Part shown: piece by piece, positions 1-64,000 of the stretch
Layout of the letters: every line of letters starts with the position of its first letter
Numbering within the stretch: the stretch's first letter is position 1
The notes under the pieces: generated by a model
The model's input: the letters and a program-made list of their open reading frames with translations, nothing else
The model's database searches: none
What the model was told of the DNA's origin: nothing
Assembly (NCBI GenBank): GCA_902511025.1
Contig: CABXDP010000002.1
Location: forward strand, 1,466 to 65,465
From: an uncultured Gammaproteobacteria bacterium
Lineage (GTDB): Bacteria; Pseudomonadota; Gammaproteobacteria; PS1; Pseudothioglobaceae
Reading direction: 5' to 3'
DNA: 64,000 nt
Made by a program: the position numbers and the translations under genes

Positions 1-38
1 CAATTACTTTTCTAAGATTGTCTCTCCCCCTAAGAAAA

Positions 39-2339
39 CTACATTCTAACCCTAGTCTTCTCAGGATCATAAAATGGAAATCTGACTACCTTTGCAGGTA
101 ATCGTTTTTGATGTCCATCTAATTTTCCTACCTCAACTTCAGTGCCAATCTCTGACTCTGAAATTGAAATCCTACAAAGCGCAATGTTCTTTTTAAGTAT
201 TGGCGAACGCGTTGCACTTGTAATTACTCCAATTTGTTGTTTTCCAATATACACACCATCTCCATGGAGTGCAACTTCGTTTCCATCTAATTCTAACCCA
301 ACCAAAACTCTTTGTGGAGAATTCTTGCGAAGAATTAAAGATTCTTTTCCAGAAAAATCATCCTCTTTAGTTATAAGAGGAACTGTAAATGAAATGCCTG
401 CTTCAAATGGATCTGTCTGGTCACAGAACTCATATCCAGCAAAGATTAATCCCGCTTCAATTCTCAGCATATCAAGCGCATTAAGGCCTAGAGGGCAAAT
501 TTCAAACTCTTCACCAGCCTCTTCAATTGTATCCCAAACTGCCTCACAATCTTTAGGGTGTGCGAACACTTCATAACCAAGCTCACCAGAATATCCAGTT
601 CTTGAGACCATGACAGGAATACCAAACTCACCTCCAATTCGCCCTATTGTGAAACGAAACCACTTAAGGTCCTCAATCGAAGTTTGCAGTTTTGGAGTCC
701 AAATAATTTTAGAGAGCGTCTCTCTACTCTTTGGACCCTGAACGGCAACATTATGAAGCTGGTCAGTCGAAGACTTGACTCGAACATCTAAACCTTTATC
801 GTCTGCGATTTTTCTAAGCAACTTGCCACCATCATCAGAGCCACCAATCCATCTAAAGTTATTGTCATCCATTCGGAAAAGTGTCCCATCATCAACCATG
901 CAGCCATTCTCATAGCACATCGCGGAGTAAACGACCTGTCCAATTGCAAGCTTGCGGACATCTTTTGTAATGGCATACTGCATCAGAGCTTCAGCGTCTT
1001 GACCGTACACTTCAAATTTTCTAAGAGGGGCAAGATCAATCATAACAACGCCTTCACGGCACTGCCAGTACTCTTTGATTGCGCCTAAATTTGTATACTC
1101 AAGGGGCAACCAATAGCCATTATAGTTATCAAAGTTTTTTGTTAATTTAGAAGTATTTTTATGAAAACCGGTTTCTTTAGTCATAGTCGGAATGGATTGA
1201 GGGTCAGGCCTAAAAGCCGTTGCCGATGAAAAATTATTGGACTTATCATAAATCCTAACATGAATATCAGTTGGATTCCAGCCGTTTGCAGAGGTTGTAT
1301 CATCTGGGCACGCTGATGAAACGCATACGAGGTCATCTACGGCCCTTAAAAGCACAAAATCTCCTGGCCTAGACCAAGAGACATCTGAGGTTAGAGAATG
1401 GCACTCTTCAATTGCTGTATTAAAAAATAGGTTAACCGCAGCCCAATTTCTTCTGGGTTTAACTCCATATTCAGCAAGAGACGAATTAAAATTATCTGTA
1501 CAGCTAATGTGTCCTGGAAAGCCGCGATCTTCATAATACTTAGCGTTGCATGCCAGACCGAAAGTGTCATGACGACAGACTGTATCCTGAATGACTTCCA
1601 CTAAGGGAATCGAATTCTGATTATAAAACTTGTCGTGGGTCCCTGGAGCAGGATAACTTGCAAGCATCTGCGAGCGAGTCACAGTAGGATCAAGGCATAG
1701 CTCCTCATTGTTATTTAAATCTTCAACTAAAAACGCCTGAAAATCTGAGCACTGCTGACCCTCTACATCAATAATTTGAATGTATTGACCCGCCTTTACT
1801 TTATAAGCAACCGCACTAGAATCTTTGACTCGAATCTCCTTAGAGGGTTTTGCTAGAGGCTCAGGTAGCCGATCAGAAGGATTTGTAGGGTTTTTCCTTT
1901 GAACGTTAATCAAAATTTCAGTGGGTGAGTTCTGCTGATCAACCTCCATTGGACCGCCCTTTGCATCAAACACACACAAGAGGTCATGATTAATATCAAA
2001 TGATTGCCTTGTATCTGCTGGACTTGAATCTTGAAATAACTCAGCAGTATCAATATCTTTTGGTTTAATTTTATTTGAATCAAGAATTGCTCTAAGCATT
2101 TCAGAGCAGTTATCTAGAGAAACTTTATTAGAGTTATTGCTAGAATTTGTCTTCCAATTTAACGAGGACAAGGCAGAAGTTTTTTTAGAATCAAAGGCAA
2201 GTACACTGCACTTTTGATCACCTTCAACATCAACTATTTCTACTGAATCGCCTTTTTTTAAATCAATTGAAATCGCTTCACCGCCATGAATCTGATAGGT
2301 TTCACAATCACCATCATATTTAATATTCGAAACTCTCAT
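39..2339 (-). CDS. tdm: Trimethylamine N-oxide demethylase (DUF1989 + GcvT aminomethyltransferase domains)
   Basis: N-terminal DUF1989-type region with Cys motifs RHDTFGLAC / HISCTDNF / SACPDD, and a C-terminal GcvT fold (SRTGYSGELGYE, LRIEAG, FYDPEKTR). This architecture is characteristic of Tdm, and the gene adjoins gmaS-mgsABC. Confidence 0.85.
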   Translation of the reverse strand: MRVSNIKYDGDCETYQIHGGEAISIDLKKGDSVEIVDVEGDQKCSVLAFDSKKTSALSSLNWKTNSSNNSNKVSLDNCSEMLRAILDSNKIKPKDIDTAELFQDSSPADTRQSFDINHDLLCVFDAKGGPMEVDQQNSPTEILINVQRKNPTNPSDRLPEPLAKPSKEIRVKDSSAVAYKVKAGQYIQIIDVEGQQCSDFQAFLVEDLNNNEELCLDPTVTRSQMLASYPAPGTHDKFYNQNSIPLVEVIQDTVCRHDTFGLACNAKYYEDRGFPGHISCTDNFNSSLAEYGVKPRRNWAAVNLFFNTAIEECHSLTSDVSWSRPGDFVLLRAVDDLVCVSSACPDDTTSANGWNPTDIHVRIYDKSNNFSSATAFRPDPQSIPTMTKETGFHKNTSKLTKNFDNYNGYWLPLEYTNLGAIKEYWQCREGVVMIDLAPLRKFEVYGQDAEALMQYAITKDVRKLAIGQVVYSAMCYENGCMVDDGTLFRMDDNNFRWIGGSDDGGKLLRKIADDKGLDVRVKSSTDQLHNVAVQGPKSRETLSKIIWTPKLQTSIEDLKWFRFTIGRIGGEFGIPVMVSRTGYSGELGYEVFAHPKDCEAVWDTIEEAGEEFEICPLGLNALDMLRIEAGLIFAGYEFCDQTDPFEAGISFTVPLITKEDDFSGKESLILRKNSPQRVLVGLELDGNEVALHGDGVYIGKQQIGVITSATRSPILKKNIALCRISISESEIGTEVEVGKLDGHQKRLPAKVVRFPFYDPEKTRVRM

Positions 2340-2440
2340 TAATTAAAAACCCCTTTTAATAATGTTTGAGTATACATAGAATTACTTAAAGATTATTTTG
2401 AATAAACTAATTCCCGTACTCAAAAGATTTTTTTAGTTTA

Positions 2441-2517
2441 TTCAGCACCTCAGGGGGTGAGGTGCCGAAAAACCAAGGAGAGAATTTATAGAGAGTGCCT
2501 CTTTAAAATCTCCCCTT
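2441..2517 (-). terminator. Two tandem stem-loops between the mgs operon and tdm; the first on the minus strand is a likely terminator
   Basis: Minus strand: AAGGGGAGATTTTAAAGAG-GCACT-CTCTATAAATTCTCTCCTT followed by GGTTTTT, then TTCGGCACCTCA-CCCCC-TGAGGTGCTGAA. Confidence 0.55.
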
Positions 2518-2535
2518 TTAATTCACTTACCCAAA

Positions 2536-2922
2536 TTAAAATTTACGGTAAGCGTTATTTAGATCAACCATTGGATGATTTTCTGACATTTGGAACTTGA
2601 TTAAAAGCTCACGCGCAATCATGTCTCTCTCTTGCTGATTATCAGGCAGTTTAATGGTGTCAGGAATCGTCACCCAGCCGTTGATGTTTCTATCAAAAAC
2701 AGCCGCTTGATCACCCTCATATCCCATATGAATATCCTCTAACCAGTTCAGATCTTTCCATCCCATTTTGTCTATATACTCCTGTAAGAAAGGGGTGATA
2801 AACTTAAGGTCAGGAACGAGATTTACGTCATATCGATAACCAATATGCTGACCAATGTCTTTTTCGCGATCAGTTCCTAGGCCATCATCTCCAACAACAA
2901 ACTCTTCTTCTTTATTGCTCAT
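2536..2922 (-). CDS. Hypothetical 128-aa acidic protein, last gene of the gmaS-mgsABC operon
   Basis: Start reassigned to the ATG at 2922 (MSNKEEEF), which follows an AGGAGA RBS just after the mgsC stop. The upstream extension in the ORF track overlaps mgsC. Confidence 0.8.
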   Translation of the reverse strand: MSNKEEEFVVGDDGLGTDREKDIGQHIGYRYDVNLVPDLKFITPFLQEYIDKMGWKDLNWLEDIHMGYEGDQAAVFDRNINGWVTIPDTIKLPDNQQERDMIARELLIKFQMSENHPMVDLNNAYRKF

Positions 2923-2936
2923 AATTTCTCCTATCC

Positions 2937-4274
2937 TTAAAAGCGTGTCAAATCTGGACGGCCAACGGTGTGCTGAGAACCTGCAATAGGGACTTGAGCA
3001 CATGCTGAGGCTTCCATCGTTAAAGCAGCAAGATCTTCTGGCTCTAGTGAGTGAATATTCGTTTTACCACAAGCACGCGCCATCATCTGGCACTCAATGG
3101 CTAAAGTATGTAAAAAGTTGTAAACTCTCTCTGAAGCTGCATCAGGGTCTAGTCTCTGTCTAAGCACTGGGTCTTGAGTTGCAACACCCACTGGGCAGCG
3201 ACCTGTATGACAGTGATAACACTCGCCCGCGTTGACGCCCATTTCATTAGGGTAATCCGCTTCAGGTATATCTCTGTTACAGTTAAGCGCCATAAGAGAA
3301 GCGTGTCCAATCGCAACCGCATCTGCACCAAGTGCGACCGCTTTAGCGACGTCACCACCATTTCTAATACCACCAGCATAGACCAGTGAAATTCTTCCTG
3401 TCATGCCAACATCATCGATTGCTCTTCTTGCTTGACGAATTGCAGCGATCCCAGGAACACCTGTCTCCTCAGTAGCGATATGAGGTCCAGCAGCTGTACC
3501 ACCTTCCATTCCATCGATATAAATACTGTCACAACCCGTTTTTGCAGCCATACGAACGTCGTCGTAGACACGAGCAGCACCCAGCTTCAATTGGATAGGA
3601 ATTTGTCCATCCGTTGCTTCACGAATCTCTTCAATTTTAAGAGCCAAATCATCTGGACCTAACCAGTCTGGGTGTCTAGCAGGCGATCTTTGGTCAATAC
3701 CCGCTGGAAGCGATCTCATCTCAGCAACCTGGTCTGTTACTTTTTGTCCCATCAAGTGTCCACCCAGCCCCACTTTACAACCCTGTCCAATAAAGAACTC
3801 AACACTGTCAGCTAGACGTAAATGCTGAGGGTTGAAGCCATAGCGTGACTGAATACACTGATAAAACCACTTACTTGAGTAGCGTCTCTCATCAGGAATC
3901 ATTCCTCCCTCACCAGAGCAAGTCGCTGTTCCAGCCATAGTTGCGCCCCGAGCCAGAGCTGTTTTAGCTTCATAACTCAGCGCTCCAAAACTCATACCGG
4001 TAATGTAAATGGGTATGTCGAGCTCTAGTGGTCTAGGTGCTTCAGGACCGATAATGGTTTTTGTTAAACACTTTTCTCTGTAGCCTTCAATAACAAAGCG
4101 CGTCAGAGTACCTGGCATAAAAGTCAAGTCGTCCCATGTTGGAATCTTTTTGAAAAGAGAGAAACCTCTCATTCGGTAACGTCCCAAATCAGATTTAATG
4201 TGGATGTCATCCATCACACCTTTAGGAAAGATAAAACTTTTACCTAGTCTGTTTTTTTCATCTATATCACTCAT
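2937..4274 (-). CDS. mgsC: N-methylglutamate synthase subunit C (FMN-binding glutamate synthase family)
   Basis: GMSFGALS, SGEGG, GIDQRSP.RHPDW, CYHCHTGRCPVGVATQDP Fe-S motif; operon with mgsA/B and gmaS. Confidence 0.85.
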   Translation of the reverse strand: MSDIDEKNRLGKSFIFPKGVMDDIHIKSDLGRYRMRGFSLFKKIPTWDDLTFMPGTLTRFVIEGYREKCLTKTIIGPEAPRPLELDIPIYITGMSFGALSYEAKTALARGATMAGTATCSGEGGMIPDERRYSSKWFYQCIQSRYGFNPQHLRLADSVEFFIGQGCKVGLGGHLMGQKVTDQVAEMRSLPAGIDQRSPARHPDWLGPDDLALKIEEIREATDGQIPIQLKLGAARVYDDVRMAAKTGCDSIYIDGMEGGTAAGPHIATEETGVPGIAAIRQARRAIDDVGMTGRISLVYAGGIRNGGDVAKAVALGADAVAIGHASLMALNCNRDIPEADYPNEMGVNAGECYHCHTGRCPVGVATQDPVLRQRLDPDAASERVYNFLHTLAIECQMMARACGKTNIHSLEPEDLAALTMEASACAQVPIAGSQHTVGRPDLTRF

Positions 4275-4307
4275 AATTTTTCCTTTATTTAATTTGTTAA
4301 AGTCCGA

Positions 4308-5150
4308 TTAAAGAATAAGTTTTTTCTCTGCAGGCTCAAGATTATCGTAGTTCCATAGTGTCTTACCAGAAACATACTTTTGCATCTTTTCTACGCCATT
4401 TGGAGCTTTCATATCATAATTACCAAGCTTTTCAGTTAAGTAGCGTACGTCTAGCTCTGTCATCTCACCAGGAACACAGTCCACTCCAAGCTCTTCAACT
4501 TCACCGCCCACATAGATCGTGCCGTCATACATTGAATCACCTAAGTTCATACCTGCATCTCCAAGCACAATCATTCGACCACGCTGCATCATAAAGCCTG
4601 AGAAAGCGCCCGTTTTACCACCAACAATAATGGTTCCGCCTTTTTGGTCAATACCTGTTCGAGCACCAACACTCCCTTTACATACGAGGTCTCCACCACG
4701 AATTGCAGCACCAAACGTTGAACCGGCATTACCATCAATAACGACCGTTCCAGCCATCATGTTTTCAGCGCATGACCAGCCTACTCGTCCCTTGATATGA
4801 ACATTAGGCCCATCAATCAGGCCACAACCAAAGTAACCTAAGCTGTCTGAAAAAGTTAAATTAAGACGATTCAAAATACCTACGCCAACACCATGCCTTG
4901 ACATTGGATTGTCAACGGTAATATTACCGATACCGCTTTCCATTAATGCTCTGATCTCACGATTAATTTCTCTTGGCGTCATATCTAAAGCATCAATCGT
5001 AGCGCTCTTGTTAGTGTCTACTTCAAACGAATGAAAATATGTCAGGTTTGCACTTTCATCAATCGAGAAAAATTTCTGCTGCGTTCTTCCTTTGAGCTGC
5101 TCCTGATGGAGCCCCATCTCATAAGACGAATCTTTTTTTAGTTCTGCCAT
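4308..5150 (-). CDS. mgsB: N-methylglutamate synthase subunit B (GXGXG beta-helix domain)
   Basis: Repeated GxxGxxxG motifs (AENMMAGTVVIDGNAG, GFMMQRGRMIVLGDAG); lies between mgsA and mgsC. Confidence 0.85.
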   Translation of the reverse strand: MAELKKDSSYEMGLHQEQLKGRTQQKFFSIDESANLTYFHSFEVDTNKSATIDALDMTPREINREIRALMESGIGNITVDNPMSRHGVGVGILNRLNLTFSDSLGYFGCGLIDGPNVHIKGRVGWSCAENMMAGTVVIDGNAGSTFGAAIRGGDLVCKGSVGARTGIDQKGGTIIVGGKTGAFSGFMMQRGRMIVLGDAGMNLGDSMYDGTIYVGGEVEELGVDCVPGEMTELDVRYLTEKLGNYDMKAPNGVEKMQKYVSGKTLWNYDNLEPAEKKLIL

Positions 5151-6076
5151 ACTTTTACCTCTCCGTGATAAGGGTCAAATGTTTCAATTCGGTGATCAAA
5201 TAATGTCCTGATTGCGACCTCCTCTGAAGCCAAAGCAATCATATCATCACCCTCGTATACAACCATTGGTTTGGCGGCCATAACATCCTTAGCCATACCC
5301 AGTTGATCTTTTGTCGCTACTAGATATGTAAATACACCATCTAAATATTCAACAGAGTCTTTCATAGCTGACTCTAAATCTTTTCCCTGGCTCATTCTTT
5401 CTGCAATATAAACTGCTATGAGTTCTGAGTCGCAGTTCGAAGAAAAGCGATGACCTTTAAGTTCTAGTGCGCGTCTGTTGGTCCAGTAGTTCGTTAGCTG
5501 GCCGTTGTGAACTACAGCAACGTCACTAAATGGGTATGCCCAGTAAGGGTGAGCAGAACGAATATCGACATCTGACTCGGTTGCCATCCTTGTGTGACCA
5601 ATTCCATGTGTCCCATTAAATTGATTCAGTCCATACTGCTCAGAAACAACTGCAGCATCGCCAAGGTCCTTGATTAATTCGAGTGAGTTACCAATAGATA
5701 GAATCTCAACACCCTCTATGTCTTCAACGAAGTCAGCTAACTTTTTCATATCGCCTGAGAATTGAATCTCATAGCGATGCGAGTACTCAGTCGCGCTTTC
5801 TTTCTTGACAATCTTAGCGCCCAGATCATCCATTCTAGAATTCACAGCAGCAACCCTATCTTCAATTGCCGCATGTATATCAAAACTTCCCTCAAGATCA
5901 GCTGCCTCAGCGACCTTGAACCTTACTACATTATTGCCATTATCTTCGCCATACATAGCGTACCCAGTTGAATCTGGCCCCCTATGCTTCAAAGCCTGCA
6001 ACATGGCTGTCATTTGCTCACCAATGTTGACATCTTTGCCGGCATTCTTATGAATAATTCCTGCTATTCCGCACAT
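5138..6076 (-). CDS. mgsA: N-methylglutamate synthase subunit A (class II glutamine amidotransferase)
   Basis: MCGIAG N-terminal nucleophile, HRGPDSTG, GHTRMATES, VHNGQL, DSE. Confidence 0.85.
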   Translation of the reverse strand: MCGIAGIIHKNAGKDVNIGEQMTAMLQALKHRGPDSTGYAMYGEDNGNNVVRFKVAEAADLEGSFDIHAAIEDRVAAVNSRMDDLGAKIVKKESATEYSHRYEIQFSGDMKKLADFVEDIEGVEILSIGNSLELIKDLGDAAVVSEQYGLNQFNGTHGIGHTRMATESDVDIRSAHPYWAYPFSDVAVVHNGQLTNYWTNRRALELKGHRFSSNCDSELIAVYIAERMSQGKDLESAMKDSVEYLDGVFTYLVATKDQLGMAKDVMAAKPMVVYEGDDMIALASEEVAIRTLFDHRIETFDPYHGEVKVWQN

Positions 6077-6102
6077 AAAATAATCTCCCTTTCCCTGAAA
6101 AT

Positions 6103-6122
6103 TGCCCGCCGTTAGGCGGGCA
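6103..6122 (-). terminator. Intercistronic GC-rich hairpin between gmaS and mgsA (mRNA stabiliser or partial terminator)
   Basis: TGCCCGCC-gtta-GGCGGGCA perfect 8-bp stem; only a short T-run follows on the minus strand. Confidence 0.5.
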
Positions 6123-6149
6123 CTCTAAATTAACTTAAACGAAACTAGC

Positions 6150-7628
6150 CTAAGGCAAGCAGTCCAAATAAGTTTCAATATCCCAATCTGTAACCGTGTG
6201 ATTGAAACGCTCCCACTCATCAGTCTTGTAATGGTGGTAAACCTTATACATCTCATCTGGCATAGCCGATTTGATGACCTCATCATTTGCAAGCTCAGTC
6301 ATTGCATCACCAAGCGACATGGGTAACTTCTTAACATCTTTACCAGCCTCCATCGCTTCGTAAATGTTTCTCTCTTCAGCTTCACCTGCATCGATATTGT
6401 TATCAATTCCATCACCCATCGCTTTTAATAGAGCGGATCCCATTAGGTATGGATTAACCATAGAGTCTACAGAGCGATACTCAAAGCGGCCTGGAGCCGA
6501 AACGCGAAGCGCACAAGTTCTATTTTGGTAACCCCAGTCAGCAAAGATTGGAGCCCAAAAACCTGTATCCCATAATCTTCTGTATGAGTTCACTGTTGAA
6601 GAACCAATAGATGTCAGTGCTGGTAAATGCTTAATCACACCGCCGATTGAATTCAGACCAATTGGACCCGGCATTTTTTCATCAATGGATGGATCCGGCA
6701 TGAATGTATTTTCACCACCCTCTTTATAAGTAAAGACACCTGGCATTCCAGGCAGCTCTCCATCGCCTGTAGCAATTTCTGGATGAAAAACATCTTTACC
6801 ACCCTTCCACAAAGACATGTTATGGTGACAGCCCGAAGCCGAAACGCCCATAAATGGTTTACTCATAAAGCAAGCAATCAATCCAAACTCACGAGCAACC
6901 TGAGCACAAATTTGACGATAAGTCGTTAAACGATCCGCGTTCCTTAGAACGTCGTCGAACTGAGTATTAAGCTCTAACTGGCCCGGTGCATCTTCGTGGT
7001 CGCCCTGAATAATATCCAGACCCATCTGCTCAGAGTACTCAATAACCTTCATGAAAACTGGACGAAGCTCTTCAAATTGATCGATATGGTAACAGTTCGG
7101 CTTTGTTACTCCGCCATTTGTACCGCCATCTTCACCACGCTTAAGCCACATCATTTCGGGCTCAGTACCGCAGCGCATATCTAGACCATACTGGTCTTGG
7201 AATTCTTTGTGCAGTCTGTAGAGATTTCCTCTGCAATCAGAGGTTAATGCTGCGCCCGGGTTATCGCGCTCTTCACGGTTTCTGTAAAGTCTACAAAAAA
7301 CCCTAGCAACTCTCTTGTCCCATGGAAGTTGGCAGAACGTATCTGGGTCAGGGATACCGACCAGTTCTGATGATTCTGGACCATAACCGATGTAGCTTCC
7401 GTGGCGATCAACGAATAAGTTTGCTGTTGAGCCATAAACCAATTGAAATCCTTTCTCAGCTAATCTTTCCCAGTGTCGAGCAGGAATACCTTTTCCTACA
7501 ATACGACCGGTAACTGATACAAATTGATAATATACATATGTAACTCCTAAAGCATCGATTTTAGCTTTTACTTCTTTTACAAGTTTATCGCGTCCAGGTT
7601 CATTAACGTGTTGTTCTAAATCTGTCAT
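6150..7628 (-). CDS. gmaS: Gamma-glutamylmethylamide synthetase (glutamine synthetase family)
   Basis: GS fold (GTEPE, DHEDAPGQLE, FMSKPF, SGCHHNMS, NRTCALR, EYRSVD) with KPNCY and FWAP (Trp in place of the GS Glu flap) as in GmaS; first gene of the mgsABC operon. Confidence 0.8.
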   Translation of the reverse strand: MTDLEQHVNEPGRDKLVKEVKAKIDALGVTYVYYQFVSVTGRIVGKGIPARHWERLAEKGFQLVYGSTANLFVDRHGSYIGYGPESSELVGIPDPDTFCQLPWDKRVARVFCRLYRNREERDNPGAALTSDCRGNLYRLHKEFQDQYGLDMRCGTEPEMMWLKRGEDGGTNGGVTKPNCYHIDQFEELRPVFMKVIEYSEQMGLDIIQGDHEDAPGQLELNTQFDDVLRNADRLTTYRQICAQVAREFGLIACFMSKPFMGVSASGCHHNMSLWKGGKDVFHPEIATGDGELPGMPGVFTYKEGGENTFMPDPSIDEKMPGPIGLNSIGGVIKHLPALTSIGSSTVNSYRRLWDTGFWAPIFADWGYQNRTCALRVSAPGRFEYRSVDSMVNPYLMGSALLKAMGDGIDNNIDAGEAEERNIYEAMEAGKDVKKLPMSLGDAMTELANDEVIKSAMPDEMYKVYHHYKTDEWERFNHTVTDWDIETYLDCLP

Positions 7629-7815
7629 TTAATCTCTCCGAAAAAATAAAAAAAATCTTTTTAAGATTTGCCCCCTAGTAGACTTTATTTAGATTCGTAA
7701 TTAATTAACCCAAATAAAAACCAGACAATTCACTGATATATAACTGATAAATACCTCCAAACATGATTCAATTTTATGACCCTAAAAAAGTAGGGTTTCA
7801 GCAAATTAATATCGG

Positions 7816-7845
7816 AGTATACTCCTATTGATATTCCATTGTCAA
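7816..7845 (-). promoter_or_regulatory. Sigma70-type promoter for the gmaS-mgs operon
   Basis: Minus strand TTGACA-N18-TATACT, about 190 nt upstream of the gmaS start. Confidence 0.55.
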
Positions 7846-7992
7846 GAAATTTTTTTTATTTTAAAGAAATTAAATAAAGCCTTGATTTTCTTCTATTTTT
7901 TGTCAAAAAACAAAAAAAAAAAAACTGGAAAGTTTTTATCTTTAGGAAGATTTTTTTTGACTATAAATCGACTAGATAGTTAATGATTTCTA

Positions 7993-8643
7993 TCAATCAG
8001 ATGCATTAGAAGAGATAATCGTCAGAAACTGGCACTCATCACTGATGATCTTTTTTGGGCCATGCGGAGTGTCAGAATCAAAATACAGCGAGTCCCCTTT
8101 TTTGAAGTGGTAGACCTTGTTCCCATAAAAATAATCCATCTGCCCCTTGAGCATGTAGATGAACTCTACTCCCTTATGCTGAAATTCAGGAAACTCATAG
8201 TCTCTTGACGTTATTGTAATTAAACACGGCTCAACCTTTAAAGATCCACCAACCGTATGCCCTAATAATTGATAGTGTCGACTCTCATCTGAGCCTGCTC
8301 TCTCTATCGTTAATCCTTTACCTGACTTGATGAAAGTCGGCTCAACATCTTTATCATGCTGCTTAAATAAGGAGGTGATAGAGATATTGAGCGCGTGACA
8401 GATCGACTGTATTGTTTTAAGTGATGCACTAATCTGGCCGTTCTCTATTTTTGAGAGCATACTGGCTGAGAGTAGCGACTGTTTTGATAGCTGCTGAAGA
8501 GTAACGCCAGCATTCTTTCTTGCCATACGCACCTGCTTGCCTATAGAGGCCTCTAACTGCTTATCACTTCCAAAGCTTGGAAGATTTTTATTGATAATGG
8601 AAACGCCCTTCTCTTTAGGCATTGGTTTTTTTGTAGCTGCCAC
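7993..8643 (-). CDS. XRE-family transcriptional regulator with C-terminal cupin domain
   Basis: HTH_3 (TLQQLS..SASMLSKIENGQISASL) plus cupin (FQHKGVEFIYML..GDSLYFDSDTPH); upstream of gmaS. Confidence 0.9.
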   Translation of the reverse strand: MAATKKPMPKEKGVSIINKNLPSFGSDKQLEASIGKQVRMARKNAGVTLQQLSKQSLLSASMLSKIENGQISASLKTIQSICHALNISITSLFKQHDKDVEPTFIKSGKGLTIERAGSDESRHYQLLGHTVGGSLKVEPCLITITSRDYEFPEFQHKGVEFIYMLKGQMDYFYGNKVYHFKKGDSLYFDSDTPHGPKKIISDECQFLTIISSNASD

Positions 8644-8653
8644 AATACAATAA

Positions 8654-8688
8654 TTTACTTAGAATAAAAAAAATTATACTACAAGGAA
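8654..8688. promoter_or_regulatory. Putative tandem operator (TTMCT-N3-AGGAA) upstream of the XRE regulator
   Basis: tttacttagaataaaaaaaattatactacaaggaa aligns without gaps to the amt upstream site at 16541-16575. Confidence 0.45.
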
Positions 8689-8735
8689 AATTACTAGATT
8701 GAAGAATTGAACATTAACGAATGAGAAATATTGAA

Positions 8736-9752
8736 TTAAACTCTCAAGCGTCTACTTCTTCTCTGCTTAATGGGCTTGGAATCGTCGCCCTGAAAGATTA
8801 ATTTTGATCCCTCAGACATAAAACCAACCCTGTCTTCAATTTCTTGGAGTGTTGGCGGCGGCGAAACACTATGCCGATCCATTGCTTTTCGCATAGCCCT
8901 GACATGATCAAAACTGGTTCCGCAACAACCCCCAATAATCTTGGCGCCAGAGTTCATGGCAATCTGCACATACCGCGACATGAGCTCTTCTGTTCCTGAG
9001 TACATAATACTGCCATTCACAAACTCTGGAATGCCGCAGTTGGCTTTTGAAATGACAATCGTTCCAGGGTCAACATTTTTTGAAATATCATTAATGGTTG
9101 CCAACAGATCTGGCGCTCCAATTCCGCAGTTAGCTCCAAACCCACTCAGATTTAAATCCTTAGATCTTTTGGCAAGGTTGGAGGGGGTAATACCCATCAT
9201 CGTTTTTCCTGCAGTATCAAAACTCATTGTTGCGCAGACTGGAAGCCCAATATCCTTGACCGCTTCCATTGCAGCTTCTAACTCTTCCATAGCGTACATG
9301 GTCTCAAGCCAGAGCACATCAACGCCTCCCTCTGCAAGACCCTCCGCTTGAGCTTTAAAGGCATCCGCTGCCTCCTTCGGAGTCATCAGCCCATGAGGCT
9401 CAATCATCTCACCTGTAGGTCCCATTGCTCCTGCAACAATGACCTGTCTGTCAGCCTGATCCGCTACCTCTCTGGCAATCTGTCCTGCTGCTTTGTTGAG
9501 TTCAAAAACCCTCGTTTCAAGATTATGTAATTTGAGTCTGAAAGATGTACCACCAAAACTATTGGTTAAGAATAAATCAGATCCAGCATCAACAAACCCT
9601 TGATGTAAAGCGCGTATTCGATCTTTGTGATCTACATTCCATGGCTCCGGAGGATCACCAGTCTCGAGACCCATCCCAAACAAGTTCGTTCCAGTTGCCC
9701 CATCAGCCAGAATGTGGCTTTTTTCCTCAAGGATTTTTAAAAAATTATTCAT
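8736..9752 (-). CDS. bmt: Betaine-homocysteine S-methyltransferase / homocysteine S-methyltransferase domain protein
   Basis: LADGATGTNLF, TNSFGG, GANCG, IIGGCCGT Zn motifs; stand-alone domain with a basic RRSRR tail. Confidence 0.8.
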   Translation of the reverse strand: MNNFLKILEEKSHILADGATGTNLFGMGLETGDPPEPWNVDHKDRIRALHQGFVDAGSDLFLTNSFGGTSFRLKLHNLETRVFELNKAAGQIAREVADQADRQVIVAGAMGPTGEMIEPHGLMTPKEAADAFKAQAEGLAEGGVDVLWLETMYAMEELEAAMEAVKDIGLPVCATMSFDTAGKTMMGITPSNLAKRSKDLNLSGFGANCGIGAPDLLATINDISKNVDPGTIVISKANCGIPEFVNGSIMYSGTEELMSRYVQIAMNSGAKIIGGCCGTSFDHVRAMRKAMDRHSVSPPPTLQEIEDRVGFMSEGSKLIFQGDDSKPIKQRRSRRLRV

Positions 9753-10168
9753 CTCAAATGATTTGATTGAGTCCCATTAAAATTTAAAAAAGATTGTACT
9801 AATTATTCAATTAGACTCATACTTGGCTTTTTATTAAGGAATTTTTTATCTGAGCTTTAGTCATTTTGGATAATTTTTTTTTATAGATCCTTTTCTAAAT
9901 AGAAAATAATTCAAAACCTACATCTAAGTTTTATATTTTTTATCTAGAATTCCCTACAATTTGTAATACAAATTTTTCAATAATTATTCAATGGTTGTAG
10001 CTAATCTCTATATAATTTGACTTAAAAAATTAAACTCACAAATTGTGAACATTTTAATTAAACAGCAAATGCAAAATTGCATGCTAATAATCAGCACGAT
10101 TAGCGAATTTCACCTGTATCACAAAATTAAAAAGTATCACAAATCTCCCTACATAAATCAAAGGAATA

Positions 10169-12865
10169 ATGAAAGAGAATTCTAACTCGCATGAGGATGT
10201 GGTCAGTCGCTTTATAAGTTATGGCGAATCGAATTTTGAATCAAATGTAGCCCAGACTAGACCTACGCAAAGTGCTGCTCAACTTGGCGTTTTAAGACTT
10301 ATCTATGCGTTTCGATTCTCTGGTCATCTAAGAGCTAAGTTAGATCCGCTTCAAAGGCCTAGACACCACTCGACCCCTCCTTTCACTTTAGAAGAGTTTG
10401 GACTCAATGAGTCGGATTTAGATAAAACGTTTGATATGGGCTCCTATAAAGGCCCAAACTGCAACACACTCAGAGAACTATTTGACTCGCTCAACAAAAC
10501 CTACTGCAGTAGCCTTGGAGTTGAGTATATGCACATTCCAAACCTCGAAGAAAGAAAGTGGATCCAAACCAAGATTGAAACCATGTCACTGGAGAGCGGC
10601 AATACTCCAGAATACAAAAAATGGCTACTCCAAAGAATCACGGCTGCAGAGGTCTTCGAGAAATTCCTTCACAATAAGTATGTTGGTCAAAAACGGTTTT
10701 CATTAGAGGGAAGTGATACCCTGATTCCGCTTTTGAACGTTTTGATTGAGCATTCGGGTGAACACGCGATGAAGAGGATTTGTCTTGGAATGGCTCATAG
10801 AGGAAGGCTTAACGTGCTCATCAATATTATGGGCAAAAGGGCAGAGAATCTTTTTAAGGAGTTCGCAGGCGATCTTGGCCTCAGTAAAAAACAAACGGGA
10901 GACGTTAAATACCACCAAGGCTTTTCGTCAGACATTCAAACTTCAAAGAAAGATGTTCACCTTGCTCTCATGTTTAATCCCTCTCATCTCGAGCTGGTGA
11001 ATCCAGTAATTGAAGGTTATGCGCGTTATCATCAAGATAAAAATGACGAGTCAGAAAGGCAACAAATTCTTCCAGTTCTCATTCATGGAGATGCCGCCTT
11101 CTCTGGACAGGGAGTGGTCATGGAGACGCTCAACATGTCCCAGTCAAGAGGCTACAGGACTCAGGGAACGGTTCATATCATTATTAATAACCAGATTGGC
11201 TTTACAACCTCCAAACAGGATGATGCCAGGTCAACAGACTACTGCACGGATGTTGTTAAGATGATCAATGCGCCTGTATTTCATGTCAACGCTGAAGATC
11301 CTGAAATGGTGAGCTATATTACAAAGCTAGCACTGGACTATCGGATGCGCTACAAGAAGGATGTCGTTGTTGATTTGATGTGCTATCGGAGACACGGTCA
11401 TAACGAGGCTGATGAGCCTGCGGTAACTCAGCCGCTCATGTATGAGGCGATTCGAAATCTACCAACCACCAGAGTCAATTATGCAGCATCCTTGATGAAG
11501 CAAGGCGTCATAACTCAGAGTGAGGTAGACGCTATGGTCAAAGATTACCGCAAAGAACTTAAGGATGGAAACCGAGTCGCTTACAACATTTTAGAGCCAA
11601 AAAATAAAAGGGCCTGGCAACTTCTCTGGGCGGACTACTTTGATGTTACTTGGCATGACCCCTATGAATCAGCGATTAGTAAAAAGCGCATTAAAGATCT
11701 GAACAAAAAACTACAACAAATTCCTGATGGATTTGAAATTCATCCGCGCGTTAAAAAAATAATGCAGGATAGGCAAAAAATGGCGGATGGCAAAATTAAT
11801 GCTGACTGGGGTTTCGCAGAAACATTGGCCTATGCCAGCCTGACAGAGAGTGGTGTTCCGATTAGATTAACCGGTCAGGACTGCGGAAGAGGAACATTCT
11901 TTCATAGAAATGCGGTCCTTCACAATCAGCTTGTCAATGAACAGTACACCCCGCTCAAAAATATGAGTGAAAAACAAGGCAGAGTTCAAATCTATGACTC
12001 AATCTTATCTGAGGAAGCCGCTTTAGGATTCGAATATGGTTATGCTACAGCCAACCCAGAATCACTTGTCATTTGGGAGGCCCAGTTTGGTGACTTTGTC
12101 AATGGTGCTCAAGCTATCATTGACCAGTTTATATCTTCTGGAGAGGCCAAATGGGGCCGCCTTTCAAACCTCGTTATGCTTCTGCCTCATGGTCTTGAGG
12201 GGCAAGGACCTGAGCACTCTTCAGGTCGGCTTGAGCGCTTTCTTCAGCTTTGTGCCAGTCACAACATGCAGGTCTGTGTGCCATCGACTGCTGCGCAGAT
12301 ATTTCATCTCATGAGAAGACAGATATTGAGAAAGTATCGAGCGCCGCTCATTATCATGACGCCAAAGAGCTTACTCAGAAATCCCCTGGCCTCTTCACCC
12401 CTCTTTAGGTTTACAGATGAAAAATTTAAAGTTGTCATTGAAGAGCGCTATGACAATATCAAACCCAAGAAGGTTGATAGAGTTGTTCTTTGTGGTGGTA
12501 AAGTTTTCTATGAACTATTAACTAGGCGTCAAGATGATCAGCTCAATAATGTAGCAATTCTCAGAGTCGAGCAGCTTTACCCGTTCCCTCACGAAGCGCT
12601 CACATTTGAAATTAAGAAGTTTACGAATGCTAAGGATATTATTTGGTGCCAGGAAGAACCTATCAACCAAGGTGCATGGTACACATCCAGACATAACTTT
12701 ATGAGAAATCTTACCAAAGGACAAACCCTTCATGTTGTTGCGCGTGATCTCTACGCTGCCCCTGCAGAAGGCAGTGTCAGACTTCACAACATCAATCAGA
12801 GTCATATCATTGAAAAAGCATTAGGTATTCAGCCTATAGATAAAGCCAGGAGCGTTAAAAAATGA
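10169..12865 (+). CDS. sucA: 2-oxoglutarate dehydrogenase E1 (N-terminally shortened)
   Basis: [42 protein letters not shown]; AAGGA RBS. Confidence 0.97.
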
Positions 12866-13989
12866 AAGAAATAAAAGTACCTGTTTTGCCAGAATCAATA
12901 ACCGAGGCAACGGTTGCCGCATGGCACAAAAAACCAGGTGACTATGTTGAACTGGACGATGTGATTGTTGAAATAGAGACGGATAAAGTGGTTTTAGAAG
13001 TTCCTGCAGAAGAGTCTGGCGTTCTTAGTGAGATTACAGCTGAAGAAGGAGAAACCGTATCTGAGCAACAGGTTCTTGGTCTTATTGATGATGAGGCTGA
13101 TTCAGGAGATACAAAATCTTCTGAGACTATAGATAAGTCTGAGGAAAAAGAGGCGGCAAGCCCTACCTCAGAAAATAATGAGCCTGAAGCTCAAGAGCAA
13201 GAGACACATGTAGAAGAGAAAGTAACAGAGGCTCCTATTGAAAGTCCTAAGCCTTCTCCTGAGCCCATTTCTCCAAAGCAAACAGGCAATCGAATGGAAG
13301 AGAGGGTTCCTATGACCCGAATTCGAAAGACGATCGCCAACAAGCTTCACTCAGCGACGCAAAACACAGCTATGCTGACCACCTTTAATGAGGTTGATAT
13401 GACTGAGATACTCTCCATGAGAGCGAGCTTTAAAGAGGCCTTTGAGAAGAAGTATTCTGTTAAGTTGGGCTTTATGTCTTTCTTTGTTAAGGCTGCTGTA
13501 GAGTCTCTCAAAAAGTTTCCAACGGTTAATGCCTACATTGATGGCGAGGATATTGTCTATCATGCTTACTGTGACGTTTCTGTGGCAGTTTCTTCTGATC
13601 GTGGCCTGGTCGTTCCAGTGCTTCGTGATGCCCATAAAATGGGCATGCATGACATTGAGAAAGGCATTGTAGACTTTGCTGTTCGTGCCCAAGATGGAAC
13701 ACTAGGCATTGAAGAAATGAGCGGGGGTACCTTTACCATATCCAACGGCGGGGTCTTTGGCTCACTTATGTCTACTCCGATCTTGAATTCACCGCAAAGC
13801 GCTATTCTTGGCATGCATAAAACTCAGGATCGCCCTGTCGCTGTGAATGGAGAAGTTGTCATCAGGCCAATGATGTATATTGCATTGTCTTATGACCACA
13901 GAATAATTGACGGTAAAGAAGCGGTACAATTCTTAATCTCAATCAAGGAAGCCCTAGAGGATCCAGCAAGACTGTTGCTAAAAGTTTAA
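12862..13989 (+). CDS. sucB: Dihydrolipoamide succinyltransferase E2 (no E3-binding domain)
   Basis: Lipoyl domain ETDKVVLEV, catalytic [10 protein letters not shown]; ATGA overlap with sucA. Confidence 0.97.
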
Positions 13990-14034
13990 TCTCGTAATAT
14001 AATTCGCTCAAATTAAGTATTAGGGGAGTATTTA

Positions 14035-14826
14035 ATGAGCAGTTTAAAAGAAGATTACGAAAAGAATGGTTTTTATTCGCCGATCTCTGTCATCGATACA
14101 TCTCTTGCACGAGAGTATCGTAACATCCTTGAGAAAACTGAATCAAACATTGAGTTACTAAACTATCGCTACAAGATTCATACTGCGCTTGATTTCGCTT
14201 ACCAACTAGCAATCAATGAAAATCTCTTGGATAAGATTGAGTCTCTCATAGGACCCAACATTCTGCTTTATAACACTTCATTTGTCATCAAGGAGCCGCA
14301 CTCTAAAACACACATCAGTTGGCATCAAGATTTGACCTATTGGGGTTTTAACGCCGAGAAACAGGTGGCTGCTTGGGTCGCCCTGTCTGATGCAACTGAG
14401 GAGAATGGGTGCATGCACATGATTCCTGGAAGCCACAAAAATGGAAAAATTCCTCATAGAACTACGGTTGACATACACAACCTTCTTCATCATGGCCAAA
14501 CGATTGAAAATGTCTCTGAAAGTGATTCGGTAAGCGTCCCATTAAAGGCTGGAGAGGCCTCTCTTCATCACGGCTGGACAATGCACACCTCGTACCCAAA
14601 TGAAAGCAGTAATCGAAGAATTGGATTAACCATAAATTACATTTCTACGGACATGTATCAGACTCAAACTGATAATGACTCAGCCATGCTAGTGAGGGGT
14701 GTTGATGAATATAAGCATTTTGCAATGGACGAGCCTCCGACCCAGGAGTTTGATGAGGCTGCCTGGATTAAGTTACAACAAAAAGAGGCGCTCATTCATC
14801 AAACTTACAACAAAATGAAAACATAA
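14035..14826 (+). CDS. Phytanoyl-CoA dioxygenase (PhyH) family Fe(II)/2-oxoglutarate dioxygenase
   Basis: SWHQD..W, ENGCMHMIPGSH, H.S.PN.S..RR motifs. Confidence 0.9.
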   Translation: MSSLKEDYEKNGFYSPISVIDTSLAREYRNILEKTESNIELLNYRYKIHTALDFAYQLAINENLLDKIESLIGPNILLYNTSFVIKEPHSKTHISWHQDLTYWGFNAEKQVAAWVALSDATEENGCMHMIPGSHKNGKIPHRTTVDIHNLLHHGQTIENVSESDSVSVPLKAGEASLHHGWTMHTSYPNESSNRRIGLTINYISTDMYQTQTDNDSAMLVRGVDEYKHFAMDEPPTQEFDEAAWIKLQQKEALIHQTYNKMKT

Positions 14827-14840
14827 CAATCTCATTCAAC

Positions 14841-14882
14841 AAAAAAAGGGCAGTATTTACATACCGCCCTTTTCGTTTTTTT
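14841..14882. terminator. Bidirectional rho-independent terminator
   Basis: A7-GGGCAGTAT-ttac-ATACCGCCC-TTTT between convergent genes. Confidence 0.8.
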
Positions 14883-14897
14883 ACTTTTTACAGATTT

Positions 14898-15077
14898 TTA
14901 CTTGTAGTGATCCTGCTCGTCAGAGTTGCCTTTAACTAAGACTCCTACTAACATTACCGTAGCAATCACTGTCCACCAGCCAGCGGCTGATGAACCAGCA
15001 CCGATATACATGCCCATGTCCATCCAAGCACCATCAGCATCCATAAGCTCTGTAAAAGATTCAGCAAAATATCCCAT
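14898..15077 (-). CDS. Unannotated 59-aa single-pass membrane protein co-transcribed with amt
   Basis: MGYFAESFTELMDADGAWMDMGMYIGAGSSAAGWWTVIATVMLVGVLVKGNSDEQDHYK*; AAGGAG RBS; starts 18 nt after the amt stop and ends just before the terminator. Confidence 0.8.
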   Translation of the reverse strand: MGYFAESFTELMDADGAWMDMGMYIGAGSSAAGWWTVIATVMLVGVLVKGNSDEQDHYK

Positions 15078-15095
15078 ATTAATTCTCCTTAAAAA

Positions 15096-16499
15096 TTAAG
15101 ATTCAGATTCAGGGCTCGCCATACCTTGAGGGTATGCCTGTGCAGGAACTTTCACTGCATCAAGTCCTCTTTCTTGAACTGCGTCTGGGATACGTAACAT
15201 GCCAGCTTTGTTCACTATCCAAGACACAATGTATCCTGGAACAAAACCTAGTAAGAACATGACAACTGCACCGACAATTTGGCCAAATAGGCTAATTGCA
15301 ACAGTATCTTCTGGAGCAAAAGCGCCAAGTCCTGGAACACCAGAACCCAGAATACCAAGCATTACAACGCCAAATAGTCCAATCGTTCCGTGAACCGTAA
15401 CACAACCAACAGCATCATCGATACCAAGACCCTCTAGCCAGTCCGCACACGGCTTAAGAATAATACCAGCAAGGATAGAAACAGCTATAACCGTTGAACC
15501 AAAGTACACATCAAGACCCGAGGCTACAGAAATAATACCTGCTAGACAGCCAGACATCATCCAGAAAGGATCTCTAGTCATAACCCAAGCACCAATAATA
15601 CCGCCAGCAGCAGCTAGAGGAACGTTAAATGCTAGTGCCGAAAGTGTCATTGGAGTACCATAAATGGTAGTCGCTCTGTCACTATACCAACTCCAACCTT
15701 CTCCAGGCAGAATGATACAAGCCATTAGGAATCCGAAGAATCCAACAATAATCAGCATTAAGCCAGTTACTGTAAGTGGCATGTTGTGACCTGCCAGATG
15801 ATTCGCAGAGCCGTCAGCGTTGAATTTTCCTACACGTGGGCCCAAGTTCAATAGAACACCCAGCGCGAAGAATCCAGCGACAGCGTGCACAAGACCAGCA
15901 GCACCAAAGTCGTGATAACCAAACTCAGTGACTAACCATCCGTCAGCGTGCCATCCCCATGCCGCTGCAATACCCCATGCGGCGGTACCTAGCACAACCG
16001 CACAGATTACAAAACCTACGGTTTGTATTCTCTCGATTAGTGCACCAGAGGCAATCGACGCAGTTGTTGCCGCGAATAGAGCAAAAGCACCCCAGAATAC
16101 GCCTGACGCATTGTCACCCATATTTGGTCCCATGTACTGAGCAGAATCGCCCCAGGCCCATGCGATAGCATTTGCATACTCTAGACCTGATATCTCCATA
16201 TAGCCGGCACCAGCACTAAAGTCTAATGGCCAAGTTGGCAGGGCAAAGTAGAACCACCAACCAAATAGGTACCATGCAGCAATTGTAAACGCGAACGCGA
16301 GTAAATTTTTAACACCCGATGACAGTACATTCTGCAAGCGAGTAGCACCCATCTCATAGAGAAGGAAGCCAGCATGAATGAGAACCATCAAAGGAATTGT
16401 TACGTAATAGTACGCCTCAGCAAACATCCTGTTTGTGACCTCGGCAGCACCTTTTATAGCGGCTACTTCAGCCGTTAAAGCTAATATTTGATCTTCCAA
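15096..16499 (-). CDS. amt: Amt/Mep/Rh-family transporter, atypical (possible methylammonium transporter)
   Basis: SGALIERI, YHDFGAAGLVH, LGPRVGKF, IDDAVGCVTVHG (twin His retained); TTG start after AAGGAG. Confidence 0.9.
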   Translation of the reverse strand: MEDQILALTAEVAAIKGAAEVTNRMFAEAYYYVTIPLMVLIHAGFLLYEMGATRLQNVLSSGVKNLLAFAFTIAAWYLFGWWFYFALPTWPLDFSAGAGYMEISGLEYANAIAWAWGDSAQYMGPNMGDNASGVFWGAFALFAATTASIASGALIERIQTVGFVICAVVLGTAAWGIAAAWGWHADGWLVTEFGYHDFGAAGLVHAVAGFFALGVLLNLGPRVGKFNADGSANHLAGHNMPLTVTGLMLIIVGFFGFLMACIILPGEGWSWYSDRATTIYGTPMTLSALAFNVPLAAAGGIIGAWVMTRDPFWMMSGCLAGIISVASGLDVYFGSTVIAVSILAGIILKPCADWLEGLGIDDAVGCVTVHGTIGLFGVVMLGILGSGVPGLGAFAPEDTVAISLFGQIVGAVVMFLLGFVPGYIVSWIVNKAGMLRIPDAVQERGLDAVKVPAQAYPQGMASPESES

Positions 16500-16540
16500 A
16501 ACATTATCTCCTTTTTTAGTTTAATCAATCTCTCTCCGTT

Positions 16541-16575
16541 TTTACTTGTAGGAAATTTTATATCCCTACAAGGAA
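16541..16575. promoter_or_regulatory. Tandem pseudo-palindromic operator upstream of amt
   Basis: TTACT-TGT-AGGAA (16542-16554) and TCCCT-ACA-AGGAA (16563-16575), each one mismatch from TTCCT-N3-AGGAA, with starts 21 bp apart. Confidence 0.55.
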
Positions 16576-16746
16576 CGAGTATATAGAAAGTAGTTCATCA
16601 AATCTATAAAAATTATCTTTAAATTGGTTAAAAAATAGAAACTTTATAAAGATATGTATGAAAGAACAACTGGTAATCAAAATATAAAAAATCAAATATT
16701 TTTTATACTAGATTTCAAATTGAACGGTATTGATAAAAATTCTTAT

Positions 16747-17319
16747 TTAACTGCCATACAGATCGACTATGCTGATGACTTGTCGCTTAAAGTCATCCTC
16801 GTAATGCTCTGCAAATTCCTCAAGCGTTGTTAGTGAACTCGAGTCTGACATTCGATCGGTATAGATGAGTCCATCGAGATGGTCGAGCTCATGCTGAAAG
16901 GTTCCAGCGCTGATTCCTTTGGAAGTAAAGCTGAGCTTTTTGCCTTTACGGTCAAGTGCCTCAATTAAGATTTCAGGACAGCGATCGACCTTGCCTCTCA
17001 TATTGGGGACTGAAAGGCATCCTTCAAAGACGTTGATTCTGTCTTTAGTTAGAAAGTTGACTTTTGGATTAATTAAAACAGTTAATGGAATGTCTGGTTT
17101 GTAGGGGTAGCGAGGGTTTTTTTTCACTTCAATCACGCAGATTCTTTTATGAACAGCGATTTGAGTTGCCGCAAGGCCGGCGCCATTAGCATCCCTCATA
17201 GTCTCAATAAGGTCATCGATGAGTGTTTGAATCTCAGCAGAATGAATTGCATCACTATCAACGGTTTCTGCCACTTGACGAAGCGCTGGGTTTCCAATGT
17301 GAACGATTTTTCTAATCAT
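16747..17319 (-). CDS. def: Peptide deformylase (not linked to fmt, probably a paralog)
   Basis: GAGLAATQI, EGCLS, QHELDH motifs. Confidence 0.95.
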   Translation of the reverse strand: MIRKIVHIGNPALRQVAETVDSDAIHSAEIQTLIDDLIETMRDANGAGLAATQIAVHKRICVIEVKKNPRYPYKPDIPLTVLINPKVNFLTKDRINVFEGCLSVPNMRGKVDRCPEILIEALDRKGKKLSFTSKGISAGTFQHELDHLDGLIYTDRMSDSSSLTTLEEFAEHYEDDFKRQVISIVDLYGS

Positions 17320-17350
17320 AGCTTTAGAGAACTGATCCTATGTAAGGGAT

Positions 17351-17482
17351 CTAAATAAAATTTACAACAAGAATTAAAAGCAGCAACAAGCTTGCGACCC
17401 AAAACAATTGATAAGCCTTGCTCATAATGCCGCGAATATCTCTCAGCTCTCTAATAATTTTATCTACCTGATCATCGTTCAT
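17351..17482 (-). CDS. Unannotated 43-aa protein with C-terminal transmembrane helix
   Basis: MNDDQVDKIIRELRDIRGIMSKAYQLFWVASLLLLLILVVNFI*; AAGGA RBS; fills the gap between two same-strand genes. Confidence 0.65.
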   Translation of the reverse strand: MNDDQVDKIIRELRDIRGIMSKAYQLFWVASLLLLLILVVNFI

Positions 17483-17507
17483 AGTCAAAGTCCTTTTTAT
17501 TTAAAAT

Positions 17508-17852
17508 TTAATAGGGGCAATTTTTACAACCATTATTGCAGCATTCGCCCTGCTTTACGAGGTACCATTTACTGAAAACATAAAGTCCGTTGTCAACAGT
17601 ATAGTCTACGTTTTTAATTAGTTTCGTTTGGGAGCGGTATGGCTCAACAAATTTCTGAAAGCTCTCCATGCCCTTTTCCTCCACTAAAAAATCTATCCGA
17701 TCATTGATTGCTAATCCAAGGCAGGATGGACAAAAGCAGTCCTCTTCAAGAGTTGGAGACATTACTGGAGGAAAGACCATGCACCAGCAGCTTCCAGTTC
17801 CAGCACCACATCCAAATTCCTGATCACATTTTGAGCAATTCTTAGCTGTCAT
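17508..17852 (-). CDS. Cysteine-rich CWC-family / DUF5522-like fusion protein
   Basis: CSKC..FGC...SCWC and CFCPSCL at the N-terminus; YVF..WYL...GECCNNGCKNCPY at the C-terminus. Confidence 0.75.
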   Translation of the reverse strand: MTAKNCSKCDQEFGCGAGTGSCWCMVFPPVMSPTLEEDCFCPSCLGLAINDRIDFLVEEKGMESFQKFVEPYRSQTKLIKNVDYTVDNGLYVFSKWYLVKQGECCNNGCKNCPY

Positions 17853-17923
17853 TTTTTCAGTTGAAACTAAATTTTTTAATATTTTAGAGCATTACATTCA
17901 AAAAAATATTCTATCAAATGTAT

Positions 17924-18658
17924 TTAGTGAAAGACTAAGTCACACCAGTTCTTAAATAGAGTGAGTGATGCTTTTTTATTGGCCTTTAAGTTTTTTTCAA
18001 CCTCACCCTCAAAGTCACTCAAACCCTTAGTACCTAGAAGGTTCTCAAGCGCTTCTGGAATTCCAGGTATGCACATCCATCCCTCAAAAGTGTGACTACA
18101 AACTTCTGGATGGAATTGGCACGAATAGGCGTTCTCTGAGACCTGCATGATGTGATTGATACATTGATTGGATGAGGCTAGTATTTTAGAGCCCTGAGGA
18201 GCCTGAGTGACCTCCACTAAATGAACGTTAACCCATCTATCAGAGACATCAAAACCTTTTAATAAAGGATGATTTTGTCCCTCTTTAGTTGGCGTTATTT
18301 CGAACAAACCGACTTCATGGTTATCAGTTCTCTCTGCCTTTCCGCCTAATGCTTCTGCGAGGAGTTGATGGCCTAGACAAATACCAAGAAAAGGCATTTT
18401 AAAATCCCTCACAGCTTGACTAATGGCTATTTTTTCATCGATGAGCCATGGGTACTTATTTTCCTCCCAAACATTCATAGAGCCTCCCATGACCCAGAGA
18501 GCGTCATAGTGCTTTAATTTTGGAACTTGCTCGCCAGCGTGAAGGTCTACTTCATGAAATGAAATATTCATACTCTCAGCAAAATCTCTGAAAATGCCAG
18601 GATTCTGAGAAGACATATGTTTGAAAACAAGGATATTTTTTTTCAAATCAAATCTCAA
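17924..18658 (-). CDS. Class I glutamine amidotransferase-like protein (stand-alone)
   Basis: MGGSMNV, FLGICLGHQLL, QFHPE Cys-His-Glu triad. Confidence 0.9.
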   Translation of the reverse strand: MRFDLKKNILVFKHMSSQNPGIFRDFAESMNISFHEVDLHAGEQVPKLKHYDALWVMGGSMNVWEENKYPWLIDEKIAISQAVRDFKMPFLGICLGHQLLAEALGGKAERTDNHEVGLFEITPTKEGQNHPLLKGFDVSDRWVNVHLVEVTQAPQGSKILASSNQCINHIMQVSENAYSCQFHPEVCSHTFEGWMCIPGIPEALENLLGTKGLSDFEGEVEKNLKANKKASLTLFKNWCDLVFH

Positions 18659-18741
18659 TTAAATAATTAAGTGATATTGTAAATTATGAAAAATACAAAC
18701 GGCTGTTATTATTTTATTGACAAAATTTAGATCAATTCAAT

Positions 18742-21303
18742 TTAGAAGCTATATTGATAAGATATTTTGGCTTGCTTTAATGCATTGGTTGAGTCAACGT
18801 TGTAACCCAGTTTAAGATCTTTGTAATTTAGACCAACATAACTTGATGTTGCAATCTTAGCATCTTCTATATGGTTTCGATTAGAGGTCAAAACATGTTT
18901 TAATGAAAAACCAAACTGGTCATCAAAATCTTTACGATAAGATAAGCCGTAGGCTATTTCTCTGCCCCCAGCCTTCAAATCAATAGCTTTATTTCTATAG
19001 GATATAGTTCCATCGGACTCAGCTAAGTTTGCCATTCTAATCGACATCACACCTCCATTGACTCTATTGGGCTGACTGATTGATAATGAAAATTGATCGT
19101 CTCCTAAAATATTTTTTTTACTTGCTACAAATGCTAGACTTGACGATTTAACGTTGCTAGCTGAGTCTATAAAACTTGAGTTAGGTTTAGTCATATTAGT
19201 TTTAGCTATTGTCGCTAAGCCAGTCAAAGATAAGTTTTCATTGATATGACTTTGTGCCTTTAAAGCACTATAAACGGTACTTGTATTCGCCCCAACTGTT
19301 GAAAATGCATCACTTCCTTTAAGTCCCAGTAAATTATCTTTCTCTAAAGTAATGCCAGTCATGACTGTAAAGTTTGTATCGTTAGGATTTCCATACTCCA
19401 AAGAAGCAACAATAGATTGTCTTGATCCAATAGTGCCACTCTCATCATAAGGACTTCTAATTGGATTTGAAGCGCCAATCAATAACTGTGAATTCTCAAG
19501 CTCATACATAGCATTGAGTCCCAAACCTTCACTATTTGATGCAAGATATGGCGTTTCAAAGTCGGATAAATCGACTGTTAGCTCTGAACCCTTTCCAAAA
19601 AAACTTTGAACTGGAAGTGTATTATTGCCAAGCGTTAAACTTGTCTCTAATTTATTGCTATGAAATAAAGTTGGGACATTTCCAATGAATTTTTTTTCTG
19701 AAGAGTATTTATCATGAGCAATCATTGGAGTGTCTAACCTTGAAAGCTCTTCAGACAAGTTTATTGTTATTTCGTGATTATTTGGAGTACCTACTCTTGT
19801 AGACATTTCAAAATTAAATCCGCCATTTAAATCATCATAAGCGTATCCGACTTCGCCAATCAAGCCATGAGAAACTGCATCACCAAATGAACTAGACGGT
19901 GTAATGTATGATGAGCCAAGCGTATTGGCTTCACTTGATTGAATTGAGTTGCTAGTATATAGAGACATCGAAGCAGGATTTCCATCAGAGGTAATTGGAC
20001 TCAAAGCCGCATAGAAATCTGGAACTCCATGACCCCAAGTGGAGTGATAGCCATGCTTTACACTATTGCCATGCGTTGTGAAAGTCGTATTACCTTCAGG
20101 CGTAAACCAGTCATTGTTAGCTGAGGCCAATATTCTATCTACTAGTTGCTCAGGCGTATGATTTGGAAAAGCTTGCGCCATTAATGCAACCCCTCCTGAA
20201 ACCATTGGGGCAGTCCAAGATGAACCATAAGATATAGTGCCAGCATCAGAGTCATATTGACTTGTTCCGCTGTCTACATAGGTTGCTGCGTTAACATCAT
20301 ATCCATCAACTGACAAACAATACGCAGCTGTTGAGCCACATTTATTTCCTTTTAGCGTGAATTCTGAAGATGTAGCATTTGATAAATCAGAGTCGCCAGT
20401 GTATTGAACAACATTAGCAACTATCCATGCCTCTCCAAGGTCTGGAAATAACTCTGGCAAGCCAGCCATAGCGCTCGCATCTGACTCATCGACGTCATTG
20501 CCTGCTGACCAAACAACAACACCAGAGGATTCAAAATTATCTAATGCTGTGACGTAAGTATTCGAGTCTGTTAAGTCTTGGCCAGAGGATGAGCCGTGCA
20601 TTAAAACTGCCAAACCTTGAGCATTCGTTAAGCTATTGCTAGATATATACGACTCAAGTTCAGAGATGTTGTAACTAGTGCCTCCCGAGGTATAGCCCCA
20701 ACTCTGGTTTGAAGCTATTGCTCCAGCTGCTCTAGCAGCGTCTAAATCACTTGCATAATCGTCTCCCTCATTGGAGCCCACATATTTGCGAATACTAGAC
20801 AAAACTAGATCTGCATCGGGTGCCACACCACTTCTGGCGCTCACGTCTCCGGCAGCAAACATAGCTACACCTTGACAATGATTATTACTGGATGTTGCTG
20901 CGTCAAAAGTGCTCTCTCCTGAGCCGCCATCATCTAAGTTTGTTATTGTTTTATTGTCATAAATATCATGATTAACATCGCAGTAGAAATCTGCTATGTG
21001 GATTGTTTCTCCAGCACCTGTTAAATAAGCGCCATCTTTGGAAAAGGATTGAACCTTATGCACCCCCATTTGCTCATAAGGGTGAGTGACTCCGCCAGCT
21101 TCTATTGCCGTCCATGTAGATCTACTTTTTATTGTGTTTTGTGAGGAAGAACTGCCTTCTGTAAAAGATGTTGACTTAGCTAAAGCATAGTCAGTAGATG
21201 AAGAGCTAGCTACAACGCTAGAACTAGAACCTCCACCTCCCCCTCCAATACAACCTATCAAAGAGAGCGACATTGCTACAATAATCAGATTTTTAAGGTT
21301 CAC
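18742..21303 (-). CDS. S8 (subtilisin-like) peptidase lipoprotein with probable C-terminal beta-barrel
   Basis: Lipobox LIGC plus Gly/Ser linker; IHIAD, NHCQGVA, NQSWG, WSAGN, YGSSWTAPMVSGGVAL; ends in ISYQYSF. Confidence 0.8.
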   Translation of the reverse strand: MNLKNLIIVAMSLSLIGCIGGGGGGSSSSVVASSSSTDYALAKSTSFTEGSSSSQNTIKSRSTWTAIEAGGVTHPYEQMGVHKVQSFSKDGAYLTGAGETIHIADFYCDVNHDIYDNKTITNLDDGGSGESTFDAATSSNNHCQGVAMFAAGDVSARSGVAPDADLVLSSIRKYVGSNEGDDYASDLDAARAAGAIASNQSWGYTSGGTSYNISELESYISSNSLTNAQGLAVLMHGSSSGQDLTDSNTYVTALDNFESSGVVVWSAGNDVDESDASAMAGLPELFPDLGEAWIVANVVQYTGDSDLSNATSSEFTLKGNKCGSTAAYCLSVDGYDVNAATYVDSGTSQYDSDAGTISYGSSWTAPMVSGGVALMAQAFPNHTPEQLVDRILASANNDWFTPEGNTTFTTHGNSVKHGYHSTWGHGVPDFYAALSPITSDGNPASMSLYTSNSIQSSEANTLGSSYITPSSSFGDAVSHGLIGEVGYAYDDLNGGFNFEMSTRVGTPNNHEITINLSEELSRLDTPMIAHDKYSSEKKFIGNVPTLFHSNKLETSLTLGNNTLPVQSFFGKGSELTVDLSDFETPYLASNSEGLGLNAMYELENSQLLIGASNPIRSPYDESGTIGSRQSIVASLEYGNPNDTNFTVMTGITLEKDNLLGLKGSDAFSTVGANTSTVYSALKAQSHINENLSLTGLATIAKTNMTKPNSSFIDSASNVKSSSLAFVASKKNILGDDQFSLSISQPNRVNGGVMSIRMANLAESDGTISYRNKAIDLKAGGREIAYGLSYRKDFDDQFGFSLKHVLTSNRNHIEDAKIATSSYVGLNYKDLKLGYNVDSTNALKQAKISYQYSF

Positions 21304-21461
21304 TTATTAGCCAATTAAAGTTTGAGTCCAATATACCGTATTGGAGTAATATATTTATAATATTATTAAATCTAGTGAAATACAGATTTTCAACAAATGG
21401 TATTGAAAAAAGAGAATTAAATCATATATTATGGTGATACATTTTTTACTGGCTAATCACA

Positions 21462-22340
21462 ATGACATTAAGAGCAATCGAGGCAATACTTCCACCAGAC
21501 AATCTTCATTTTGTTGGTGATGGCTTTAGAGTTTATGGAATTTTAGGAAGGAGAGAGCCGCTTACAATGAGGCGAATGAGCCCATTTCTATTAATGGACT
21601 ACGCTCCAGTTCACTACTTTCCACCGAATGATGGTTCTCCTCGTGGTGTTGGATCTCATCCTCACAGAGGCATTGAAACAGTCACCATAGCATACAAAGG
21701 GAAAGTTGAACACAATGATAGTACCGGCGCAGGAGGCGTTATTGAAGAAGGTGGCATCCAGTGGATGACATCAGGCAAAGGGATACTTCACAAGGAGTAT
21801 CACGAGAAAAACTTCAGCAAAAAAGGTGGTGAGATGCAAATGGTTCAGCTCTGGGTCAATTTACCTGCAAGAGACAAAATGACAGACCCAAAGTACCAAA
21901 ATATCGAGAATAAAGATTTAGCTAAAGTAGATCTTGGTAATGGAATTGGATCCATCGATATTATTGCTGGTGAATTTAAAAAAAATAAAGGACCCGCTTC
22001 ATCTTTTACTCCAATGAGTCTCTTTAATGTCAAACTGAACAAAGGAAAGGGAACTAGTTTAAGTTTCAATGAGAATCATAATACTGGTCTTCTAATTATT
22101 AAAGGGAATATCATTATTAATAATAAAGAGAGAGCGCCAACGAATCACTTTGTCCTTTTTGAAAATAAAGGCAAAGAGTTTACAATAAAAGCGGAAGATG
22201 ACGCTGAAATACTGGTTCTCAGTGGTGAGCCTATTGACGAGCCCATTGCCTCTTATGGTCCATTTGTAATGAACACAAATGATGAAATTAAGCAAACCAT
22301 TGATGACTTTAATAGCGGTAAATTTGGTTATCTAGACTAG
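21462..22340 (+). CDS. Pirin family protein
   Basis: PFLLMD, HPHRGIETVT, QWMTSGKGILHKE, QLWVNLP, YGPFVMN. Confidence 0.95.
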   Translation: MTLRAIEAILPPDNLHFVGDGFRVYGILGRREPLTMRRMSPFLLMDYAPVHYFPPNDGSPRGVGSHPHRGIETVTIAYKGKVEHNDSTGAGGVIEEGGIQWMTSGKGILHKEYHEKNFSKKGGEMQMVQLWVNLPARDKMTDPKYQNIENKDLAKVDLGNGIGSIDIIAGEFKKNKGPASSFTPMSLFNVKLNKGKGTSLSFNENHNTGLLIIKGNIIINNKERAPTNHFVLFENKGKEFTIKAEDDAEILVLSGEPIDEPIASYGPFVMNTNDEIKQTIDDFNSGKFGYLD

Positions 22341-22349
22341 CTGTTCAAT

Positions 22350-23672
22350 TTAGCTGCTTCCAACAGAGGCTTCAAGTTTAGGATACTTAAAACCTAACGT
22401 AACTCCTCGTGCGATTGAAAAAATAATGAGAGATGCCCATAGCCCATGATTTTCATATTTAGGTAACAACAAAGCTAGCATCAACAAATAGACACAGAAA
22501 GAAATAAACATCATATTTCTCATATCCGTTGTTCTAGTAGCTCCTATAAAAATTCCATCCAACATCCAAGCGGCAGCTCCAGCTAGTGGTGCTAGGACCA
22601 TCCAGGGTAAGTATTCACGGCTTACTTCTCTGACGTTTTCAGCTGTTGTCATAACATCAATAATATTACCACCAAAAACAGCGAAAATAATTGCCATCAA
22701 AATGACGGAGCCAGAGCCCCATTGACTTGTCATAATGGCTGACCTTCGAAACAATACTCTATTTCGAGCTCCAAGTGCTTGCCCAACGAACGCCTCCGCT
22801 GCAAAAGCAAAGCCGTCCATAGCGTAAGCAGTTATATTTAAAAACTGAATGAGCACCTGGTTTGCTGCCAAGGTTGCATCATCAAAACTCGAACCAAGAA
22901 ATAAAAAACTCACAAATGCTATCTCAAGCAGAACCGATCGAATCAAAATATCAATATTCACTTTGGCCATCTTGATCAACCTAGCTTTGTCAAAAATTTG
23001 ATTCCAGTTTCTCCAGTAACCGTTTCTGAAGCCCTCTTTTGCAAGCCATAATCCAAACAGTAATCCTGTCCACTCTGCGACAATAGTTGCTAGCGCGACT
23101 CCTTCAACCCCCCATCCAAATTTAAGAACAAAAATAAAATCTAAAGTTATGTTGATACTATTAATAAGCAGCATCAAAATTAAGACTGCACTCGCCCTCT
23201 CTTGGGCAATGAGCCATCCAGTTATTCCAAAAATAGCTATTGCTGCTGGGGCACTATAAACCCTTATCTGTAAATACTCTTTTGCCAAAGACTCAACTTC
23301 AAAGGAGGCAGGAGCCAACCCAAGAGCTGCTCCAAAGAGAGGTATTTGAGTCATTATGAGAACTAGCCCAGCACTAAGCCCAATAAGGATTCCTCTTACT
23401 AGGAGAGCTGATGTCTCTAGATCATCCTTTGAACCAATGGCCTGAGCTGTTAGCCCAGTGGTTCCCATTCTTAGAAAGCCAAAGAGCCAATAGATGGCTG
23501 AAATAATAATAGCACCTATACCAACTGCGCCAATTGGAGCAGCTAAGCCCATCTGACCAACAACTGCGGTATCAACGGCTCCCAGAATTGGAATGGTTGC
23601 ATTGGCTAGAACAATTGGAATAGCAACACTTAAAACTCTTTTATGAGTAAGCATTGTTGAACTGTAGCTCAT
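22350..23672 (-). CDS. MATE family efflux transporter (DinF-like)
   Basis: PILGAVDTAVVG, FLRMGTTG, about 12 TM segments. Confidence 0.92.
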   Translation of the reverse strand: MSYSSTMLTHKRVLSVAIPIVLANATIPILGAVDTAVVGQMGLAAPIGAVGIGAIIISAIYWLFGFLRMGTTGLTAQAIGSKDDLETSALLVRGILIGLSAGLVLIMTQIPLFGAALGLAPASFEVESLAKEYLQIRVYSAPAAIAIFGITGWLIAQERASAVLILMLLINSINITLDFIFVLKFGWGVEGVALATIVAEWTGLLFGLWLAKEGFRNGYWRNWNQIFDKARLIKMAKVNIDILIRSVLLEIAFVSFLFLGSSFDDATLAANQVLIQFLNITAYAMDGFAFAAEAFVGQALGARNRVLFRRSAIMTSQWGSGSVILMAIIFAVFGGNIIDVMTTAENVREVSREYLPWMVLAPLAGAAAWMLDGIFIGATRTTDMRNMMFISFCVYLLMLALLLPKYENHGLWASLIIFSIARGVTLGFKYPKLEASVGSS

Positions 23673-23690
23673 ATAGAATTAGTCTAGATT

Positions 23691-24032
23691 TTAGCTAGAG
23701 AGAGTTCGATTGAAAATTTTGAAACGCCAGTAAAGAATAAATGCAAGAATAGCATACAAAAGCTTTGCAAAGGTAAATACGCCAGGCAAACTCACAAACG
23801 TTGCCAGCCAGCCATAACCTTTGGTGTTACTCCAGACATAAATGAAAGCTTCAACTCCCTTAATTTCACTACCATCTGGAAACTCCACATAGAGTGCTTT
23901 TAGGTATTTGTCACCTTTATGGCTACAGTCCTCATATCGAAGCTGAGATCTCTTTTTATAGTGCTTGATTTCGAAGTTACAGATACTGCACTCTTCGTTG
24001 AATAAAACCTTTCCTTCTAAACCACTTTTCAT
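23691..24032 (-). CDS. DCC (DUF393)-family thiol-disulfide oxidoreductase-like protein
   Basis: VLFNEECSICNFEI CxxC, GVEAF..VW, Y motif. Confidence 0.75.
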   Translation of the reverse strand: MKSGLEGKVLFNEECSICNFEIKHYKKRSQLRYEDCSHKGDKYLKALYVEFPDGSEIKGVEAFIYVWSNTKGYGWLATFVSLPGVFTFAKLLYAILAFILYWRFKIFNRTLSS

Positions 24033-24073
24033 AATCAGCTAATATAGTCAAATCACACATTCTTGTAAATGAT

Positions 24074-24217
24074 CTATTTGAATCCCTCAACAATTTGCCA
24101 AGAGCTTATTTCCTCTAGTTTAACTGTATTATCTAAGCAGCCATTTATAAAAAAACTTAATGCAATTAAACTAAAAATTTTAAAAAACTTTATATACCTC
24201 ATCAAAGCATTTTTCAT
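24074..24217 (-). CDS. Putative very small lipoprotein (47 aa; alternative start 24202)
   Basis: MKNALMRYIKFFKIFSLIALSFFINGC-LDNTVKLEEISSWQIVEGFK*: basic N-terminus, hydrophobic core, lipobox-like INGC. Confidence 0.45.
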   Translation of the reverse strand: MKNALMRYIKFFKIFSLIALSFFINGCLDNTVKLEEISSWQIVEGFK

Positions 24218-24321
24218 AGTGATACATTATACATTGATGGGAATTAGAGTTATCATCTTGGTTAATTTGTAATGAATTCCAATATGAACTATAATTATCA
24301 TTTTCAATTCTATTTTTATTC

Positions 24322-24567
24322 ATGGACTTTCATAGCCAAAAAGACCTCTTTAATAACCATAGACATCAAGCCATTCGTAACCTATTCATTGAAAAAAGAA
24401 AGCTTTTGGGGCTGTCTCAAAATGAACTAGCAGCTCAAATGCAAACTGATGTCTCAAGTATTATTCACATGGAGTCTTATCCTGGAAATTTTAAGTTTGC
24501 TGATATTCAACTTTTTAGTGACGCTCTGAAAGTCTCAATAAAAGAGTTAGAAAATTTGTTGAAATAA
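24322..24567 (+). CDS. Small XRE-family helix-turn-helix protein
   Basis: RKLLGLSQNELAAQMQTDVSSIIHME. Confidence 0.75.
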   Translation: MDFHSQKDLFNNHRHQAIRNLFIEKRKLLGLSQNELAAQMQTDVSSIIHMESYPGNFKFADIQLFSDALKVSIKELENLLK

Positions 24568-24673
24568 TCCTGATATTTTAAAGATCAATTCTACTAGGCA
24601 TATCAAATCATTACTGCCATTGATTAATTCTTATTCAGGTATAGTTTGAATATCAAAATTTATAGACTTTCAA

Positions 24674-25618
24674 TTGCAAAAAAACCCATTAAATAACCTC
24701 AAAATAATTCATTATTTTTTATTGCAAAGTGCTCAAACTAAAGCCATAATTTTAAATATTTTGTCTATTGTTTTGTTTTCAATCATGGTTGTTTTTATTA
24801 GAAAGGCATCCGAAAACCTGCATGTTCTTGAAGTCGTTTTTTTCCGGAACCTATTAGCTGTGATTGTAATGCTACCAATATTAAGATCAACAGGTTTAGC
24901 CGCTATAAAAATGAAAAATAAAAAGTTGTTTTTTATAAGAGCTTTTGTTGGTGCTATAGGAATGATTGCAGGCTTTACTTGCTTAACCCTCATACCTCTG
25001 GCTCAGGCAACTGCAATCAGTTTCTCTCAACCACTTTTCATTACGATCGGAGCGACTCTATTTTTAGGTGAAATAATTAAAGCTAGAAGGATAGCTGCCA
25101 TCATTGTTGGTGTTATTGGAATGCTAATCATTGTTCAGCCTGGTTTCAGTGGCTTCTCTTTTGGAATCATACTCGCAATAATTTCAGCTTTAGCTCTCTC
25201 AATTAATGCATTAATAGTCAAAAAGCTTACTCTGACTGACACACCTCAAGCAATCATTATGTGGATGGTAATTATGCTTATTCCAATTACCCTAATTACT
25301 GCCGTGCCAGTTTGGCAGTGGCCTAATTTATTGACTTGGCTATATCTATGGGGGATTGCAATCTTAGGAACAATGGCTCATTTTGCGTGGACTAAATCCT
25401 ATGCAATGGCTGAAATTACAAGTCTTGAACCAATTGGCTTTATAAAACTACCTATTATTGCTCTTTTGGGGTGGATGATTTTTTCAGAAATTCCTGGCAC
25501 CTGGACTTGGATTGGAGGTTTCATAATTTTTATGTCAACAATTTATATCAGCCATCGAGAGACAAAAGCTGCAGACTCACTGAAGCCAAATGATGGCGCT
25601 CAAGAACCTAAACTTTAA
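24674..25618 (+). CDS. DMT (EamA) family transporter
   Basis: VVFFRN, LAQATAISFSQPLF, LFLGE; about 10 TM; exact start uncertain. Confidence 0.9.
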   Translation: MQKNPLNNLKIIHYFLLQSAQTKAIILNILSIVLFSIMVVFIRKASENLHVLEVVFFRNLLAVIVMLPILRSTGLAAIKMKNKKLFFIRAFVGAIGMIAGFTCLTLIPLAQATAISFSQPLFITIGATLFLGEIIKARRIAAIIVGVIGMLIIVQPGFSGFSFGIILAIISALALSINALIVKKLTLTDTPQAIIMWMVIMLIPITLITAVPVWQWPNLLTWLYLWGIAILGTMAHFAWTKSYAMAEITSLEPIGFIKLPIIALLGWMIFSEIPGTWTWIGGFIIFMSTIYISHRETKAADSLKPNDGAQEPKL

Positions 25619-25632
25619 CTTGATTAATAAAA

Positions 25633-25709
25633 TGGTCGGGTCGGCAAGATTTGAACTTGCGACCACTTAACCTCCAGTCAAATGCATTACCAACCTTGCA
25701 TATACCTCA
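25633..25709 (-). pseudogene. Degenerate full-length copy of tRNA-Pro (att-like direct repeat)
   Basis: 45 of 48 nt identical to 26283-26330 at an exact 650-bp offset; the 5' third is decayed but still aligns without gaps; anticodon loop changed GGG to GGA. Confidence 0.85.
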
Positions 25710-25819
25710 TGTGGAAACTTAGTATTATTTTTATAAAAGTCACATAAAGAACGCCAAAAACAAATGGAAATATGCTAACTTATAATAGAAAAGTAAGCTC
25801 TTAATTCTCACTAATAGGA

Positions 25820-26266
25820 ATGAATATGGAAATGAAGGAAATGAATACTGATGAAGTATGTGAAATCTTTAAAGAAATAATTGAATATGAACTTGCAGGA
25901 GTTGTAAGGTATACACACTCCTCTTTAATGGTTACGGGTCCTTATCGAATACCCATAGTTACATTTCTTAAGGAGCAAGCTGCTGAATCAATGCTTCATG
26001 CGCAACAAGCAGGTGAATTACTAGTTGGTCTTGATGGTCATCCTAGCCTCAAAGTAGCCAAAATTAAAGAAACTCATAGACACTCAATCAAAGATATTTT
26101 AGAGGAAAGCCTCGAACATGAATTGCATGCGTTGAGTTTATACAAAAAGTTATTAAAATCCGTTGCCGATTCTTCAGTTTACCTAGAGGAGTATGCCAGA
26201 ACTATGATTGGTGAAGAGGAACAACACTCTCTCGAGCTTAAAGCTATGTTGAAAGACTTTGGTTAA
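25820..26266 (+). CDS. Ferritin-like / bacterioferritin-family protein
   Basis: EYELAGVVRY, ESMLHA, GHPSL, EHELHA, EEEQH four-helix-bundle pattern. Confidence 0.85.
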   Translation: MNMEMKEMNTDEVCEIFKEIIEYELAGVVRYTHSSLMVTGPYRIPIVTFLKEQAAESMLHAQQAGELLVGLDGHPSLKVAKIKETHRHSIKDILEESLEHELHALSLYKKLLKSVADSSVYLEEYARTMIGEEEQHSLELKAMLKDFG

Positions 26267-26282
26267 TTATTAGAAAAATTAA

Positions 26283-26361
<79 letters not shown>

Positions 26362-26374
26362 AGAACTTTAATTC

Positions 26375-26644
26375 TTAATTTCTAAATTTGCCGTATAGAA
26401 AGCCAAAAACAAAAGCAAATATGGCAAATGGCGCTGACATAATAAGCCAATAAATTATATTATTTAGATTTTGATCATAAACAAAAGGCCTGATATAAAA
26501 GGAAGTGGAAGCAAAAAGACTCCATGCCAAGAATGTTCTCCCATAGAAGATCGATTTAGATGACAATTCATTCTTTGGTCTTACAATTCTGAAAAAGAGG
26601 TAGCCGAAACCTACCGCTATTAAAATACTAATAAAATTAATCAT
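26375..26644 (-). CDS. Hypothetical membrane protein (3 TM)
   Basis: 89-aa hydrophobic ORF with GGGAG RBS. Confidence 0.65.
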
Positions 26645-26674
26645 CTCAAACTCCCTAATAGTTTGCCTTTCTTT

Positions 26675-27415
26675 TTAATTACAAATTGGACATTTTGGAT
26701 CTTTACCAATTTTGACCTTTCTAAAGCTTAAGTCAAGTGCATCAACCAAAAGGAGTGACCCACTTAACTGATCTCCTAAGTTTAATATAACTTTAATTGC
26801 CTGTAGGGCTTGTATCGTGCCTATTAAACCAGCAACTGGAGCTAGAACGCCATTCTCAATACAGCTCTCATTCTCTTCACCTTCAACCGAGTATAAGCAC
26901 TGATAACAAGGGAGATTTTTTTGATGTCCCTCAAAGATAGAGACCTGACCTTCAAACCGAACAACTGCTGCAGAAATCAGCGGCTTCTTATTCTCAACGC
27001 AGACCTTATTGATCTCAAAACGACTTTCAAAGTTATCGGTTCCATCTAGGACAATATCAACCCCTTTTATCAATTCATTAAGGTTGTCTGTATGAATGAG
27101 CTCATTAGCAATCGTCACTTTGATCTCAGGATTAAGTTTAGTCAATTTATTTTTGGCTGAGTTGACTTTATCATCACCAATATCCTCAGTCTGGTGAATG
27201 ATCTGTCGCTGCAAGTTGGATAGCTCAACCTGATCAAAGTCAGCAATCACAATATGGCCAACACCTGCTGCTGCCAAATAAAGGGCTGTCGGTGATCCAA
27301 GTCCTCCCATGCCTATAATAAGGACAGTCGAATCTATAATTTTCTGTTGACCCTCAACATCAACCTGAGGTAGCATGATTTGTTTAGAGTACCTTAGAAG
27401 CTCTTGATCTTCCAT
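26675..27415 (-). CDS. moeB: MoeB/ThiF family adenylyltransferase
   Basis: RYSKQI, GMGGLGS, SNLQRQ, DGTDN, CYQC and CPIC; MoeB versus ThiF role cannot be resolved here. Confidence 0.85.
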   Translation of the reverse strand: MEDQELLRYSKQIMLPQVDVEGQQKIIDSTVLIIGMGGLGSPTALYLAAAGVGHIVIADFDQVELSNLQRQIIHQTEDIGDDKVNSAKNKLTKLNPEIKVTIANELIHTDNLNELIKGVDIVLDGTDNFESRFEINKVCVENKKPLISAAVVRFEGQVSIFEGHQKNLPCYQCLYSVEGEENESCIENGVLAPVAGLIGTIQALQAIKVILNLGDQLSGSLLLVDALDLSFRKVKIGKDPKCPICN

Positions 27416-27420
27416 AAATA

Positions 27421-27909
27421 TTAGTCTCTAAAGTACTTTTGAATTTTTGGCAAAATGACCATTCGGCAATAGGGTTGATTCAAATTATCGTTGAAGTAGT
27501 TTTGATGATAGCCCTCAGCAGGATAAAAAACATCAAGCTCAGTAACTTCAGTGACCGCACCCTTGATATTCCTAATCACTGAGGTTGCAATTTCCTTCTG
27601 CGAGTCGTTCACATAGAAGATGGCTGATCGGTACTGAGTTCCTTTATCTGCCCCCTGCTGATTCAGGCTCGTTGGATCATGGGTGGCAATAAAGACCTCA
27701 AGCAACTCTTCAAACGAAACTATGCTCTCATCAAATTCAATTTTAACCACTTCAGCATGCCCTGTTTGACCCGTGCATATAGACTCATAGGAAGGGTTTT
27801 GAGTGGATCCATTACAATAGCCATTTTTGAGTACAGTGATTCCATTAACACGCTGAAAAATTGCCTCCACACACCAAAAACATCCTCCGGCTAGATATGC
27901 TGTTTCCAT
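27421..27909 (-). CDS. msrA: Peptide-methionine (S)-S-oxide reductase
   Basis: GGCFWC, TGHAE, GTQYRSAI, AEGYHQNY. Confidence 0.97.
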   Translation of the reverse strand: METAYLAGGCFWCVEAIFQRVNGITVLKNGYCNGSTQNPSYESICTGQTGHAEVVKIEFDESIVSFEELLEVFIATHDPTSLNQQGADKGTQYRSAIFYVNDSQKEIATSVIRNIKGAVTEVTELDVFYPAEGYHQNYFNDNLNQPYCRMVILPKIQKYFRD

Positions 27910-27977
27910 CTAATATTATTTGCAAATTTAAAAAGATATAGTATATCTTATGCAGAGAAAAATAATTATTAATAACA

Positions 27978-28856
27978 ATGAAGGCAACTGAAGATATAGT
28001 CTATAAAGGGATGACTCAGGGTGAAATTGAGACGCAATATATGCTCAGAAACACTCGTCCAGATTATGAAACTACTGACATCCCGAGATGGATGGAAATG
28101 TCAGAGAGGTTTAGATCACAGTCAATTAACACACTTAATCTCAATTACGGCCCGCTTCAAAGAAACACACTGGATTTTTTTACTCCGAAAGTCAACTCCT
28201 TGGGATTCATACTTTATATTCATGGTGGTTACTGGCAAAGAGGTGACAAATCGGTCTATAGTTTCATTGCTCAGCCTTTTGTCAATAGAGGGTATTCTGT
28301 CGCAGTAATGAACTACCAAATGTGTCCTGATGTCAAACTTACAGAAATAGCACCTCAGGCTCGAAATGCAATCAAATGGCTTTGGAACAACTCAAGTGAT
28401 TTAAATATTTCACGAGACAACTTTAATGTTTTAGGTCACTCTGCTGGAGGCCATCTCACCTCTGAGATGCTATTTACTGACTGGAGTCAGGAAGACCAGG
28501 CTTTACCAAAAAATCTATTACATGCTGCAGTTGCTGTTTCGGGCATTTATGACTTTGAGCCGATACTTTATTGCTCAGAAAACGATGGCCTTGGAATGGA
28601 CTTACTAGAGGCAAAAGCAGCTAGCCTAATTCATAGAAAGCCCTCTATAGATATTCCTCATATTCTCTCTTTTGGACTCAATGAGCCCCAAGATATGCAT
28701 CGACAAAGCCTCGATTATGCCAAAGCTTTTGCTGATGACTTTTCCTCACTAGAGGTCATCGAGGTTAATAATGCTGATCATTTTGAAACAGTCGATGCAA
28801 TTACTGATGAGAATGGTGAGTTATTTAATAAAACATTAAGACTTTTTGAAAGTTGA
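27978..28856 (+). CDS. Alpha/beta hydrolase (arylformamidase / kynurenine formamidase-like)
   Basis: IHGGYWQ, GHSAGGHL, SGIYD, DHF. Confidence 0.85.
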   Translation: MKATEDIVYKGMTQGEIETQYMLRNTRPDYETTDIPRWMEMSERFRSQSINTLNLNYGPLQRNTLDFFTPKVNSLGFILYIHGGYWQRGDKSVYSFIAQPFVNRGYSVAVMNYQMCPDVKLTEIAPQARNAIKWLWNNSSDLNISRDNFNVLGHSAGGHLTSEMLFTDWSQEDQALPKNLLHAAVAVSGIYDFEPILYCSENDGLGMDLLEAKAASLIHRKPSIDIPHILSFGLNEPQDMHRQSLDYAKAFADDFSSLEVIEVNNADHFETVDAITDENGELFNKTLRLFES

Positions 28857-28974
28857 TTCTTAATTTGAAGTAAGATTATTTACTAAAACATCATACAAAC
28901 CCAAGGACATCATTAAGATATAATTTTGATTAAGGATTTATATTTTTTTTGGAAGACCCTTTTAAGGAGAGAAT

Positions 28975-30048
28975 GTGTCAGAAAAAATAGACAATAGTCA
29001 CGGCAATGGCCTAGTACTTATACTTTTAGCTCTCTCAATCCTTGCTTTAGTCTGGCTCTTTACTCCCTTTATAGCTTATCTCTTCTTATCACTTTTAATC
29101 TGTATTTCAACCTATAGTAGCTTTAGTAGTCTGTCCGAGAAAAGATCGAAAAAAATGTCAGCACTGATTATGACACTCGCTGTGACTATTCTCTTGATAC
29201 TTCCGCTTGGATATATCCTTCTTGTGAGTGGTATCGAGACAACAACGCTCATTAACAAACTTCAGAGCGACTTTCAGCTCAGCGAAATAAACAGAATTAC
29301 GGATGAAATTATTATGGGTCTGCCGCTCACAGAATCGATTCGAGAGTTCCTTGATAATTCGCTTAGAAATAATTTAGAGAGTATCGCTGTAGGAGTCACA
29401 GATTTCTCAATCATTATCCTTAAAAGTATTACTAGCCTCTCGAGCCAGTTCATCTTTTTTGTCATCATCACTATCTTTTCACTCTACTATTTTTATATTG
29501 ATGGGCCATCTTTTATTGAGAAGGTAAGAAAGGTCTCGCCACTCGATAACAAGATAAATGACTTATTGCTTAATCAATTCTCAGGCCTCTCTTTAACACT
29601 TGTTGGCAGTGTTTTTCTTGTGGCAATGACGCAAGGAGTTGCTTTTGCAATTGGTGTGATGATGGTTGGTCTGCCTGCTCTATTTTTTGGCGTTGCTATG
29701 GCTTTAGCAAGCTTTATTCCGATCCTGGGAGGGGTTCTGGTCTGGCTTCCACTCTCTATCTATCTCTTTGCAATTGGCGAGACAACGAGTGCGTTTATTA
29801 TTATTGTTTTTGGTGCAGTAATCGCAGGAACTCTGATTGATAATTTTCTGAGGCCAATTATCATTATGAAACTCTCAAGTTCAATGAAACATCAGAGCCC
29901 GCTCAACCATACCCTCATTACGGTCCTTTCTACGCTTGCTGGAATTATTAAGTTTGGCATCTTAGGCTTATTCATTGGACCCATTATTGCTGCAATGTCG
30001 ATTACTATCTTTGATATATATCAAATTCAATTTGGTAAATCGAAGTAA
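28975..30048 (+). CDS. AI-2E family transporter
   Basis: FIPILGG.LVWLP, IDNFLRP, FGILGLFIGP. Confidence 0.9.
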   Translation: MSEKIDNSHGNGLVLILLALSILALVWLFTPFIAYLFLSLLICISTYSSFSSLSEKRSKKMSALIMTLAVTILLILPLGYILLVSGIETTTLINKLQSDFQLSEINRITDEIIMGLPLTESIREFLDNSLRNNLESIAVGVTDFSIIILKSITSLSSQFIFFVIITIFSLYYFYIDGPSFIEKVRKVSPLDNKINDLLLNQFSGLSLTLVGSVFLVAMTQGVAFAIGVMMVGLPALFFGVAMALASFIPILGGVLVWLPLSIYLFAIGETTSAFIIIVFGAVIAGTLIDNFLRPIIIMKLSSSMKHQSPLNHTLITVLSTLAGIIKFGILGLFIGPIIAAMSITIFDIYQIQFGKSK

Positions 30049-30091
30049 ATCTTTGTTAAAATTCTCAACTCAATCTTAAATCGTAATACTC

Positions 30092-30538
30092 ATGCTAAAA
30101 GAGCTCATCGAATACATCAAAGAATACGAAGGCGATAATGAACTTGGAGACTATCTCGATACGCGTTATGTCAGGCTTACTGAGCAGCATTATGATCAGA
30201 TTGCGAGTGCTATGTCTGAGGGTGAACTTGTGTCCAAAAATTCATCGAATTGTCCTGCAAAGCGCTTCTTTCTTCACTTCAATGAGACGATTCTGTTTGT
30301 CAACAAGCAGACTGAAGAAGCAAGTGCAGTCTATGATATTGAGATGGTCCAAAATGAAGAGGAGTCTGATGACTCGATGGAGCTTCTATTTGCCTCATTT
30401 TCAATTGATGATGATTACTCGCCATTACTTAAAAAGAGAGTCGCAAGCGGTAAAACAGCGGACGAGAATTATCAACATCTAGTGATGCAATCTGTGATTC
30501 CAATTTTGAAAGGATTTATGGTGGCAATAACCGACTAG
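30092..30538 (+). CDS. Hypothetical acidic protein
   Basis: 148-aa ORF filling the gap before the convergent ihfA; no recognised motif. Confidence 0.7.
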   Translation: MLKELIEYIKEYEGDNELGDYLDTRYVRLTEQHYDQIASAMSEGELVSKNSSNCPAKRFFLHFNETILFVNKQTEEASAVYDIEMVQNEEESDDSMELLFASFSIDDDYSPLLKKRVASGKTADENYQHLVMQSVIPILKGFMVAITD

Positions 30539-30540
30539 GT

Positions 30541-30831
30541 TTATTTTTTACCCTTTTGAGTCGCTAATTTAAGCTTAGGGCCAGCCTTAAAGGTAACCAC
30601 TTTCCTTGCACTAATCAGAACCTCTTCACCGGTCTTTGGATTTCTGCCAGGCCTCGGCGTTTTTTCTCTGACTACAAAGTTGCCAAAACTTGATAATTTG
30701 ATTTCCTCTCCCGTCTTCAGAGTCTCAATGATTTGTTCAAAGAATTGATTAGTGAGTGCTAATGCTTGGGTTTGTGTGAGATCTATTTTTTTAACGAGGG
30801 TGTTTGCAATATCTTGTTTTGTAAGGGACAT
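30541..30831 (-). CDS. ihfA: Integration host factor alpha
   Basis: KLSSFGNF, RPGRNPKTGE, follows pheT. Confidence 0.95.
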   Translation of the reverse strand: MSLTKQDIANTLVKKIDLTQTQALALTNQFFEQIIETLKTGEEIKLSSFGNFVVREKTPRPGRNPKTGEEVLISARKVVTFKAGPKLKLATQKGKK

Positions 30832-30835
30832 TTGA

Positions 30836-33200
30836 TTATCTTAATTTAGCAGAAAATTTTGTTTCTAAATGACCTACTATTTTACTAACTTTTTCAGCCA
30901 ACTGTTCATCAGTTAGAGTAACTTCTTTTGATTGATAAGTTAAATTTAAGGCCACACTTTTACTTCCCTGTTCGATATGCTCCCCTTCATAGACATCAAA
31001 CAAGTTTACTTCGATTAAATCATTTTGCTTTAAGGACTCAATGGAGTGGATCAATTCATCACTCGAGATTTCTTTTGAGACCACAATCGCTATATCTCTT
31101 TGTGAGGCTTGAAATGATGAAAAAGACTCATAGCTTGGCGTTTCACCTTGCTCGATCTCAGACTGTGTGAGTTCAAAAAGGAAAGCTTTTGGCATCGATA
31201 ACTTCTTTTGGAGTTTTGGCGACATTGCGCCGATCCAGCCAATTTGATCGTTTCCTTTCATTATTTTTGCTGTTTGCCCCATCTGAAGAGCTGGATGCTC
31301 AGCCACCTCAAATTTGAAATCTTTTTTACTGAGATTTAATAGCGCCTCGACATCAGACTTAGCATCGAAAAAGTCAACCTGTCGATCTCCCTCTGCCCAT
31401 TGTGAGTTATGACGGTTACCAGAGATAATTCCAGCAATTTTTTGATTCTGTCCTTCGACCTCGATTCCAGAGAAGCACAGACCCTGCTCGAAGAAGCGAA
31501 GGTTGTGGTGCCCTCTTCTGATATTAGATTTTGCTGAGTCAATGAGTCCTGGCCACAGGCTTGAACGCATAATCGCCATATCGTCAGAGATTGGGTTCTG
31601 TAGTAAGATTTTTTTTAGAATCTGGGTCCACTAAATCGTGCATCTCGTTTGAGATAAAGCTATAAGTAATGACCTCTTGATAGCCTCTATTGACAAGAGC
31701 ATTAGAGAGCTCATTAGAACTGATCTTGGCCTGAGCCGCATTCGATATATTGGCATCGATAGAGAGTCTTTGAACTGGAATCTTGTCATAACCATAAAGC
31801 CTAGCCAGCTCTTCAATGATGTCTGCTGGAATGCGAATATCAAAACGAAAGCTTGGCGGAATAATAGTCCAAGAGTCATCCGAATTCTTTTTAAAATCGA
31901 AATCAAGAAACTTGAATTTTGACTCTACCCATGAAGGGTCGAGATCAAAGCCAAGAACTTTTGATATTTTTTCAATTGAAATTTGTATTGGTTCTAATTT
32001 AGGAAGTGATTTTGAATCAACGGTCTCATTGATTTCTGATGCTGCTCCGCCACATATTTCAAGGACAAGTTCTGTGGCTCTCTCCATAGCATAGCCTGCC
32101 ATATTGAAGTCAACTCCCCTCTCAAAGCGAAGTGAAGCCTCAGTATGAAGACCATAAGATCTGGCAACTCCAGAGATTGCAACGGGCTCAAAGAACGCAG
32201 CCTCTAGTAAAATTTCAGTGGAACTCTCTAGTGTTGAGCTTTCCATGCCGCCAATCACACCAGCGATGGCTATGGCAGATTTTTCATCAGCGATCACAAG
32301 AGTGTCTTCTGACAAGGTAACGCTTTGTCCATTGAGGAGCTCTAAATCCTCATTCTTAATTGCTGATCTCACATTGATACTTCCATTAATTTTTGATAAA
32401 TCAAAGGCATGCATCGGCTGACCGAGCTCCAAAAGAACGTAGTTTGTTATATCGACAATTGGGGAATGAAGCTGCTGATTAGCACGAAGCAGTTTTCTTG
32501 CCATCCAATCTGGCGTTGAAGCAGTGTTATCAACTCCCTCAATCACACGTGTTAAATACTTTGGGCACTCTTTAGGATTACTAACCAATGACTTAAAGGA
32601 CTTGCTCTCTTTTTGAGCCGCTTTATAATTGATCTCAGGTAATGACAAGTCATAGTTAACGCAGACCTCTCTTGCAACGCCAAGGACACTGAAACAGTCT
32701 CCTCTATTTGGAGTTATATCAAGCTCAATAATTTGATCATCAAGGTCTAGAACAGACCTTACATTGTCACCAATTTTAGATTTTGCATCCAGCTCTATGA
32801 TTCCTTCATGGCTATCCGATATACCCATTTCAGATTCCGAGCATAACATTCCGTTAGATTCAACGCCTCTTAGTTTGGCGCGTTTAATTTTGAGTTTATT
32901 GGGAAGGACAGATCCAACTGTAGCTACAGCGACCTTTAAATCTTTCCTGACATTTGGAGCGCCGCAAATAATTTGCAGGTTTTCGCCTGTTCCAATATCA
33001 ACCTCACAAAGACTCAGTTTATCTGCATTGGGATGTTTACCGCAGCCAACAACATGACCAACTACTAAGCCCTCAAATGGCGGAGCTATGGGCGCTATTT
33101 GATCAACCTCTAGGCCAGCCATGGTTAGTTTTTCTGAGAGCTCTATATCGCTAACATCTGGATTAACCCACTCCCTTAACCATCTAGTTGAAATATTCAT
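30836..33200 (-). CDS. pheT: Phenylalanine--tRNA ligase beta subunit, split by a 1-nt insertion at 31609-31616
   Basis: ORFs 31584-33200 and 30836-31579 are consecutive PheT halves; removing one base from the 8-nt run restores KKILLQNPISDDMAIMRSSLWPGL. Confidence 0.95.
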
Positions 33201-33216
33201 AATTAATACCTTTGCA

Positions 33217-34245
<1,029 letters not shown>

Positions 34246-34247
34246 TT

Positions 34248-34277
34248 AAAAGACTGCAACCTATGTTACAGTCTTTT
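34248..34277 (-). terminator. Terminator after rplT
   Basis: Plus strand AAAAGACTGCAAC-ctat-GTTACAGTCTTTT inverted repeat. Confidence 0.7.
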
Positions 34278-34289
34278 AGTAAGATTTTT

Positions 34290-34649
34290 CTACTGTGCTA
34301 ATCCAGCTTTTGCTTGATCAGCAATTTTAGCAAAGGCGTCTTTGTCAAAGATGGCAATATCTGAGAGAACTTTACGATCAATCTCAACACCCGCTTTGTT
34401 TAAACCGTTGATAAATTGTGAGTAGCTTAGACCATTATTTCTTGCCTCAGCGTTGATACGAACAATCCACAATCTTCTGAACTGACGACGACGTTGACGA
34501 CGGTCACGGTATGCGTACTGTCCTGCCTTGATGACCGCTTGCTTAGCAACGCGATAAACTTTGGAGCGAGCACCATAGTAACCTTTGGCCTTCTTTAAAA
34601 CTTTTTTGTGTTTGGCATGCGCCTGCACACCTCTTGAAACTCTTGCCAT
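34290..34649 (-). CDS. rplT: 50S ribosomal protein L20
   Basis: [31 protein letters not shown]. Confidence 0.99.
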
Positions 34650-34661
34650 AGTAATACTCCT

Positions 34662-34859
34662 TTAACTGTAAGGTAACATTCTTTTAACCATTGGTACATC
34701 AACCTTCTCAATCGAATCAGGTGAACGTAGCGAGCGCTTTCTTGAAGTGCTCTTTTTGGTCAAAATATGTCTCAGATGAGAGTGTTTACTTTTGTAACCG
34801 CCACTGGCAGTCTTTTTGAAACGCTTTGCAGCACCTCTATTGGTCTTTAACTTCGGCAT
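34662..34859 (-). CDS. rpmI: 50S ribosomal protein L35
   Basis: [26 protein letters not shown]. Confidence 0.98.
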
Positions 34860-35436
34860 CATTTACTCCTTGACCCTCTTCGGGTTCAATTTTTCGGGCT
34901 TTCGCCTTACTTTTCTTAGACTTGGGTGCTAGCATCATGCCAAGCTGGCGACCCTCCATTTTTGCCTTCTGCTCAACAGTGGCAAATTCTTCTGTTTCAC
35001 TTTCAATTCTATCCAGCATCTCCATACCTAACTCTCGATGCTGAACCTCTCGACCACGAAACCAAATGACTACTTTGACCTTGTCGCCGTTCTCAATAAA
35101 TTTAACCAAGTTTCTAAACTTGATTTGGTAATCCGCCTCCTCAGTTCCAGGACGATACTTGATCATCTTGACGTGAGTCTTTTTCTGTTTTTTCTTAGCG
35201 TCACTCTTTTGTTTCTTCAGTTCATACTGAAACTTTCCAAAATCCATCACCCGACAAACCGGTGGATCTGCATTGGGCGAAACTTCAACTAAGTCTAAAC
35301 CTGCGTTTACTGCTAATTCAAGAGCATCATCATTACTTAGGATTCCTAACTGGTCACCTCCATCATTTATCACTCGGACCTTGGGTGCACTAATATTTTG
35401 ATTAATCCTAGTCTTTACCTTTGCTGGGCTTTTAAT
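34837..35436 (-). CDS. infC: Translation initiation factor IF-3 (ATT start codon)
   Basis: In-frame ATT AAA after an AGGAG overlapping the thrS stop adds the conserved RIN..I....VR segment; [19 protein letters not shown]. Confidence 0.95.
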
Positions 35437-35438
35437 AA

Positions 35439-37331
35439 TTACTCCTGATTTATTAATTCTGTCAACGCCTCTAGAGACATTGAACCCAAGTCCTCTCCGC
35501 CCCTTCGACGAACAGATACTTGATTGTTTTCTTGCTCTCTGTCGCCAACCACTAAAATGTATGGGTAGCGTTGCATTGAGTGCTCGCGTATTTTAAAGCC
35601 TATCTTCTCATTTCGCAAGTCCGAAATGACCCTAAGGCCCTGATTTTTTAGATTTATCTCAACATTTTTTGTATATTCCTCTTGTTTTTGAGAAATATTG
35701 ATGATGACTGCTTGAATTGGCGCGAGCCAAGATGGAAATGCTCCCTCGTAATGCTCAATTAGAATGCCAGTAAATCGCTCGATTGAGCCGACTATGACTC
35801 GGTGAAGCATCACAGGTATCTGCTTGGAGCCATCTTCAGCAATGTAATGCGCATCAAGGCGATCTGGCATCGAGAAATCAGCCTGAATCGTGCCACACTG
35901 CCACTCACGGTCAAGACAATCCTTCAATACAAATTCAACTTTGGGTCCATAAAAGGCTCCCTCACCCTCTTGGAGCTCCCAGTCTATACCTTTAGCATCA
36001 AGCGCTGTTGCAAGTGCTGCCTCAGCCTGATCCCAAACCTCATCAGAGCCAACCCTTTTTTCAGGTCGAGTCGAGAGTTTAATGTCAATATTTTCAAAAC
36101 CAAAATACTTGTAGACCTTGAACGTTAAATCGATGAAGGATGAGACTTCGCTCTGTATTTGGTCTACGGTGCAAAAAATGTGTGCATCGTCCTGAACAAA
36201 GTTACGAACACGCATAATGCCGTGAAGTGTTCCTGAAGGCTCATTACGATGGCAAGAGCCAAATTCAGCTAGCCTTAATGGAAGATCTCGATAGGACTTT
36301 AGACCCTGATTAAAAATCTGAACATGGCCAGGGCAGTTCATCGGTTTAACCGCGTAATCTCTGTTCTCAGAGTGAGTCGTAAACATAGCGTCACCAAACT
36401 TATCCCAGTGACCTGACTTTTCCCAAAGCGTTCGATCCATGACCTCAGGAGTATGAACTTCTTGATAACCGTTATCTTTAAAGACCTGGCTTATATACTG
36501 AACGATAATTTGATAGAGCGTCCACCCCTTGGGGTGCCAGAAGACCATACCGGGCGCTTCCTCCTGGGTATGAAATAAGTTTTGGAGTTTTCCAATCTTT
36601 CTGTGATCTCTCTTCTCAGCCTCCTCGAGTCGGTGAAGGTGCGCTGCTAGGTCCTCTTTATTCTCCCAGGCAGTGCCGTAGACTCTTTGCAGCATCTCGT
36701 TATTCGAGTCGCCTCGCCAATAGGCACCAGCCAATTTCATCAACTTAAATGCTTTGAGTTTACTCGTTGATGGCACATGAGGGCCTCTACAGAGATCCAC
36801 AAAGTCTCCCTGCTTGTAGAGGGATAGAACTTCATTCGTTGGAATCGACTCAATGATCTCTGCCTTGTAATGCTCGCCCAATGACTTAAAAAATTCAATG
36901 GCTTCTTCTCGCGTCATCTCCATTCTCTCAATAGGCAAATTTTGCTTGACAATAGCATTCATCTTCTTTTCGATTTTGGCTAAGTCTTGCTCAGAAAAAC
37001 CATCCTTATAGGCAAAGTCATAATAGAATCCGTTATCGATAACTGGGCCAATAGTGACTTGAGCCTTTGGATAAATCTGTTGAGTAGCTTGCGCCAATAG
37101 ATGAGCCGTAGAGTGACGAATCACCTCGAGTGCTTTTTCATCTTTATTGGTAATGATGGCAACGTCTGAGTCACCTTCTATTATGAAAGAGGTGTCAACC
37201 AGATTACCGTCCACCTCGCCTGCAATTGCTGCCTTTGCAAGACCTGAACCAATCGATGAGGCAACCTCGGCCACAGTCAAAGACTGATCATATGACTTAA
37301 CTGTGCCGTCAGGCAGTGTTATATTAGGCAT
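35439..37331 (-). CDS. thrS: Threonine--tRNA ligase
   Basis: TGS domain, [30 protein letters not shown]. Confidence 0.99.
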
Positions 37332-37444
37332 AACTCATGAAAAAAACAAAAAATCCAATTTTACCTTGATAGATTGTTATCCATTACCCAAATTAAGTCT
37401 TTAAATTACTTTTGGAGAGTAACAATAAAGTATATTACAACGAT

Positions 37445-38617
37445 ATGAAAATATCGCGCAAATCTCCCGAACTTCTTATTCTTATCATGACTGTTGGTGC
37501 TGGATTAAGTTGGGCAGTTTGGCTTAATCTCTTAAATAACTTTGCAATTGAAAAGGTTAACTTTTCTGGTGCAGAGATTGGAATATTGCAGAGCTTAAGA
37601 GAAGTTCCAGGTTTTCTAGCTTTTACTGTGATCTTTGTTTTGGCCTTTGTTAGAGAACAAAAACTAGCCTATATTTCTTTTGGCCTGATGGGATTTGGAG
37701 TTTTAATTACAGGCCTAGTAGAGACGAATTTAACCTTTTATTTAGCGACCATCGTCATGTCAACTGGCTTTCATTATTACGAGACAATCTCAAGCTCATT
37801 AACTTTGCAGTGGGTTGATAAAGACAAAACAGCCGAGTTTTTGGGGAGAGTCATTGCTACTCGCTCTGCTGCTTCAATAGCCGCATTTAGTCTAGTCTGG
37901 ATCATGTTTGAAATATTCGATATAGAATACTTGTGGATTTATTTTGTGGGTGGTGGCTTTTCAGTTCTAGCTGCATTATTTTGTTGGCAGTACTTTTCTT
38001 ACTTTCCACAAGAAGTTACTCAAACCAAAAAAGTAGTTCTAAGAAAGCGCTATTGGCTATATTACGCCTTGCAATTTATGGGCGGAGCAAGAAGACAAAT
38101 ATTTGTCGTTTTTGCTGCGTTTCTAATGGTTGAAAAATTCGAATTTAGCGTTGGCGAAATATCTCTTTTATTACTTGCAAACGCAGCTATTAATGTCACA
38201 TTGGCTCCTAAAATTGGAAGGCTCATTCAAAGGTTTGGTGAACGCCGTTCTCTCATTTTTGAGTATGTTGGTCTTGCTCTAATCTTTATTGGGTATGCTC
38301 TAGTGGAGAGCAGCGCATTTGCAGTTTTTCTGTATATTGCTGACCACCTCTTTTTCTCTATTGCGATTGCACTCAAAACGTATTTTCAAAAAATAGCAGA
38401 TCCAGCTGATATTGCTTCTAGTGCAGGCGTGTCATTTTCTATTAATCATATCGCAGCGGTATTTATTCCAGTCGTTTTTGGCCTCATTTGGCTCTATTCT
38501 CCCTCATTAGTTTTCTTAGCAGGTGCTGGAATGGCTATTTTGTCTCTTTTGCTTGCTCTTAATATGCCAGCAAAGCCAACAGCTGGCAATGAAGTTTTAT
38601 TGGGTAAATTTTCATAA
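37445..38617 (+). CDS. MFS transporter
   Basis: LQSLREVPGFLAF, GARRQIF, INHIAAV; about 12 TM. Confidence 0.88.
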   Translation: MKISRKSPELLILIMTVGAGLSWAVWLNLLNNFAIEKVNFSGAEIGILQSLREVPGFLAFTVIFVLAFVREQKLAYISFGLMGFGVLITGLVETNLTFYLATIVMSTGFHYYETISSSLTLQWVDKDKTAEFLGRVIATRSAASIAAFSLVWIMFEIFDIEYLWIYFVGGGFSVLAALFCWQYFSYFPQEVTQTKKVVLRKRYWLYYALQFMGGARRQIFVVFAAFLMVEKFEFSVGEISLLLLANAAINVTLAPKIGRLIQRFGERRSLIFEYVGLALIFIGYALVESSAFAVFLYIADHLFFSIAIALKTYFQKIADPADIASSAGVSFSINHIAAVFIPVVFGLIWLYSPSLVFLAGAGMAILSLLLALNMPAKPTAGNEVLLGKFS

Positions 38618-38659
38618 TTTTTGTTTGACTAATATAGTTCGTATTGATATACTTTTTGT

Positions 38660-40156
38660 ATGAATGAAAGTTTTAGAATTGCGCAAAAAATAGGCTTGAT
38701 GTTTTTACCTAATTCGCCTATTCCCACTGATATAAAACAATGGGCAACCCAACAACTTCGATCGAAATCCCCAGCCCTCGGAATTAAAAGCGCTAGTTCT
38801 TATAAAAAACCTCAAGTTTTAGAGTGGCCAAAGTCACTTCAACCTAGCCTCCAGAAGCGCGATGAAATGTTTTGGGCATTTAAAGAAAATAAAGAAAAGT
38901 TTCGTAGGAATATGCCCGGCTTTCAATCCGAAGCTGATAAAAGCAGAAATAGACAAGAAAATCTTATGGAGGATTTGGATGCACTGAAATTCGCACATAG
39001 AAATGTTTATGGCGAGGATCAGTTGAGGCTTCGATTTAGTTCATTTTGGGCAAACCACTTCAGAACTGCCAATATCTTTGATAATGGTAACCATATTGGT
39101 CATGCTATTGATGAGGCTATTCTTGCCAACATAAACAGTGATTTTTCGAATATGTTATATAAAGTCACATCGCATCCATCTATGCTGATTTATTTAGATA
39201 ATACTTATAGCGCTGGACCAAACTCAAATGAAGCGATATGGGCAAGAAGTAATGGAAGGCAAGCGGGCCTTAATGATAATTTAGGTAGAGAACTGCTTGA
39301 GCTTCATACTGTATCACCTTCTGCCAACTATACTGAAGCTGACATCAATGGTGCAGCCAAAATTTTGGCAGGTTGGGGCGCTGAACCTGGCAGAATCAGT
39401 GGTGATAATTTAATCTCTCTATCTGAAAGAAATAGAAAGATTAAAGAAATAGGAGGAACGCTTAACTCTTGGGATTACTATAAGACAAATTATGCTGAGC
39501 CTGGTAACAAAACTGTTATGGGTAAAACTTTTGGACCTGGCAAAGATGCACTTAGGCAACTGACAGATTTTCTTGCAGTTCATGAACACACTATCAATCA
39601 TGTTACATTTAAGTTAGCTCAACATTTTGTGAGTGATAACCCTAACCAGACAGATTTAGATCACATATCTAGAATATGGCGAGAGAGTAATGGAAACTTG
39701 GATCAAATACATACTGCTGTCATCGAGCTTGCTATTGCCTCAAAGGAGCCAAAATTTCAGTGGCCAATGAATTGGCTATTTCAAGTTACCAGACTGAGTG
39801 GAGCTAATGCATTCGTAGGATGGGAAGAAGAAAAAAATAATGATTACAATGATAACATTATGAGAACAAGAAAAATTTTTGAAGAGCTTGGGCAGGGCTT
39901 TTGGCTTCCTGGTCAGCCTAACGGCTACTCCAGTGATAAAGCTGAATGGCTTTCTGGAGAAATGTTTGAGCGCCGAATTAGATTTGCAACTTCACTCTAT
40001 AACGGAGGATTTCCTACTCAAAAAGTTGAAGATATAATGAATAGAATTGGTGCCAATAATGTCACACGTGAGCTTGTGGGTAGTGTCATGGGAGGACGAA
40101 GAAAGTTTGTTGCCTTAATGTGTAGTCCTGAAATTATGGGGTTAGAAAATGCCTAA
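38660..40156 (+). CDS. DUF1800 family protein
   Basis: FWANHF, HPSMLIYLDN, NDNLGRELLELHT, KLAQHFVSD, P.PNGY, SPE. Confidence 0.88.
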   Translation: MNESFRIAQKIGLMFLPNSPIPTDIKQWATQQLRSKSPALGIKSASSYKKPQVLEWPKSLQPSLQKRDEMFWAFKENKEKFRRNMPGFQSEADKSRNRQENLMEDLDALKFAHRNVYGEDQLRLRFSSFWANHFRTANIFDNGNHIGHAIDEAILANINSDFSNMLYKVTSHPSMLIYLDNTYSAGPNSNEAIWARSNGRQAGLNDNLGRELLELHTVSPSANYTEADINGAAKILAGWGAEPGRISGDNLISLSERNRKIKEIGGTLNSWDYYKTNYAEPGNKTVMGKTFGPGKDALRQLTDFLAVHEHTINHVTFKLAQHFVSDNPNQTDLDHISRIWRESNGNLDQIHTAVIELAIASKEPKFQWPMNWLFQVTRLSGANAFVGWEEEKNNDYNDNIMRTRKIFEELGQGFWLPGQPNGYSSDKAEWLSGEMFERRIRFATSLYNGGFPTQKVEDIMNRIGANNVTRELVGSVMGGRRKFVALMCSPEIMGLENA

Positions 40157-41294
40157 ATTTACTAGAAGAGAATTTTTACAAGCTTCAGGTGCCTCTTTAT
40201 TTTTAGCTGGACTTCCTCTTCCTGGTTTTACAAAAGATAAGCCACCTGGAACGATTTCAGTCATCATGCTTGAAGGAGGAATGGATGGTTTGACAGCAGT
40301 GCCTCCATTCGGGGATCCTAACTTATTCAAAATGAGAAAAAGTTTAACGCCTGAAAACTACTTAAAATTAAATTCATTTTTTGGACTCCACCCTTCATTC
40401 AAATATTTCAGCGGACTGCTTGCTAAAAACAATGCTTCAGTTGTTCACGCTACCAATTTTCCCTATACCAAAAGATCACACTTCGAAGGACAAAATCTGA
40501 TGCAAGGCGGGGGCCTAAGTCCTTTTGCAGAAACTACAGGTTGGCTTGGAAGAGCGCTCGATCTTGCCAAAACACCTGGTAGATCAATGTCACTCGATAT
40601 GCCTCTTTTATTGAGAGGTGCCCATGAAAATGATAATTTTTTTCCAGCAAGCATTAGAAATTCTGGAAGTTTAACAACTGATCTCATTAATATGATTTCA
40701 AATGCTCATTCTGAAGAAGGATCATCAGTATTTAATAAAGTGAGTAAAAAAAGCACTCAAAAAGACTCCGTTGTTCCTAGAGACCCTGCAAGCCTTGCGA
40801 AATATGCTGGCAAAGCAATGGCAATGAAGAATGGACCCCTTTCATCTGTTATCAAGGTTGATCAATTTGACACTCATGCATCACAGGGGGCAGATGAATA
40901 TGGAAGACATGGTGAAAGATTAGCTATCGTTGATGACATTATTGCAGGTTACAAAGAGGGATTAGGTGAAGCTTGGGATAGAAGCATCATTCTTACCTTA
41001 ACTGAATTTGGAAGGACAGTCAAAGAGAATGGAACCTGGGGTACAGACCATGGCTGGGGTTCAGCTGCCCTTCTGGCTGGAGGTGCAATAACTAAAAGTA
41101 GAGTAATTTCAAAATGGCCTGGATTAGCTGAGAGAGATTTATTTGAAAATAGAGATCTTGTATCGACTATAGATTACCGCTCTGTATGTGCAGCATGCAT
41201 AGAAAATGCTCTTGGACTAGATCACGATTTAATTGCAGAAAAAGTTTTCTATACGCCCAAATTGCCTCGAGTCTACGACTTTATTTTTTCATAG
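40149..41294 (+). CDS. DUF1501 family protein (Tat signal)
   Basis: TRREFL twin-arginine motif, LEGGMDGL, RSHFEGQ, GWLGR, FDTH, TEFGRT..NG..GTDHG. Confidence 0.9.
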   Translation: MPKFTRREFLQASGASLFLAGLPLPGFTKDKPPGTISVIMLEGGMDGLTAVPPFGDPNLFKMRKSLTPENYLKLNSFFGLHPSFKYFSGLLAKNNASVVHATNFPYTKRSHFEGQNLMQGGGLSPFAETTGWLGRALDLAKTPGRSMSLDMPLLLRGAHENDNFFPASIRNSGSLTTDLINMISNAHSEEGSSVFNKVSKKSTQKDSVVPRDPASLAKYAGKAMAMKNGPLSSVIKVDQFDTHASQGADEYGRHGERLAIVDDIIAGYKEGLGEAWDRSIILTLTEFGRTVKENGTWGTDHGWGSAALLAGGAITKSRVISKWPGLAERDLFENRDLVSTIDYRSVCAACIENALGLDHDLIAEKVFYTPKLPRVYDFIFS

Positions 41295-41317
41295 ACTTAG
41301 TAAAACCCTAATTATTA

Positions 41318-42052
41318 ATGAAAAATATTTATTTTCTATTCGTCTTTCTTTTAATCTCATTTCAGAGTCATGCATCCAAATGTCCCGATGGAAGTGATCC
41401 AGTGAAATCGGTTTCTGATGATGGCACATACTATATTTTTACTTGTAATCAAGAGGGCTCGAATAACACTAATAAAAATGTCTCGCTAAGCAATGCTAAA
41501 TCTGGGAGCAATGAAGCAGAGATCAAAATCTATGAAGTAATTTTCGCTCCAGAGGTCTTAGATGAATTACTTAATTTAGTTGTCTCCAAAACTGATTTTG
41601 ATTTCAGTGAATATAAGCTTAATAAAAACGAGGATGACTTTCAATGTCGTTTCACTATGACAAGAATAGTTTATGAGAATATTAAAGAAGGTAAAGAAGA
41701 AGGATGGAATATTGCTGAAGGTAATATTAATATTAGAGGTTCAAATGTTGAATTTGGAAGTAATGCTAAATGGAGAATGGGTGGCCTATCGTCAGATCCA
41801 AGCTACATGGAGGATCAAGTAAATTTAAAGCTTACTGAGGATGGACACATTGTAGGCAAAATGGCCTATTTTAATCTTCATGTTGATAATGGAGAAGTTC
41901 CAATAAATCCAATGTATCCAATATTAACGAAACATAAAAGATCCACTCCAATCAATCTAAATAATTTAACCAATGCTAATACTAAACTATTTATTGATGT
42001 CGAAGATTGGGCTGGTGCAGTAATGTATGTCAGAAACTGCAAAAAAATCTAA
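41318..42052 (+). CDS. Hypothetical secreted protein
   Basis: Sec signal peptide (..SHA), CPDGSDP..C module, 244 aa. Confidence 0.7.
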   Translation: MKNIYFLFVFLLISFQSHASKCPDGSDPVKSVSDDGTYYIFTCNQEGSNNTNKNVSLSNAKSGSNEAEIKIYEVIFAPEVLDELLNLVVSKTDFDFSEYKLNKNEDDFQCRFTMTRIVYENIKEGKEEGWNIAEGNINIRGSNVEFGSNAKWRMGGLSSDPSYMEDQVNLKLTEDGHIVGKMAYFNLHVDNGEVPINPMYPILTKHKRSTPINLNNLTNANTKLFIDVEDWAGAVMYVRNCKKI

Positions 42053-42061
42053 ACGACAACA

Positions 42062-43756
42062 TCAATAACTTTCAATAGACTCAATCATTAGTTGCAAGGA
42101 TTCATTTCCTCTAAATGAGTTCACATTGAGTTTATATGCCACGCTAACCTTCTTGGAATCAATCTTTTCCTGAAAAAAAGCAATCCCTTCTAGTTGAGAA
42201 TTTGTGCCTTGTAATTTCAAATTGCACTTCAGGTGCTTCTCACCAACAACCCTTTGCTCCACCAATTCAAAGTCGCCATAGAAGATAGGCTCTTCAAAGC
42301 CTTGCCCCCAGGGCGAGGCTTGACGCAAAAGATTTGCATTCTTAAATGTTATTTCTGATGAATCAAGTTGGCCATCAGTTAAGAGCTCAATGATGGGTTT
42401 TTTACCTTTGAGATGCTTTGTTATTGCCTCAGTAAATGCATCTTTAAAGTGATCAAAGTTATGAGGTTTAATCGTGAGACCAGCAGCCATTGCATGACCT
42501 CCAAACTTCTCAATGAGTCCTGGATTTTCTCGATCAACAAGGTCTAGTAAGTCTTTAATGTGAACATCTGGAATGGAGCGAATAGAGCCCTTCAAAACAT
42601 CATCTGCTTTAGCAAAAACAGCTGAGGGGCACTGATAAGTTTCTTTGAGTTTTCCGGCAACTATTCCTACAACACCTTCATGCCATGACTCATCATAAAG
42701 AACAATGGCGAACTCACTCTCATCGATGGCTTGATTTTCAACAATAGCAAGGGCTTCATCCTGCATTCTGGTTTGCTCTATACGCCTTTTAATATTGAAC
42801 TCTTCAAGAGTTTGCGCATATCTTCTCGCATCATTCATGTCTTCTGAGAGAAGACACCTTATACCTTGTGAAATATCACTCAGCCTTCCTGCTGCATTAA
42901 TTCTCGGGGCCACTGTGAATCCAAGGTCTGATGCCTGCAATGTTTCGATTGGACGCTTAGTGAGCTCAAGGATTGCTAGGATGCCTTTTGAGCAGTTCTT
43001 TTGACGAATACGCTTGATTCCCTCATTCACCAAAATTCTGTTGTTTTGATCCAGTTTGACAACGTCAGCAACCGTTCCAAGCGCAACTAAATCTAAAAGC
43101 ACTTTTAGGTCAGGATTTTGAATGTTATTTTTCTCAAAATAGCCCTGCTTTGTAAGATGAGTCTTAAGAGAAGAAAACAAATAAAAACTAACGCCAACCC
43201 CGGCTAAATTTTTCGAGGGAAAATCACACCCTCTGAGATTTGGATTAATAATTGCATTAGCCTTTGGAAGATCATTTGGCGGGAGATGATGATCTGTAAT
43301 AATGACATCAATATCAAGCGACCTTGCTAGCTCGGCTCCTTCGTTACTCGATATGCCGTTATCAACCGTGATAATGAGGTCTGGCCCTTTGTCGCGCTTA
43401 GCCTCCTTTACAATTTCAGGACTCAGGCCATAGCCATGCTTGAAACGATTTGGAACCAAAAAGTCAACATGCTTTGCACCCATGAGTCTGAGCGCTCTAA
43501 TGGCAACAGCACTGGCAGTTGCGCCGTCTGCATCAAAGTCTCCAATGATAAGGATATGCTTGTCTTCTATGAGACACTTCTCTAGAAGCTCAAGTGCGAT
43601 ATTGAGCTGATCAAAATTGGGCTTGAGGAGTCCTGGAAGGGCCATTGAAAGCTGAGATTCACTCACCCCTCTTGCAGCGTAGATTCTTTTCAGAAAAAGA
43701 GGTATATCGTCAGAATAAGACTCATACAGTGACTGGTCTATCTCTCTAGTCAGCAC
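42062..43756 (-). CDS. recJ: Single-stranded-DNA-specific exonuclease RecJ
   Basis: GDFDADG, TVDNG, TDHH, GTVADVV, PRINAAGR, FGGHAMAAG. Confidence 0.98.
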   Translation of the reverse strand: MLTREIDQSLYESYSDDIPLFLKRIYAARGVSESQLSMALPGLLKPNFDQLNIALELLEKCLIEDKHILIIGDFDADGATASAVAIRALRLMGAKHVDFLVPNRFKHGYGLSPEIVKEAKRDKGPDLIITVDNGISSNEGAELARSLDIDVIITDHHLPPNDLPKANAIINPNLRGCDFPSKNLAGVGVSFYLFSSLKTHLTKQGYFEKNNIQNPDLKVLLDLVALGTVADVVKLDQNNRILVNEGIKRIRQKNCSKGILAILELTKRPIETLQASDLGFTVAPRINAAGRLSDISQGIRCLLSEDMNDARRYAQTLEEFNIKRRIEQTRMQDEALAIVENQAIDESEFAIVLYDESWHEGVVGIVAGKLKETYQCPSAVFAKADDVLKGSIRSIPDVHIKDLLDLVDRENPGLIEKFGGHAMAAGLTIKPHNFDHFKDAFTEAITKHLKGKKPIIELLTDGQLDSSEITFKNANLLRQASPWGQGFEEPIFYGDFELVEQRVVGEKHLKCNLKLQGTNSQLEGIAFFQEKIDSKKVSVAYKLNVNSFRGNESLQLMIESIESY

Positions 43757-44315
43757 TTCTTACCAGTCTTACAAATGTGTCAATGGTCTTATCGCGAGCC
43801 ATGGATCCACCATAAAAGAATGGAGTTTCATAGGCCATTTTAGGATTAGAGCTCAGAGAATCTGAGGTCCAGTAGCTGTCCATCTGAGTATTTGGGAAGA
43901 AAATTTCATCGATGAGCAAATCATTTTCTCCATAATAGTCAACAATTGAGTTAAGCTCCTCCCTTGTTGGCAATCTCCAATCTGAAAAGCCACAAACCTC
44001 TGCCTTGTTTATATCTTTGATGAATGATTGAGTGTTACAGTTCTTTCCCCAGTAACAATTTTTGCTGAAGGTTCCATTATCCCTGCCGCTTTCTCCATCA
44101 AACCAGGTATAGGTATTTAAAGCATACTGAACGCCCTTCTTTTCACTTTTAACCTCCCATACAAGTGATGTTTCATCATCCAAAACGCATGACCAGCTCT
44201 CACTCTCTAAAGTAAGAGTTTCTCCAGAATCAGACATCTTATGAAGTTCAGCATTTATTGAAATACTGAGCAATAATATTAGAGGTAATAGTAGAGTTTT
44301 TCTCATCAATTTCAT
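43746..44315 (-). CDS. DUF1566 (Lcl C-terminal) domain secreted protein
   Basis: CVLDDETSLVWE, CGFSDWRLPTREEL, YWTS, VRLVR. Confidence 0.85.
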   Translation of the reverse strand: MKLMRKTLLLPLILLLSISINAELHKMSDSGETLTLESESWSCVLDDETSLVWEVKSEKKGVQYALNTYTWFDGESGRDNGTFSKNCYWGKNCNTQSFIKDINKAEVCGFSDWRLPTREELNSIVDYYGENDLLIDEIFFPNTQMDSYWTSDSLSSNPKMAYETPFFYGGSMARDKTIDTFVRLVRSAD

Positions 44316-44373
44316 CGTTCAATCATTTAATCAATATTCTACCATTTATGGACTTTCATAAAACTACTCGAAT

Positions 44374-44838
44374 CTATTGAGTCGTTGATTTTCTCTCAAA
44401 TATGATGAGAACAACCCCTACAAAAATAAAGCTATCCGCTAAATTAAAGACAGGCCAATAGAAACTATTCACATGCAGATCAATAAAATCAATGACATAT
44501 CCATATAGCGCTCTATCAATTAAATTACCAACCGCGCCAGAGAGTAGAAAAAACTGTCCAAATAATTTTTGTTTATACATTGCTGTTGTTTTCTGAGCCC
44601 ACCAGATAAGCCAAAGCGAAACCAAAATTGATACCCCTAAGAGAAAATATTTTCCAATCAAACCGCCATCAGACAAAATACTGAAGGCTGCACCTGTGTT
44701 ATGGAGATAGGTCCAACTCAGATATGGATTTATAACCATGGACTGGCCCAAGTCAAAGGATGTCATAAAGATTTGCTTTGTGAATTGGTCTGATAAAACC
44801 AAAACTATAAATAACAGGAAGAAAACTTTATGCTTCAT
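44374..44838 (-). CDS. lspA: Lipoprotein signal peptidase II
   Basis: DQFTK, NTGAAFS, GAVGNLIDR, VIDF, FNLAD. Confidence 0.97.
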   Translation of the reverse strand: MKHKVFFLLFIVLVLSDQFTKQIFMTSFDLGQSMVINPYLSWTYLHNTGAAFSILSDGGLIGKYFLLGVSILVSLWLIWWAQKTTAMYKQKLFGQFFLLSGAVGNLIDRALYGYVIDFIDLHVNSFYWPVFNLADSFIFVGVVLIIFERKSTTQ

Positions 44839-44981
44839 AGATAATTCGATTCAATAATTTAAATTTAGTGCTTTAGATTAACATTCAACGACTTAGGCTC
44901 AAATGCTAAGTAAAGAGCAACTATTGAGTCAATGTGTTTATAATTAATCTTTGATTCTATTATAAATATTGTGGAGGTTTC

Positions 44982-45767
44982 ATGGGTTTTTTAACGGGTA
45001 AAAAAGCACTCATTGTTGGCGTTGCATCAAATCGCTCAATTGCATGGGGGATTGCTGAATCCATGGCTGCAAATGGTTGCGAGGTTGCCTTTACCTATCA
45101 GACTGAAAAACTTAAGGGTCGCGTTGAAAAATGTGCTGAGATTTGTAACTCGTCTATGGTCATTCCGTGTGACGTATCGAGTGATGAGCAAATTCAGGAA
45201 ACCTTTGTTGAGCTGAAAAAATCTTGGGACAGCTTTGATATATTAATTCACTCGGTTGCCTTTGCAGAAAGATCAGAACTGGATGGCAATTATCTTGAGG
45301 TTACAACGCGTGAAGGCTTCTTAAAGGCTCATGAAATTAGCTCTTACAGTTTTACCGCGCTTGCACAAGCAGCGATGCCAATGCTCAATGAAAATGGTGC
45401 GTTATTAACGCTAAGCTACCTTGGTGCACTCAGAGCAATCCCTAATTACAATGTCATGGGTATTGCTAAGGCCTCTCTTGAGGCTAATGTTCGCTATATG
45501 GCGGCGGCTATGGGTGCTGAAAAAGGGATTCGTGTGAATGCTGTATCAGCAGGTGCTATTAAAACTCTTGCTGCAAGCGGTATCAAAGGCTTTGGAAAAC
45601 TTCTCGATCATGCCGCTGAAAGCTCAGCACTGAAACGTAACGTCAGCATTGAAGAAGTCGGCAATGTCGCTGCCTTTTTATGCTCTGACTTAGCATCAGG
45701 AGTGACTGGCGAAGTCACGTATGTCGATGCAGGATATAACTTTTATGAAAAAGGCCCTGATCTTTAG
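44982..45767 (+). CDS. fabI: Enoyl-ACP reductase
   Basis: [37 protein letters not shown]. Confidence 0.97.
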
Positions 45768-45858
45768 AAAAAAATAATTCTTTTATATTGATAAATTGAA
45801 GATTATTAGTATACTTATCATCTGATTTTGGAGATTATTTTCTATTTTAGAGGTAAAT

Positions 45859-46272
45859 ATGAGCAATCGATTTCATTTAGCTATTGAGGCTGGAGAACTA
45901 AGCAAAACAATCAAATTCTATACGGATGTATTAGGCTGCGAGCTTGATATGGCTGAGGAAGGTAAGTGGCAAGATGTCGATTTTTGGGGTAATGAACTGA
46001 CTCTTCATCAATCCAAACCTCGAGAAAGTGATAGTCTTGAAAGGCATAGACATAGCGTTGATATGGGTGATGTCATTGTTCCTCACCTGGGGATACATTT
46101 GCCTTTAGATGAGTATCAGAGAGTTAAATCAAGCGTTGCCTCAACTGTAGGCTTTGTGGATGAGCCTTACATTAGGTTTGAGGACTCGGATTACCAGCAA
46201 GAGACTTTTTTTGTTGAGGACCCTAACTACAATGTTCTTGAAATAAAGAGCATGGTCAAGCCAAGAGACTAA
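45859..46272 (+). CDS. VOC/glyoxalase family protein
   Basis: FHLAI..FY..VLGC, VPHLG, DPNYNVLEIK. Confidence 0.88.
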   Translation: MSNRFHLAIEAGELSKTIKFYTDVLGCELDMAEEGKWQDVDFWGNELTLHQSKPRESDSLERHRHSVDMGDVIVPHLGIHLPLDEYQRVKSSVASTVGFVDEPYIRFEDSDYQQETFFVEDPNYNVLEIKSMVKPRD

Positions 46273-46290
46273 CCCGCCTAAAAGTCCAAC

Positions 46291-48135
46291 TTAAAGCAGA
46301 TCAGTAAATACTTTTATTTCAGCATTCTCTCTTAATTGCTTAATAAGTGAGATAAACATTTCATTATTTTCTTGACTTAAATAAAGCGCTGAGATGCCGG
46401 TATCTGAATCTCCCTCAGGTACTCTGACTCCAGCTAAATCAATCACCAAAGAAGTTAACCTGCTTGCACTTTCAAAACTATAGGTATGTCTACCCTCTTC
46501 TGGCTTAGCAAGAGTGAAAGCCAACGAGCTTACTCCAAAAGGCAGCTCACTTGCCCTTGAGATCCACCCCTCACTAACCCACTCTAAATTATTCTCAGCA
46601 ATAAGTTGATTGGCAGATTGCTCATCACCACTCGATAGAGCTGAGGCAATATTTTCAGCTATATTATCAATAACCTCTTTAGCTGCAGCTGACTTTAAAA
46701 TAGACTCAATTTGACCCTCTACCTCACTCAATTCTCTTTCTCGCTCAGACTGCAGATCAGAAAGCGCTAAAACGACAAATTTTTCTGGGCTCATTTCCAT
46801 GACCTCAGAATTCTCCCCCTCGTCAATCACAGCACTACTAAATGCATTGGCAACAAATTTAGGATCGTACTGAGTATTTCTCTCAGAAAAATAGACACTC
46901 GTTTGAAGCGCCAAACCAAACTGGTCTGCAACCATATCGAGTGACTCCTCATAGGACAAATTCATGAACTCTTCTAGAGATCCAAATAACAATTTTTCCT
47001 TAGCATTTTTAATATAAAGAGAGGCAAGCTGATCTTCAACCTCTTCAAAAGATTGCATGGTTTCAGGCTCAATATCCGTCAGCTTAATGATATGAAAGTA
47101 TCCATAATCTGTTGCAACAACTTCACTGACATCTCCAATATCCATAGCAAACGCCACTGTATCAAACTCTGCGCCCATTAGCTCTCTTTCAAAAAAACCA
47201 AGATCACCGCCCTCTTCATTTGAGGAGGTATCCTCTGAATTTGCTCTCGCAAGTTCGGCAAAATTTGCGCCCTGACTAATTTGATCTAAAAGATCGTTAG
47301 CTAAGTCTTCATTATCAAGAAGAATATGCTGCGCCCTTCTTTTTTCTGGATTGGTATAGAGATCAGCATTTTCATCATAAAGACTTTTCAAATCATCGCC
47401 AGTTGGGCTTTCAGGCTCTTCCATAGAATCTAACGTGAGCTCAACAAAATCTACTTTAACTTTTCTGCCTTCAATAAAACTTGATCTGTTTTCATTAAAG
47501 TAGTCAGAAATTTGACTTTGAGAGACGCTTACTTGATCCAAATAGTTTTCAGTATTTAAAGCGATATATGAAATCTCTCTTTGCTGAGCAGCAAGGTCAT
47601 TCAGTTGCGCAGTTTGAGTCGATGACATAAAGGCTGAACCACTTAAATTTCTCTTTATTTGTTCACGATTGAGCGCTTTAGATTGAGCAATTTCATATCC
47701 AGCAGGTGAATAACTATTAAGCCTTAGAAGTTGAGTATAGCGATCTTGTGAAAATACACCATCTACTAAAAATGCTTGATTCATTTCGATCACTGACTTA
47801 ACCTCATCATCAAGTGTAACAATATCCAATGATCTCGCGTAGTTCTCAATGAGCTTTTCATTAATTAAAGAATCTAGCAAAGTTTGCTTTAAGGTGTTGT
47901 CAATTTCTTGGGTATAAGCTGCGCCAAGTTGCTGCTGAAGATTGCGCTGCTGAGAATTTAATTCTTGATAATAAATATTAATATCAATATCCTCACCATC
48001 AACTTTAGCAATCGAAGTGTTTGAAGAGCGACTTGCGTAATCCTGAATGCCAAATAAGGCAAATGGAACTGTAATTAAACCAACGATAAGATAGGCAACC
48101 CATCCTTTTGATTTGTTTCTAATTGCACCTAACAT
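46291..48135 (-). CDS. ppiD: Peptidyl-prolyl isomerase / chaperone PpiD (SurA N-terminal + parvulin domain)
   Basis: N-terminal TM (VPFALFGI), AQHILL, FAELARANSED, GGDLG, FHIIK; near hupB. Confidence 0.88.
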   Translation of the reverse strand: MLGAIRNKSKGWVAYLIVGLITVPFALFGIQDYASRSSNTSIAKVDGEDIDINIYYQELNSQQRNLQQQLGAAYTQEIDNTLKQTLLDSLINEKLIENYARSLDIVTLDDEVKSVIEMNQAFLVDGVFSQDRYTQLLRLNSYSPAGYEIAQSKALNREQIKRNLSGSAFMSSTQTAQLNDLAAQQREISYIALNTENYLDQVSVSQSQISDYFNENRSSFIEGRKVKVDFVELTLDSMEEPESPTGDDLKSLYDENADLYTNPEKRRAQHILLDNEDLANDLLDQISQGANFAELARANSEDTSSNEEGGDLGFFERELMGAEFDTVAFAMDIGDVSEVVATDYGYFHIIKLTDIEPETMQSFEEVEDQLASLYIKNAKEKLLFGSLEEFMNLSYEESLDMVADQFGLALQTSVYFSERNTQYDPKFVANAFSSAVIDEGENSEVMEMSPEKFVVLALSDLQSERERELSEVEGQIESILKSAAAKEVIDNIAENIASALSSGDEQSANQLIAENNLEWVSEGWISRASELPFGVSSLAFTLAKPEEGRHTYSFESASRLTSLVIDLAGVRVPEGDSDTGISALYLSQENNEMFISLIKQLRENAEIKVFTDLL

Positions 48136-48267
48136 AATAATTTTTTACCAATATTGTTAAAGTTATTGCTACACTAAGAATTTAATAAAACTAAATCTCA
48201 CTAATAGCTTTGTGAAGCATTATACAAGGCTGTGTAACTTATCTTAAGAAGTTTTATACCTTAAAAT

Positions 48268-49299
48268 TTATTGATATTTTTGAGCTAGTTTTTCTAAAAG
48301 ATTTTCAATATCATCCAACTTTGTATCCCAAGCAGTTACAAACCTAACCGCTTTTCCATCGAGCTCTTCTTCATTGACATCGTATCCAGAGTTATTCAAA
48401 TAAACAATAACGTCTCTAGGTAGATGTACAAACACCTCATTTGAGTGAGTAGGATAGGCTAGTTCAATATTAGAAAAATGATTTAAACCCTCACTTAATA
48501 TTTTTGCCATTGCATTTGCGTGCTTGGCATTTTTAATCCAGACATCATCAGAAACATAAGCATTAAGCTGAGAGGATATAAAGCGCATTTTAGATAGCAG
48601 TTGCCCAGACCTCTTATGAAGGAAGGGGAAGTTACCAACCATTTCAGGCTTAAAAAATATAATAGCTTCTGCAGCAAGGCAGCCATTTTTAGTACCGCCT
48701 AAAGTGAGCACATCAACACCTGATTTCCAGGTCATCTCTGCAGGGCTTATATTAAGAGAAACGAGTGCATTAGCAAAGCGTGCTCCATCCATATGAACAC
48801 TCATTTTATGTTTATGAGCAATTTTTGATATTTCTTGAATCTCTTCTAATGGATAAACTGTTCCTGTTTCACAAGACTGCGTAATGCTGACAACTGAAGG
48901 CTGAGTCACATGAACATTTCCAGAGCCTCTGACAATCTCATCTAGCTCACTGGCACTGATTCTTCCATTACTGCTTCTCATTGGATTGAGTTTAGCACCG
49001 CCAGTAAATAACTCTGGTGCACCACATTCATCAGTATTTATATGAGAAAGCTCATGACAATATATTTTTCCGAAAACTGGCGTTAGTGCTGAGAGAGCCA
49101 AAGCATTAGATGCAGTCCCAGTGACGGCCAAATAGACCTCGACTTCAGTTTCAAAGACTTTAGATAATGTAGTTTTTAATATTGACGACCATTCATCATC
49201 ACCATAAGATCCTGCAATTCCTGAGTTCGCTTCAATCAGCGCATTCATAACCTCTGGGCATGCGCTAGTGACATTATCTGATGAAAATAATGGGTTCAT
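48268..49299 (-). CDS. ltaE: Low-specificity L-threonine aldolase family
   Basis: FSSDN, TGTASN, HINTDECGAPE, HMDGARFANA, GGTKNG. Confidence 0.88.
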   Translation of the reverse strand: MNPLFSSDNVTSACPEVMNALIEANSGIAGSYGDDEWSSILKTTLSKVFETEVEVYLAVTGTASNALALSALTPVFGKIYCHELSHINTDECGAPELFTGGAKLNPMRSSNGRISASELDEIVRGSGNVHVTQPSVVSITQSCETGTVYPLEEIQEISKIAHKHKMSVHMDGARFANALVSLNISPAEMTWKSGVDVLTLGGTKNGCLAAEAIIFFKPEMVGNFPFLHKRSGQLLSKMRFISSQLNAYVSDDVWIKNAKHANAMAKILSEGLNHFSNIELAYPTHSNEVFVHLPRDVIVYLNNSGYDVNEEELDGKAVRFVTAWDTKLDDIENLLEKLAQKYQ

Positions 49300-49312
49300 T
49301 GAATCTCCTTAA

Positions 49313-50302
49313 TTAGACTGGAACTGCAATCACGCCAAGAAAATCACCATTAACTACATGACCTGGGAAGTGTTTACCTGTAAATATCCCATCAATCTTT
49401 GCATGATATTCATCTGGGAGAGAGCCTGTCCGTTCTATATTATGTACTTTAGCAATAAGCTGTCCAGACTTAACCTCATCTCCAAGATCTACGCAGTGTT
49501 CAACCAGCCCTGTTGACTCACTAAAAATATAACAGTTATCGTCAGGCATATCAAGATTGAGTGTTTCATCAACTTCCAAATCGCCCTGTGTTATCCCAGC
49601 GTGACGAAGAATATTCCTGATACCTTTTTTAGCTATCTCGACTGTATAAGCAGTTGTTGTTCCACCACCGCCTAGCTCAGTACCAATAAATACTTTTCCC
49701 ATATTTTCAGCAGCTGTATCGTACATATTGACCGCATCAATTTCTAAGAGCATAACCGAATGAGGTGCATTAAATGCCTTCATAGCTGCAATGCATTTTT
49801 CTTGCTGCTCTTTATCATCCAAAACATGTACGCAGCAAAAGGGTAAGAAATCTAACGTCTTACCACCTGAGTGAAAGTCTACAACAAAATCAGCCATTGG
49901 CAGCAGTGTTCGGTTGAAATAATCCGCAATTTTTTCAGTGAAAGTTCCCTCTGGATTGCCAGGAAAAACTCGATTCATATTTCCACCATCAATTGGAGAA
50001 GTTCTCTTGCCGGCTTTAAAAGCTGGATAATTCATTCCAGGAATAATGATTACCCTTCCTGATAATTCATCTGCATTTATCTGGCTGGCTAAATCAAATA
50101 ATGCAATTGGTCCTTCATACTCATCGCCGTGGTTTGCGCCTGTTAAAAGAATTGTTGGGCCTTTACCATTTTTAGCAACTGTAATCGGAATAACGATTGA
50201 ACCCCAGGCAGAATCATCATGAGAATGAGGAAGTTTTAGATAGCCATGCTGAACACCATCTTTCTCAAAATCAACTGTGGAGCTAATTGGATTTTCTTTC
50301 AT
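49313..50302 (-). CDS. doeB: N(2)-acetyl-L-2,4-diaminobutanoate deacetylase (ectoine catabolism, DoeB/EutE)
   Basis: DGVQHGYLKLPHSHDDSAWG, GANHGDEYEG, NRVFPG, DFHSGG, TELGGGG. Confidence 0.88.
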   Translation of the reverse strand: MKENPISSTVDFEKDGVQHGYLKLPHSHDDSAWGSIVIPITVAKNGKGPTILLTGANHGDEYEGPIALFDLASQINADELSGRVIIIPGMNYPAFKAGKRTSPIDGGNMNRVFPGNPEGTFTEKIADYFNRTLLPMADFVVDFHSGGKTLDFLPFCCVHVLDDKEQQEKCIAAMKAFNAPHSVMLLEIDAVNMYDTAAENMGKVFIGTELGGGGTTTAYTVEIAKKGIRNILRHAGITQGDLEVDETLNLDMPDDNCYIFSESTGLVEHCVDLGDEVKSGQLIAKVHNIERTGSLPDEYHAKIDGIFTGKHFPGHVVNGDFLGVIAVPV

Positions 50303-50314
50303 AAAAAGGCACGG

Positions 50315-50360
50315 CAAAAAAATAAAGTGTTATTGTACTTCAACACTTTATTTTTTACAA
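50315..50360 (-). terminator. tRNA-operon terminator overlapping a putative doeB promoter
   Basis: Minus strand AAAAAATAAAGTGTT..AACACTTTATTTTTTT hairpin containing TTGTAA-N17-TACAAT. Confidence 0.55.
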
Positions 50361-50371
50361 TTCAGAATAAA

Positions 50372-50448
50372 TGGCGGAGCGGACGGGATTCGAACCCGCG
50401 ACCCCCTGCGTGACAGGCAGGTATTCTAACCAGCTGAACTACCGCTCC
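50372..50448 (-). tRNA. tRNA-Asp(GTC)
   Basis: GGAGCGGTAGTTCAGCTGGTTAGAATACCTGCCTGTCACGCAGGGGGTCGCGGGTTCGAATCCCGTCCGCTCCGCCA. Confidence 0.98.
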
Positions 50449-50455
50449 GTTTTCT

Positions 50456-50531
50456 TGGTGGGCGCTACAAGACTTGAACTTGTGACCCTCGCCTTGTAAG
50501 GGCGATGCTCTCCCAACTGAGCTAAGCGCCC
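50456..50531 (-). tRNA. tRNA-Val(TAC)
   Basis: GGGCGCTTAGCTCAGTTGGGAGAGCATCGCCCTTACAAGGCGAGGGTCACAAGTTCAAGTCTTGTAGCGCCCACCA. Confidence 0.98.
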
Positions 50532-50532
50532 C

Positions 50533-50568
50533 AAAAAAAATGCCCGAATCTAATCAGGAAACGGGCAT
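50533..50568 (-). terminator. Putative hupB terminator immediately upstream of tRNA-Val
   Basis: Minus strand ATGCCCG..CGGGCAT followed by a T-run; a TATAAT box lies just 5' of the stem. Confidence 0.5.
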
Positions 50569-50590
50569 ATTATACTAACAAAAAATCTGT

Positions 50591-50863
50591 TTAGTTAACA
50601 GATTCCTTTAATAATTTTCCTGCCTTAAAAGCAGGTACATTTGATGCTGAAATTTGAATAGCTGCACCTGTTTGAGGGTTACGACCCGCGCGCGCAGCAC
50701 GTGCTCTAACTAAAAAACTACCAAAACCTGTAATGGCTACTGAGTCGCCATTTGCTAGTGCACCAGAGATTGCGCTAGTTGTTGCTTCTAAAGCGCGAGT
50801 AGCATCTGCTTTAGAGAGACCTGAGTTATCAGCAATTGCTGAAACTAAATCTGATTTATTCAT
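50591..50863 (-). CDS. hupB: HU DNA-binding protein
   Basis: MNKSDLV..GFGSF..RAARAGRNPQTG..PAFKAGK.LK. Confidence 0.97.
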   Translation of the reverse strand: MNKSDLVSAIADNSGLSKADATRALEATTSAISGALANGDSVAITGFGSFLVRARAARAGRNPQTGAAIQISASNVPAFKAGKLLKESVN

Positions 50864-51015
50864 TATCTTAACTCCTTAAATTTAAAAAGAATTTATTTTG
50901 AAACTAGAAGAATTAATTCTTAGTATCAAATTTGATTATCCATTTATAAACCCCCATGTCAAGCCACATTAAGGGTATTTAAAGAAAAAATTAAGACATG
51001 AAATCTTTAAAAAAA

Positions 51016-51537
51016 TTAGCTTTCATTTGCATCTAAGTGAGGCAAAAAATTTTCAATCCAATCTTTCTCAGTAATTTCACCAATATGCTTATGAATGATT
51101 AAGCCCTCTCTATTAATTAGAAAAGTTTCTGGCGTTGCATAAACTCCAAGCTCCATTCCAACTTGCCCTTTTGGATCAAAAATTATCTCATCAAAAGGGT
51201 TTCCCATAACCTTAAGGTAGTTCTCACCCTCACTTCTTGTATCTTTGTAATTAATACCAATCAGCTTCAGATCGTTATTTTTTGCAATATTCTTAATTAT
51301 CTGATGCTCTTTTCTACAGGTTACACACCACGAAGCCCATACGTTAATAAGTGAAACCTGCCCACTTATAAGATTATTAAATTTAACAACTTCATTGGTA
51401 TAAAAATCAGCGCCTTCAATTTCTGGAAAAATCTTACCAACCAAGGGTGAGGGGAGCTTATCTGGGTTTGAATTTAAGCTTAAAAATAAAAAAATACCAA
51501 TCACCAAAAAAACTAAAAGAGGAACTATCTTTTTCAT
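51016..51537 (-). CDS. ccmG: Thiol:disulfide interchange protein CcmG/DsbE
   Basis: LPSPLVGK, NVWASWCVTC, GINYKD, GVYATPETF. Confidence 0.93.
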   Translation of the reverse strand: MKKIVPLLVFLVIGIFLFLSLNSNPDKLPSPLVGKIFPEIEGADFYTNEVVKFNNLISGQVSLINVWASWCVTCRKEHQIIKNIAKNNDLKLIGINYKDTRSEGENYLKVMGNPFDEIIFDPKGQVGMELGVYATPETFLINREGLIIHKHIGEITEKDWIENFLPHLDANES

Positions 51538-51992
51538 TCTTTTGACTCTAAGGATTCGAGTGCTGCTGCAACCTCAGGTGGCATGTAGTTCTCATCATGT
51601 TTTGCTAGAACTTGAGTTGCATTAAATGTCCTGCTACATTTCATACCTGCCCATGCCTTGATGCATTCTTTATCAATTGATCCACTTGCCACAACCCCTT
51701 GTCCTTCTCTAAATAAATCAGGCAATATGCCCTCATAAGAGACCTCAATTGATTCTAAGTTATCAGTTACAGAAAATTTGACGATCATCCCATCCCGCTC
51801 AACGCTACCATCCTCAACAAGACCTCCAACTCTAAAGCTTTTATCGTTAGGGGCTTTTCCAGTCATAATATCTGAGGGTGTATAGAAATATAATAAGTTC
51901 TCACTAAAAGCTTTTATTCCGAGGTATCCAGCTAAAAAAACTCCAGACACAAGAAGCCCGACTAGCATCATTCGATTATGTCTTTTTGTCAT
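51534..51992 (-). CDS. ccmE: Heme chaperone CcmE
   Basis: YFYTPS, RVGGLV, LPDLFREGQGVV, AKHDENYMPPE. Confidence 0.97.
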   Translation of the reverse strand: MTKRHNRMMLVGLLVSGVFLAGYLGIKAFSENLLYFYTPSDIMTGKAPNDKSFRVGGLVEDGSVERDGMIVKFSVTDNLESIEVSYEGILPDLFREGQGVVASGSIDKECIKAWAGMKCSRTFNATQVLAKHDENYMPPEVAAALESLESKE

Positions 51993-52159
51993 TTAATTCT
52001 TGAATATTTATTTGATAGAGACGATAAAGTATTGAAGTGATTGCGCCTTGCTGTCACAAAAAGAGCAATGATTGTTAATGCCGAAATGCCATAAGCAAGC
52101 CATACATAGAATGCATATTTACCATAAGGAAGAAAAGAAAAAAACTCTATCATAGTCAT
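51989..52159 (-). CDS. ccmD: Heme exporter protein CcmD (missing from the ORF track)
   Basis: MTMIEFFSFLPYGKYAFYVWLAYGISALTIIALFV..; ATGA overlaps with both ccmC and ccmE. Confidence 0.9.
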   Translation of the reverse strand: MTMIEFFSFLPYGKYAFYVWLAYGISALTIIALFVTARRNHFNTLSSLSNKYSRIK

Positions 52160-52893
52160 GACATTAAACTCCTTACTTCCTCTTCAACCCATCGAGAGTT
52201 TTGCTCACGAATGATCACCTCAGTTCTTGCCTTGATTGTAACCAATAGTGCATACAGTAAAATTGATGCCACAAACATAAGGGCTAATGCAATCTGCATA
52301 TCAGGATCTTTAATGCCTCCTGTACCAACTGAATAACCCTGATGAAGTGTATTCCACCACTTCACAGAATAATGAATTATTGGCAGATTTATAAGGCCAA
52401 CGATAGCAAGAATTGAGCTTGATTTAGCCGCTGTTCTAGGATTATCAAATGCGCTATTCAAGGACATGTAGGCCAGGTATAAAAATAGTAAAACAAGTTC
52501 CGAAGTAAGCCTTGCATCCCACACCCACCATGCGCCCCACATAGGTTTACCCCATATTGCCCCTGTTGCCAAAGCAATAACTGTAAATCCAGCTCCAATT
52601 GGTGCTGAAACTTTTGCAACTACCTCAGCCATCTTGATTTGCCAAATAAGTCCAATACCCCCAGCAATGGCCATCACAGCATAAACCATCATTGAAAGTA
52701 TGGCGCTTGGAACATGAATAAAAATTATTCTATAGCCATCGCCCTGCTGGTAATCAGCAGGTGAGATAACAAGAGACCAATATAAACCAACTATTAGTAA
52801 AGTTATAAAAGGCCAAAAAAACCAAGGAACTAGTCTATTGCAAGTGTGATAAAAAACCTTTGGAGAGGCCTGTCTTTGAATCCATTTCCACAT
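52156..52893 (-). CDS. ccmC: Heme exporter protein CcmC
   Basis: IFIHVP, WGKPMWGAWWVWDARLT, WWNTLHQ. Confidence 0.97.
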   Translation of the reverse strand: MWKWIQRQASPKVFYHTCNRLVPWFFWPFITLLIVGLYWSLVISPADYQQGDGYRIIFIHVPSAILSMMVYAVMAIAGGIGLIWQIKMAEVVAKVSAPIGAGFTVIALATGAIWGKPMWGAWWVWDARLTSELVLLFLYLAYMSLNSAFDNPRTAAKSSSILAIVGLINLPIIHYSVKWWNTLHQGYSVGTGGIKDPDMQIALALMFVASILLYALLVTIKARTEVIIREQNSRWVEEEVRSLMS

Positions 52894-52919
52894 AAATATA
52901 TGCAGTTACAAAAAAGGAC

Positions 52920-53576
52920 TTATTTTAATGATTTTTTGGCCACATTGTTTCGTAAATAAATAGGCTTTGGAAGTTCCAAAGTTCCCTTTAGACCAGTATT
53001 CATTGCCCTAAGTGATAATTCTATTAGTGCTGACGATTCTGGTTTGATTGCTAGATCAATGTTAGTAATATTTGATGCGAATTTTAATTTTTCATTGTAC
53101 GCACTCCAGCCACTTCCAACTCCAACAAAACTTTGATCTAAATGATCAGCCTCTTCAGGATTGCATATTTTCATACTACCTATCAATCCATCGACAAAAG
53201 TTGCCCAATAAACCTCGCCCATTCTGGCATCTAATGCAATAGCTATTTTGTTTGTTTTTAGAATTTGTGAGGCACCAAACCCAACCAGCTCTAATGTTGT
53301 AAAACCCATGGTAGGAATCTCCATTGACAACGATAATCCTTGAACTATGCCAATACACATTCTAACCCCAGTAAATGAGCCAGGACCTTGAGAATAGGAA
53401 ACTAAATCAACCTCTCTGAGTTGCGATTGTGACTCTTCAAACACCTCATCACAAAGCTTTAAAATATGTCCAGAAGTTTTATCAATACCGGACAACTCTC
53501 TACTATAACTCTCTCCAGACTTTGACAATGTAACGGATGCTATTTCTGTGCAAGTATCTATCGCTAATATATTCAA
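52920..53576 (-). CDS. tsaB: tRNA threonylcarbamoyladenosine biosynthesis protein TsaB
   Basis: ILAIDT, GPGSFTGVR, DARMGEVY, PIYLR. Confidence 0.95.
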   Translation of the reverse strand: MNILAIDTCTEIASVTLSKSGESYSRELSGIDKTSGHILKLCDEVFEESQSQLREVDLVSYSQGPGSFTGVRMCIGIVQGLSLSMEIPTMGFTTLELVGFGASQILKTNKIAIALDARMGEVYWATFVDGLIGSMKICNPEEADHLDQSFVGVGSGWSAYNEKLKFASNITNIDLAIKPESSALIELSLRAMNTGLKGTLELPKPIYLRNNVAKKSLK

Positions 53577-54241
53577 TTTATAATTCTCTTGTATTTATTA
53601 TGCATCGACAAAATCATGTTGATGCGCTTATTAAGTCTCTCAGGAAAGTTATCTGGGTTATAGTATGAAGGTCCTTTTAATAAAGCAACAAGAGTTGCCA
53701 TTTCCTTTAAACTCAAATCTTCAACATTTTTATTAAAGTAAAAAAGACTTCCACTTGCAAAGCCATGGAAAGCTTCATCCCCTTTTTGAGCTAAATATAC
53801 CGTATTCATATACCTCTCAAGAATTAAATCTTTCTCAAAAGACACCTCCAAAAGAATTGCCATCAGGGCTTCTTCTGATTTTCTGGATAAGGTTTTTTCT
53901 CTTGATAATAAAGAGTTTTTAATCAGCTGCTGAGAGATGGTACTTGCTCCTCTTAATGCTTTATCCTCAAACAAATAACCATAGATGACTCTGGTAATCT
54001 CTTTTAGGTCGACGCCGTGATGTGAGTAAAAAGATTGATCTTCAACCAAAAGCAACATATTAATTAAATCTTTTGGATAATTGTCAAGCGAATACTGAAT
54101 CTGAGTAACATTTTTTAGAGGTTTTAGTGGATTTGAAAATTCAGCCTTAACTTTGCTATTTAAGTGAAAAATATAAAAAGTCAAAATGAGTAATAAAAGA
54201 ATGGCCAAACTCTTTAAGGACCTTTTGCTAACTGATCGCAT
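53573..54241 (-). CDS. Stand-alone peptidoglycan transglycosylase (GT51) domain protein
   Basis: EDQSFYSHHGVD, GASTISQQLIKN, RKSEE, KGPSYYNP; no transpeptidase domain. Confidence 0.88.
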   Translation of the reverse strand: MRSVSKRSLKSLAILLLLILTFYIFHLNSKVKAEFSNPLKPLKNVTQIQYSLDNYPKDLINMLLLVEDQSFYSHHGVDLKEITRVIYGYLFEDKALRGASTISQQLIKNSLLSREKTLSRKSEEALMAILLEVSFEKDLILERYMNTVYLAQKGDEAFHGFASGSLFYFNKNVEDLSLKEMATLVALLKGPSYYNPDNFPERLNKRINMILSMHNKYKRIIN

Positions 54242-54902
54242 TTTTAAGACTCTTTATAGACTCAACATCAGTATATCTATCAGCATTTTTGTGAATAGAG
54301 CAGGATGAATGGATCCAATCAAAGTGATAGCTATTGAGTATTTGTATAGCAGTTATAGAGTTGATTCCTGATCCTGGCATTACTTCAATTTTTCCAGATG
54401 CTAGCAATTGCATATCAGACAAAACTGACAATCCCTCCAAAGCGCTCTTCTCTCCTCCTGATGACAAAATAGTATCAAAACCTAGCTCAATGCCCACCTG
54501 AACAGATTCAATTGTTTTATGCATTGTGTCTACAGCTCTATGAAGGGTTTTTTTTAGATTATTAGAATTAGAAATTAATTCTTCTAAAAGATCTTGATCA
54601 AGACTGCCATTAGGTAATGTCGCGCCAAACACAACACCCTCAATATTGAAAGATTGAACCATATCGATATCACCTTGCATTTGTTTTAACTCTTCAGAAG
54701 AATAAATAAAGTTACCTTTTCTAGGCCTGATCATTGATCTTGATAGAATGTCGCACTCTGAGGCAAGTTTTAAAACCTCTAATGATGGTGTTAATCCGCC
54801 ACAGTCTAATGAACTACAGAGTTCAATTCGGTCAGCACCTCCCTCAACAGCCGCATCAATTCCAAAGCAGCTGTCTATGCAGATTTCAAGATTAGTTATC
54901 AT
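54228..54902 (-). CDS. cutC: Copper homeostasis protein CutC family
   Basis: LEICIDS, GADRIELC, GGLTPS, MIRPR.G.F.Y, TLHRA. Confidence 0.93.
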   Translation of the reverse strand: MITNLEICIDSCFGIDAAVEGGADRIELCSSLDCGGLTPSLEVLKLASECDILSRSMIRPRKGNFIYSSEELKQMQGDIDMVQSFNIEGVVFGATLPNGSLDQDLLEELISNSNNLKKTLHRAVDTMHKTIESVQVGIELGFDTILSSGGEKSALEGLSVLSDMQLLASGKIEVMPGSGINSITAIQILNSYHFDWIHSSCSIHKNADRYTDVESIKSLKNAIS

Positions 54903-54989
54903 AAATTCAAGTTTATATTAATGCTGGGCATAATGCGATAAGAACAGTAATTAATAAATAAATGGAGAGTAACTAGTATAAAATAACCA

Positions 54990-55046
54990 CTTCCTTGCTT
55001 GACCGACACATGTTGGCAAGCTTTTTTAATCCATAAGGAGATGTAG
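54990..55046 (+). promoter_or_regulatory. S6:S18 ribosomal-protein leader (autoregulatory RNA)
   Basis: CTTCCTTGCTT-(hairpin)-AAGC..AATCCATAAGGAG; the CCTT segment can pair with the AAGG Shine-Dalgarno, matching the known rpsF leader layout. Confidence 0.7.
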
Positions 55047-55430
55047 ATGAGACATTATGAGGTCACACTCATTGTTCATCCTGATCAAAGTTCTCAGGTG
55101 ACAACAATGATTGAAAAATATAAAGAACTGATCACCTCGGTTGGTGGTATTGTTCATAGAGATGAGGACTGGGGTCGTAAACACCTAGCCTACCCAATCA
55201 ACAAGATTTATAAAGCACATTATTTAATGATGAATATCGAGTGTGACAAAGAAACACTCGACAAATTAAACTATAACTTCCGTTTCAATGACGCTATTCT
55301 TCGAAACTTAATTATTTCTAAGAAAGAAGCTATCACTGAACCATCAATAATGGTCACGGAAGCTGACAAAGAAAAAGTCAAAGACCAAGGCAAAGAGATG
55401 GCTTCGGTTCAAGGCTCTGATCAGAAATAG
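55047..55430 (+). CDS. rpsF: 30S ribosomal protein S6
   Basis: [31 protein letters not shown]. Confidence 0.98.
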
Positions 55431-55439
55431 GAGGAAGTA

Positions 55440-55697
55440 ATGGCTAAAAAACAAGTAACTAAAAGACGTAAGTTTCAAATTCCCATCAATCGCTTTTGTC
55501 GCTTTACTAAAGCTGGTTTTAAAGAGATTGATTACAAAGATGTGGATATACTTCTAAAAAATATTGATGAAAGTGGGAAAATTACCCCTTCAAGGATTAC
55601 TGGAACTTCTGCAAAGTTTCAAAGACAATTGACCACTGCGATCAAGAGAGCTAGATTTCTGGCGCTGATTCCATACACTGATAAACACAAAAAATAG
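55440..55697 (+). CDS. rpsR: 30S ribosomal protein S18
   Basis: [31 protein letters not shown]. Confidence 0.98.
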
Positions 55698-55705
55698 GAG
55701 GCCTT

Positions 55706-56161
55706 ATGCAAGTAATTTTGTTAGAAAAAAATGAAAAACTAGGTAACCTTGGTGATATCGCAAACGTTAAGTCTGGATATGCTCGTAATTACCTTATCCC
55801 TCAAGGAAAAGCTAAGCCTGCAAACAAAGCTAATATGGCTATTTTTGAAACGCTTCGAGCTGAGCTAGAGGCTAAAGAAGCTGCTGCTTTATCAGACGCG
55901 CAGACTCAAGAGACTGCAATGAAAGATGTTGTCTGCACAATTTCTGCGAATGCGGGTGAAGAAGGAAAGCTTTATGGATCCGTCAGCCCTACAGACATTG
56001 CTGAAAATCTTTTGGAGCAAGGTTTCGAAGTTGAAAAAAGAGATATCAACATGCCTGAAGCCATTAGAAACACTGGTGAGTATGAAATTACAGTTTCTCT
56101 TTATGCAGAGGTTGTGGTTCCAGTTAAGGTTATCGTTATTGCTGCTACTGATACAGAATAA
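55706..56161 (+). CDS. rplI: 50S ribosomal protein L9
   Basis: MQVILLE..LG..GD..VKSGYARNYLIPQGKA, GKLYGSV. Confidence 0.98.
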   Translation: MQVILLEKNEKLGNLGDIANVKSGYARNYLIPQGKAKPANKANMAIFETLRAELEAKEAAALSDAQTQETAMKDVVCTISANAGEEGKLYGSVSPTDIAENLLEQGFEVEKRDINMPEAIRNTGEYEITVSLYAEVVVPVKVIVIAATDTE

Positions 56162-56187
56162 CCCAATCCAATTCAGTTATCTGAGTT

Positions 56188-56223
56188 AAAATAAAAAGCC
56201 CTCGTTGAGGGCTTTTTATTTTT
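56188..56223 (+). terminator. Rho-independent terminator after rplI
   Basis: AAAAAGCCCTC-gtt-GAGGGCTTTTT. Confidence 0.9.
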
Positions 56224-56236
56224 CTAATTCATAGTA

Positions 56237-57679
56237 ATGGATATTGATAACGCAAAAATACCACCTAACTCAGTGGACTCAGAGCAGTCTGTTCTTGGCG
56301 GGTTATTGCTTCACAATGATTCTTGGGATAGTGTCGTTAATATTCTTGGATCTGATGACTTTTATCAAACCTCACATCGCATCATTTATGATGCAATTGT
56401 GACTCTATTAGAGCATGACAAACCAGCAGATATTCTTACAGTAAAAGAGCAAGTCATAAAGTCTCATGACGAAGAATCGATTGGAGGCTTTGCTTACCTT
56501 GCTCAGATAGCTGAGAACACCCCAAGCGTATCAAATATTGAGGCTTATGCAAAGCATGTTCGCGAGCTCTCAATCTACAGGCAACTTACAAAAATTGGTA
56601 AAGAACTTGCCGATACCGCCTTTAATCCAAAAGACATTGAGGTGAATGACCTTCTCGACCTTTCAGAGAGAAAAATATTTGAGATAGCTGAACAGGTGAG
56701 TCGAAACAAGCAAGAAATCACAAACGTCAAAGACATCATTAAAGATGTCGTTAATCGTGTTCATGAGATGCAAGAATTAAAGGGCTACAAGGGTGCAGAA
56801 ACTGGCTTTTCTGAGTTTGATAAACTCACGTCAGGACTTCAAAATGGTGACTTAATTATTATCGCTGGCAGACCTAGTATGGGCAAAACTGCTCTATCGA
56901 TGAATATTGTTGAACATGTAGCAATCCAAAATTCAACTCCTGTTGCGGTATTTAGTTTAGAGATGCCAACTGAGCAGTTAGTGATTAGAATGATCTCATC
57001 CTTTGGAAGAATCGATTCCAGCAAATTGCGAGATGGTGACATGTCAGAAATTGATTGGAATAGTTTCAACCATGCTGTCAGAGCATTTGAAGAAAACACA
57101 ATTTTGATTGACGAAACCCCCTCAATCACACCAACAGAAATTAGAGCCAAATGCAGAAGGCTTAAAAGAAGATATCCAGACCTAGGCCTTATCATGGTCG
57201 ACTATCTTCAACTCATGACAGTGCACGGCAAGTCAGAAAATCGTGTTCAAGAAATTTCAGAAATATCTCGATCCCTCAAGTCACTTGCTAAAGAGATCAA
57301 TGTGCCCGTTATTGCCCTTTCTCAGCTCAATCGAGGAGTTGAATCTAGAGCTAAAACTGGCAAAGGCAGAATCCCACAGATGGCTGATTTAAGAGAGTCT
57401 GGATCGATTGAGCAGGATGCCGATATTATCGGCTTCATTTATCGAGATGAGGTATATCATGATGATACGTATACCAACCCAGAAGAGGTAGGAAAGGCTG
57501 ATTTAAGAATAGCCAAGCATCGAAACGGTGCTACCGGTAATATTAAACTCGCCTTTGTTGGCCAATACTCAAGGTTTGAAGATTTGGCCTTTGAAGATAG
57601 ATTCCAGGGTGTCAGTGATGATCAAATGGACGCCTCATACATTAACAATATGACAAATTTTGATCAGGGTGATTTTTAA
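56237..57679 (+). CDS. dnaB: Replicative DNA helicase
   Basis: EQSVLGG, AGRPSMGKT, FSLEM, VDYLQL, LSQLNR, DLRESGSIEQDAD. Confidence 0.99.
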   Translation: MDIDNAKIPPNSVDSEQSVLGGLLLHNDSWDSVVNILGSDDFYQTSHRIIYDAIVTLLEHDKPADILTVKEQVIKSHDEESIGGFAYLAQIAENTPSVSNIEAYAKHVRELSIYRQLTKIGKELADTAFNPKDIEVNDLLDLSERKIFEIAEQVSRNKQEITNVKDIIKDVVNRVHEMQELKGYKGAETGFSEFDKLTSGLQNGDLIIIAGRPSMGKTALSMNIVEHVAIQNSTPVAVFSLEMPTEQLVIRMISSFGRIDSSKLRDGDMSEIDWNSFNHAVRAFEENTILIDETPSITPTEIRAKCRRLKRRYPDLGLIMVDYLQLMTVHGKSENRVQEISEISRSLKSLAKEINVPVIALSQLNRGVESRAKTGKGRIPQMADLRESGSIEQDADIIGFIYRDEVYHDDTYTNPEEVGKADLRIAKHRNGATGNIKLAFVGQYSRFEDLAFEDRFQGVSDDQMDASYINNMTNFDQGDF

Positions 57680-57736
57680 TCAAGTATTTTAGTTAGAATT
57701 CAATATGAAGCGCGCTCGTGAAATTAAAATGTTAGA

Positions 57737-58204
57737 TTGAAGATGAATGACCAGATACAGACCAAACTCATTTACAACAAAGAAAAAGTAACTTATTCCA
57801 GTTTATCAGAGGTTTTTGAACTTAATTATAAAAAAATATCAAGGCTAGTCCCCCTACTTCCATCGGTCAAGGATAATCTAGTTGGAATCAAAAAAACTTC
57901 CAATGACCTCTATCTGATTTGTCACGAAAAATCTAAATATACTGGCACTTACACTCTAACACACAAAATTCAGTCGTCTCAAGGAGTTATTAATAGACCC
58001 GATATTCGATTCAAAATCTATTTTGATGCAAAGCTTTTGGAGGTTGTTTCAATTTGTAACGAGACAAGGATTAATTCTTATCATCCATTAATCAATGACT
58101 GTAGCGACTTATCATTCCAATTAGAACTCAATGTCTTCATGCTTAGATGGCTTGACTACTGCTTGGATAGGTACAATGGGGCAGAATGGCAAGCAAGACA
58201 ATAA
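57737..58204 (+). CDS. DUF1249 (YqiB-like) protein
   Basis: E.NY, KYT, P...IYFDAKLLEV, LN.F...WLDYCL; the ATG at 57743 is an alternative start. Confidence 0.75.
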   Translation: MKMNDQIQTKLIYNKEKVTYSSLSEVFELNYKKISRLVPLLPSVKDNLVGIKKTSNDLYLICHEKSKYTGTYTLTHKIQSSQGVINRPDIRFKIYFDAKLLEVVSICNETRINSYHPLINDCSDLSFQLELNVFMLRWLDYCLDRYNGAEWQARQ

Positions 58205-59088
58205 AATCAGAGAACAGTAAATTAGTCATTGCAATCTCCTCAAGGGCTTTGTTTGATCTCGACCACTCCCATAAAATTTTTAAAGAGGAGGGTATTGAGG
58301 CATATGCAAGGCATCAGCAAGAGAATGAGCATGTCGTCTTAGAACCCGGAGTAGGATTTACTTTAGTAAAAAAATTACTAAAGCTAAACAGTAAAAAAAC
58401 CCCGATCGATGTCATTCTTCTGTCAAGAAACAGTGCTGATACTGGTCTTAGAATTTTTAACTCTATAGAGCATTACGGTCTCAATATTTCTAGAGCCGCT
58501 TTTACTCGTGGCGAGAGCACTCACCCTTTCGTTGGAGCTTTTGAAGCTGATTTATTCTTATCAAGTAACTACAATGATGTACAAAAAGCACTGCAGTCAG
58601 GGTATGCAGCAGCATCCATCGTGGAGTCAAAGTCCAAAAATAGCCACCCTTCACAGCTCAGAATAGCTTTCGATGGAGACGCTGTTATTTTCTCAGATGA
58701 AGCGGAGAGAATTTTCCAGGAGAAAGGACTAGAGGCTTTTCATGAAAACGAAGTTTTGTCTGAAAAAATTGAACTTAAAGCGGGACCTTTCAAGTCTTTC
58801 TTGTTGTCACTCCAAAAAATTCAGTCTACTTTCCCAGAGGAAGACAATCCAATAAGGACAGCCCTAGTGACGGCAAGGTCTGCCCCATCACACAAAAGGG
58901 TAATCCATACGATGAGAAAATGGGGTATTCGTATTGATGAATCATTCTTTCTGGGTGGGCTTGATAAAGGAGTCTTTTTAAGGCAATTCGCAGCAGACAT
59001 TTTTTTTGATGATCAGCAGCAGCACTGTGACTCTGCCTCTCAATACGTTCCAACAGGTCATGTCCCAAGTGGAATAAAAAATAGTTGA
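58186..59088 (+). CDS. 5'-nucleotidase (cN-I-like family)
   Basis: LVIAISSRALF, LRIAFDGDAVIFSDE, RTALVTAR, IFFDDQ. Confidence 0.93.
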   Translation: MASKTIKSENSKLVIAISSRALFDLDHSHKIFKEEGIEAYARHQQENEHVVLEPGVGFTLVKKLLKLNSKKTPIDVILLSRNSADTGLRIFNSIEHYGLNISRAAFTRGESTHPFVGAFEADLFLSSNYNDVQKALQSGYAAASIVESKSKNSHPSQLRIAFDGDAVIFSDEAERIFQEKGLEAFHENEVLSEKIELKAGPFKSFLLSLQKIQSTFPEEDNPIRTALVTARSAPSHKRVIHTMRKWGIRIDESFFLGGLDKGVFLRQFAADIFFDDQQQHCDSASQYVPTGHVPSGIKNS

Positions 59089-59168
59089 GGTGAAAACTTG
59101 GTTGCTGCTTAAGGCTCATCGTCAAATATAATTGGTAAAATAAGATTAATTACACCTAGAGACTATTG

Positions 59169-60434
59169 ATGTCAAAAAAAATTCAAGCTATCCGTGGTAT
59201 GAATGATCTTCTGCCTGCAGATTCTCAAATCTGGAGTTTTTTGGATAGCACAATCAACAATCTTCTTCTCTCTTATGGATATAAATACTGTCGTACTCCA
59301 AACGTTGAGAGCACTGAAACCTTTTCTAGGGCAATTGGAGAGGTGACAGATATTGTTGAAAAAGAAATGTATACCTGGAAGGACAACAATGGAGACTCTT
59401 TGACACTGAGGCCTGAAGGAACAGCCGGTGTGGTCAGAATGATGATTGAACACAACTTACCGAGGGAAGGCATCCAGAAAGTTTTTTATAGCGGCCCAAT
59501 GTTTAGACATGAGCGACCCCAAAAGGGAAGATATCGTCAATTTCACCAGGTCGGTGCTGAAGTTTTTGGAGCGTTGGACGCCAAAATTGACGCTGAACTC
59601 ATTTCTATCACTGACATCCTTTGGAAATCATTAAAAATCAATGCTCAGCTTGAAATTAACTCTCTTGGGTCGACAGCGAGTCGAGCACTATATCGAGAAA
59701 CCTTGACTAGATACTTTAATGACAATAAAGATAGACTTGATGAGGACAGCTCAAGAAGACTAAAGACAAACCCATTAAGAATTCTGGATAGCAAGAACAA
59801 GGATTTAGAAGCATTAATCTCTGAAGCACCTAAAATGATTGATCATCTTGATAAGGAGTCAAACAAACACTTTGAAGCCTTAAAAAATTATCTAGAACAT
59901 CTTGACATTCCATATACGGTTAATACAAAACTCGTAAGAGGGCTCGACTACTACAATCAAACTGTTTTTGAATGGGTATCAGATGAGCTTGGATCTCAAG
60001 GGACAATCTGCGGAGGAGGGAGGTATGATGGCCTAGTTGAAAAAATGGGGGGCAACCCAACGCCAGCTATTGGTTTTGCTATGGGTCTTGAGAGAATTGC
60101 CCTTCTCATTCAAGATAAATACAAAGAACTTTTCTCAGACAGACCTCATTTATACTTTTTGTCTATGGGTGAGAGCGCTCATTGTGAATCAATGAAGCTA
60201 TCAAGACAAATTCTTGAAGTAATGCCACACATTACTATTACAAATGATATAACCATGGGCAATCTTAAAAGCCAGATGAAAAAAGCTAACAAGTCTGGAG
60301 CCGACTACGCAATGATACTTGGAGATGAAGAGTTAGCTAAAAATGTTTTGAGTTTTAAGCCCTTAAAGGGCCAAGGAGTTCAGCAATCAATCGAACTTGA
60401 GGGTATCATTCAGCATCTTCAGGAGATTTTATGA
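59169..60434 (+). CDS. hisS: Histidine--tRNA ligase
   Basis: LRPEGTAG, FRHERPQKGRYRQF, VRGLDYY, GGGRYD. Confidence 0.99.
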   Translation: MSKKIQAIRGMNDLLPADSQIWSFLDSTINNLLLSYGYKYCRTPNVESTETFSRAIGEVTDIVEKEMYTWKDNNGDSLTLRPEGTAGVVRMMIEHNLPREGIQKVFYSGPMFRHERPQKGRYRQFHQVGAEVFGALDAKIDAELISITDILWKSLKINAQLEINSLGSTASRALYRETLTRYFNDNKDRLDEDSSRRLKTNPLRILDSKNKDLEALISEAPKMIDHLDKESNKHFEALKNYLEHLDIPYTVNTKLVRGLDYYNQTVFEWVSDELGSQGTICGGGRYDGLVEKMGGNPTPAIGFAMGLERIALLIQDKYKELFSDRPHLYFLSMGESAHCESMKLSRQILEVMPHITITNDITMGNLKSQMKKANKSGADYAMILGDEELAKNVLSFKPLKGQGVQQSIELEGIIQHLQEIL

Positions 60435-61048
60435 AAAACTTTATAGAAATTAGCGATTCGGAAGAAGAGCAAGTTGATAAATTAAAAAAATGGTGGGATT
60501 CCAACGGCAAACAAATAATTGCAGGTGCGGTTCTTGGACTTGCAGGTATATTTGGATGGAATGCATATGTTGATTACCAAGATAGTCAAGCCTTAAATGC
60601 CAGAGCATTATATTTAAGCTATGCCTCAGATTCTGCGAATCTAGGCGCTTATGACAAATTAATCAAAGATCACCCGTCTAGCTCATATGCGGACCAAGGA
60701 ACTTTAGTAATGGCTAAATATTTGTTTGATGCCGGAAACTATTCACTCGCACTGGATGCTCTTCAGCCTTTAATGAGTCGAGAGAATTCTGTCATCGCAT
60801 CAACTGCAAGCCTCCGAACAGCTTCGCTCTTTTTAGAGCTTGGGCAGCATGAAGAGGCTCTAGCTGTTCTGAATATGGAAAATGCTGACGAGTTTTCAGG
60901 TTTATTTTATAACCTGGCTGGTGATGTTTATTTAGATCTCGGTAACGATGAGCAGGCAAGAAATAGTTACACTCTTGCAATTGAAAACATTACTGATAAT
61001 TCAAGCTTATCACAACTCATTCAGATCAAACTTGACGATCTGAATTAA
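60431..61048 (+). CDS. yfgM: YfgM-family TPR membrane protein
   Basis: EEEQVDKLKKWW.SNG + TM + TPR; lies between hisS and der. Confidence 0.88.
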   Translation: MKNFIEISDSEEEQVDKLKKWWDSNGKQIIAGAVLGLAGIFGWNAYVDYQDSQALNARALYLSYASDSANLGAYDKLIKDHPSSSYADQGTLVMAKYLFDAGNYSLALDALQPLMSRENSVIASTASLRTASLFLELGQHEEALAVLNMENADEFSGLFYNLAGDVYLDLGNDEQARNSYTLAIENITDNSSLSQLIQIKLDDLN

Positions 61049-61067
61049 ATCGTTTAGGTTAACCATT

Positions 61068-62459
61068 GTGAGCTACCCTATCATCTCCTTGGTTGGAAGG
61101 CCTAACGTTGGTAAATCGACTCTGTTTAATCGCCTCAGCAATTCTCGACAAGCGCTGGTTTCGGATTATGAAGGCCTGACGCGTGATCGTCAGTATGCAA
61201 ACATCCAACTTGAGGAGGAGCGTCCCTGCACTATTGTAGATACGGGTGGCCTTACGAATGAAGACTCGGTGATCGATTCAGGTATTCAAAACCAAGTTTT
61301 GAGTGCACTTGACGAATCCGATGTCATTTATTTTATTGTCAGCAACAAAGATGGTGTTACAGCTCTAGACCTAGATATATCTAGTCAGCTGAGAAAACTC
61401 AAAAAAAATATAATCTTGGTTTGTAACAAGGCAGAGGGACTGAATCTGAGCTCAGCATCCGAATTTTATGAACTTGGACTTGGAGAACCCACCCTAATTT
61501 CAGCTGAACACAACCAAGGTATCCAAGATCTAATTGAAAAAACACTTCCCCTAATACCCGAGGCAACTGACTCGGAAGAGCAAGACATTGACGGGATTGC
61601 TGTTGCCGTATTAGGGAGGCCAAATGTAGGCAAATCAACTCTAATCAATCGCATTTTAGGTGAAGAAAGAGTTTTGTCAGTTGACCTTCCTGGAACAACC
61701 CGAGACAGCATATTCATACCTTTTGAGAGAGAAGGAGAGCAATATACATTAATTGATACTGCAGGTATTCGAAGGAAGCGAAGCGTTGATGAAAAAATAG
61801 AAAAATTTAGCATCATTAAAGCAATCAGTGCCTTAGAGGACTCACATGTTGTGATTTTAGTTTTGGATGCTCATGAAGGCGTAACTGAACAAGATGCTAC
61901 TTTACTTGGAATGATCGCTGACAAAGGTCGTGCTTTACTCATAGTGGTCAATAAATGGGATGGATTAGATGAATATCAAAAAAGTGAAGTCAAAAGAAAA
62001 CTGGATGTAAAGCTCTCATTCATCAGTTATGCCTCCATTCACTTCATTTCAGCGCTTCATGGATCAGGTGTTGGAAAATTATTTGAGCCTATCAAAAGGT
62101 CTTATGAGCATGCAGGCAAAAGATACCCAACATCACTTCTAAATAAAATCTTAGAGCAAGCAAGCAACTCTCATCAACCGCCGCCAGTTGCAGGAAGGAG
62201 ACTTCGCCTGAAGTTTGTGAATCAAACTGATGTATTTCCTCCAACACTCATGTTCCATGGAAATCACGTTCAAAATGTGCCTAAGAGCTATGAACGCTTT
62301 TTAATGAATTTCTTTACCACTTCTCTCAAACTTACTAATACTCCCATCAAAATCAACTTCAAGAGCGGTGACAACCCTTTCAAAGATAAAAAAAATGTCC
62401 TCTCTGCGCGCCAAATTCAAAAGAAAAGGCGGCTGATGAAATTTGTAAAAAAGAAGTAG
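61068..62459 (+). CDS. der: Ribosome biogenesis GTPase Der (EngA)
   Basis: Two GRPNVGKST P-loops, DTGG/DTAG, NKWD. Confidence 0.98.
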   Translation: MSYPIISLVGRPNVGKSTLFNRLSNSRQALVSDYEGLTRDRQYANIQLEEERPCTIVDTGGLTNEDSVIDSGIQNQVLSALDESDVIYFIVSNKDGVTALDLDISSQLRKLKKNIILVCNKAEGLNLSSASEFYELGLGEPTLISAEHNQGIQDLIEKTLPLIPEATDSEEQDIDGIAVAVLGRPNVGKSTLINRILGEERVLSVDLPGTTRDSIFIPFEREGEQYTLIDTAGIRRKRSVDEKIEKFSIIKAISALEDSHVVILVLDAHEGVTEQDATLLGMIADKGRALLIVVNKWDGLDEYQKSEVKRKLDVKLSFISYASIHFISALHGSGVGKLFEPIKRSYEHAGKRYPTSLLNKILEQASNSHQPPPVAGRRLRLKFVNQTDVFPPTLMFHGNHVQNVPKSYERFLMNFFTTSLKLTNTPIKINFKSGDNPFKDKKNVLSARQIQKKRRLMKFVKKK

Positions 62460-62473
62460 TTTAGAAAATAAAA

Positions 62474-63712
62474 CTAAAACCTCATTGCTGAGAAATCAGA
62501 TATTGATATTGGAGCTTTAGTCTTTGTCAAAACTGTCTCTACAATTTCAGCTGTAATTGGTGCCAAGGTGAGTCCTATATGGCCATGTCCAAAGGCATAA
62601 ACGATATCGTTTCCTTTGCTTGACTGAGAAATCACCGGCCTACTATCAGGGATTGAAGGTCGGAAGCCGAGCCAAGTCCTGCTTGGGTTGCCAAGTTTTG
62701 GAAAAAAAATTCCAGCGCCCTTCTCTAGGTGTTTAATTCGGTGTTGTGAAATTTTAGGACTCAAGCCGCCAAGTTCAACAGTTCCAACTACTCTTAGCCT
62801 ATCTGTCATTGGAGACATGTAGAAACCTCCTGCAGCATAGCAACATGGTCTATTCAGGAGTGGCTCATCCATATCGTACTCGACATGATATCCTCGCTCT
62901 GCATCCAGTGGAATTTTATCTCCTGCTTGTTGAGCAAATTTTTTAGAGTAGGCCCCTGCTGCAACCACCAACTGTTTAGTCATCATCGTTGATTGATTAT
63001 CAAGATGGACTTTGATTCCGTCACCAGTTCTCTCAATTCTTGATGCAGCTTTATTTATGATCTGACAACCCTTATTTATTGATGCATCTAAAATTAGCTT
63101 GACCATTTTTCCAGGATCACTCATATAGGCTCCATCCGGAAAGTAAAAGGCGGCACCTTGAGATAAATTGAGATTTGGCTCCAGCTTTTTAAGTTCATCA
63201 AGATTTAAAATCTCTGCATTCAAGCCAAGCTCTCTCCTTTTATCCATATCTCTTATTCCATACCCTAAAAGCTCTTCATTAGGGTAAAGATAGATATTGC
63301 CATCTGTTTTTAAGAGAGATTCACCTCCAATTTGAGAGGATAATTCTTCCCATCTAATTCTTGAACCTTGTAATAATGAAATAATCGCTTGAGCATTTCT
63401 TGCAGCGTTCTTGGGCATTGACTGATATAAAAATCTTATAAGCCAAGGACACAAGGATAGAATTGCAGAGCGCTTAATTGCCATAGGACTATTCTTATTG
63501 AACAATAGTGAGGGCAGCTGTCTGATAATGTCTGGGGATCCAACCGGTAAGACAGCATATTCTGCAACTGTACCAGCATTACCAGATGAAGTTCCAGTCC
63601 CAGGCTCCTCGGGGTCAATTAAAACAACCTCTCTTCCTGCATTAAGCAGTCTTAATGCTATAGAGAGGCCTATGACGCCTCCACCCAAAACTGTAATGTC
63701 TGTTCTTTTCAA
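62474..63712 (-). CDS. FAD-dependent oxidoreductase, D-amino acid dehydrogenase (DadA/DAO) family
   Basis: GGGVIG, TSSGNAG, ERGYH, WLGFRPSIPDS.P, FGHGHIGLT. Confidence 0.88.
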   Translation of the reverse strand: MKRTDITVLGGGVIGLSIALRLLNAGREVVLIDPEEPGTGTSSGNAGTVAEYAVLPVGSPDIIRQLPSLLFNKNSPMAIKRSAILSLCPWLIRFLYQSMPKNAARNAQAIISLLQGSRIRWEELSSQIGGESLLKTDGNIYLYPNEELLGYGIRDMDKRRELGLNAEILNLDELKKLEPNLNLSQGAAFYFPDGAYMSDPGKMVKLILDASINKGCQIINKAASRIERTGDGIKVHLDNQSTMMTKQLVVAAGAYSKKFAQQAGDKIPLDAERGYHVEYDMDEPLLNRPCCYAAGGFYMSPMTDRLRVVGTVELGGLSPKISQHRIKHLEKGAGIFFPKLGNPSRTWLGFRPSIPDSRPVISQSSKGNDIVYAFGHGHIGLTLAPITAEIVETVLTKTKAPISISDFSAMRF

Positions 63713-63751
63713 AGATATAATTCAGATTAATAAATCAAGAGAATTATTACC

Positions 63752-64000
63752 CTAAGAAAGTATTAAATTATGTGCTTCCTTAGCAGCAGTTATAAAACTC
63801 TCAAAGAGTGGGTGCCCATCCCTAGGTGTCGAGGTAAACTCTGGATGGAACTGACAGGCTACAAACCAAGGATGGTCAGTTATTTCAACCATTTCAACGA
63901 GAGAGCCATCATTAGATTTTCCAGACACGGTGAGTCCAGCACTTTCAATTTGTGATATCAGTTTGCTGTTTACTTCATATCTGTGCCTGTGTCTTTCTGT
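63752..64000 (-). CDS. pyrG: CTP synthase, 3' end (truncated by the window edge)
   Basis: Minus-strand frame reads [35 protein letters not shown]. Confidence 0.97.

What the first reader, a model, noticed from the sequence alone, without database searches (positions are those of the whole stretch)
14898..15077. Hidden small membrane protein as a candidate Amt partner in place of GlnK
Seen: a 59-aa ORF below the ORF-track cut-off, with a strong AAGGAG RBS, positioned between amt and the shared terminator. It has an acidic/aromatic N-terminus, a YIGAGS motif, one TM helix (GWWTVIATVMLVGVLV) and a short charged tail. Known: amtB is usually paired with the PII gene glnK, which is absent here. Inference: an undescribed accessory subunit or regulator of a methylamine-type Amt subfamily. 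This is my best candidate for a new system in the window.
Basis: partly seen in the sequence, partly recalled or inferred. Interest (0 to 1): 0.75.

Follow-up and report, generated by a model that had tools for sequence, protein, structure and literature searches.

The report
Small membrane partner of methylamine-type Amt
A 59-residue single-pass membrane protein gene sits directly behind a divergent ammonium-transporter gene here and in every relative examined with sequence downstream, and it is probably an undescribed extra subunit of the Amt clade that marine bacteria keep in their methylated-amine catabolic gene clusters.

Summary
The ORF at 14898-15077 (-) is real. It has an AAGGAG ribosome-binding site and lies 18 nt behind amt (15096-16499, -), followed by a strong terminator. 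The organism is a Candidatus Pseudothioglobus (SUP05 clade). A homologous small ORF follows the orthologous amt in 28/28 genus loci and 78/80 further loci (Pseudothioglobus and Roseobacter group); the two exceptions are contigs that end about 100-120 nt after amt. Median dN/dS is 0.22, and only this frame is open in all 106 copies. More distant Amt relatives (39-54% identity) carry two other small single-pass ORF types in the same place. No PII/GlnK gene occurs in 118 such loci. In contrast, 15/16 loci of the TIGR03644 Amt type have PII and no small ORF. In Roseobacters the pair sits between tmm-gmaS-mgsCBA and dmmDABC. This window carries tdm and mgs-like genes 5-15 kb away. Complex prediction supports binding (score 0.79, best control 0.00). 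The predicted topology is N-out/C-in, and the invariant Gly50/Glu54 tail touches Amt's second cytoplasmic loop and C-terminal region. No Pfam or NCBIfam family covers it, and no paper found mentions it. "GlnK absent" is only local: relatives carry glnK-amtB elsewhere. Function is inferred, not shown.

The parts
14898..15077 (-). Small ORF of 59 aa (type A small subunit). It has three parts: an acidic, aromatic periplasmic N-segment (residues 1-31, including the W..D.GMYIG.G motif); one TM helix (about residues 32-49); and a short cytoplasmic tail with invariant G50 and E54 and near-invariant Y58.
   Evidence: conservation; dN/dS 0.22; only open frame in 106/106 copies; N-terminal K+R about 0 and C-terminal K+R about 3.4, indicating N-out/C-in; predicted interface residues 11, 18-24, 27-28, 30, 32-33, 36, 39-40, 43, 47, 50-51, 54, 57-58.
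15085..15090 (-). Shine-Dalgarno AAGGAG, 7 nt upstream of the ATG of the small ORF.
   Evidence: AGGAG or GGAG is conserved upstream of the ATG in nearly all of the 28 + 78 related loci.
15096..16499 (-). Divergent ammonium-transporter gene (467 aa, TTG start) of the methylated-amine-cluster Amt clade. It is the predicted partner of the small protein.
   Evidence: Pfam PF00909, E 8e-51; scores fall below the TIGR00836, TIGR03644 and AmtB cut-offs. It is 65-72% identical to Roseobacter-group orthologues. Mapped on E. coli AmtB, D160, H168, H318, F107, F215 and W148 are kept, while S219 becomes Cys261 and W212 becomes Phe254. Predicted contact residues are 71, 74-75, 78, 115-129, 159-165 and 434-450.
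14841..14877 (-). Intrinsic terminator ending the amt-small operon (GC-rich hairpin plus U7). It is flanked by an A-run, so it can also act for the convergent PhyH gene (14035-14826, +).
   Evidence: dG -20.5 kcal/mol, z -6.15. The same hairpin follows the small ORF in all 28 genus loci.

Best explanation
The small ORF most likely encodes a stoichiometric accessory subunit, in effect a 12th transmembrane helix supplied in trans. It would serve a distinct, GlnK-independent clade of Amt transporters that marine bacteria keep with their methylated-amine (TMA/DMA/MMA) catabolic genes.

Proposed mechanism (inferred):
1. The small gene shares an operon with amt, has its own SD, and is followed by the operon terminator.
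2. The peptide inserts N-out/C-in. A short acidic N-tail of this kind typically inserts through YidC (established knowledge, not tested here).
3. Its helix packs against Amt TM2 and the start of TM4.
4. Its acidic, aromatic periplasmic segment lies on the clade-specific long periplasmic loop (residues 115-129) next to the substrate vestibule.
5. Its cytoplasmic tail (invariant Gly50 and Glu54, plus Tyr58) clamps the TM3-TM4 cytoplasmic loop (Gln159-Gly162) and the Amt C-terminal region (434-450). In AmtB that region couples the subunits and is where GlnK acts.

The subunit would therefore stabilise or activate the transporter and may shape recruitment of (methyl)ammonium.

Shown: gene reality, strict co-occurrence and co-diversification with the Amt clade, absence of glnK linkage, and genomic context.
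Predicted only: binding and the interface.
Inferred: any effect on transport and the substrate.
For: Coupling to the Amt clade:
- The small ORF follows amt in 28/28 genus loci and in 78/80 further loci. The two exceptions are contigs that end about 100-120 nt after amt.
- Genus genomes without the small ORF also lack this Amt, or the contig is cut there.
- A profile search of 1.84 billion representative proteins found only 29 hits, all 32-80 aa, so the small protein is not a domain of any larger protein there.

Selection: dN/dS is 0.22, and this is the only frame open in all copies.

Deeper relatives:
- Amt relatives at 48-54% and 39-46% identity each carry another small single-pass ORF in the same place, 9/9 loci.
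- Type A and type B profiles align over the TM helix and tail (hhalign probability 87%, E 3.8e-6).
- On the Amt tree, A+B+C form one clade (100/100) apart from glnK-linked AmtB. B and C are each monophyletic.

GlnK linkage: no PII gene in 118 loci, against 4/4 canonical loci and 15/16 TIGR03644 loci. Neither of the latter two types has a downstream small TM ORF.

Topology: N-terminal K+R is about 0 and C-terminal K+R is 3-7 in all three types.

Complex prediction:
- Score 0.79; best of 3 controls 0.00.
- This mark was reached by 58 of 80 solved complexes and 2 of 110 mismatched pairs. The counts hold only roughly because my own alignments were used.
- Runs agree in at least 88% of contacts; partner pLDDT is at least 76.
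- The invariant residues G50 and E54 are among the best-defined contacts.
- I know of no solved Amt complex with a single-pass partner that the model could have memorised.

Context: tmm-gmaS-mgsCBA <-> amt-small-dmmDABC in most Roseobacter-group loci, similar contexts for types B and C, and tdm and mgs-like genes in this window.

RNA libraries: marine metatranscriptome contigs from three studies contain the ORF. One 777-nt contig bridges it and the 3' end of amt.
Against: - No experiment of any kind exists; binding is only a model's confidence.
- The complex was predicted on an Amt monomer. The contacted helix TM2 may lie at or near the trimer interface (from memory), so the placement could be an artefact of an exposed oligomerisation surface. 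Compatibility with the trimer was not tested.
- The AF2 model of the Amt alone is mediocre (pLDDT 65).
- Type C is not demonstrably homologous to A or B, so 'one ancient subunit' is only partly supported.
- The small protein evolves about twice as fast as Amt.
- The RNA-library contigs prove neither a single transcript nor translation.
- The substrate of this Amt clade has never been measured.
Confidence: 0.65

Rival explanations
1. One reading: the small protein is a regulator that replaces GlnK, switching this Amt on or off according to nitrogen status.
For: The clade is never glnK-linked, whereas other Amt types in the same genomes are. The predicted tail contacts lie on the cytoplasmic loop and C-terminal region, where AmtB regulation operates. 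There is an archaeal precedent: the small protein sP36 controls AmtB1 (PMC10714827).
Against: The cytoplasmic part is only about 10 residues in types A and B, with no domain that could sense 2-oxoglutarate, ATP or glutamine. The protein shows no match to PF00543 in the Pfam scan. The genus keeps GlnK elsewhere, so GlnK could still act on this Amt in trans. A constitutive co-transcribed membrane peptide with its own SD looks like a structural subunit rather than a switch.
Confidence: 0.12
2. The small protein is a membrane protein with a job of its own in methylated-amine metabolism (for example a sensor peptide, or a partner of another membrane component). It is merely co-transcribed with amt and does not bind it.
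For: Gene adjacency alone does not prove binding. The small protein diverges faster than Amt. Type C has a longer cytoplasmic tail of about 30 residues that could contact something else.
Against: The position directly after amt (11-84 nt) is kept across two proteobacterial classes and three Amt subclades, even where the neighbouring catabolic genes differ or are absent, as in Pseudothioglobus. It is never found without this Amt. The complex prediction passes with controls at 0.00.
Confidence: 0.15
3. The ORF is not a gene. It would be a chance ORF in AT-rich DNA between amt and its terminator, or the real feature would be the antisense ORF at 14926-15099 (+).
For: It is short, and an overlapping 57-aa ORF exists on the other strand.
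Against: It is conserved down to about 30-40% identity with SD and ATG kept. dN/dS is 0.22. This frame is open in 106/106 copies, whereas the antisense frames are open in at most 35/106. The motifs are conserved at the amino-acid level.
Confidence: 0.02

Closest known systems
Small single-pass accessory subunits of bacterial transporters (KdpF of KdpFABC; AcrZ of AcrAB-TolC, PMC7267776)
   Same: It is under 100 aa with one TM helix and is predicted to pack on the lipid-facing transmembrane surface of the transporter. Like kdpF, but unlike acrZ, it is encoded in the transporter's own operon (from my own knowledge). It has no enzymatic domain.
   Different: The partner family is different (Amt/Mep/Rh), and there is no sequence relationship (no Pfam or NCBIfam hit). 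It has a conserved periplasmic motif and a conserved cytoplasmic Gly-x3-Glu tail. Binding and effect are not demonstrated here.
sP36 of Methanosarcina mazei (PMC10714827)
   Same: A small protein (61 aa there, 59 aa here) proposed to act on an ammonium transporter.
   Different: sP36 is a soluble cytoplasmic protein. It moves to the membrane on nitrogen upshift and works by mediating GlnK1 binding to AmtB1 (abstract). The protein here is an integral membrane peptide on an Amt clade that has no glnK partner gene. Sequence similarity to sP36 was not tested because no sequence was at hand.
TM0, the 12th helix of human RhCG
   Same: [quoted passage not shown] The small protein may be the same idea supplied in trans.
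   Different: TM0 is part of the same polypeptide, at the N-terminus. Here the helix is a separate gene product downstream of amt. Its position relative to the trimer interface is not determined.
GlnK (PII) partner of AmtB
   Same: A dedicated partner gene in the same operon as an amt gene. The predicted contacts include the cytoplasmic face and C-terminal region of Amt.
   Different: GlnK is a soluble trimeric sensor of about 112 aa from family PF00543. The small protein shows no match to that family in the Pfam scan and has no sensing domain. The two partner types are mutually exclusive by Amt clade in the loci examined.

Membership tests
Amt/Mep/Rh ammonium transporters (for the partner gene, 15096-16499) | Match to PF00909 over the whole 11-helix core | tested here: met
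   E 8.1e-51, residues 36-456. AF2 secondary structure shows 11 long helices plus an N-terminal extension.
Amt/Mep/Rh ammonium transporters (for the partner gene) | Pore signature: twin-His (H168/H318), Phe gate (F107/F215), D160, W148 (E. coli AmtB numbering) | tested here: met
   Aligned to E. coli AmtB: H205, H370, F142, F257, D197 and W183 are all conserved in types A, B and C. The 22-residue signal-peptide offset used for numbering comes from my own knowledge.
Canonical AmtB / TIGR03644 marine subtype | Score above the curated equivalog or subfamily cut-offs; Ser219 at the S1 site; glnK in the operon | tested here: not met
   Scores are 179 bits against a cut-off of 343 (TIGR00836), 150 against 514 (TIGR03644) and 42 against 657 (AmtB). 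S219 is replaced by Cys and W212 by Phe across the clade. No PII gene in 118 loci. A long 100/100 branch separates the clade from glnK-linked AmtB.
Small single-pass accessory subunits of transporters | Under 100 aa, one TM helix, encoded next to and co-oriented with the transporter gene | tested here: met
   Lengths are 52-64 aa (type A), 54-59 aa (B) and 71-77 aa (C). Each has one hydrophobic stretch. The gap after amt is 11-84 nt, on the same strand.
Small single-pass accessory subunits of transporters | Physical binding to the transporter | tested here: inconclusive
   Prediction only: score 0.79, best control 0.00. The mark was reached by 58 of 80 solved complexes and 2 of 110 mismatched pairs. 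Contacts agree in at least 88%; partner pLDDT is at least 76. The prediction used a monomer and was not checked against the trimer.
Small single-pass accessory subunits of transporters | Measurable effect on transporter stability, activity or specificity | not testable with these tools
   Needs genetics and transport assays.
PII / GlnK | PF00543 domain of about 112 aa | tested here: not met
   No Pfam or NCBIfam hit for the small protein at E up to 1. It is 59 aa, with a TM helix.
sP36-type small regulators of AmtB | Soluble cytoplasmic small protein that binds GlnK and AmtB | tested here: not met
   The small protein has a strongly hydrophobic 17-residue stretch (mean Kyte-Doolittle 2.4) and N-out/C-in charge bias. 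No glnK is present in the loci. Sequence comparison with sP36 itself was not done.

The most novel reading that the evidence does not exclude
The methylated-amine-cluster Amt clade would be an obligate two-component transporter. In this reading the small subunit's acidic, aromatic periplasmic segment completes the substrate-recruitment vestibule. That vestibule differs from AmtB by S219C and W212F, and the completed site would let the channel capture methylated ammonium species at the low concentrations found in seawater. The subunit's Gly-x3-Glu tail would lock the C-terminal region in the active state, making the transporter independent of GlnK. This would be the first integral-membrane accessory subunit known for the Amt/Mep/Rh superfamily, and it would identify the long-missing uptake system of the marine TMA/DMA/MMA pathway.
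Probability: 0.25. Interest if true: 0.85.

Novelty: new variant of a known kind. Interest (0 to 1): 0.7.

Why it matters
Amt/Mep/Rh proteins are among the most studied membrane channels. As far as I could find, their only described bacterial partner is the soluble PII protein GlnK. A 2024 review of the superfamily contains neither 'accessory' nor 'small protein' (PMC10794816).

An Amt clade that always carries a dedicated single-pass membrane partner and never glnK would add a new architecture to the family.

This clade sits in the middle of the TMA/DMA/MMA catabolic clusters of Roseobacters, and it also occurs in Pseudothioglobus. These pathways matter for marine nitrogen cycling and for aerosol-forming amines. 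The papers on these clusters that I read mark the gene only as 'amtB/amt, ammonium transporter' (PMC5520151, PMC7574528). They do not mention the small gene.

Anyone who expresses this Amt alone to test methylamine transport may fail if the subunit is needed. The finding therefore has an immediate practical consequence. It is directly testable in cultured strains: Phaeobacter, Planktotalea, Leisingera, Thalassospira and Ca. Pseudothioglobus singularis PS1.

Tried and rejected
- Pfam and NCBIfam scans of the small protein (types A, B and C): nothing above noise.
- ESM Atlas look-alikes: only unnamed clusters, not informative.
I used the Amt alignment A3 instead.
- Fused Amt-small forms: none among the 29 hits of the length-unrestricted profile search. 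The two word-index searches were restricted to similar lengths.
- hhalign of type A against type C, and B against C: not significant (probability 7.5% and 0.6%). Homology of type C therefore rests on position and architecture only.
- PF11927 (DmmC) was not found in 5 genus genomes, but the control genomes also gave nothing, so this says little.
- Literature searches for SPO1578, for Pseudothioglobus plus methylamine, and for methylamine transporter/Amt found no functional study of this Amt clade or of the small ORF.
- AF2 model of the Amt alone: pLDDT 65. I used it only for helix boundaries.
- RNA-contig coverage falls to zero outside the operon in runs X3 and X5, and one X1 contig skips 14894-15044. 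Both come from contig data and are not usable as evidence of transcript ends or splicing-like events.
- I looked for which AmtB helices form the trimer interface in two papers and found no helix-level statement. Trimer compatibility of the predicted site remains open.

Full report
**Observation**

The window holds a 59-aa ORF on the minus strand at 14898-15077.
- AAGGAG at 15085-15090 lies 7 nt before its ATG.
- The ORF starts 18 nt after the stop codon of a 467-aa amt gene (15096-16499, minus strand).
- It is followed by a hairpin plus U-run at about 14841-14877 (dG -20.5 kcal/mol, z -6.15).
- The protein has an acidic, aromatic N-terminal third, the YIGAGS stretch, one hydrophobic helix and the tail KGNSDEQDHYK.

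**Is it a gene?**

- A six-frame search of 60 related genomes found the ORF in 27 of 36 other genomes of the genus. There was no convincing match in 24 other families of the class.
- In all 28 genus loci it lies 11-21 nt after the orthologous amt. AGGAG, ATG and the same terminator hairpin are conserved. Identity falls from 100% to about 39%, while Amt falls only to 72%.
- Median pairwise dN/dS is 0.22 for the small ORF and 0.11 for amt.
- Over 106 copies this frame is always open. Each of the five other frames is open in at most 35 copies.
- Genus genomes without a hit either lack this Amt as well (G004, G010, G031, G036) or have the contig cut at amt (G001, G021).

**Who is it?**

Record titles of near-identical loci name Candidatus Pseudothioglobus / SUP05-clade bacteria, and the tree annotation gives Pseudothioglobaceae. 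The assembly is 0.85 Mb and 66% complete.

**Following relatives outward**

- A profile of the genus copies, searched against 1.84 billion representative proteins, returned only 29 hits. All were 32-80 aa, and they included diverged forms with the pattern MGFPY..W..VDGAMFMG.G-TM-G(N/Q)..E.
- Their contigs again show a gene for an Amt of about 460 aa immediately upstream. Source names are 'hypothetical protein' from Roseobacter, Paracoccaceae and Rhodobacterales MAGs.
- I then scanned one genome per species with an alignment of the Amt. This gave at least 576 matching stretches.
- Of the best 80 loci (Pseudothioglobus, other Gammaproteobacteria, and many Roseobacter-group genera including cultured Phaeobacter, Planktotalea, Poseidonocella, Algirhabdus and Roseobacter weihaiensis), 78 carry the small ORF 11-53 nt after amt with its own SD.
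- The other two loci are contigs that end about 100-120 nt after amt.

**A broader rule**

In a sample of 400 genomes of the phylum, the small-protein profile hit only one genome beyond the window's own (G321). The Amt query found nine further relatives at 39-54% identity. All nine have a different small single-pass ORF directly downstream.
- Type B: 54-59 aa, pattern MNTAPI.TWEGAEAYFTFADKP-TM-HE. Found in Thalassospira, Methylobrevis and Roseibium (24 clusters).
- Type C: 71-77 aa, pattern MSTIGY.SWAVDLA..A.YPFQG-TM-..RE plus a longer basic tail. Found in Leisingera, Roseovarius, Defluviimonas and others (at least 218 clusters).
- None has a Pfam family.

Profile-profile comparison links A and B over the helix and tail (probability 87%, E 3.8e-6). 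Type C is not significantly similar.

All three types share the same charge pattern: no K/R and about three D/E before the helix, and 3-7 K/R after it. This indicates N-out/C-in topology.

On an IQ-TREE tree of the transporters:
- A+B+C form a clade separated by a long 100/100 branch from the glnK-linked AmtB paralogues of the same genus.
- B (99/98) and C (98/98) are each monophyletic.
- The small-ORF type therefore tracks the Amt phylogeny.

**GlnK**

The own assembly shows no PII gene and only this one Amt, but it is incomplete. Complete genomes of the genus have a canonical glnK-amtB pair elsewhere, for example G007:C1:415647-417194. GlnK is therefore not absent from the organism's lineage.

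| Locus set | Loci with a PII gene | Downstream hydrophobic small ORF |
|---|---|---|
| MA-type Amt clade (A, B, C), about 1.2 Mb in total | 0/118 | present wherever sequence continues past amt |
| Canonical loci of this genus | 4/4 | absent in the loci checked |
| TIGR03644 marine-subtype loci | 15/16 | 0/16 |

The two partner types are mutually exclusive by clade in everything I examined.

**What the Amt clade is**

- It is a true Amt by Pfam, but it scores far below the curated AmtB, TIGR00836 and TIGR03644 cut-offs.
- Its nearest solved structures are only remote: 6EU6 and 8QJ3/8QPF at E about 1e-22. E. coli AmtB is not within 1e-10.
- Mapped on E. coli AmtB, the twin histidines, Phe gate, D160 and W148 are kept. 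Across the clade S219 is Cys, W212 is Phe and T273 is Ala or Ser. There are also inserted periplasmic loops.

In G321 and in most Roseobacter-group loci the pair lies between tmm-gmaS-mgsCBA and dmmDABC. This is the middle of the trimethylamine/dimethylamine/monomethylamine catabolic cluster. Types B and C sit in similar clusters.

In Pseudothioglobus the immediate neighbours are a PhyH dioxygenase and peptide deformylase. Other genes of C1/methylamine metabolism lie 5-15 kb away in the same window:
- tdm (39-2339; DUF1989 + GCV_T).
- An mgsCBA-like trio (2937-6076).
- A GS-like gene (6150-7628).
- An XRE-cupin regulator.
- A betaine-homocysteine methyltransferase-like gene.

The genus also has gmaS (62% identical to the Roseobacter enzyme) and tmm (66%).

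Published descriptions of these clusters mark the transporter only as 'amtB/amt, ammonium transporter' and do not mention the small gene (PMC5520151; PMC7574528). A 2026 study of the regulation of the cluster mentions neither (PMC13390433). That the Amt imports methylated ammonium is thus an inference from context, not a measurement.

**Does the small protein bind the Amt?**

One complex prediction was run with the two alignments (37 rows each).
- Verdict: the model supports binding; it does not show it.
- Score 0.79; best of 3 controls 0.00.
- The mark was reached by 58 of 80 solved complexes and 2 of 110 mismatched pairs. These counts hold only roughly because my own alignments were used.
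- The runs agree in at least 88% of contacts. Partner pLDDT is at least 76.

Predicted contacts:
- Small-protein helix (residues 32-47) with Amt TM2 (71, 74-75, 78) and the start of TM4 (161-165).
- Periplasmic segment (11, 18-30) with the long periplasmic loop 115-129.
- Tail (G50, N51, E54, H57, Y58) with Gln159-Gly162 and the C-terminal region 434-450.

Helix boundaries come from the AF2 model of the Amt.

The best-defined contacts involve the invariant G50 and E54, which fits the conservation pattern. I know of no solved Amt complex with a single-pass partner, so memorisation is unlikely.

The main caveat is that a monomer was modelled. If the TM2 face is part of the trimer interface, the site could be an artefact. 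Alternatively, the helix could sit at the edge of the interface, as TM0 of RhCG does (PMC10794816). Functionally required PG lipids also bind near AmtB's subunit interfaces (PMC6338640).

**Expression**

Contigs assembled from marine metatranscriptome libraries of three studies contain the region. One 777-nt contig (run X5) runs from 14878, just past the small ORF's stop codon, to 15654 inside amt. This shows the sequence is present in RNA libraries and contiguous with amt. It does not prove a single transcript or translation.

**Interpretation**

The most economical reading is a dedicated accessory subunit, a 12th helix in trans, of a GlnK-independent Amt clade specialised for methylated-amine metabolism.
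- It would be a periplasmic acidic, aromatic cap near the vestibule combined with a cytoplasmic clamp on the regulatory C-terminal region.
- I put about 0.65 on physical association as a subunit.
- The 'replaces GlnK as regulator' reading gets about 0.12, because the peptide has no conceivable sensing domain and the lineage keeps GlnK.
- An unrelated function gets about 0.15.
- A non-gene gets about 0.02.

**Novelty**

Small single-pass partners are known for other transporters (KdpF, AcrZ). A soluble small protein, sP36, acts on an archaeal AmtB through GlnK (PMC10714827). I found no description of an integral-membrane partner for any Amt/Mep/Rh protein, and no family model for these peptides. 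I therefore rate this a new variant of a known kind. It has practical weight, because heterologous tests of this Amt should include the small gene.

Noticed in passing
window 39-9752 (minus strand): A methylated-amine / C1 gene block lies 5-15 kb from amt-small. It contains a Tdm-like gene (39-2339; DUF1989 + GCV_T), Glu_synthase / GXGXG / GATase genes (mgsCBA-like; 2937-6076), a GS-like gene (6150-7628; 33% identical to GmaS), an XRE-HTH + cupin regulator (7993-8643) and a homocysteine S-methyltransferase (8736-9752).
   Followed up: partly
G007:C1:415647-417194 and G020:C1:604092-605642 (loci L033/L037, L029/L039): Complete genomes of the genus carry a canonical glnK-amtB pair, and some carry a second PII gene. 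Neither was found in the window's 66%-complete assembly.
   Followed up: yes
window 15096-16499 versus L073-L136: The Amt is 65-72% identical between Pseudothioglobus (Gammaproteobacteria) and Roseobacter-group Alphaproteobacteria. On the tree the gammaproteobacterial copies nest among alphaproteobacterial ones. This suggests transfer of the amt-small pair between classes. Direction was not tested.
   Followed up: partly
window about 16425-16499 (Amt residues 1-25): The clade has a conserved amphipathic N-terminal extension of about 25 residues (pattern EEQIAEL.A.VAAL) before TM1. It has no signal peptide and is modelled as one continuous helix with TM1. In fungal Mep2 a longer N-terminus contacts the neighbouring subunit (PMC10794816).
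   Followed up: no
window 15096-16499, Amt residues 254 and 261: Clade-wide replacement of AmtB Ser219 by Cys and Trp212 by Phe at the periplasmic recruitment site and pore entrance. This is seen in types A, B and C but not in the glnK-linked paralogues.
   Followed up: partly
window 14035-14826 (+) and 14841-14877: A PhyH-family 2OG-Fe(II) dioxygenase converges on the amt-small operon and apparently shares its bidirectional terminator. Its substrate is unknown.
   Followed up: no
protein P0078: A 73-aa database protein joins the first ~28 residues of the small protein to a stretch that closely resembles the C-terminus of the window's SucB. It is probably a chimeric metagenome contig.
   Followed up: no
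window 14894-15044, run X1 (table 5): One metatranscriptome contig aligns on both sides but skips 151 nt inside the small ORF ('between: not known'). This is most likely a diverged strain whose small ORF falls below the alignment threshold. It was not resolved.
   Followed up: no
protein P0031: An 81%-identical copy is deposited as a hypothetical protein of an 'Anaerolineales bacterium' MAG. This is probably a mis-binned Pseudothioglobus contig.
   Followed up: no

What the first reader, a model, noticed from the sequence alone, without database searches (positions are those of the whole stretch)
14898..15077. Hidden small membrane protein as a candidate Amt partner in place of GlnK
Seen: a 59-aa ORF below the ORF-track cut-off, with a strong AAGGAG RBS, positioned between amt and the shared terminator. 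It has an acidic/aromatic N-terminus, a YIGAGS motif, one TM helix (GWWTVIATVMLVGVLV) and a short charged tail. Known: amtB is usually paired with the PII gene glnK, which is absent here. Inference: an undescribed accessory subunit or regulator of a methylamine-type Amt subfamily. This is my best candidate for a new system in the window.
Basis: partly seen in the sequence, partly recalled or inferred. Interest (0 to 1): 0.75.

Follow-up and report, generated by a model that had tools for sequence, protein, structure and literature searches.

The report
Small membrane partner of amine-linked Amt
A 59-residue single-helix membrane protein encoded right behind an unusual ammonium-transporter gene is real and under selection, and it follows this transporter type in every genome examined, so it is very likely an undescribed subunit of a transporter tied to marine methylamine breakdown.

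Summary
Window 14898-15077 (-) encodes a 59-aa protein with an AAGGAG ribosome-binding site. It starts 18 nt after the amt stop codon and ends before a strong terminator.

It is not a chance ORF:
- It has hundreds of relatives, all named "hypothetical protein", and no Pfam or NCBIfam family.
- Its dN/dS is about 0.37.
- A comparable small single-helix ORF follows every member of one divergent Amt clade that has downstream sequence (38-98% identity; Thioglobaceae, Rhodobacteraceae and others).
- A mechanical test found such an ORF after 67 of 71 clade Amts, against 1 of 299 other genes in the same loci.

A complex prediction supports 1:1 binding (ipSAE 0.72, best control 0.00). Charge bias gives N-terminus out, C-terminus in.

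The Amt clade resembles the solved sensor-type Amts. It sits next to methylated-amine genes (dmm, mgs, mgd, tdm, gmaS) or ethanolamine genes. The window itself carries tdm, mgs-like and gmaS-like genes.

The "in place of GlnK" reading is only partly right. Complete congeners keep a glnK-amtB pair elsewhere, and the small protein has no sensor domain.

Best reading: a dedicated auxiliary subunit, a new small-protein family for Amt. What it does to the transporter is untested.

The parts
14898..15077 (-). Small ORF of 59 aa (stop codon included). It has an acidic, aromatic N-terminal part (residues 1-32, predicted periplasmic), one TM helix (about 30-48) and a short tail, G50-N51-x2-E54-x3-Y58-K59 (predicted cytoplasmic).
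   Evidence: sequence. (homologues). (dN/dS 0.37). (charge bias: C-tail more positive than the N-part in 90 of 90). (E54 invariant; W18, G26, G50 at least 90% conserved in 78 sequences).
15085..15090 (-). AAGGAG ribosome-binding site of the small ORF, 7 nt before its ATG and 5 nt after the amt stop codon.
   Evidence: sequence. The same AGGAG-type site and a short gap recur in relatives.
15096..16499 (-). Divergent Amt of 467 aa with a TTG start (AAGGAG at 16508-16513). It is the predicted partner. It has 11 TM helices, two clade-specific periplasmic loops (87-129, 261-285), a long cytoplasmic loop 5 (220-239) and a C-terminal region (432-467).
   Evidence: PF00909, 8e-51. (far below the TIGR00836 and TIGR03644 cut-offs). 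(nearest solved structures are Sd-Amt1 and Ks-Amt5). (model pLDDT 84.9, pTM 0.87). (invariant residues).
14838..14877 (-). Intrinsic terminator (G+C hairpin plus U7) that ends the amt-small transcript. It is shared with the convergent gene 14035..14826 (+).
   Evidence: -20.5 kcal/mol, z -5.8. Contigs from RNA libraries cover the small ORF and cross its junction with amt.
39..7628 (-). Context, 7.5 kb away. Tdm-type TMAO demethylase (39-2339), a Glu_synthase/GXGXG/GATase_6 trio resembling N-methylglutamate synthase (2937-6076) and a glutamine-synthetase-like gene that is a gmaS candidate (6150-7628).
   Evidence: Pfam. (whole-genome searches that located them).

Best explanation
The ORF encodes a real single-pass inner-membrane protein with its N-terminus in the periplasm and its C-terminus in the cytoplasm. 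It is the dedicated auxiliary subunit of one distinct clade of Amt proteins.

Proposed arrangement:
- It is translated from the same transcript as the Amt and binds each Amt protomer 1:1.
- Its helix packs against TM2 and the start of TM4.
- Its aromatic, acidic N-terminal segment lies on the clade-specific periplasmic loop (Amt residues 116-128).
- Its short tail, carrying the only invariant residue (Glu54) and Tyr58, clamps the TM3-TM4 turn (159-165) and the Amt C-terminal region (434-450).

That surface adjoins the residues that form the internal N1 cation site in the solved sensor-type Amts. The most likely role is therefore a constitutive structural or tuning subunit that stabilises the complex or sets its gating or selectivity, not a nitrogen-status switch like GlnK.

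The Amt it serves works in methylated-amine catabolism, and in some relatives ethanolamine catabolism. It either takes up the amine or ammonium, or lets out the ammonia that these pathways release.

Shown: the gene is real, it is under selection, it co-occurs strictly with the clade, and it sits in these gene neighbourhoods.
Inferred: topology, binding, the binding site and the functional effect.
For: Gene reality and selection:
- The gene carries an RBS and a terminator.
- Homologues number 58 clusters with one protein as query and at least 329 with a profile. All are named hypothetical and none has a Pfam domain.
- dN/dS is 0.37, against 0.14 for the Amt.

Co-occurrence:
- In the window's order, the 37 genomes with the small ORF are among those carrying the 467-aa Amt. 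In all 15 loci fetched, the small ORF lies directly behind the Amt.
- 77 of 80 Amt-clade loci from other taxa have the ORF 10-49 nt downstream. In the other 3 the contig ends.
- In a random sample of 401 Pseudomonadota genomes, all 10 other genomes with a clade Amt (38-66% identity) have a 54-77 aa single-helix ORF behind it.
- In the same sample, all 3 hits of the small-protein profile sit behind such an Amt.
- Control: 67 of 71 clade Amts against 1 of 299 other genes. No such ORF follows the canonical glnK-linked Amt of congeners.

Binding and topology:
- Complex prediction: ipSAE 0.72, 0.63 and 0.77 in three runs, best control 0.00. The runs agree in at least 69% of contacts and the partner pLDDT is at least 73. 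This mark was reached by 58 of 80 solved complexes and 2 of 110 mismatched pairs. My own alignments were used, so those counts hold only roughly.
- Topology: the N-part has median charge -3 and the tail +2, and the tail is the more positive in 90 of 90.
- The model's contacts fit this topology. The N-part touches a periplasmic loop and the tail touches cytoplasmic elements.

Pathway context:
- Flanking genes in 81 loci: a dmmD-like gene in 46, dmmA/B/C in 30-32 and mgsA/B/C in 32-33.
- Distant clade members lie beside dmmBC, mgd/mgs, tdm or eutBC.
- tdm, mgs-like and gmaS-like genes are in the window.

Transcription: contigs from RNA libraries of several studies cover the ORF and bridge it to the amt 3' part, for example 14878-15654.
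Against: - No experiment shows that the protein is made, that it binds, or that it changes transport.
- The complex was modelled with one Amt protomer only. From my memory of the AmtB structures, TM1-TM3 contribute to the trimer interface, so the predicted helix site could be a surface that the neighbouring protomer occupies in the real trimer.
- Strict adjacency among related genomes is not independent evidence. It would also arise for a co-transcribed gene that never touches the Amt.
- The small protein evolves about 2.5 times faster than the Amt. Only one residue is invariant.
- No fused Amt-small protein was found (weak evidence).
- Contigs from RNA libraries cannot exclude DNA carry-over and do not show translation.
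Confidence: 0.62

Rival explanations
1. One reading: a GlnK substitute. The small protein would switch this Amt on or off according to nitrogen status, taking the place of the missing PII protein.
For: - This Amt clade is almost never next to a PII gene (1 of 127 loci).
- The predicted tail contacts the Amt C-terminal region, the part through which Amt activity is regulated in other systems.
- Regulation through the C-terminal region and loop 5 is cited in PMC5764959.
Against: - It has no PII fold and no family match.
- It has only about 11 cytoplasmic residues and no ligand-binding domain.
- Its tight translational arrangement suggests it is made with the Amt rather than recruited on a signal.
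- Complete congeners have one or two PII genes. In four of the five genomes searched, one PII gene lies beside the canonical Amt, so PII is not missing from the lineage.
Confidence: 0.08
2. The Amt is mainly a receptor, like Sd-Amt1 and Ks-Amt5. The small protein would be its transducer supplied in trans, reading occupancy of the internal N1 site and passing it to an unknown cytoplasmic or membrane partner.
For: - The nearest solved structures by sequence profile and by fold are the sensor Amts: 8qj3/8qpf at E 3e-37 and 6eu6 at 1e-32, against E. coli AmtB at 1e-14.
- The N1 ligands of Sd-Amt1 (Glu29, Asn45, Thr104, Ser107; PMC11152129) align with Glu49, Asn65, Ser148 and Ser151. All four are invariant in 78 sequences.
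- The switching Lys44 aligns with invariant Lys64, and the flipping Tyr119 aligns with invariant Phe163.
- The long loop 5 is shared.
- The invariant Glu54 of the small protein is predicted at the 159-163 turn.
Against: - The N2 ligand Asp48 is Ala68 here.
- There is no fused or nearby output domain, and the tail is very short.
- PMC11152129 places transporting plant AMT1 proteins in the same cluster, so these residues do not prove a sensor.
- The genes sit inside catabolic operons, not beside regulators.
- Sensor Amts discriminate against methylammonium (PMC11152129).
Confidence: 0.12
3. The small protein is co-transcribed but does not bind the Amt. It would be an independent membrane peptide, for example a membrane-stress or assembly factor, kept in place by operon structure.
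For: - The sequence is poorly conserved (38% mean column identity).
- Linkage among related genomes is inherited (the caveat).
Against: - The pairing survives where every other neighbour changes: sucAB in Thioglobaceae, and dmm/mgs, mgd, tdm or eutBC elsewhere.
- It holds across two classes of bacteria and down to 38% Amt identity.
- No copy was found away from a clade Amt.
Confidence: 0.1
4. The ORF is a chance reading frame or an untranslated 3' UTR.
For: It is short and has no family annotation.
Against: - The frame stays open in more than 100 loci ranging from AT-rich Thioglobaceae to alphaproteobacterial genomes.
- A conserved RBS precedes it.
- dN/dS is well below 1.
- The architecture is conserved.
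Confidence: 0.01

Closest known systems
GlnK (PII) with AmtB
   Same: It is a small protein genetically coupled to an amt gene, and its predicted contacts include the cytoplasmic face and C-terminal region of the Amt.
   Different: - GlnK is a soluble trimeric PII protein (PF00543). It senses ATP, ADP and 2-oxoglutarate and plugs the pore exit with its T-loop (reviewed in PMC10710835).
- This protein is a 59-aa single-pass membrane protein with no PII match.
- glnK usually precedes amtB, whereas this gene follows amt.
- The lineage keeps a separate glnK-amtB pair.
Small single-helix partners of bacterial transporters: AcrZ with AcrB, MgtS with MgtA or PitA, SgrT with PtsG, WatS1 with WatABO
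   Same: - It is under 100 aa with one helix.
- It is proposed to bind the membrane domain of a transporter and tune or stabilise it. The review PMC10710835 lists these systems.
- It resembles AcrZ in being predicted to lie along the outside of the transporter's helices.
   Different: - It shows no sequence relationship to any of them.
- The partner is an Amt channel, for which that review lists only PII-family regulators.
- Unlike AcrZ or MgtS, it is encoded in the transporter's own operon with strict 1:1 co-occurrence, more like a true subunit.
- It has a conserved periplasmic segment of about 30 residues.
Sensor-type Amt proteins Sd-Amt1 and Ks-Amt5 (for the partner Amt)
   Same: - They are the best matches among solved structures by profile and by fold.
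- The N1-site ligands, the switching lysine and the long loop 5 are conserved (PMC11152129, PMC5764959).
   Different: - The clade has no fused histidine-kinase or HAMP-GGDEF module.
- The N2 aspartate is alanine.
- The pore-entry motif FGFN(A/G)GS reads FGFLMAC.
- The clade adds two periplasmic loops and an N-terminal helix.
- It has a separately encoded helix instead of a fused output domain.
The amtB gene drawn in roseobacter methylated-amine clusters (Lidbury et al. 2017, PMC5520151; Zecher et al. 2020, PMC7574528)
   Same: Roseobacter clade Amts lie between mgsABC and dmmDABC, where the figure legends of these papers list an amtB or amt gene. So the papers' gene is probably of this clade.
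   Different: - Text searches of those papers found the gene only as an ammonia or ammonium transporter in figure legends.
- The searches found no mention of a small gene behind it.

Membership tests
PII / GlnK regulators of Amt | PII fold (Pfam PF00543), a soluble protein of about 112 aa with a T-loop | tested here: not met
   The 59-aa protein has no Pfam or NCBIfam match. It has one hydrophobic helix.
PII / GlnK regulators of Amt | Takes the place of a glnK gene that the organism lacks | tested here: not met
   No PII gene was found in the window's genome, which is 65.8% complete. All 5 complete relatives searched have 1-2 PII genes. In four of them one lies directly beside the canonical Amt.
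Small single-pass accessory subunits of transporters (functional kind, not a sequence family) | Under 100 aa, with a single transmembrane helix | tested here: met
   It is 59 aa. The best 19-residue window has mean hydropathy 1.87. The same architecture appears in more than 100 relatives.
Small single-pass accessory subunits of transporters (functional kind, not a sequence family) | Consistent genetic association with one transporter | tested here: met
   The ORF follows every clade Amt with downstream sequence. The control gave 67 of 71 against 1 of 299.
Small single-pass accessory subunits of transporters (functional kind, not a sequence family) | Physical binding to the transporter | tested here: inconclusive
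   Prediction only: ipSAE 0.72, best control 0.00, runs agree in at least 69% of contacts, partner pLDDT at least 73. A monomer was modelled, not the trimer.
Small single-pass accessory subunits of transporters (functional kind, not a sequence family) | Measurable effect on transporter stability, activity or specificity | not testable with these tools
   This needs genetics or biochemistry.
Amt/Mep/Rh family (partner gene) | PF00909 domain and pore residues (twin His, Phe gate, vestibule Trp, conserved Asp) | tested here: met
   PF00909 at 8e-51. H205 and H370, F142 and F257, W181 and D197 align with the canonical residues and are invariant. The model is an 11-helix Amt fold with target-normalised TM-score 0.84 to solved Amts.
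NCBIfam TIGR00836 (amt) and TIGR03644 (marine subtype) | Score above the curated cut-off | tested here: not met
   178.9 bits against a cut-off of 343.3, and 150.1 bits against 514.
Sensor or cluster-2 Amts with the N1/N2 site (Pfluger et al. 2024) | N1 ligands Glu29, Asn45, Thr104 and Ser107 (Sd-Amt1 numbering) | tested here: met
   They align with E49, N65, S148 (Thr to Ser) and S151, all invariant in 78 sequences. Residue roles are taken from PMC11152129.
Sensor or cluster-2 Amts with the N1/N2 site (Pfluger et al. 2024) | N2 ligand Asp48 | tested here: not met
   It aligns with the invariant Ala68.
Sensor or cluster-2 Amts with the N1/N2 site (Pfluger et al. 2024) | Fused cytoplasmic transducer module | tested here: not met
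   The protein ends about 35 residues after TM11, with no further domain.

The most novel reading that the evidence does not exclude
The Amt and its small partner form a two-piece ammonium or amine transceptor. Cation binding at the internal N1 site frees the conserved Lys64 and moves Phe163, as Lys44 and Tyr119 move in Sd-Amt1. The partner's invariant Glu54, sitting at that turn, reads this movement. The helix would then be a gating or signalling element supplied in trans, coupling substrate occupancy to the C-terminal region. This would be a new mode of Amt control that replaces PII in methylated-amine catabolism.
Probability: 0.15. Interest if true: 0.85.

Novelty: new variant of a known kind. 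Interest (0 to 1): 0.72.

Why it matters
- Amt/Mep/Rh channels are among the best-studied membrane proteins. In the review read here (PMC10710835), the only regulators listed for the Amt family are PII-family proteins. I found no report of a membrane-embedded subunit.
- A dedicated single-helix subunit for a whole Amt clade would add a new component to that picture.
- The clade is common in abundant marine bacteria: roseobacters and the heterotrophic SUP05/PS1 Thioglobaceae.
- It sits inside the gene clusters that degrade trimethylamine N-oxide, dimethylamine and methylamine. These compounds matter for marine nitrogen cycling, and the published cluster maps searched here show only an "amtB".
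- If the pair is the missing methylamine or dimethylamine importer, or the ammonia outlet of these pathways, that would assign a route of entry or exit to these pathways. Heterologous tests of this Amt made without its partner might then fail or mislead.
- The clade's likeness to sensor Amts makes the partner a way to test how the internal cation site is used.

Tried and rejected
- Pfam, NCBIfam and the protein atlas gave nothing for the small protein or for 22 relatives, only sub-threshold noise.
- Rfam found no family in 14700-17400. The weak hits at 14840-14960 reflect the terminator hairpin.
- The sigma-70 and terminator pattern scan found nothing useful and missed the real terminator.
- The search for fused forms longer than 112 aa found no Amt-small fusion. 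It found one 201-aa protein with a long extra tail. The tool itself rates this as weak evidence.
- Two long repeat proteins (P0064, P0073) that matched the first profile are chance matches to an unrelated repeat.
- A 426-aa member of one 90% cluster (P0105) is unrelated to the small protein and appears to be mis-clustered.
- Literature searches for a small protein behind amt, for SPO1578, for a methylamine transporter of the Amt type and for an Amt accessory subunit found no description of this gene.
- RNA-library contigs: parts of the stretch without cover in single runs (for example X1 at 14922-15043), and a contig in X1 that skips 14893-15045, were not interpreted. Contigs can show neither absence nor transcript ends.
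- I could not test whether the predicted helix site collides with the neighbouring protomer of the trimer. The sensor-Amt papers did not settle it.
- DmmA-like genes were not found in the window's genome or in 4 complete congeners. In this lineage, therefore, the pair is not tied to dimethylamine monooxygenase.

Full report
**1. What is in the sequence**

- Window 14898..15077 (minus strand) is an ATG-started ORF of 59 aa.
- Its AAGGAG site (15085-15090) lies 7 nt before the ATG and 5 nt after the stop codon of the upstream amt gene.
- That gene (15096..16499, minus strand, 467 aa) has a TTG start with its own AAGGAG site 8 nt upstream.
- Twenty nucleotides past the small ORF's stop codon, a G+C hairpin with a U7 run (14838-14877) folds at -20.5 kcal/mol, z = -5.8.
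- The convergent 2-oxoglutarate-oxygenase-type gene (PhyH family, 14035..14826, +) shares this hairpin.

**2. It is a real gene**

- One-protein search: 58 clusters at 63-98% identity. Profile search: at least 329 clusters. All are named "hypothetical protein" where they have a name, and none has a Pfam domain.
- Exact look-ups show RefSeq records in cultured roseobacters, for example WP_160321395.1 of Roseovarius atlanticus. The gene is uncharacterised, not unannotated.
- Nei-Gojobori dN/dS over 420 pairs is 0.37 pooled, against 0.14 for the Amt. It is below 1 in 25 of 28 disjoint pairs.
- Contigs from metatranscriptome libraries of several studies cover the ORF and cross its junction with amt. 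One runs from 14878 to 15654. This fits co-transcription but does not prove it.

**3. It always travels with one kind of Amt**

- Titles of near-identical loci place the window in the PS1/SUP05-clade Thioglobaceae (Ca. Pseudothioglobus / Thioglobus).
- In the 122 genomes of that order, the small ORF occurs in 37. These are among the genomes that carry the 467-aa Amt.
- The remaining genomes have at most a canonical Amt of about 407 aa that is 30-33% identical. One exception (G001) has a 43%-identical Amt with its own divergent partner ORF.
- In all 15 loci fetched, the small ORF lies directly behind the Amt. Its own identity falls to about 40% where the Amt is still 74-76% identical.
- Outside the order, the Amt clade has at least 575 loci in the species-level genome collection. 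Most are Rhodobacteraceae; others are Hyphomicrobiales, Rhodospirillales and Granulosicoccaceae.
- In 77 of the 80 loci fetched, a 50-64 aa ORF preceded by an AGGAG-type site starts 10-49 nt after the Amt stop codon. In the other three the contig ends.
- A random sample of 401 Pseudomonadota genomes gave the same answer from both directions.
  - The small-protein profile hit three genomes, each hit directly behind a clade Amt.
  - The Amt query hit eleven genomes. All ten foreign ones (38-66% identity) have a 54-77 aa single-helix ORF 3-85 nt downstream. These include two more divergent partner types that the profile had missed.
- A purely mechanical criterion was an ORF of 45-90 aa, starting 1-75 nt after the stop, with an SD-like site and a hydrophobic 19-residue window.
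  - It was met behind 67 of 71 clade Amts.
  - It was met behind 1 of 299 other genes of at least 250 aa in the same loci.
  - It was not met behind the canonical Amt of congeners.
  - The loci are related, so the formal p-value overstates the case.
- The pairing persists while every other neighbour changes.

**4. Shared architecture**

- The 78-sequence alignment has the consensus MGFPxxxxxWxxVxGAMFMGxGxxxPGxxTxIAxxxCxxxLxxGxxxExxKY.
- Glu54 (window numbering) is invariant. Trp18, Gly26 and Gly50 are at least 90% conserved.
- The N-terminal part is acidic (median net charge -3) and the tail is basic (median +2). The tail is the more positive in 90 of 90 sequences.
- By the positive-inside rule, the N-terminus is periplasmic and the C-terminus cytoplasmic.

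**5. The Amt partner**

- It matches PF00909 strongly but scores far below the cut-offs of TIGR00836 and TIGR03644.
- Its model (pLDDT 84.9, pTM 0.87) is an 11-helix Amt fold. It adds an N-terminal helix and two clade-specific periplasmic loops at 87-129 and 261-285.
- By profile and by fold, the nearest solved structures are the sensor-type Amts Sd-Amt1 (8qj3, 8qpf) and Ks-Amt5 (6eu6). They rank ahead of Af-Amt1 and E. coli AmtB.
- From the printed alignments and the invariant columns:
  - The twin histidines (H205, H370), the Phe gate (F142, F257), the vestibule Trp (W181) and the conserved Asp (D197) are kept.
  - The motif FGFN(A/G)GS reads FGFLMAC, so the vestibule Ser is Cys261.
- The paper on Sd-Amt1 (PMC11152129) defines an internal N1/N2 cation site.
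  - Its N1 ligands Glu29, Asn45, Thr104 and Ser107 align with invariant Glu49, Asn65, Ser148 and Ser151.
  - The switching Lys44 aligns with Lys64, and the flipping Tyr119 with Phe163.
  - The N2 ligand Asp48 is Ala68.
  - The long loop 5 is shared.
- That paper places transporting plant AMT1 proteins in the same cluster. These residues therefore do not decide between transporter and sensor.

**6. Predicted complex**

- With paired 78-row alignments, the 1:1 complex scored ipSAE 0.72, 0.63 and 0.77, against a best control of 0.00.
- The runs agree in at least 69% of contacts, and the partner pLDDT is at least 73.
- This mark was reached by 58 of 80 solved complexes and 2 of 110 mismatched pairs. 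My own alignments were used, so those counts hold only roughly.
- Predicted contacts:
  - Partner helix (36-47) with Amt TM2 (71, 74-75, 78) and the start of TM4 (164-165).
  - Partner tail (G50, N51, E54, H57, Y58) with the TM3-TM4 turn (159-162) and the C-terminal region (434-450).
  - Partner residues 18-33 with the periplasmic loop (116-128).
- This agrees with the charge-based topology and with the helix boundaries of the model.
- No like complex is known to me, so a pass from memory seems unlikely.
- Caveat: only a monomer could be modelled. From my memory of the AmtB structures, TM1-TM3 contribute to the trimer interface. The helix may therefore sit in a groove at the rim of that interface, or the site may be an artefact.

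**7. What pathway it serves**

- In 81 loci, the genes flanking the pair are:
  - a GCV_T gene (DmmD-like) directly downstream in 46;
  - DmmA, DmmB and DmmC in 30-32;
  - upstream and divergent, the GATase_6 / GXGXG / Glu_synthase trio of N-methylglutamate synthase in 32-33.
- This is the roseobacter cluster that published maps draw with an "amtB" (PMC5520151, PMC7574528).
- Distant clade members lie beside dmmBC, beside mgd- and mgs-type genes, beside tdm, and in one genome directly after eutBC, which encodes ethanolamine ammonia-lyase.
- The window itself carries several such genes 5-15 kb from the pair:
  - a Tdm-type TMAO demethylase (39-2339);
  - an mgsCBA-like trio (2937-6076);
  - a gmaS-like gene (6150-7628);
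  - an XRE-cupin regulator;
  - a homocysteine S-methyltransferase.
- DmmA-like genes are absent from this lineage.
- So the clade is tied to catabolism of small amines. All these pathways release ammonia.
- Whether the Amt imports the amine, imports ammonium or lets ammonia out cannot be told from sequence.

**8. GlnK**

- No PII gene was found in the window's genome, but it is only 65.8% complete.
- Five complete relatives, one with this Amt 99% identical, each have one or two PII genes. In four of them, one lies directly beside the canonical Amt.
- Among 127 loci around clade Amts, only one has a PII gene within the flanks.
- The clade Amt is therefore a second, PII-unlinked paralogue. The lineage has not lost GlnK.

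**9. Verdict**

- The best-supported mechanism is a constitutive single-pass subunit bound 1:1 at TM2/TM4 that bridges the periplasmic loop and the cytoplasmic C-terminal region.
- A GlnK-like nitrogen switch is unlikely.
- A role in reading the internal cation site is possible and would be the most interesting outcome.
- As a kind, small helix partners of transporters are known (AcrZ, MgtS and others; PMC10710835). For the Amt family, and as a sequence family, this one is new.

Noticed in passing
window 39-9752 (-): A methylated-amine and one-carbon gene block:
- Tdm-type TMAO demethylase (39-2339)
- Glu_synthase, GXGXG and GATase_6 genes (2937-6076)
- a glutamine-synthetase-like gene of 492 aa (6150-7628)
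- an XRE-cupin regulator (7993-8643)
- a homocysteine S-methyltransferase (8736-9752)

The GXGXG protein is only 35-36% identical to the roseobacter MgsB. A second copy at 57-59% identity lies elsewhere in the genome (G000:C5), so this trio may be a paralogue with a different substrate.
   Followed up: partly
G034:C1:1378972-1380528 (L043) and G018:C1:415647-417203 (L044): Complete congeners carry a canonical glnK-amtB pair (404-aa Amt with the FGFN motif). No small ORF lies behind it. In G034 and G018, a second PII gene lies elsewhere.
   Followed up: yes
L144 (G364:C1:3391500-3406500), about 4496-8520: In one gammaproteobacterial genome, the clade Amt (49-52% identical) and its 54-aa partner directly follow eutB and eutC, which encode ethanolamine ammonia-lyase. 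An AraC-type regulator lies upstream. This suggests the clade serves other small amines besides methylamines.
   Followed up: partly
P0242 (201 aa, one JGI contig): This variant has the usual N-part, helix and HESEA tail. It continues into an Ala/Lys-rich linker and a C-terminal domain of about 65 residues (ISGVGPKLEKTLNKLGFWHFHQIASW...). That domain was not identified. It is the only longer form found.
   Followed up: no
L049-L128 compared with the window Amt: The Amt of the gammaproteobacterial Thioglobaceae is 65-72% identical to that of alphaproteobacterial Rhodobacteraceae. It is only 30-33% identical to the second Amt of its own genus. This points to transfer of the amt-small pair between classes. 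No tree was built.
   Followed up: no
window about 16544-16576: An 8-bp inverted repeat (CTTGTAGG ... CCTACAAG, 13-nt spacer) lies about 45 nt upstream of the amt start codon, in an AT-rich 247-nt intergenic region. It could be an operator. Relatives have a SET-domain gene between def and amt, and the window lacks it.
   Followed up: no
window 17508-17852 (-): A 114-aa cysteine-rich protein (DUF5522 plus a weak Cys_rich_CWC match) lies between the GATase gene and def. It is conserved in the same position in relatives.
   Followed up: no
Amt residues 254-261 (window about 15717-15740): The pore-entry motif WFGFN(A/G)GS of canonical Amts is FFGFLMAC, of which F254, F257, L258, M259 and C261 are invariant in 78 clade members. 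The external binding site is therefore more hydrophobic, which might suit methylated substrates. This is speculation and was not tested.
   Followed up: partly

What the first reader, a model, noticed from the sequence alone, without database searches (positions are those of the whole stretch)
14898..15077. Hidden small membrane protein as a candidate Amt partner in place of GlnK
Seen: a 59-aa ORF below the ORF-track cut-off, with a strong AAGGAG RBS, positioned between amt and the shared terminator. It has an acidic/aromatic N-terminus, a YIGAGS motif, one TM helix (GWWTVIATVMLVGVLV) and a short charged tail. Known: amtB is usually paired with the PII gene glnK, which is absent here. Inference: an undescribed accessory subunit or regulator of a methylamine-type Amt subfamily. 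This is my best candidate for a new system in the window.
Basis: partly seen in the sequence, partly recalled or inferred. Interest (0 to 1): 0.75.

Follow-up and report, generated by a model that had tools for sequence, protein, structure and literature searches.

The report
Small membrane partner of amine-linked Amt
A tiny, unnamed membrane protein is encoded directly behind every member we found of one branch of ammonium-transporter-like genes tied to methylamine breakdown, and modelling places it in the groove between the transporter's subunits, so this is probably a two-part transporter where the family was thought to be one-part.

Summary
The 59-aa ORF (14898-15077, minus) is a real gene: AAGGAG 7 nt upstream, dN/dS 0.18, one membrane helix, N-out/C-in. 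The window is from Ca. Pseudothioglobus (SUP05). All 163 Amt genes of one branch with enough downstream DNA carry a homologous 51-84-aa ORF; none of 29 other Amt paralogues or E. coli AmtB does. The branch occurs only in gmaS-positive genomes (11/11 of 400 sampled), mostly in methylated-amine clusters, and has a remodelled pore entrance (S219C, N216L/Y, W212F). A complex model (ipSAE 0.69, best control 0.00) puts the small protein in the lipid-facing groove between two protomers, on branch-specific periplasmic loops. This is where Rh proteins have their extra helix M0, not where GlnK binds. 'In place of GlnK' holds for gene order only: complete relatives keep glnK-amtB elsewhere. No Pfam, NCBIfam or PDB family matches, and no paper found describes it; RefSeq calls it 'hypothetical protein' (probably SPO1577 in Ruegeria pomeroyi). 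Best reading: a dedicated structural subunit of an Amt for methylated amines. Binding, substrate and need are predicted, not measured.

The parts
14898..15077 (-). Small single-pass membrane protein, 59 aa, N-out/C-in; candidate accessory subunit of the Amt
14934..14990 (-). Codons 30-48 of the small ORF: transmembrane helix
   Evidence: hydropathy 1.87; helix with pLDDT 84-91 in the AF2 read-through model
15085..15090 (-). Shine-Dalgarno AAGGAG, 7 nt before the small ORF
   Evidence: an SD-like purine run precedes the ORF in homologous loci
15096..16499 (-). Amt-family transporter of the gmaS-associated branch, 467 aa; keeps F107, W148, D160, F215 and both His (E. coli numbering); carries F103A, Q104F, W212F, N216L, S219C
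14844..14873 (.). Bidirectional intrinsic-terminator-like hairpin shared with the convergent phyH-like gene (14035-14826, plus)
   Evidence: z -6.1 and -4.8
16578..16606 (-). Candidate sigma-70 promoter of the two-gene operon: TAGATT (16606-16601), 17 nt, TATACT (16583-16578)
   Evidence: the -10 hexamer is nearly invariant in 15 aligned relatives; function not tested
16545..16572 (-). Inverted repeat just behind the -10 box; probable 5' hairpin of the transcript
   Evidence: arms change together in L008 and L015 (read by eye)

Best explanation
The ORF encodes a dedicated small subunit of one Amt branch. SHOWN here: it is a conserved protein-coding gene; it follows every member of the branch we could examine and no other Amt; each paralogous copy in a genome keeps its own small gene; the branch has longer periplasmic loops and an altered pore entrance, and occurs only in gmaS-positive genomes. 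PREDICTED: its helix lies in the lipid-facing groove between two protomers (M7 and M9 of one; M2, M4 and the C-tail of the next); its N-terminal W/Y/F motif caps the periplasmic loops M6-7, M8-9, M10-11 and M2-3; its tail with E54 lies near the Amt C-tail. INFERRED: three copies per trimer act as a protein wedge, at the place where Rh proteins have helix M0 and AmtB binds phosphatidylglycerol, and stabilise or couple the trimer so that it transports. The substrate is most likely mono- or dimethylamine taken up for the GmaS/Mgs and Dmm pathway. My odds by step: real protein 0.97; binds this Amt 0.85; structural rather than switch-like, given binding, 0.7; methylated amine as substrate 0.65. The confidence below is for the subunit claim, not the substrate.
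For: Linkage: 80/80 GTDB loci (78 whole, 2 cut by contig ends); 163/163 pairs over alpha- and gammaproteobacteria, down to 37% Amt identity, against 0/29 other Amts and E. coli AmtB. Reverse search: 77/80 metagenome loci found through the small protein have amt directly upstream and 3 are cut; three distant hits also follow an amt. Tree: the small-gene Amts form one branch (SH-aLRT 93, length 1.79, one change), and the three small-protein subtypes follow three Amt subclades. Selection: dN/dS 0.18 on 22 disjoint pairs; substitutions by codon position 120/95/328. Complex: ipSAE 0.69 (runs 0.76, 0.65, 0.69) against best control 0.00; this mark was reached by 58 of 80 solved complexes and 2 of 110 mismatched pairs; runs share at least 73% of contacts; partner pLDDT at least 63. 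The contacted loops are branch-specific: median lengths 51/30/22 against 36/18/11 residues in other Amts, with invariant D330, P389, W116, M123, D129-type residues. Covariation: 5 of the top 10 inter-protein MI-APC pairs fall on predicted interface residues, 1.2-1.4 expected (weak). Context: 69/106 wider loci hold gmaS, mgs or dmm genes and 0/106 hold a PII gene; 11/11 branch-positive genomes have gmaS against 40/389 others. Literature: Rh M0 contacts M7 and M9 of the neighbour (PMC3832391, PMC10794816); POPG binds at AmtB subunit interfaces and is needed for activity (PMC6338640); AmtB S219A raises methylammonium uptake (PMC10433425).
Against: No experiment shows the protein, the complex or the substrate. 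The complex job was unlike the tool's calibration (two Amt copies, my own alignments). Its controls were unrelated 63-residue proteins, not known membrane helices, so a generic tendency to put any helix in this groove is not excluded; solved Rh trimers have M0 there and may bias the model, although the small protein runs in the opposite direction. Covariation is confounded by relatedness (effective number about 77). Subtype 3 is only moderately similar to the others (HHalign 90% to subtype 1, 48% to subtype 2) and was not modelled. Most gmaS-positive genomes (40 of 51) lack the pair, so it is not required for methylamine use. In Pseudothioglobus the pair stands apart from gmaS (other contig).
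Confidence: 0.6

Rival explanations
1. It binds the Amt but is a tuner or on/off regulator (AcrZ-, MgtS- or sP36-like), the functional stand-in for GlnK that the first reader proposed: it changes specificity, gating or turnover through the Amt C-tail.
For: The predicted contacts include the Amt C-tail (residues 434-450), which mediates cooperativity in AmtB (PMC10433425). No PII gene lies beside any of 106 loci. Small-protein modulators of transporters are common (PMC10710835).
Against: It shares one operon with its target, with no separate promoter seen, and has no sensing domain. It is never lost in 163 cases. Most of the conserved surface is periplasmic. GlnK is present elsewhere in relatives.
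Confidence: 0.2
2. It is a subunit as above, but the complex is an Rh-like ammonia valve that releases surplus ammonium made by demethylation, or a plain ammonium carrier, and not an amine importer. (A rival on the substrate only.)
For: S219 and N216 are lost, as parts of the S1 site are in Rh proteins (PMC10433425). Roseobacters release ammonium when they grow on methylamines (PMC7574528). The helix sits where Rh M0 sits.
Against: W148, F107 and D160 are invariant in 163/163, so a cation-binding site remains. The changes make the entrance more hydrophobic, and S219A favours methylammonium in AmtB. The same genomes hold canonical ammonium Amts.
Confidence: 0.2
3. It is a membrane anchor or adaptor whose main partner is another protein of the cluster (GmaS, Mgs, Dmm) and which couples uptake to metabolism; or an insertion chaperone that binds only transiently.
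For: The invariant E54 and, in subtype 3, a longer charged tail face the cytoplasm. [quoted passage not shown]
Against: It travels with amt even where no cluster gene is near (37 of 106 loci). Two amt copies in one genome each keep their own small gene. The tail is only about 10 residues long in subtype 1.
Confidence: 0.1
4. It is not a functional protein: a chance ORF, a read-through extension of amt, or a conserved RNA element.
For: It is short, has no family match, and there is no proteomic evidence here.
Against: dN/dS 0.18 with third-position bias; own SD and ATG; the spacer is in frame with amt in only 41 of 78 loci and often holds further stops; no Rfam match near a gathering score; chance rate below 1%.
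Confidence: 0.02

Closest known systems
AcrZ-AcrB (and YajC, WatS1, LucB, MgtS): small membrane proteins bound to transporters (PMC10710835)
   Same: About 50 aa, one helix, binds the membrane domain of an oligomeric transporter at the lipid face.
   Different: No sequence match. The partner is an Amt. The gene is fixed directly behind its partner. The predicted site bridges two protomers and includes a periplasmic cap.
Helix M0 (TM0) of Rh proteins such as RhCG, RhAG, RhD
   Same: Lies at the subunit interface and contacts M7 and M9 of the neighbour (PMC3832391, PMC10794816), the helices the small protein is predicted to touch.
   Different: M0 is part of the Rh chain and, from the known topology, runs in-to-out; this is a separate gene product running out-to-in. 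It is an analogue; no homology was seen.
GlnK-AmtB
   Same: Small partner gene adjacent to an amt; presumably 3:3 with the trimer.
   Different: GlnK is a soluble PII trimer that senses effectors and plugs the cytoplasmic vestibule (PMC10433425). This protein has no PII match, is a membrane protein and is predicted at another site. The two occur with different Amt paralogues of the same genomes.
sP36 of Methanosarcina mazei (PMC10714827)
   Same: About 60 aa; binds an Amt.
   Different: sP36 is cytoplasmic, oligomeric, moves to the membrane on ammonium upshift and recruits GlnK1; ours is an integral membrane helix co-encoded with the Amt. Sequences were not compared directly.
'amtB' in methylated-amine clusters: SPO1578 of Ruegeria pomeroyi (PMC5520151); gmas-mgsABC-amt of Pseudomonas sp. 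C5pp (PMC8292978)
   Same: Same gene context as the branch; the C5pp gene has been called a methylamine transporter.
   Different: These papers do not describe the small gene or the branch. SPO1577, between amtB and mgsA, is listed as 'hypothetical protein'; that it is our protein is inferred from identical gene order in Ruegeria conchae, not from its sequence.

Membership tests
Amt/Mep/Rh family (the large gene) | PF00909 match and 11-helix Amt fold | tested here: met
   E 8e-51, over cut-off; VIA Z 25.5, rmsd 3.5 A, 358 aligned to 8qpf
Amt/Mep/Rh family (the large gene) | Twin His, Phe gate, D160, W148 | tested here: met
   H205/H370, F142/F257, D197, W183 kept in at least 162 of 163 sequences
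Canonical AmtB | S1 site with S219, plus N216, W212, F103 | tested here: not met
   S219C 161/163, N216L/Y, W212F, F103A; below the cut-offs of TIGR00836, TIGR03644 and NF007947
Canonical AmtB | glnK adjacent | tested here: not met
   0/106 loci, against 14 of 27 other Amts
PII/GlnK (the small protein) | PF00543 fold, about 112 aa, T-loop, soluble | tested here: not met
   no Pfam match, 59 aa, membrane helix
Any described small membrane protein family (AcrZ, KdpF, MgtS, FixQ, DUFs) | Profile match over the curated cut-off | tested here: not met
   57 members scanned: only scattered weak hits, best E 0.001 for FixQ in 3 members; subtypes 2 and 3 also unmatched; the nearest ESM Atlas clusters are 'hypothetical protein'
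Small accessory subunit of a transporter (works-like) | Co-encoded with the transporter and conserved with it | tested here: met
Small accessory subunit of a transporter (works-like) | Physical binding to the transporter | tested here: inconclusive
   model supports but does not show it: ipSAE 0.69 vs best control 0.00; mark reached by 58/80 solved and 2/110 mismatched pairs
Small accessory subunit of a transporter (works-like) | Effect on stability, assembly or transport | not testable with these tools
   needs knock-out and transport assay
Rh helix M0 | Covalent N-terminal helix, in-to-out orientation | tested here: not met
   separate gene downstream; K/R are C-terminal in 104/104 subtype-1 proteins; no fused form among longer proteins, weak evidence
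sP36 | Cytoplasmic oligomer that recruits GlnK; sequence family | not tested
   the sP36 sequence was not held; topology differs by description (PMC10714827)
Methylamine transporter | Measured transport of methylated amines | not testable with these tools
   only context and pore residues

The most novel reading that the evidence does not exclude
This branch is the first Amt/Mep/Rh transporter with an obligate second subunit: a 3+3 complex in which a separately encoded helix takes the place of Rh helix M0 and is needed for selective uptake of methylated amines, the missing mono-/dimethylamine importer of marine and soil proteobacteria, with the three subtypes possibly serving different amines.
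Probability: 0.35. Interest if true: 0.85.

Novelty: new variant of a known kind. Interest (0 to 1): 0.72.

Why it matters
Amt/Mep/Rh proteins are treated as self-sufficient trimers whose known bacterial protein partner is GlnK. A widespread branch (over 5,000 sequence clusters at E below 1e-60 to one member) with its own membrane subunit would change that picture and give a protein probe of the inter-subunit groove where lipids and Rh M0 act. It also names a concrete candidate for methylamine or dimethylamine uptake in Roseobacter, SUP05, SAR116 and Pseudomonas; I found no such transporter described for these groups in the held literature. Practically, expressing the 'amtB' of these clusters alone may fail for want of the small gene. 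The test is direct in R. pomeroyi DSS-3 (SPO1578 with SPO1577).

Tried and rejected
Pfam, NCBIfam, PDB-sequence and ESM Atlas searches gave no named family. A search for longer or fused forms found none, which is weak evidence. Read-through fusion was rejected: the spacer frame is not conserved. An AF2 fold of an artificial read-through Amt+small construct (code 27, used only to get a paired alignment) was low-confidence (mean pLDDT 59); the fold search matched only the Amt part, so it says nothing on binding. Mean-field DCA timed out; MI-APC within subtype 1 alone showed little enrichment (2 of top 10). An E54-K450 salt bridge cannot be general: position 450 is Glu in 36 of 163. Apparent exceptions to linkage (L019, L063, L237/G405, L114, L120, L124) are contig ends. 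Rfam: one chance-level CsrC hit, 15 bits against 61. Metatranscriptome contigs: RNA libraries of three studies hold amt and the small ORF, and one contig (14878-15654) bridges both; the flanking genes had no cover in three runs, but the runs were picked with this stretch and contigs cannot show transcription or strand. A second phylum draw returned the same genomes. Literature searches for an Amt accessory subunit, a methylamine transporter, or SPO1577/1578 found no description; subscription journals are largely not held. The RhCG structure paper was not held. Range outside Pseudomonadota was not established.

Full report
Observation. It has one hydrophobic stretch at residues 30-48. A hairpin at 14844-14873 folds far better than shuffles on both strands and separates it from a convergent phyH-like gene. 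A conserved TAGATT-17-TATACT element lies upstream of amt, so amt and the small gene look like a two-gene operon. The nearest genomes are Ca. Pseudothioglobus/Thioglobus; the assembly is 66% complete. In this genome only 3 of 358 long ORFs, this one included, have a comparable small hydrophobic ORF behind them.

It is a real gene. All 80 GTDB loci with the closest Amts (66-98% identity) have a homologous ORF 11-53 nt behind the stop; 78 are whole and 2 are cut by contig ends. On 22 disjoint pairs dN/dS is 0.18 (Amt 0.09), with substitutions 120/95/328 by codon position. The spacer is in frame with amt in only 41 of 78 loci, which rules out read-through. A profile search finds 76 clusters at 50% identity. 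No Pfam, NCBIfam or PDB family matches, and RefSeq annotates homologues as 'hypothetical protein'.

It belongs to one Amt branch. I searched with the Amt alone, then looked downstream. In 400 Pseudomonadota genomes 11 had a hit at E below 1e-60, and all 11 had the small ORF. Wider samples gave 163 distinct pairs, down to 37% Amt identity, with no intact exception; none of 29 other Amt paralogues from the same genomes, nor E. coli AmtB, had such an ORF under the same filter. Amt scores against the branch profile fall into two groups, 214 or more and 140 or less, so the split does not rest on the small gene. Searching the other way, 77 of 80 metagenome loci found through the small protein have amt directly upstream and 3 are cut. 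In the tree the small-gene Amts form one branch (SH-aLRT 93, quick method), and three small-protein subtypes follow three subclades. The subtypes share W18, Y/F24 and E54 and align by HHalign at 98%, 90% and 48% probability. Genomes with two copies keep a small gene behind each. Alpha- and gammaproteobacterial rows mix in every subclade and the pair occurs on plasmids, which suggests that it moves as a unit; direction was not tested.

The branch is tied to methylated amines. In Rhodobacteraceae the pair sits between gmaS-mgsABC and dmmDABC; 69 of 106 wider loci hold such genes and none holds a PII gene. All 11 branch-positive genomes have gmaS, against 40 of 389 others (11 genomes in 7 families, and kin are not independent). 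The window's genome has gmaS-mgs on another contig, and a TMAO demethylase at 39-2339 in the window. The R. pomeroyi cluster has 'amtB' SPO1578 followed by hypothetical SPO1577 (PMC5520151), and the cluster as a whole is induced by methylated amines (PMC13390433). Against E. coli AmtB the branch keeps F107, W148, D160, F215 and both histidines but has F103A, Q104F, W212F, N216L/Y and S219C. S219A raises methylammonium uptake in AmtB (PMC10433425). Amine uptake is therefore the likeliest role; ammonium release is the main rival.

Predicted complex. With two Amt copies and the small protein, ipSAE was 0.69 (0.76, 0.65, 0.69) and the best control 0.00; the mark was reached by 58 of 80 solved complexes and 2 of 110 mismatched pairs; runs share at least 73% of contacts and partner pLDDT is at least 63. 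The counts hold only roughly for this job. The small protein touches residues 275-288, 302-309, 330-342 and 384-392 of one protomer and 71-78, 115-129, 159-165 and 434-450 of the other. Mapped on AmtB these are the M6-7 loop, M7, the M8-9 loop with M9, and the M10-11 loop; and M2, the M2-3 loop, M4 and the C-tail. This gives N-out/C-in, as the positive-inside rule does. The three periplasmic loops are longer in the branch than in other Amts and carry branch-invariant residues. Five of the ten strongest inter-protein covariation pairs fall on these residues, where 1.2-1.4 are expected; this is weak, tree-confounded support. The groove is where Rh helix M0 lies against M7 and M9 of the neighbour (PMC3832391, PMC10794816) and near where POPG binds AmtB as a proposed wedge (PMC6338640). 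The chief caveats are that the controls were not membrane helices and that Rh structures may bias the placement.

On GlnK. Relatives, including a single-chromosome Pseudothioglobus genome, carry a second, canonical amt beside glnK, so the lack of glnK in G000 is likely due to incompleteness. GlnK blocks the cytoplasmic vestibule (PMC10433425), and the archaeal sP36 is a cytoplasmic adaptor for GlnK (PMC10714827). The small protein matches neither in place or in build. It replaces glnK in gene order, not evidently in function.

Mechanism. Most likely the two genes are co-expressed, and three small helices fill the three inter-protomer grooves, clamp the enlarged periplasmic loops and contact the C-tails, so stabilising or coupling a trimer that imports mono- or dimethylamine for GmaS/Dmm (0.6 for the subunit claim). 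Rivals are a tuner or inhibitor (0.2), the same complex as an ammonia valve (0.2, substrate only), an adaptor to cluster enzymes or a chaperone (0.1), and no function (0.02).

Verdict. Observation confirmed; interpretation partly supported. Small helices on transporters are a known kind (AcrZ and others, PMC10710835), but I found none described for Amt/Mep/Rh, and the family is unnamed: a new variant of a known kind, interest 0.72. All functional steps still need experiment.

Noticed in passing
window 39-7628 (minus): TMAO demethylase (39-2339, over the NCBIfam cut-off) downstream of a second, divergent gmaS/mgsABC-like set: GS-like 6150-7628 (below the gmaS cut-off, about 30% to GmaS), GATase-II 5138-6076, GXGXG 4308-5150, FMN glutamate-synthase-like 2937-4274. 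The true gmaS-mgs cluster is on contig C5. The substrate of this paralogous set is unknown.
   Followed up: partly
window 7993-9752 (minus): XRE-cupin regulator, of the kind seen in Roseobacter methylamine clusters, and a betaine-homocysteine methyltransferase; with tdm these make a methylated-amine region split from amt by sucA-sucB-phyH.
   Followed up: no
window 16545-16572 (minus): Inverted repeat right after the -10 box, with arms that change together in relatives; contigs of two RNA-library runs end at 16543. Probable 5' hairpin, or an operator.
   Followed up: partly
window 17924-18658 (minus): Class I glutamine amidotransferase upstream of amt; a gene with the same label follows gmaS in Ruegeria conchae. 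Possibly a remnant of the amine cluster; orthology not tested.
   Followed up: no
window 14035-14826 (plus): The phyH-like dioxygenase between sucB and the terminator is present in only a few related loci (L002, L005, L016, L046); a variable insertion.
   Followed up: no
L208, L209 (G288:C10:30496-31731; G036:C19:12473-13693): A very long-branched Amt paralogue without the small gene; this pair appears to account for the twin-His replacements (Tyr/Phe, 2 of 29) in the alignment. In G288 it lies within 8 kb of the branch Amt and gmaS.
   Followed up: no
L331 (G948:C23), L330 (G861:C294), L318 (G535:C18): Two different subtypes of the Amt-small pair lie side by side or within about 12 kb, each with its own small gene; this hints at different substrates per subtype.
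   Followed up: partly
L081:1189-1413, L084:1253-1405: In two distant loci the pair is followed by the start of a conserved membrane protein that looks like an amino-acid permease (by eye; no Pfam hit on the 51-aa fragment).
   Followed up: no
L224 (Pseudomonas aeruginosa RW109 plasmid 1): The Amt-small pair with dmm-like genes sits on a 555-kb plasmid of P. aeruginosa.
   Followed up: no
window 16440-16499 (minus): Subtype-1 Amts begin with a conserved TTG/GTG start and an amphipathic, coiled-coil-like N-terminal segment before M1 instead of a signal peptide.
   Followed up: no

What the first reader, a model, noticed from the sequence alone, without database searches (positions are those of the whole stretch)
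15096..16499. Amt transporter with a rewritten substrate-recruitment motif
Seen: both pore histidines and the Phe gate positions are kept, but the near-universal GWFGFNAGS motif reads GFFGFLMAC (about 15717-15743). By my manual alignment this is W212F, N216L and S219C in E. coli AmtB numbering. Known: these residues line the ammonium site and pore, and S219 substitution in AmtB is reported to increase methylammonium uptake. Inference: a more hydrophobic pocket specialised for methylamine or dimethylamine, consistent with the neighbourhood and shared operator.
Basis: partly seen in the sequence, partly recalled or inferred. Interest (0 to 1): 0.7.

Follow-up and report, generated by a model that had tools for sequence, protein, structure and literature searches.

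The report
Methylamine-linked Amt transporter with small partner
This gene encodes an unusual ammonium-transporter relative whose substrate site is rebuilt with greasier residues; it always comes with a tiny membrane partner and sits beside methylated-amine breakdown genes in many marine bacteria, making it the best candidate yet for their missing methylamine/dimethylamine channel.

Summary
The gene (15096-16499, minus strand, 467 aa) is an Amt-family protein that keeps the twin histidines, D160, W148 and both gate phenylalanines. GWFGFNAGS reads GFFGFLMAC at 15717-15743. Further pore and vestibule changes are F103A, Q104F, A162G/G163A and T273A.

The changes define a family. All 60 close relatives examined share them, and a sister branch has Tyr at N216. 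A long branch separates the family from canonical Amts, including the glnK-linked canonical Amt of the same genus.

- 59 of 80 genome loci have tdm, gmaS, mgsABC, dmmDABC or mgdABCD within 10 kb, in many different gene orders.
- In an even sample of 400 Pseudomonadota genomes, all 10 carriers also have GmaS, against about 9% of non-carriers.

A 59-aa single-pass membrane protein follows the gene, and a relative follows almost every family member. A complex model supports binding (0.80; best control 0.00).

Substrate and direction are inferred, not shown. Ammonium efflux and DMA export remain open. Papers only label this gene "amtB/amt". First-stage notes of this scan reported the same motif and small partner on other genomes.

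The parts
15096..16499 (-). Divergent Amt-family gene, 467 aa, TTG start. It is the pore subunit of the proposed methylated-amine transporter.
   Evidence: PF00909, 173 bits. AF2 model pLDDT 90.2, pTM 0.91. Amt fold by Foldseek, target-normalised TM-score 0.77-0.86 for the top-ranked bacterial/archaeal Amts, about 0.66-0.75 for Mep2/Rh chains. Below all NCBIfam Amt cut-offs.
15717..15743 (-). Rewritten TM6 motif GFFGFLMAC (residues 253-261) in place of GWFGFNAGS. It covers the S2-site residue W212, gate residue F215, N216 and S1-site residue S219.
14898..15077 (-). 59-aa single-pass membrane protein, starting 18 nt after amt with an AAGGAG ribosome-binding site. Predicted second subunit.
   Evidence: sequence. 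A family HMM hit lies within 250 nt downstream in 74 of 78 loci, and the other 4 are found as extended ORF calls. No Pfam family. Complex model ipSAE 0.80 against 0.00 for the best control.
14841..14872 (.). G+C-rich hairpin with T and A runs between the small gene and the convergent PhyH gene. Likely a bidirectional terminator that ends the amt-small operon.
   Evidence: Read directly from the sequence. The simple scan did not list it.
16541..16575 (-). Operator-like word TTCCTTGTAG-N18-AAGTAAA about 45 nt upstream of the amt start. It contains the inverted repeat CTTGTAGG-N12-CCTACAAG.
   Evidence: only two sites in the genome, none in the control; conserved in the genus, with a two-sided change in G007 that keeps the repeat. 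As RNA it folds at z = -2.2. No Rfam family.
8654..8688 (-). Second copy of the operator-like word, upstream of the XRE-cupin regulator gene and overlapping a TATAAT box.
   Evidence: identical in G007, one mismatch in L006.
7993..8643 (-). XRE-cupin transcription regulator, candidate regulator of amt and of itself. Relatives at 40-47% identity sit in the Roseobacter-group amt-dmm clusters.
39..7628 (-). Methylated-amine island: tdm (39-2339), an unknown ORF (2536-3003), mgsC, mgsB, mgsA and a divergent gmaS (6150-7628). These are the likely users or producers of the transported amines.
   Evidence: Tdm NF053776, 1122 bits against a cut-off of 1100. The same layout in the complete same-genus genome G007 (L088).

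Best explanation
The gene encodes the pore subunit of a two-part Amt-family transporter specialised for protonated methylated amines: monomethylammonium and probably dimethylammonium. It supplies the GmaS/N-methylglutamate pathway with these amines from seawater.

Shown here:
- It has an Amt fold with an intact conduction core: twin His, D160, W148 and both gate Phe.
- Residues around the outer binding site (S1) and the inner site (S2) are replaced in concert by hydrophobic or shifted ones: F103A, Q104F, A162G/G163A, W212F, N216L, S219C and T273A.
- The signature defines an old family.
- The family is genomically tied to tdm, dmmDABC, gmaS-mgsABC and mgdABCD.
- A conserved 59-aa membrane protein accompanies it where canonical Amts have GlnK.

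Inferred:
- Loss of the Ser and Asn hydrogen-bond partners, and of the bulky F103 and W212, makes room for methyl groups and lowers the preference for NH4+.
- As in AmtB, the cation is bound, deprotonated and passed along the twin-His pore, driven by the membrane potential.
- The small subunit packs on TM2/TM4, the family-specific periplasmic loop and the C-terminal tail.
- Expression is set by the XRE-cupin regulator through the shared operator.
For: - Signature: it is conserved in 60 of 60 subclade-A and 6 of 6 subclade-B sequences and is missing from 20 canonical Amts.
- Tree: a long branch with SH-aLRT 100 separates the family from canonical Amts.
- Linkage: 59 of 80 loci hold a methylated-amine enzyme gene within 10 kb, and 44 of the 54 loci with at least 5 kb on both sides. 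The median gap to the nearest such gene is 279 nt.
- Independent architectures:
  - gmaS-mgsCBA <> amt-small-dmmDABC in Planktotalea arctica IMCC9565 and most other Rhodobacterales (Roseobacter-group) loci.
  - amt-tdm, amt-gmaS, mgdABCD-amt and gmaS <> amt elsewhere.
  - A Gaiellales member at 39-40% identity beside gmaS-mgsABC-mgd.
  - G022 beside gmaS-mgsABC and dmmDABC.
  - A degenerate branch in operons with a dimethylformamidase-like amidase and an amide ABC importer.
- Unbiased sample of 400 genomes: 10 carriers, of which 10 have TIGR03105 GmaS and 7 have Tdm. Among the other 390 genomes, 35 have GmaS (36 counting one sub-threshold hit) and 16 have Tdm. In 8 of the 10 carriers amt and gmaS lie within 25 kb.
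- Within the genus, the divergent Amt and gmaS are gained or lost together in 16 of 18 genomes. Genomes that lack both still have the canonical Amt.
- A canonical glnK-amtB pair exists elsewhere in the genus, so ordinary ammonium uptake is already covered.
- W212F AmtB is active and S219A raises methylammonium uptake (PMC3647058; PMC10433425).
- Partner model: score 0.80 against a best control of 0.00. That mark was reached by 58 of 80 solved complexes and 2 of 110 mismatched pairs. The runs share at least 89% of contacts, and partner pLDDT is at least 72.
Against: - No transport measurement exists for any member.
- Canonical Amts already carry methylammonium, so a dedicated paralogue is not strictly required. 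In the 400-genome sample 35 GmaS-positive genomes lack this Amt.
- In about a quarter of loci, for example in Roseovarius, the gene is not next to methylated-amine genes.
- In this genome it is about 6.5 kb from the island, separated by sucAB and a PhyH-family gene.
- SAR11_1310 is an 'outlier' Amt in a comparable neighbourhood whose membership was not tested here. It was seen only in nitrogen-replete cells and was proposed to export ammonia (PMC3870248).
- I had no model coordinates, so pocket size was argued from residue identities only.
Confidence: 0.55

Rival explanations
1. It is an ammonia/ammonium release (or recapture) channel tied to methylated-amine catabolism. Demethylation ends in NH4+, and the channel vents the surplus.
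For: [quoted passage not shown] Methylamine-degrading Rhodobacteraceae release ammonium to diatoms, and amt is listed among the genes that co-occur in their clusters (PMC7574528). The linkage data fit this reading equally well.
Against: It does not explain why the NH4+-coordinating Ser and Asn and the aromatic cage are replaced by hydrophobic residues across the whole family. NH3 leaves cells readily, and a canonical Amt is present. The degenerate branch is tied to amidases that yield dimethylamine rather than ammonia. Whether SAR11_1310 belongs to the family was not tested.
Confidence: 0.17
2. It conducts methylated amines mainly outward. In organisms with Tdm but no DMA monooxygenase it exports the dead-end product dimethylamine.
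For: DmmC (PF11927) was not found in four same-genus genomes that are 91-99% complete, although tdm is present. Lidbury et al. describe the same gap in SAR11, and DMA accumulates in the medium of a dmmD mutant (PMC5520151). The amidase-linked branch would also produce DMA inside the cell.
Against: In most of the Rhodobacterales (Roseobacter-group) loci the gene lies immediately upstream of dmmDABC on the same strand, in organisms that consume DMA. An Amt-type electrogenic mechanism favours cation entry at a negative membrane potential (established knowledge for AmtB; review PMC10433425). The genus also has gmaS, which needs MMA supplied.
Confidence: 0.12
3. It is a non-transporting sensor (transceptor) for ammonium or methylamines that signals to the cluster's regulator.
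For: The best sequence and fold matches among solved structures are the sensor Amts Ks-Amt5 (6eu6) and Sd-Amt1 (8qpf, 8qj3). A dedicated regulator and an operator are present.
Against: There is no fused signalling domain: the protein ends about 20 residues after the usual C-terminal region. Identity to the sensors (22-24%) is hardly above that to AmtB (21-23%). The twin His, D160 and Phe gate are all kept. The XRE-cupin protein has no membrane segment that would suggest docking.
Confidence: 0.08
4. It is an ordinary ammonium importer. Its odd residues are lineage drift, and its linkage reflects nitrogen-regulon clustering.
For: It is annotated as such in every source. The conduction core is intact.
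Against: The signature is invariant over 52-98% identity and across two proteobacterial classes, with the related Tyr-216 form reaching a Gaiellales actinobacterium, which indicates selection rather than drift. A canonical glnK-amtB pair coexists with it. In the sample it is found only in GmaS-positive genomes.
Confidence: 0.06

Closest known systems
E. coli AmtB (and canonical bacterial Amt, TIGR00836 / NF007947)
   Same: The same fold (target-normalised TM-score about 0.8). Twin His H168/H318, D160, W148 and Phe gate F107/F215 are all kept. Presumably the same bind-deprotonate-conduct mechanism.
   Different: About 23-26% identity. Scores fall far below the curated cut-offs: 178.9 against 343.3, and 41.9 against 657. 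F103A, Q104F, A162G/G163A, W212F, N216L, S219C and T273A. Extra periplasmic loops and an N-terminal helix instead of a signal peptide. Partnered with a 59-aa membrane protein rather than GlnK.
'amtB/amt' drawn in methylated-amine clusters of Ruegeria pomeroyi and other Rhodobacteraceae (Lidbury 2017, PMC5520151; Zecher 2020, PMC7574528)
   Same: The same genomic position as the Roseobacter-group members found here, between mgsA and dmmD. Most probably the same family.
   Different: Those papers only label the gene as an ammonia/ammonium transporter. The library searches found no paper that analyses its residues, partner protein or substrate. I could not fetch the R. pomeroyi protein to confirm membership.
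SAR11_1310 Amt of Ca. Pelagibacter ubique HTCC1062 (Smith 2013, PMC3870248)
   Same: Described as a phylogenetic outlier among Amts. It lies among glnT/glx (GmaS/Mgs-like) genes and has a structured 5' leader. Here too the leader holds a conserved hairpin or operator.
   Different: It was proposed to export ammonia. Membership of this family was not tested here.
Sensor Amts Ks-Amt5 (6eu6) and Sd-Amt1 (8qpf/8qj3)
   Same: The best solved-structure matches by sequence and fold.
   Different: They carry fused histidine-kinase or GGDEF domains and keep GWFGFN(G/C)GS-type motifs (sensor-like long proteins). The window protein has no signalling domain.
Corynebacterium glutamicum AmtA (methylammonium-preferring Amt, as summarised in PMC3870248)
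   Same: A precedent for an Amt paralogue with high affinity, membrane-potential-driven methylammonium transport.
   Different: No sequence comparison was made here. It is not reported to be linked to methylamine catabolism or to a small subunit.

Membership tests
Amt/Mep/Rh superfamily (Pfam PF00909) | Profile match above the gathering score | tested here: met
   173.4 bits against 23.2, covering model positions 8-399.
Amt/Mep/Rh superfamily (Pfam PF00909) | Multi-helix Amt fold | tested here: met
   AF2 pLDDT 90.2, pTM 0.91. Foldseek probability 1.00 to AmtB, Amt-1, Mep2 and Rh50.
Amt/Mep/Rh superfamily (Pfam PF00909) | Twin-His pore, D160 and Phe gate | tested here: met
   H205, H370, D197, F142 and F257 align to H168, H318, D160, F107 and F215.
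Canonical bacterial ammonium transporters (NCBIfam TIGR00836 amt; NF007947 AmtB; TIGR03644 marine subtype) | Score at or above the curated cut-off | tested here: not met
   178.9 against 343.3; 41.9 against 657; 150.1 against 514.
Canonical bacterial ammonium transporters (NCBIfam TIGR00836 amt; NF007947 AmtB; TIGR03644 marine subtype) | S1/S2 ammonium-site residues S219, W212 and F103, and the GW(F/Y)GFNxGS motif | tested here: not met
   C261, F254 and A138; the motif reads GFFGFLMAC. The 20 canonical sequences keep the motif almost throughout.
Canonical bacterial ammonium transporters (NCBIfam TIGR00836 amt; NF007947 AmtB; TIGR03644 marine subtype) | glnK (PII) gene adjacent. Typical but not obligatory. 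| tested here: not met
   No PII gene next to this gene. In G007, G001 and G022 the PII gene sits beside the canonical Amt instead.
Sensor Amt receptors (Ks-Amt5 / Sd-Amt1 type) | Cytoplasmic signalling domain fused to the Amt module | tested here: not met
   The protein is 467 aa and ends after the C-terminal helices. Only PF00909 was found.
Methylated-amine-cluster Amt family (defined here; unnamed in the literature) | Signature A103/F104, F212, L or Y at 216, and C219, with the core residues kept | tested here: met
   The window protein and 60 of 60 plus 6 of 6 relatives.
Methylated-amine-cluster Amt family (defined here; unnamed in the literature) | Small single-pass membrane protein encoded directly downstream | tested here: met
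   Window 14898-15077. HMM hit downstream in 74 of 78 loci, and the remaining 4 as extended ORFs.
Methylated-amine-cluster Amt family (defined here; unnamed in the literature) | Selective transport of methylammonium or dimethylammonium | not testable with these tools
   Needs uptake assays or electrophysiology.

The most novel reading that the evidence does not exclude
The Amt-like protein and its 54-82-aa membrane partner form a previously unrecognised two-subunit transporter family. It would be the missing high-affinity route for monomethylamine and dimethylamine (perhaps also trimethylamine) across the membrane of abundant marine bacteria: the Roseobacter group, Pseudothioglobus/SUP05 relatives, Granulosicoccus and possibly SAR11. 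Selectivity would be switched from NH4+ to methylated ammonium by a handful of pore-site substitutions.
Probability: 0.45. Interest if true: 0.8.

Novelty: new variant of a known kind. Interest (0 to 1): 0.7.

Why it matters
Methylated amines are a sizeable part of marine dissolved organic nitrogen and are precursors of climate-active aerosols. The catabolic enzymes (Tmm, Tdm, Dmm, GmaS, Mgs, Mgd) and the TMAO importer are known, but I found no paper naming the route by which MMA and DMA cross the membrane. These amines are more than 99% protonated at seawater pH and occur at nanomolar levels.

This family gives a concrete, testable candidate. It is abundant in ocean metagenomes: single 90%-identity clusters hold hundreds of member sequences.

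It also offers a natural experiment on Amt selectivity. A few defined substitutions at the S1 and S2 sites can be swapped between AmtB and this protein. It adds a new kind of Amt accessory subunit in place of GlnK.

For annotation, genes of this family should stop being counted as ammonium uptake markers in metagenomic and metaproteomic studies.

Tried and rejected
- Rfam scan of the amt leader and terminator region: nothing above chance, best E = 0.096.
- The simple promoter/terminator scan missed the evident terminator and gave no promoter upstream of amt.
- Pfam gave no family for the small partner or for the 155-aa ORF after mgsC.
- Supplement and full-text searches for SPO1577/SPO1578 expression data in R. 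pomeroyi found nothing usable. Induction of the R. pomeroyi gene by methylamines therefore could not be checked.
- Literature searches for a described methylamine-specific bacterial Amt returned only methanogen permeases and generic Amt work.
- I considered misalignment as the source of the motif differences and rejected it. The invariant D160, H168, G211, G214, F215 and H318 columns anchor the region without gaps.
- I considered that the close match to sensor Amts implies a receptor and rated it low, for lack of any signalling domain.
- I could not fetch the SAR11 or R. pomeroyi proteins by name, so their membership is left open.
- No model coordinates are returned, so pocket volumes were not computed.

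Full report
**The gene and the motif**

The ORF at 15096-16499 lies on the minus strand. It starts at a TTG, 8 nt after AAGGAG, and encodes 467 aa. Names on near-identical proteins place the organism in Candidatus Pseudothioglobus, the heterotrophic SUP05/Arctic96BD-19 relatives.

The protein matches Pfam Ammonium_transp at 173 bits. It falls far below every curated NCBIfam Amt cut-off.

HMMER alignments to solved Amts and MAFFT alignments including E. coli AmtB agree on the mapping:

| AmtB position | Window residue |
|---|---|
| W212 | F |
| F213 | F |
| F215 | F |
| N216 | L |
| A217 | M |
| G218 | A |
| S219 | C |

F107, W148, D160, H168 and H318 are kept.

A group-contrast scan lists further family-specific changes at positions that, in AmtB, lie in the periplasmic vestibule, the D160 loop and the pore. 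These are F103A, Q104F, A162G/G163A, L208I, T273A and M23I.

An AlphaFold model built on 47 relatives is confident (pLDDT 90.2, pTM 0.91). Foldseek finds only Amt/Mep/Rh structures.

**A family, not a one-off**

An exhaustive profile-free search found few 50%-identity clusters that score far above canonical Amts. A genome scan returned 80 loci with proteins 52-98% identical to the window's. They come from Pseudothioglobaceae and above all from Rhodobacterales (the Roseobacter group). Others come from Hyphomicrobiales, Geminicoccaceae, Granulosicoccaceae and further groups.

All 60 aligned members (subclade A) have A103, F104, F212, L216 and C219 with the conduction core intact. Most read GFWGFLMAC, so the Trp has moved one position along. 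A sister group (subclade B, about 40% identity) has Tyr at 216. A further, degenerate branch has lost more of the motif. Twenty canonical or sensor Amts keep GW(F/Y/I)GFNxGS.

The tree puts the family on one side of a long branch with SH-aLRT 100. The Pseudothioglobus sequences nest inside an alphaproteobacterial clade, which suggests horizontal acquisition.

Same-genus genomes usually carry two Amts:
- A canonical one of about 407 aa that scores about 320 bits and sits beside a PII gene.
- This divergent one.

**Linkage to methylated-amine genes**

The window itself carries tdm, an unknown ORF, mgsCBA, a divergent gmaS, an XRE-cupin regulator and a betaine-homocysteine methyltransferase at 39-9752. 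They are separated from amt by sucAB and a PhyH-family gene.

In Planktotalea arctica IMCC9565 the order is tdm ... gmaS-mgsCBA <> amt-small ORF-dmmDABC, XRE-cupin, mgdDCBA. Most of the Rhodobacterales (Roseobacter-group) loci share this order.

Other lineages show different arrangements:
- amt-tdm, amt-gmaS, mgdABCD-amt and gmaS <> amt.
- A subclade-B gene after gmaS-mgsABC in the complete genome G022, with dmmDABC nearby.
- A Gaiellales member beside a GAF-PucR regulator, gmaS, mgsABC and mgd.

The degenerate branch, found in Marinimicrobia and Pseudomonadales bins, sits at the end of operons with a dimethylformamidase-like amidase and an amide-type ABC importer. From what is known of that enzyme family, such amidases release dimethylamine.

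Counts for the 80 loci:
- 59 have a methylated-amine enzyme gene in the fetched flanks.
- Of the 54 loci with at least 5 kb on both sides, 44 do.
- The median gap to the nearest such gene is 279 nt.

Some unlinked cases are short or truncated contigs. Others are real, such as Roseovarius, where a tandem B-A pair lies beside unrelated genes.

**Co-occurrence in a sample not chosen by neighbourhood**

Among 400 evenly drawn Pseudomonadota genomes that are at least 80% complete, 10 in six families carry a family member. Their scores of 589-744 bits leave a clear gap to everything else.

| | Carriers (10) | Other genomes (390) |
|---|---|---|
| TIGR03105-type GmaS above cut-off | 10 | 35 |
| Tdm | 7 | 16 |

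In eight carriers amt and gmaS lie within 25 kb. Relatives are not independent, so I give no p-value.

Within the genus, the divergent Amt and the window-type gmaS are both present in 13 genomes besides this one. Both are missing from three genomes that still have the canonical Amt or are very incomplete. They are discordant only in two fragmented assemblies.

**The small partner**

Eighteen nucleotides after amt, a 59-aa ORF with its own AAGGAG site encodes one transmembrane helix, followed by a hairpin terminator. A homologue follows nearly every family member, subclade B included:
- An HMM hit lies within 250 nt downstream in 74 of 78 loci.
- The other four are present as longer ORF calls.
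- No hit occurs anywhere else in the loci.

It has no Pfam family.

The complex test gave a score of 0.80 (runs 0.77, 0.82, 0.80) against a best control of 0.00. That mark was reached by 58 of 80 solved complexes and 2 of 110 mismatched pairs. The counts hold only roughly here because my own alignments were used. The runs agree in at least 89% of contacts, and partner pLDDT is at least 72.

The interface joins the partner's Trp18 region and helix to Amt residues 71-78, 115-128 (a family-specific loop), 159-165 and 434-450. This supports binding but does not show it.

**Regulation**

The word TTCCTTGTAG-N18-AAGTAAA, allowing up to 2 mismatches, occurs exactly twice in the 847-kb assembly. One copy lies upstream of amt and one upstream of the XRE-cupin gene. 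The control pattern has no hits.

Both sites are conserved in the genus. The amt site contains an 8-bp inverted repeat, and a two-sided change in G007 preserves it. It could equally be an RNA hairpin (z = -2.2). It matches no Rfam family. Relatives of the XRE-cupin regulator at 40-47% identity sit in the Roseobacter-group clusters.

**Mechanism and its rivals**

Three points make a methylated-ammonium transporter the best reading (0.55):
- The conduction core is intact.
- W212F is known to be tolerated (PMC3647058).
- S219A raises methylammonium uptake (PMC10433425).

The concerted loss of hydrogen-bonding and bulky residues at S1 and S2 points the same way. So do the presence of a separate glnK-amtB pair and the tie to enzymes that consume or produce MMA and DMA.

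Direction and exact substrate are open. DmmC was not found in four same-genus genomes that are 91-99% complete, although tdm is present. This mirrors the SAR11 'bottleneck' (PMC5520151), so DMA export is conceivable here.

Smith et al. proposed ammonia efflux for the outlier Amt SAR11_1310, which lies in a similar neighbourhood (PMC3870248). I could not test whether that protein belongs to this family. A sensor role is unlikely without a signalling domain.

**What is known**

Two papers draw or list an 'amtB/amt' gene in Rhodobacteraceae methylated-amine clusters without comment on its sequence. The searches found no paper on its residues, partner or substrate.

Earlier first-stage notes of this scan reported the same motif and the small partner on other genomes. 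Those notes were unchecked, so this report is the test.

I class the finding as a new variant of a known kind.

Noticed in passing
window 14898-15077 (-), and downstream of amt in L003-L089: A conserved single-pass membrane protein of 54-82 aa follows essentially every member of this Amt family. It has a near-invariant Trp and a Glu after the helix and belongs to no Pfam family. A complex model supports binding to the Amt.
   Followed up: yes
G007:C1:415647-417194; G022:C1:632701-634294; G001:C62:49-1595: The same genus and a related family keep a classical glnK-amtB pair elsewhere in the genome. The PII partner therefore goes with the canonical Amt and the small membrane protein with the divergent one.
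   Followed up: partly
tree; L032: The Pseudothioglobus Amt nests within an alphaproteobacterial clade dominated by Rhodobacteraceae. Its sister is an alphaproteobacterial bin whose GmaS and MgsC are also 70-85% identical to the window's. This suggests joint horizontal transfer of transporter and pathway. No topology test was run.
   Followed up: partly
L093:1-9633 and the JGI contig: A degenerate branch of the family has lost much of the motif, and one member has lost H168. It ends operons that encode a dimethylformamidase-like amidase and an amide-type ABC importer, and is again followed by a small ORF (84 aa).
   Followed up: partly
G000:C5:2836-8541: The window's genome has a canonical TIGR03105-type GmaS (676 bits) and another GS-like gene on a different contig. 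With the divergent 492-aa GmaS in the window, that makes two GmaS types in one small genome, as reported for SAR11.
   Followed up: no
window 2536-3003 (-); L066, L076, L085, L088: The unknown ORF after mgsC has no Pfam or NCBIfam family. It recurs at 62-92% identity after the divergent-type mgsC in other genomes, so it is a conserved extra member of that pathway variant.
   Followed up: partly
G007, G001, G003, G011 (whole genomes): DmmC (PF11927) was not found in four same-genus genomes that are 91-99% complete, although Tdm is present. The genus appears to share the dimethylamine 'bottleneck' described for SAR11.
   Followed up: partly
L052:7880-11386; L085:7178-11266; L068:8274-11368: Some genomes carry a subclade-B (Tyr-216) and a subclade-A (Leu-216) copy side by side, each with its own small partner. 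This hints at two substrate specificities.
   Followed up: no
window 16499-16425 (-), residues 1-25: The protein has no signal peptide. Instead an amphipathic N-terminal helix runs continuously into TM1 in the model and is conserved across the family.
   Followed up: no
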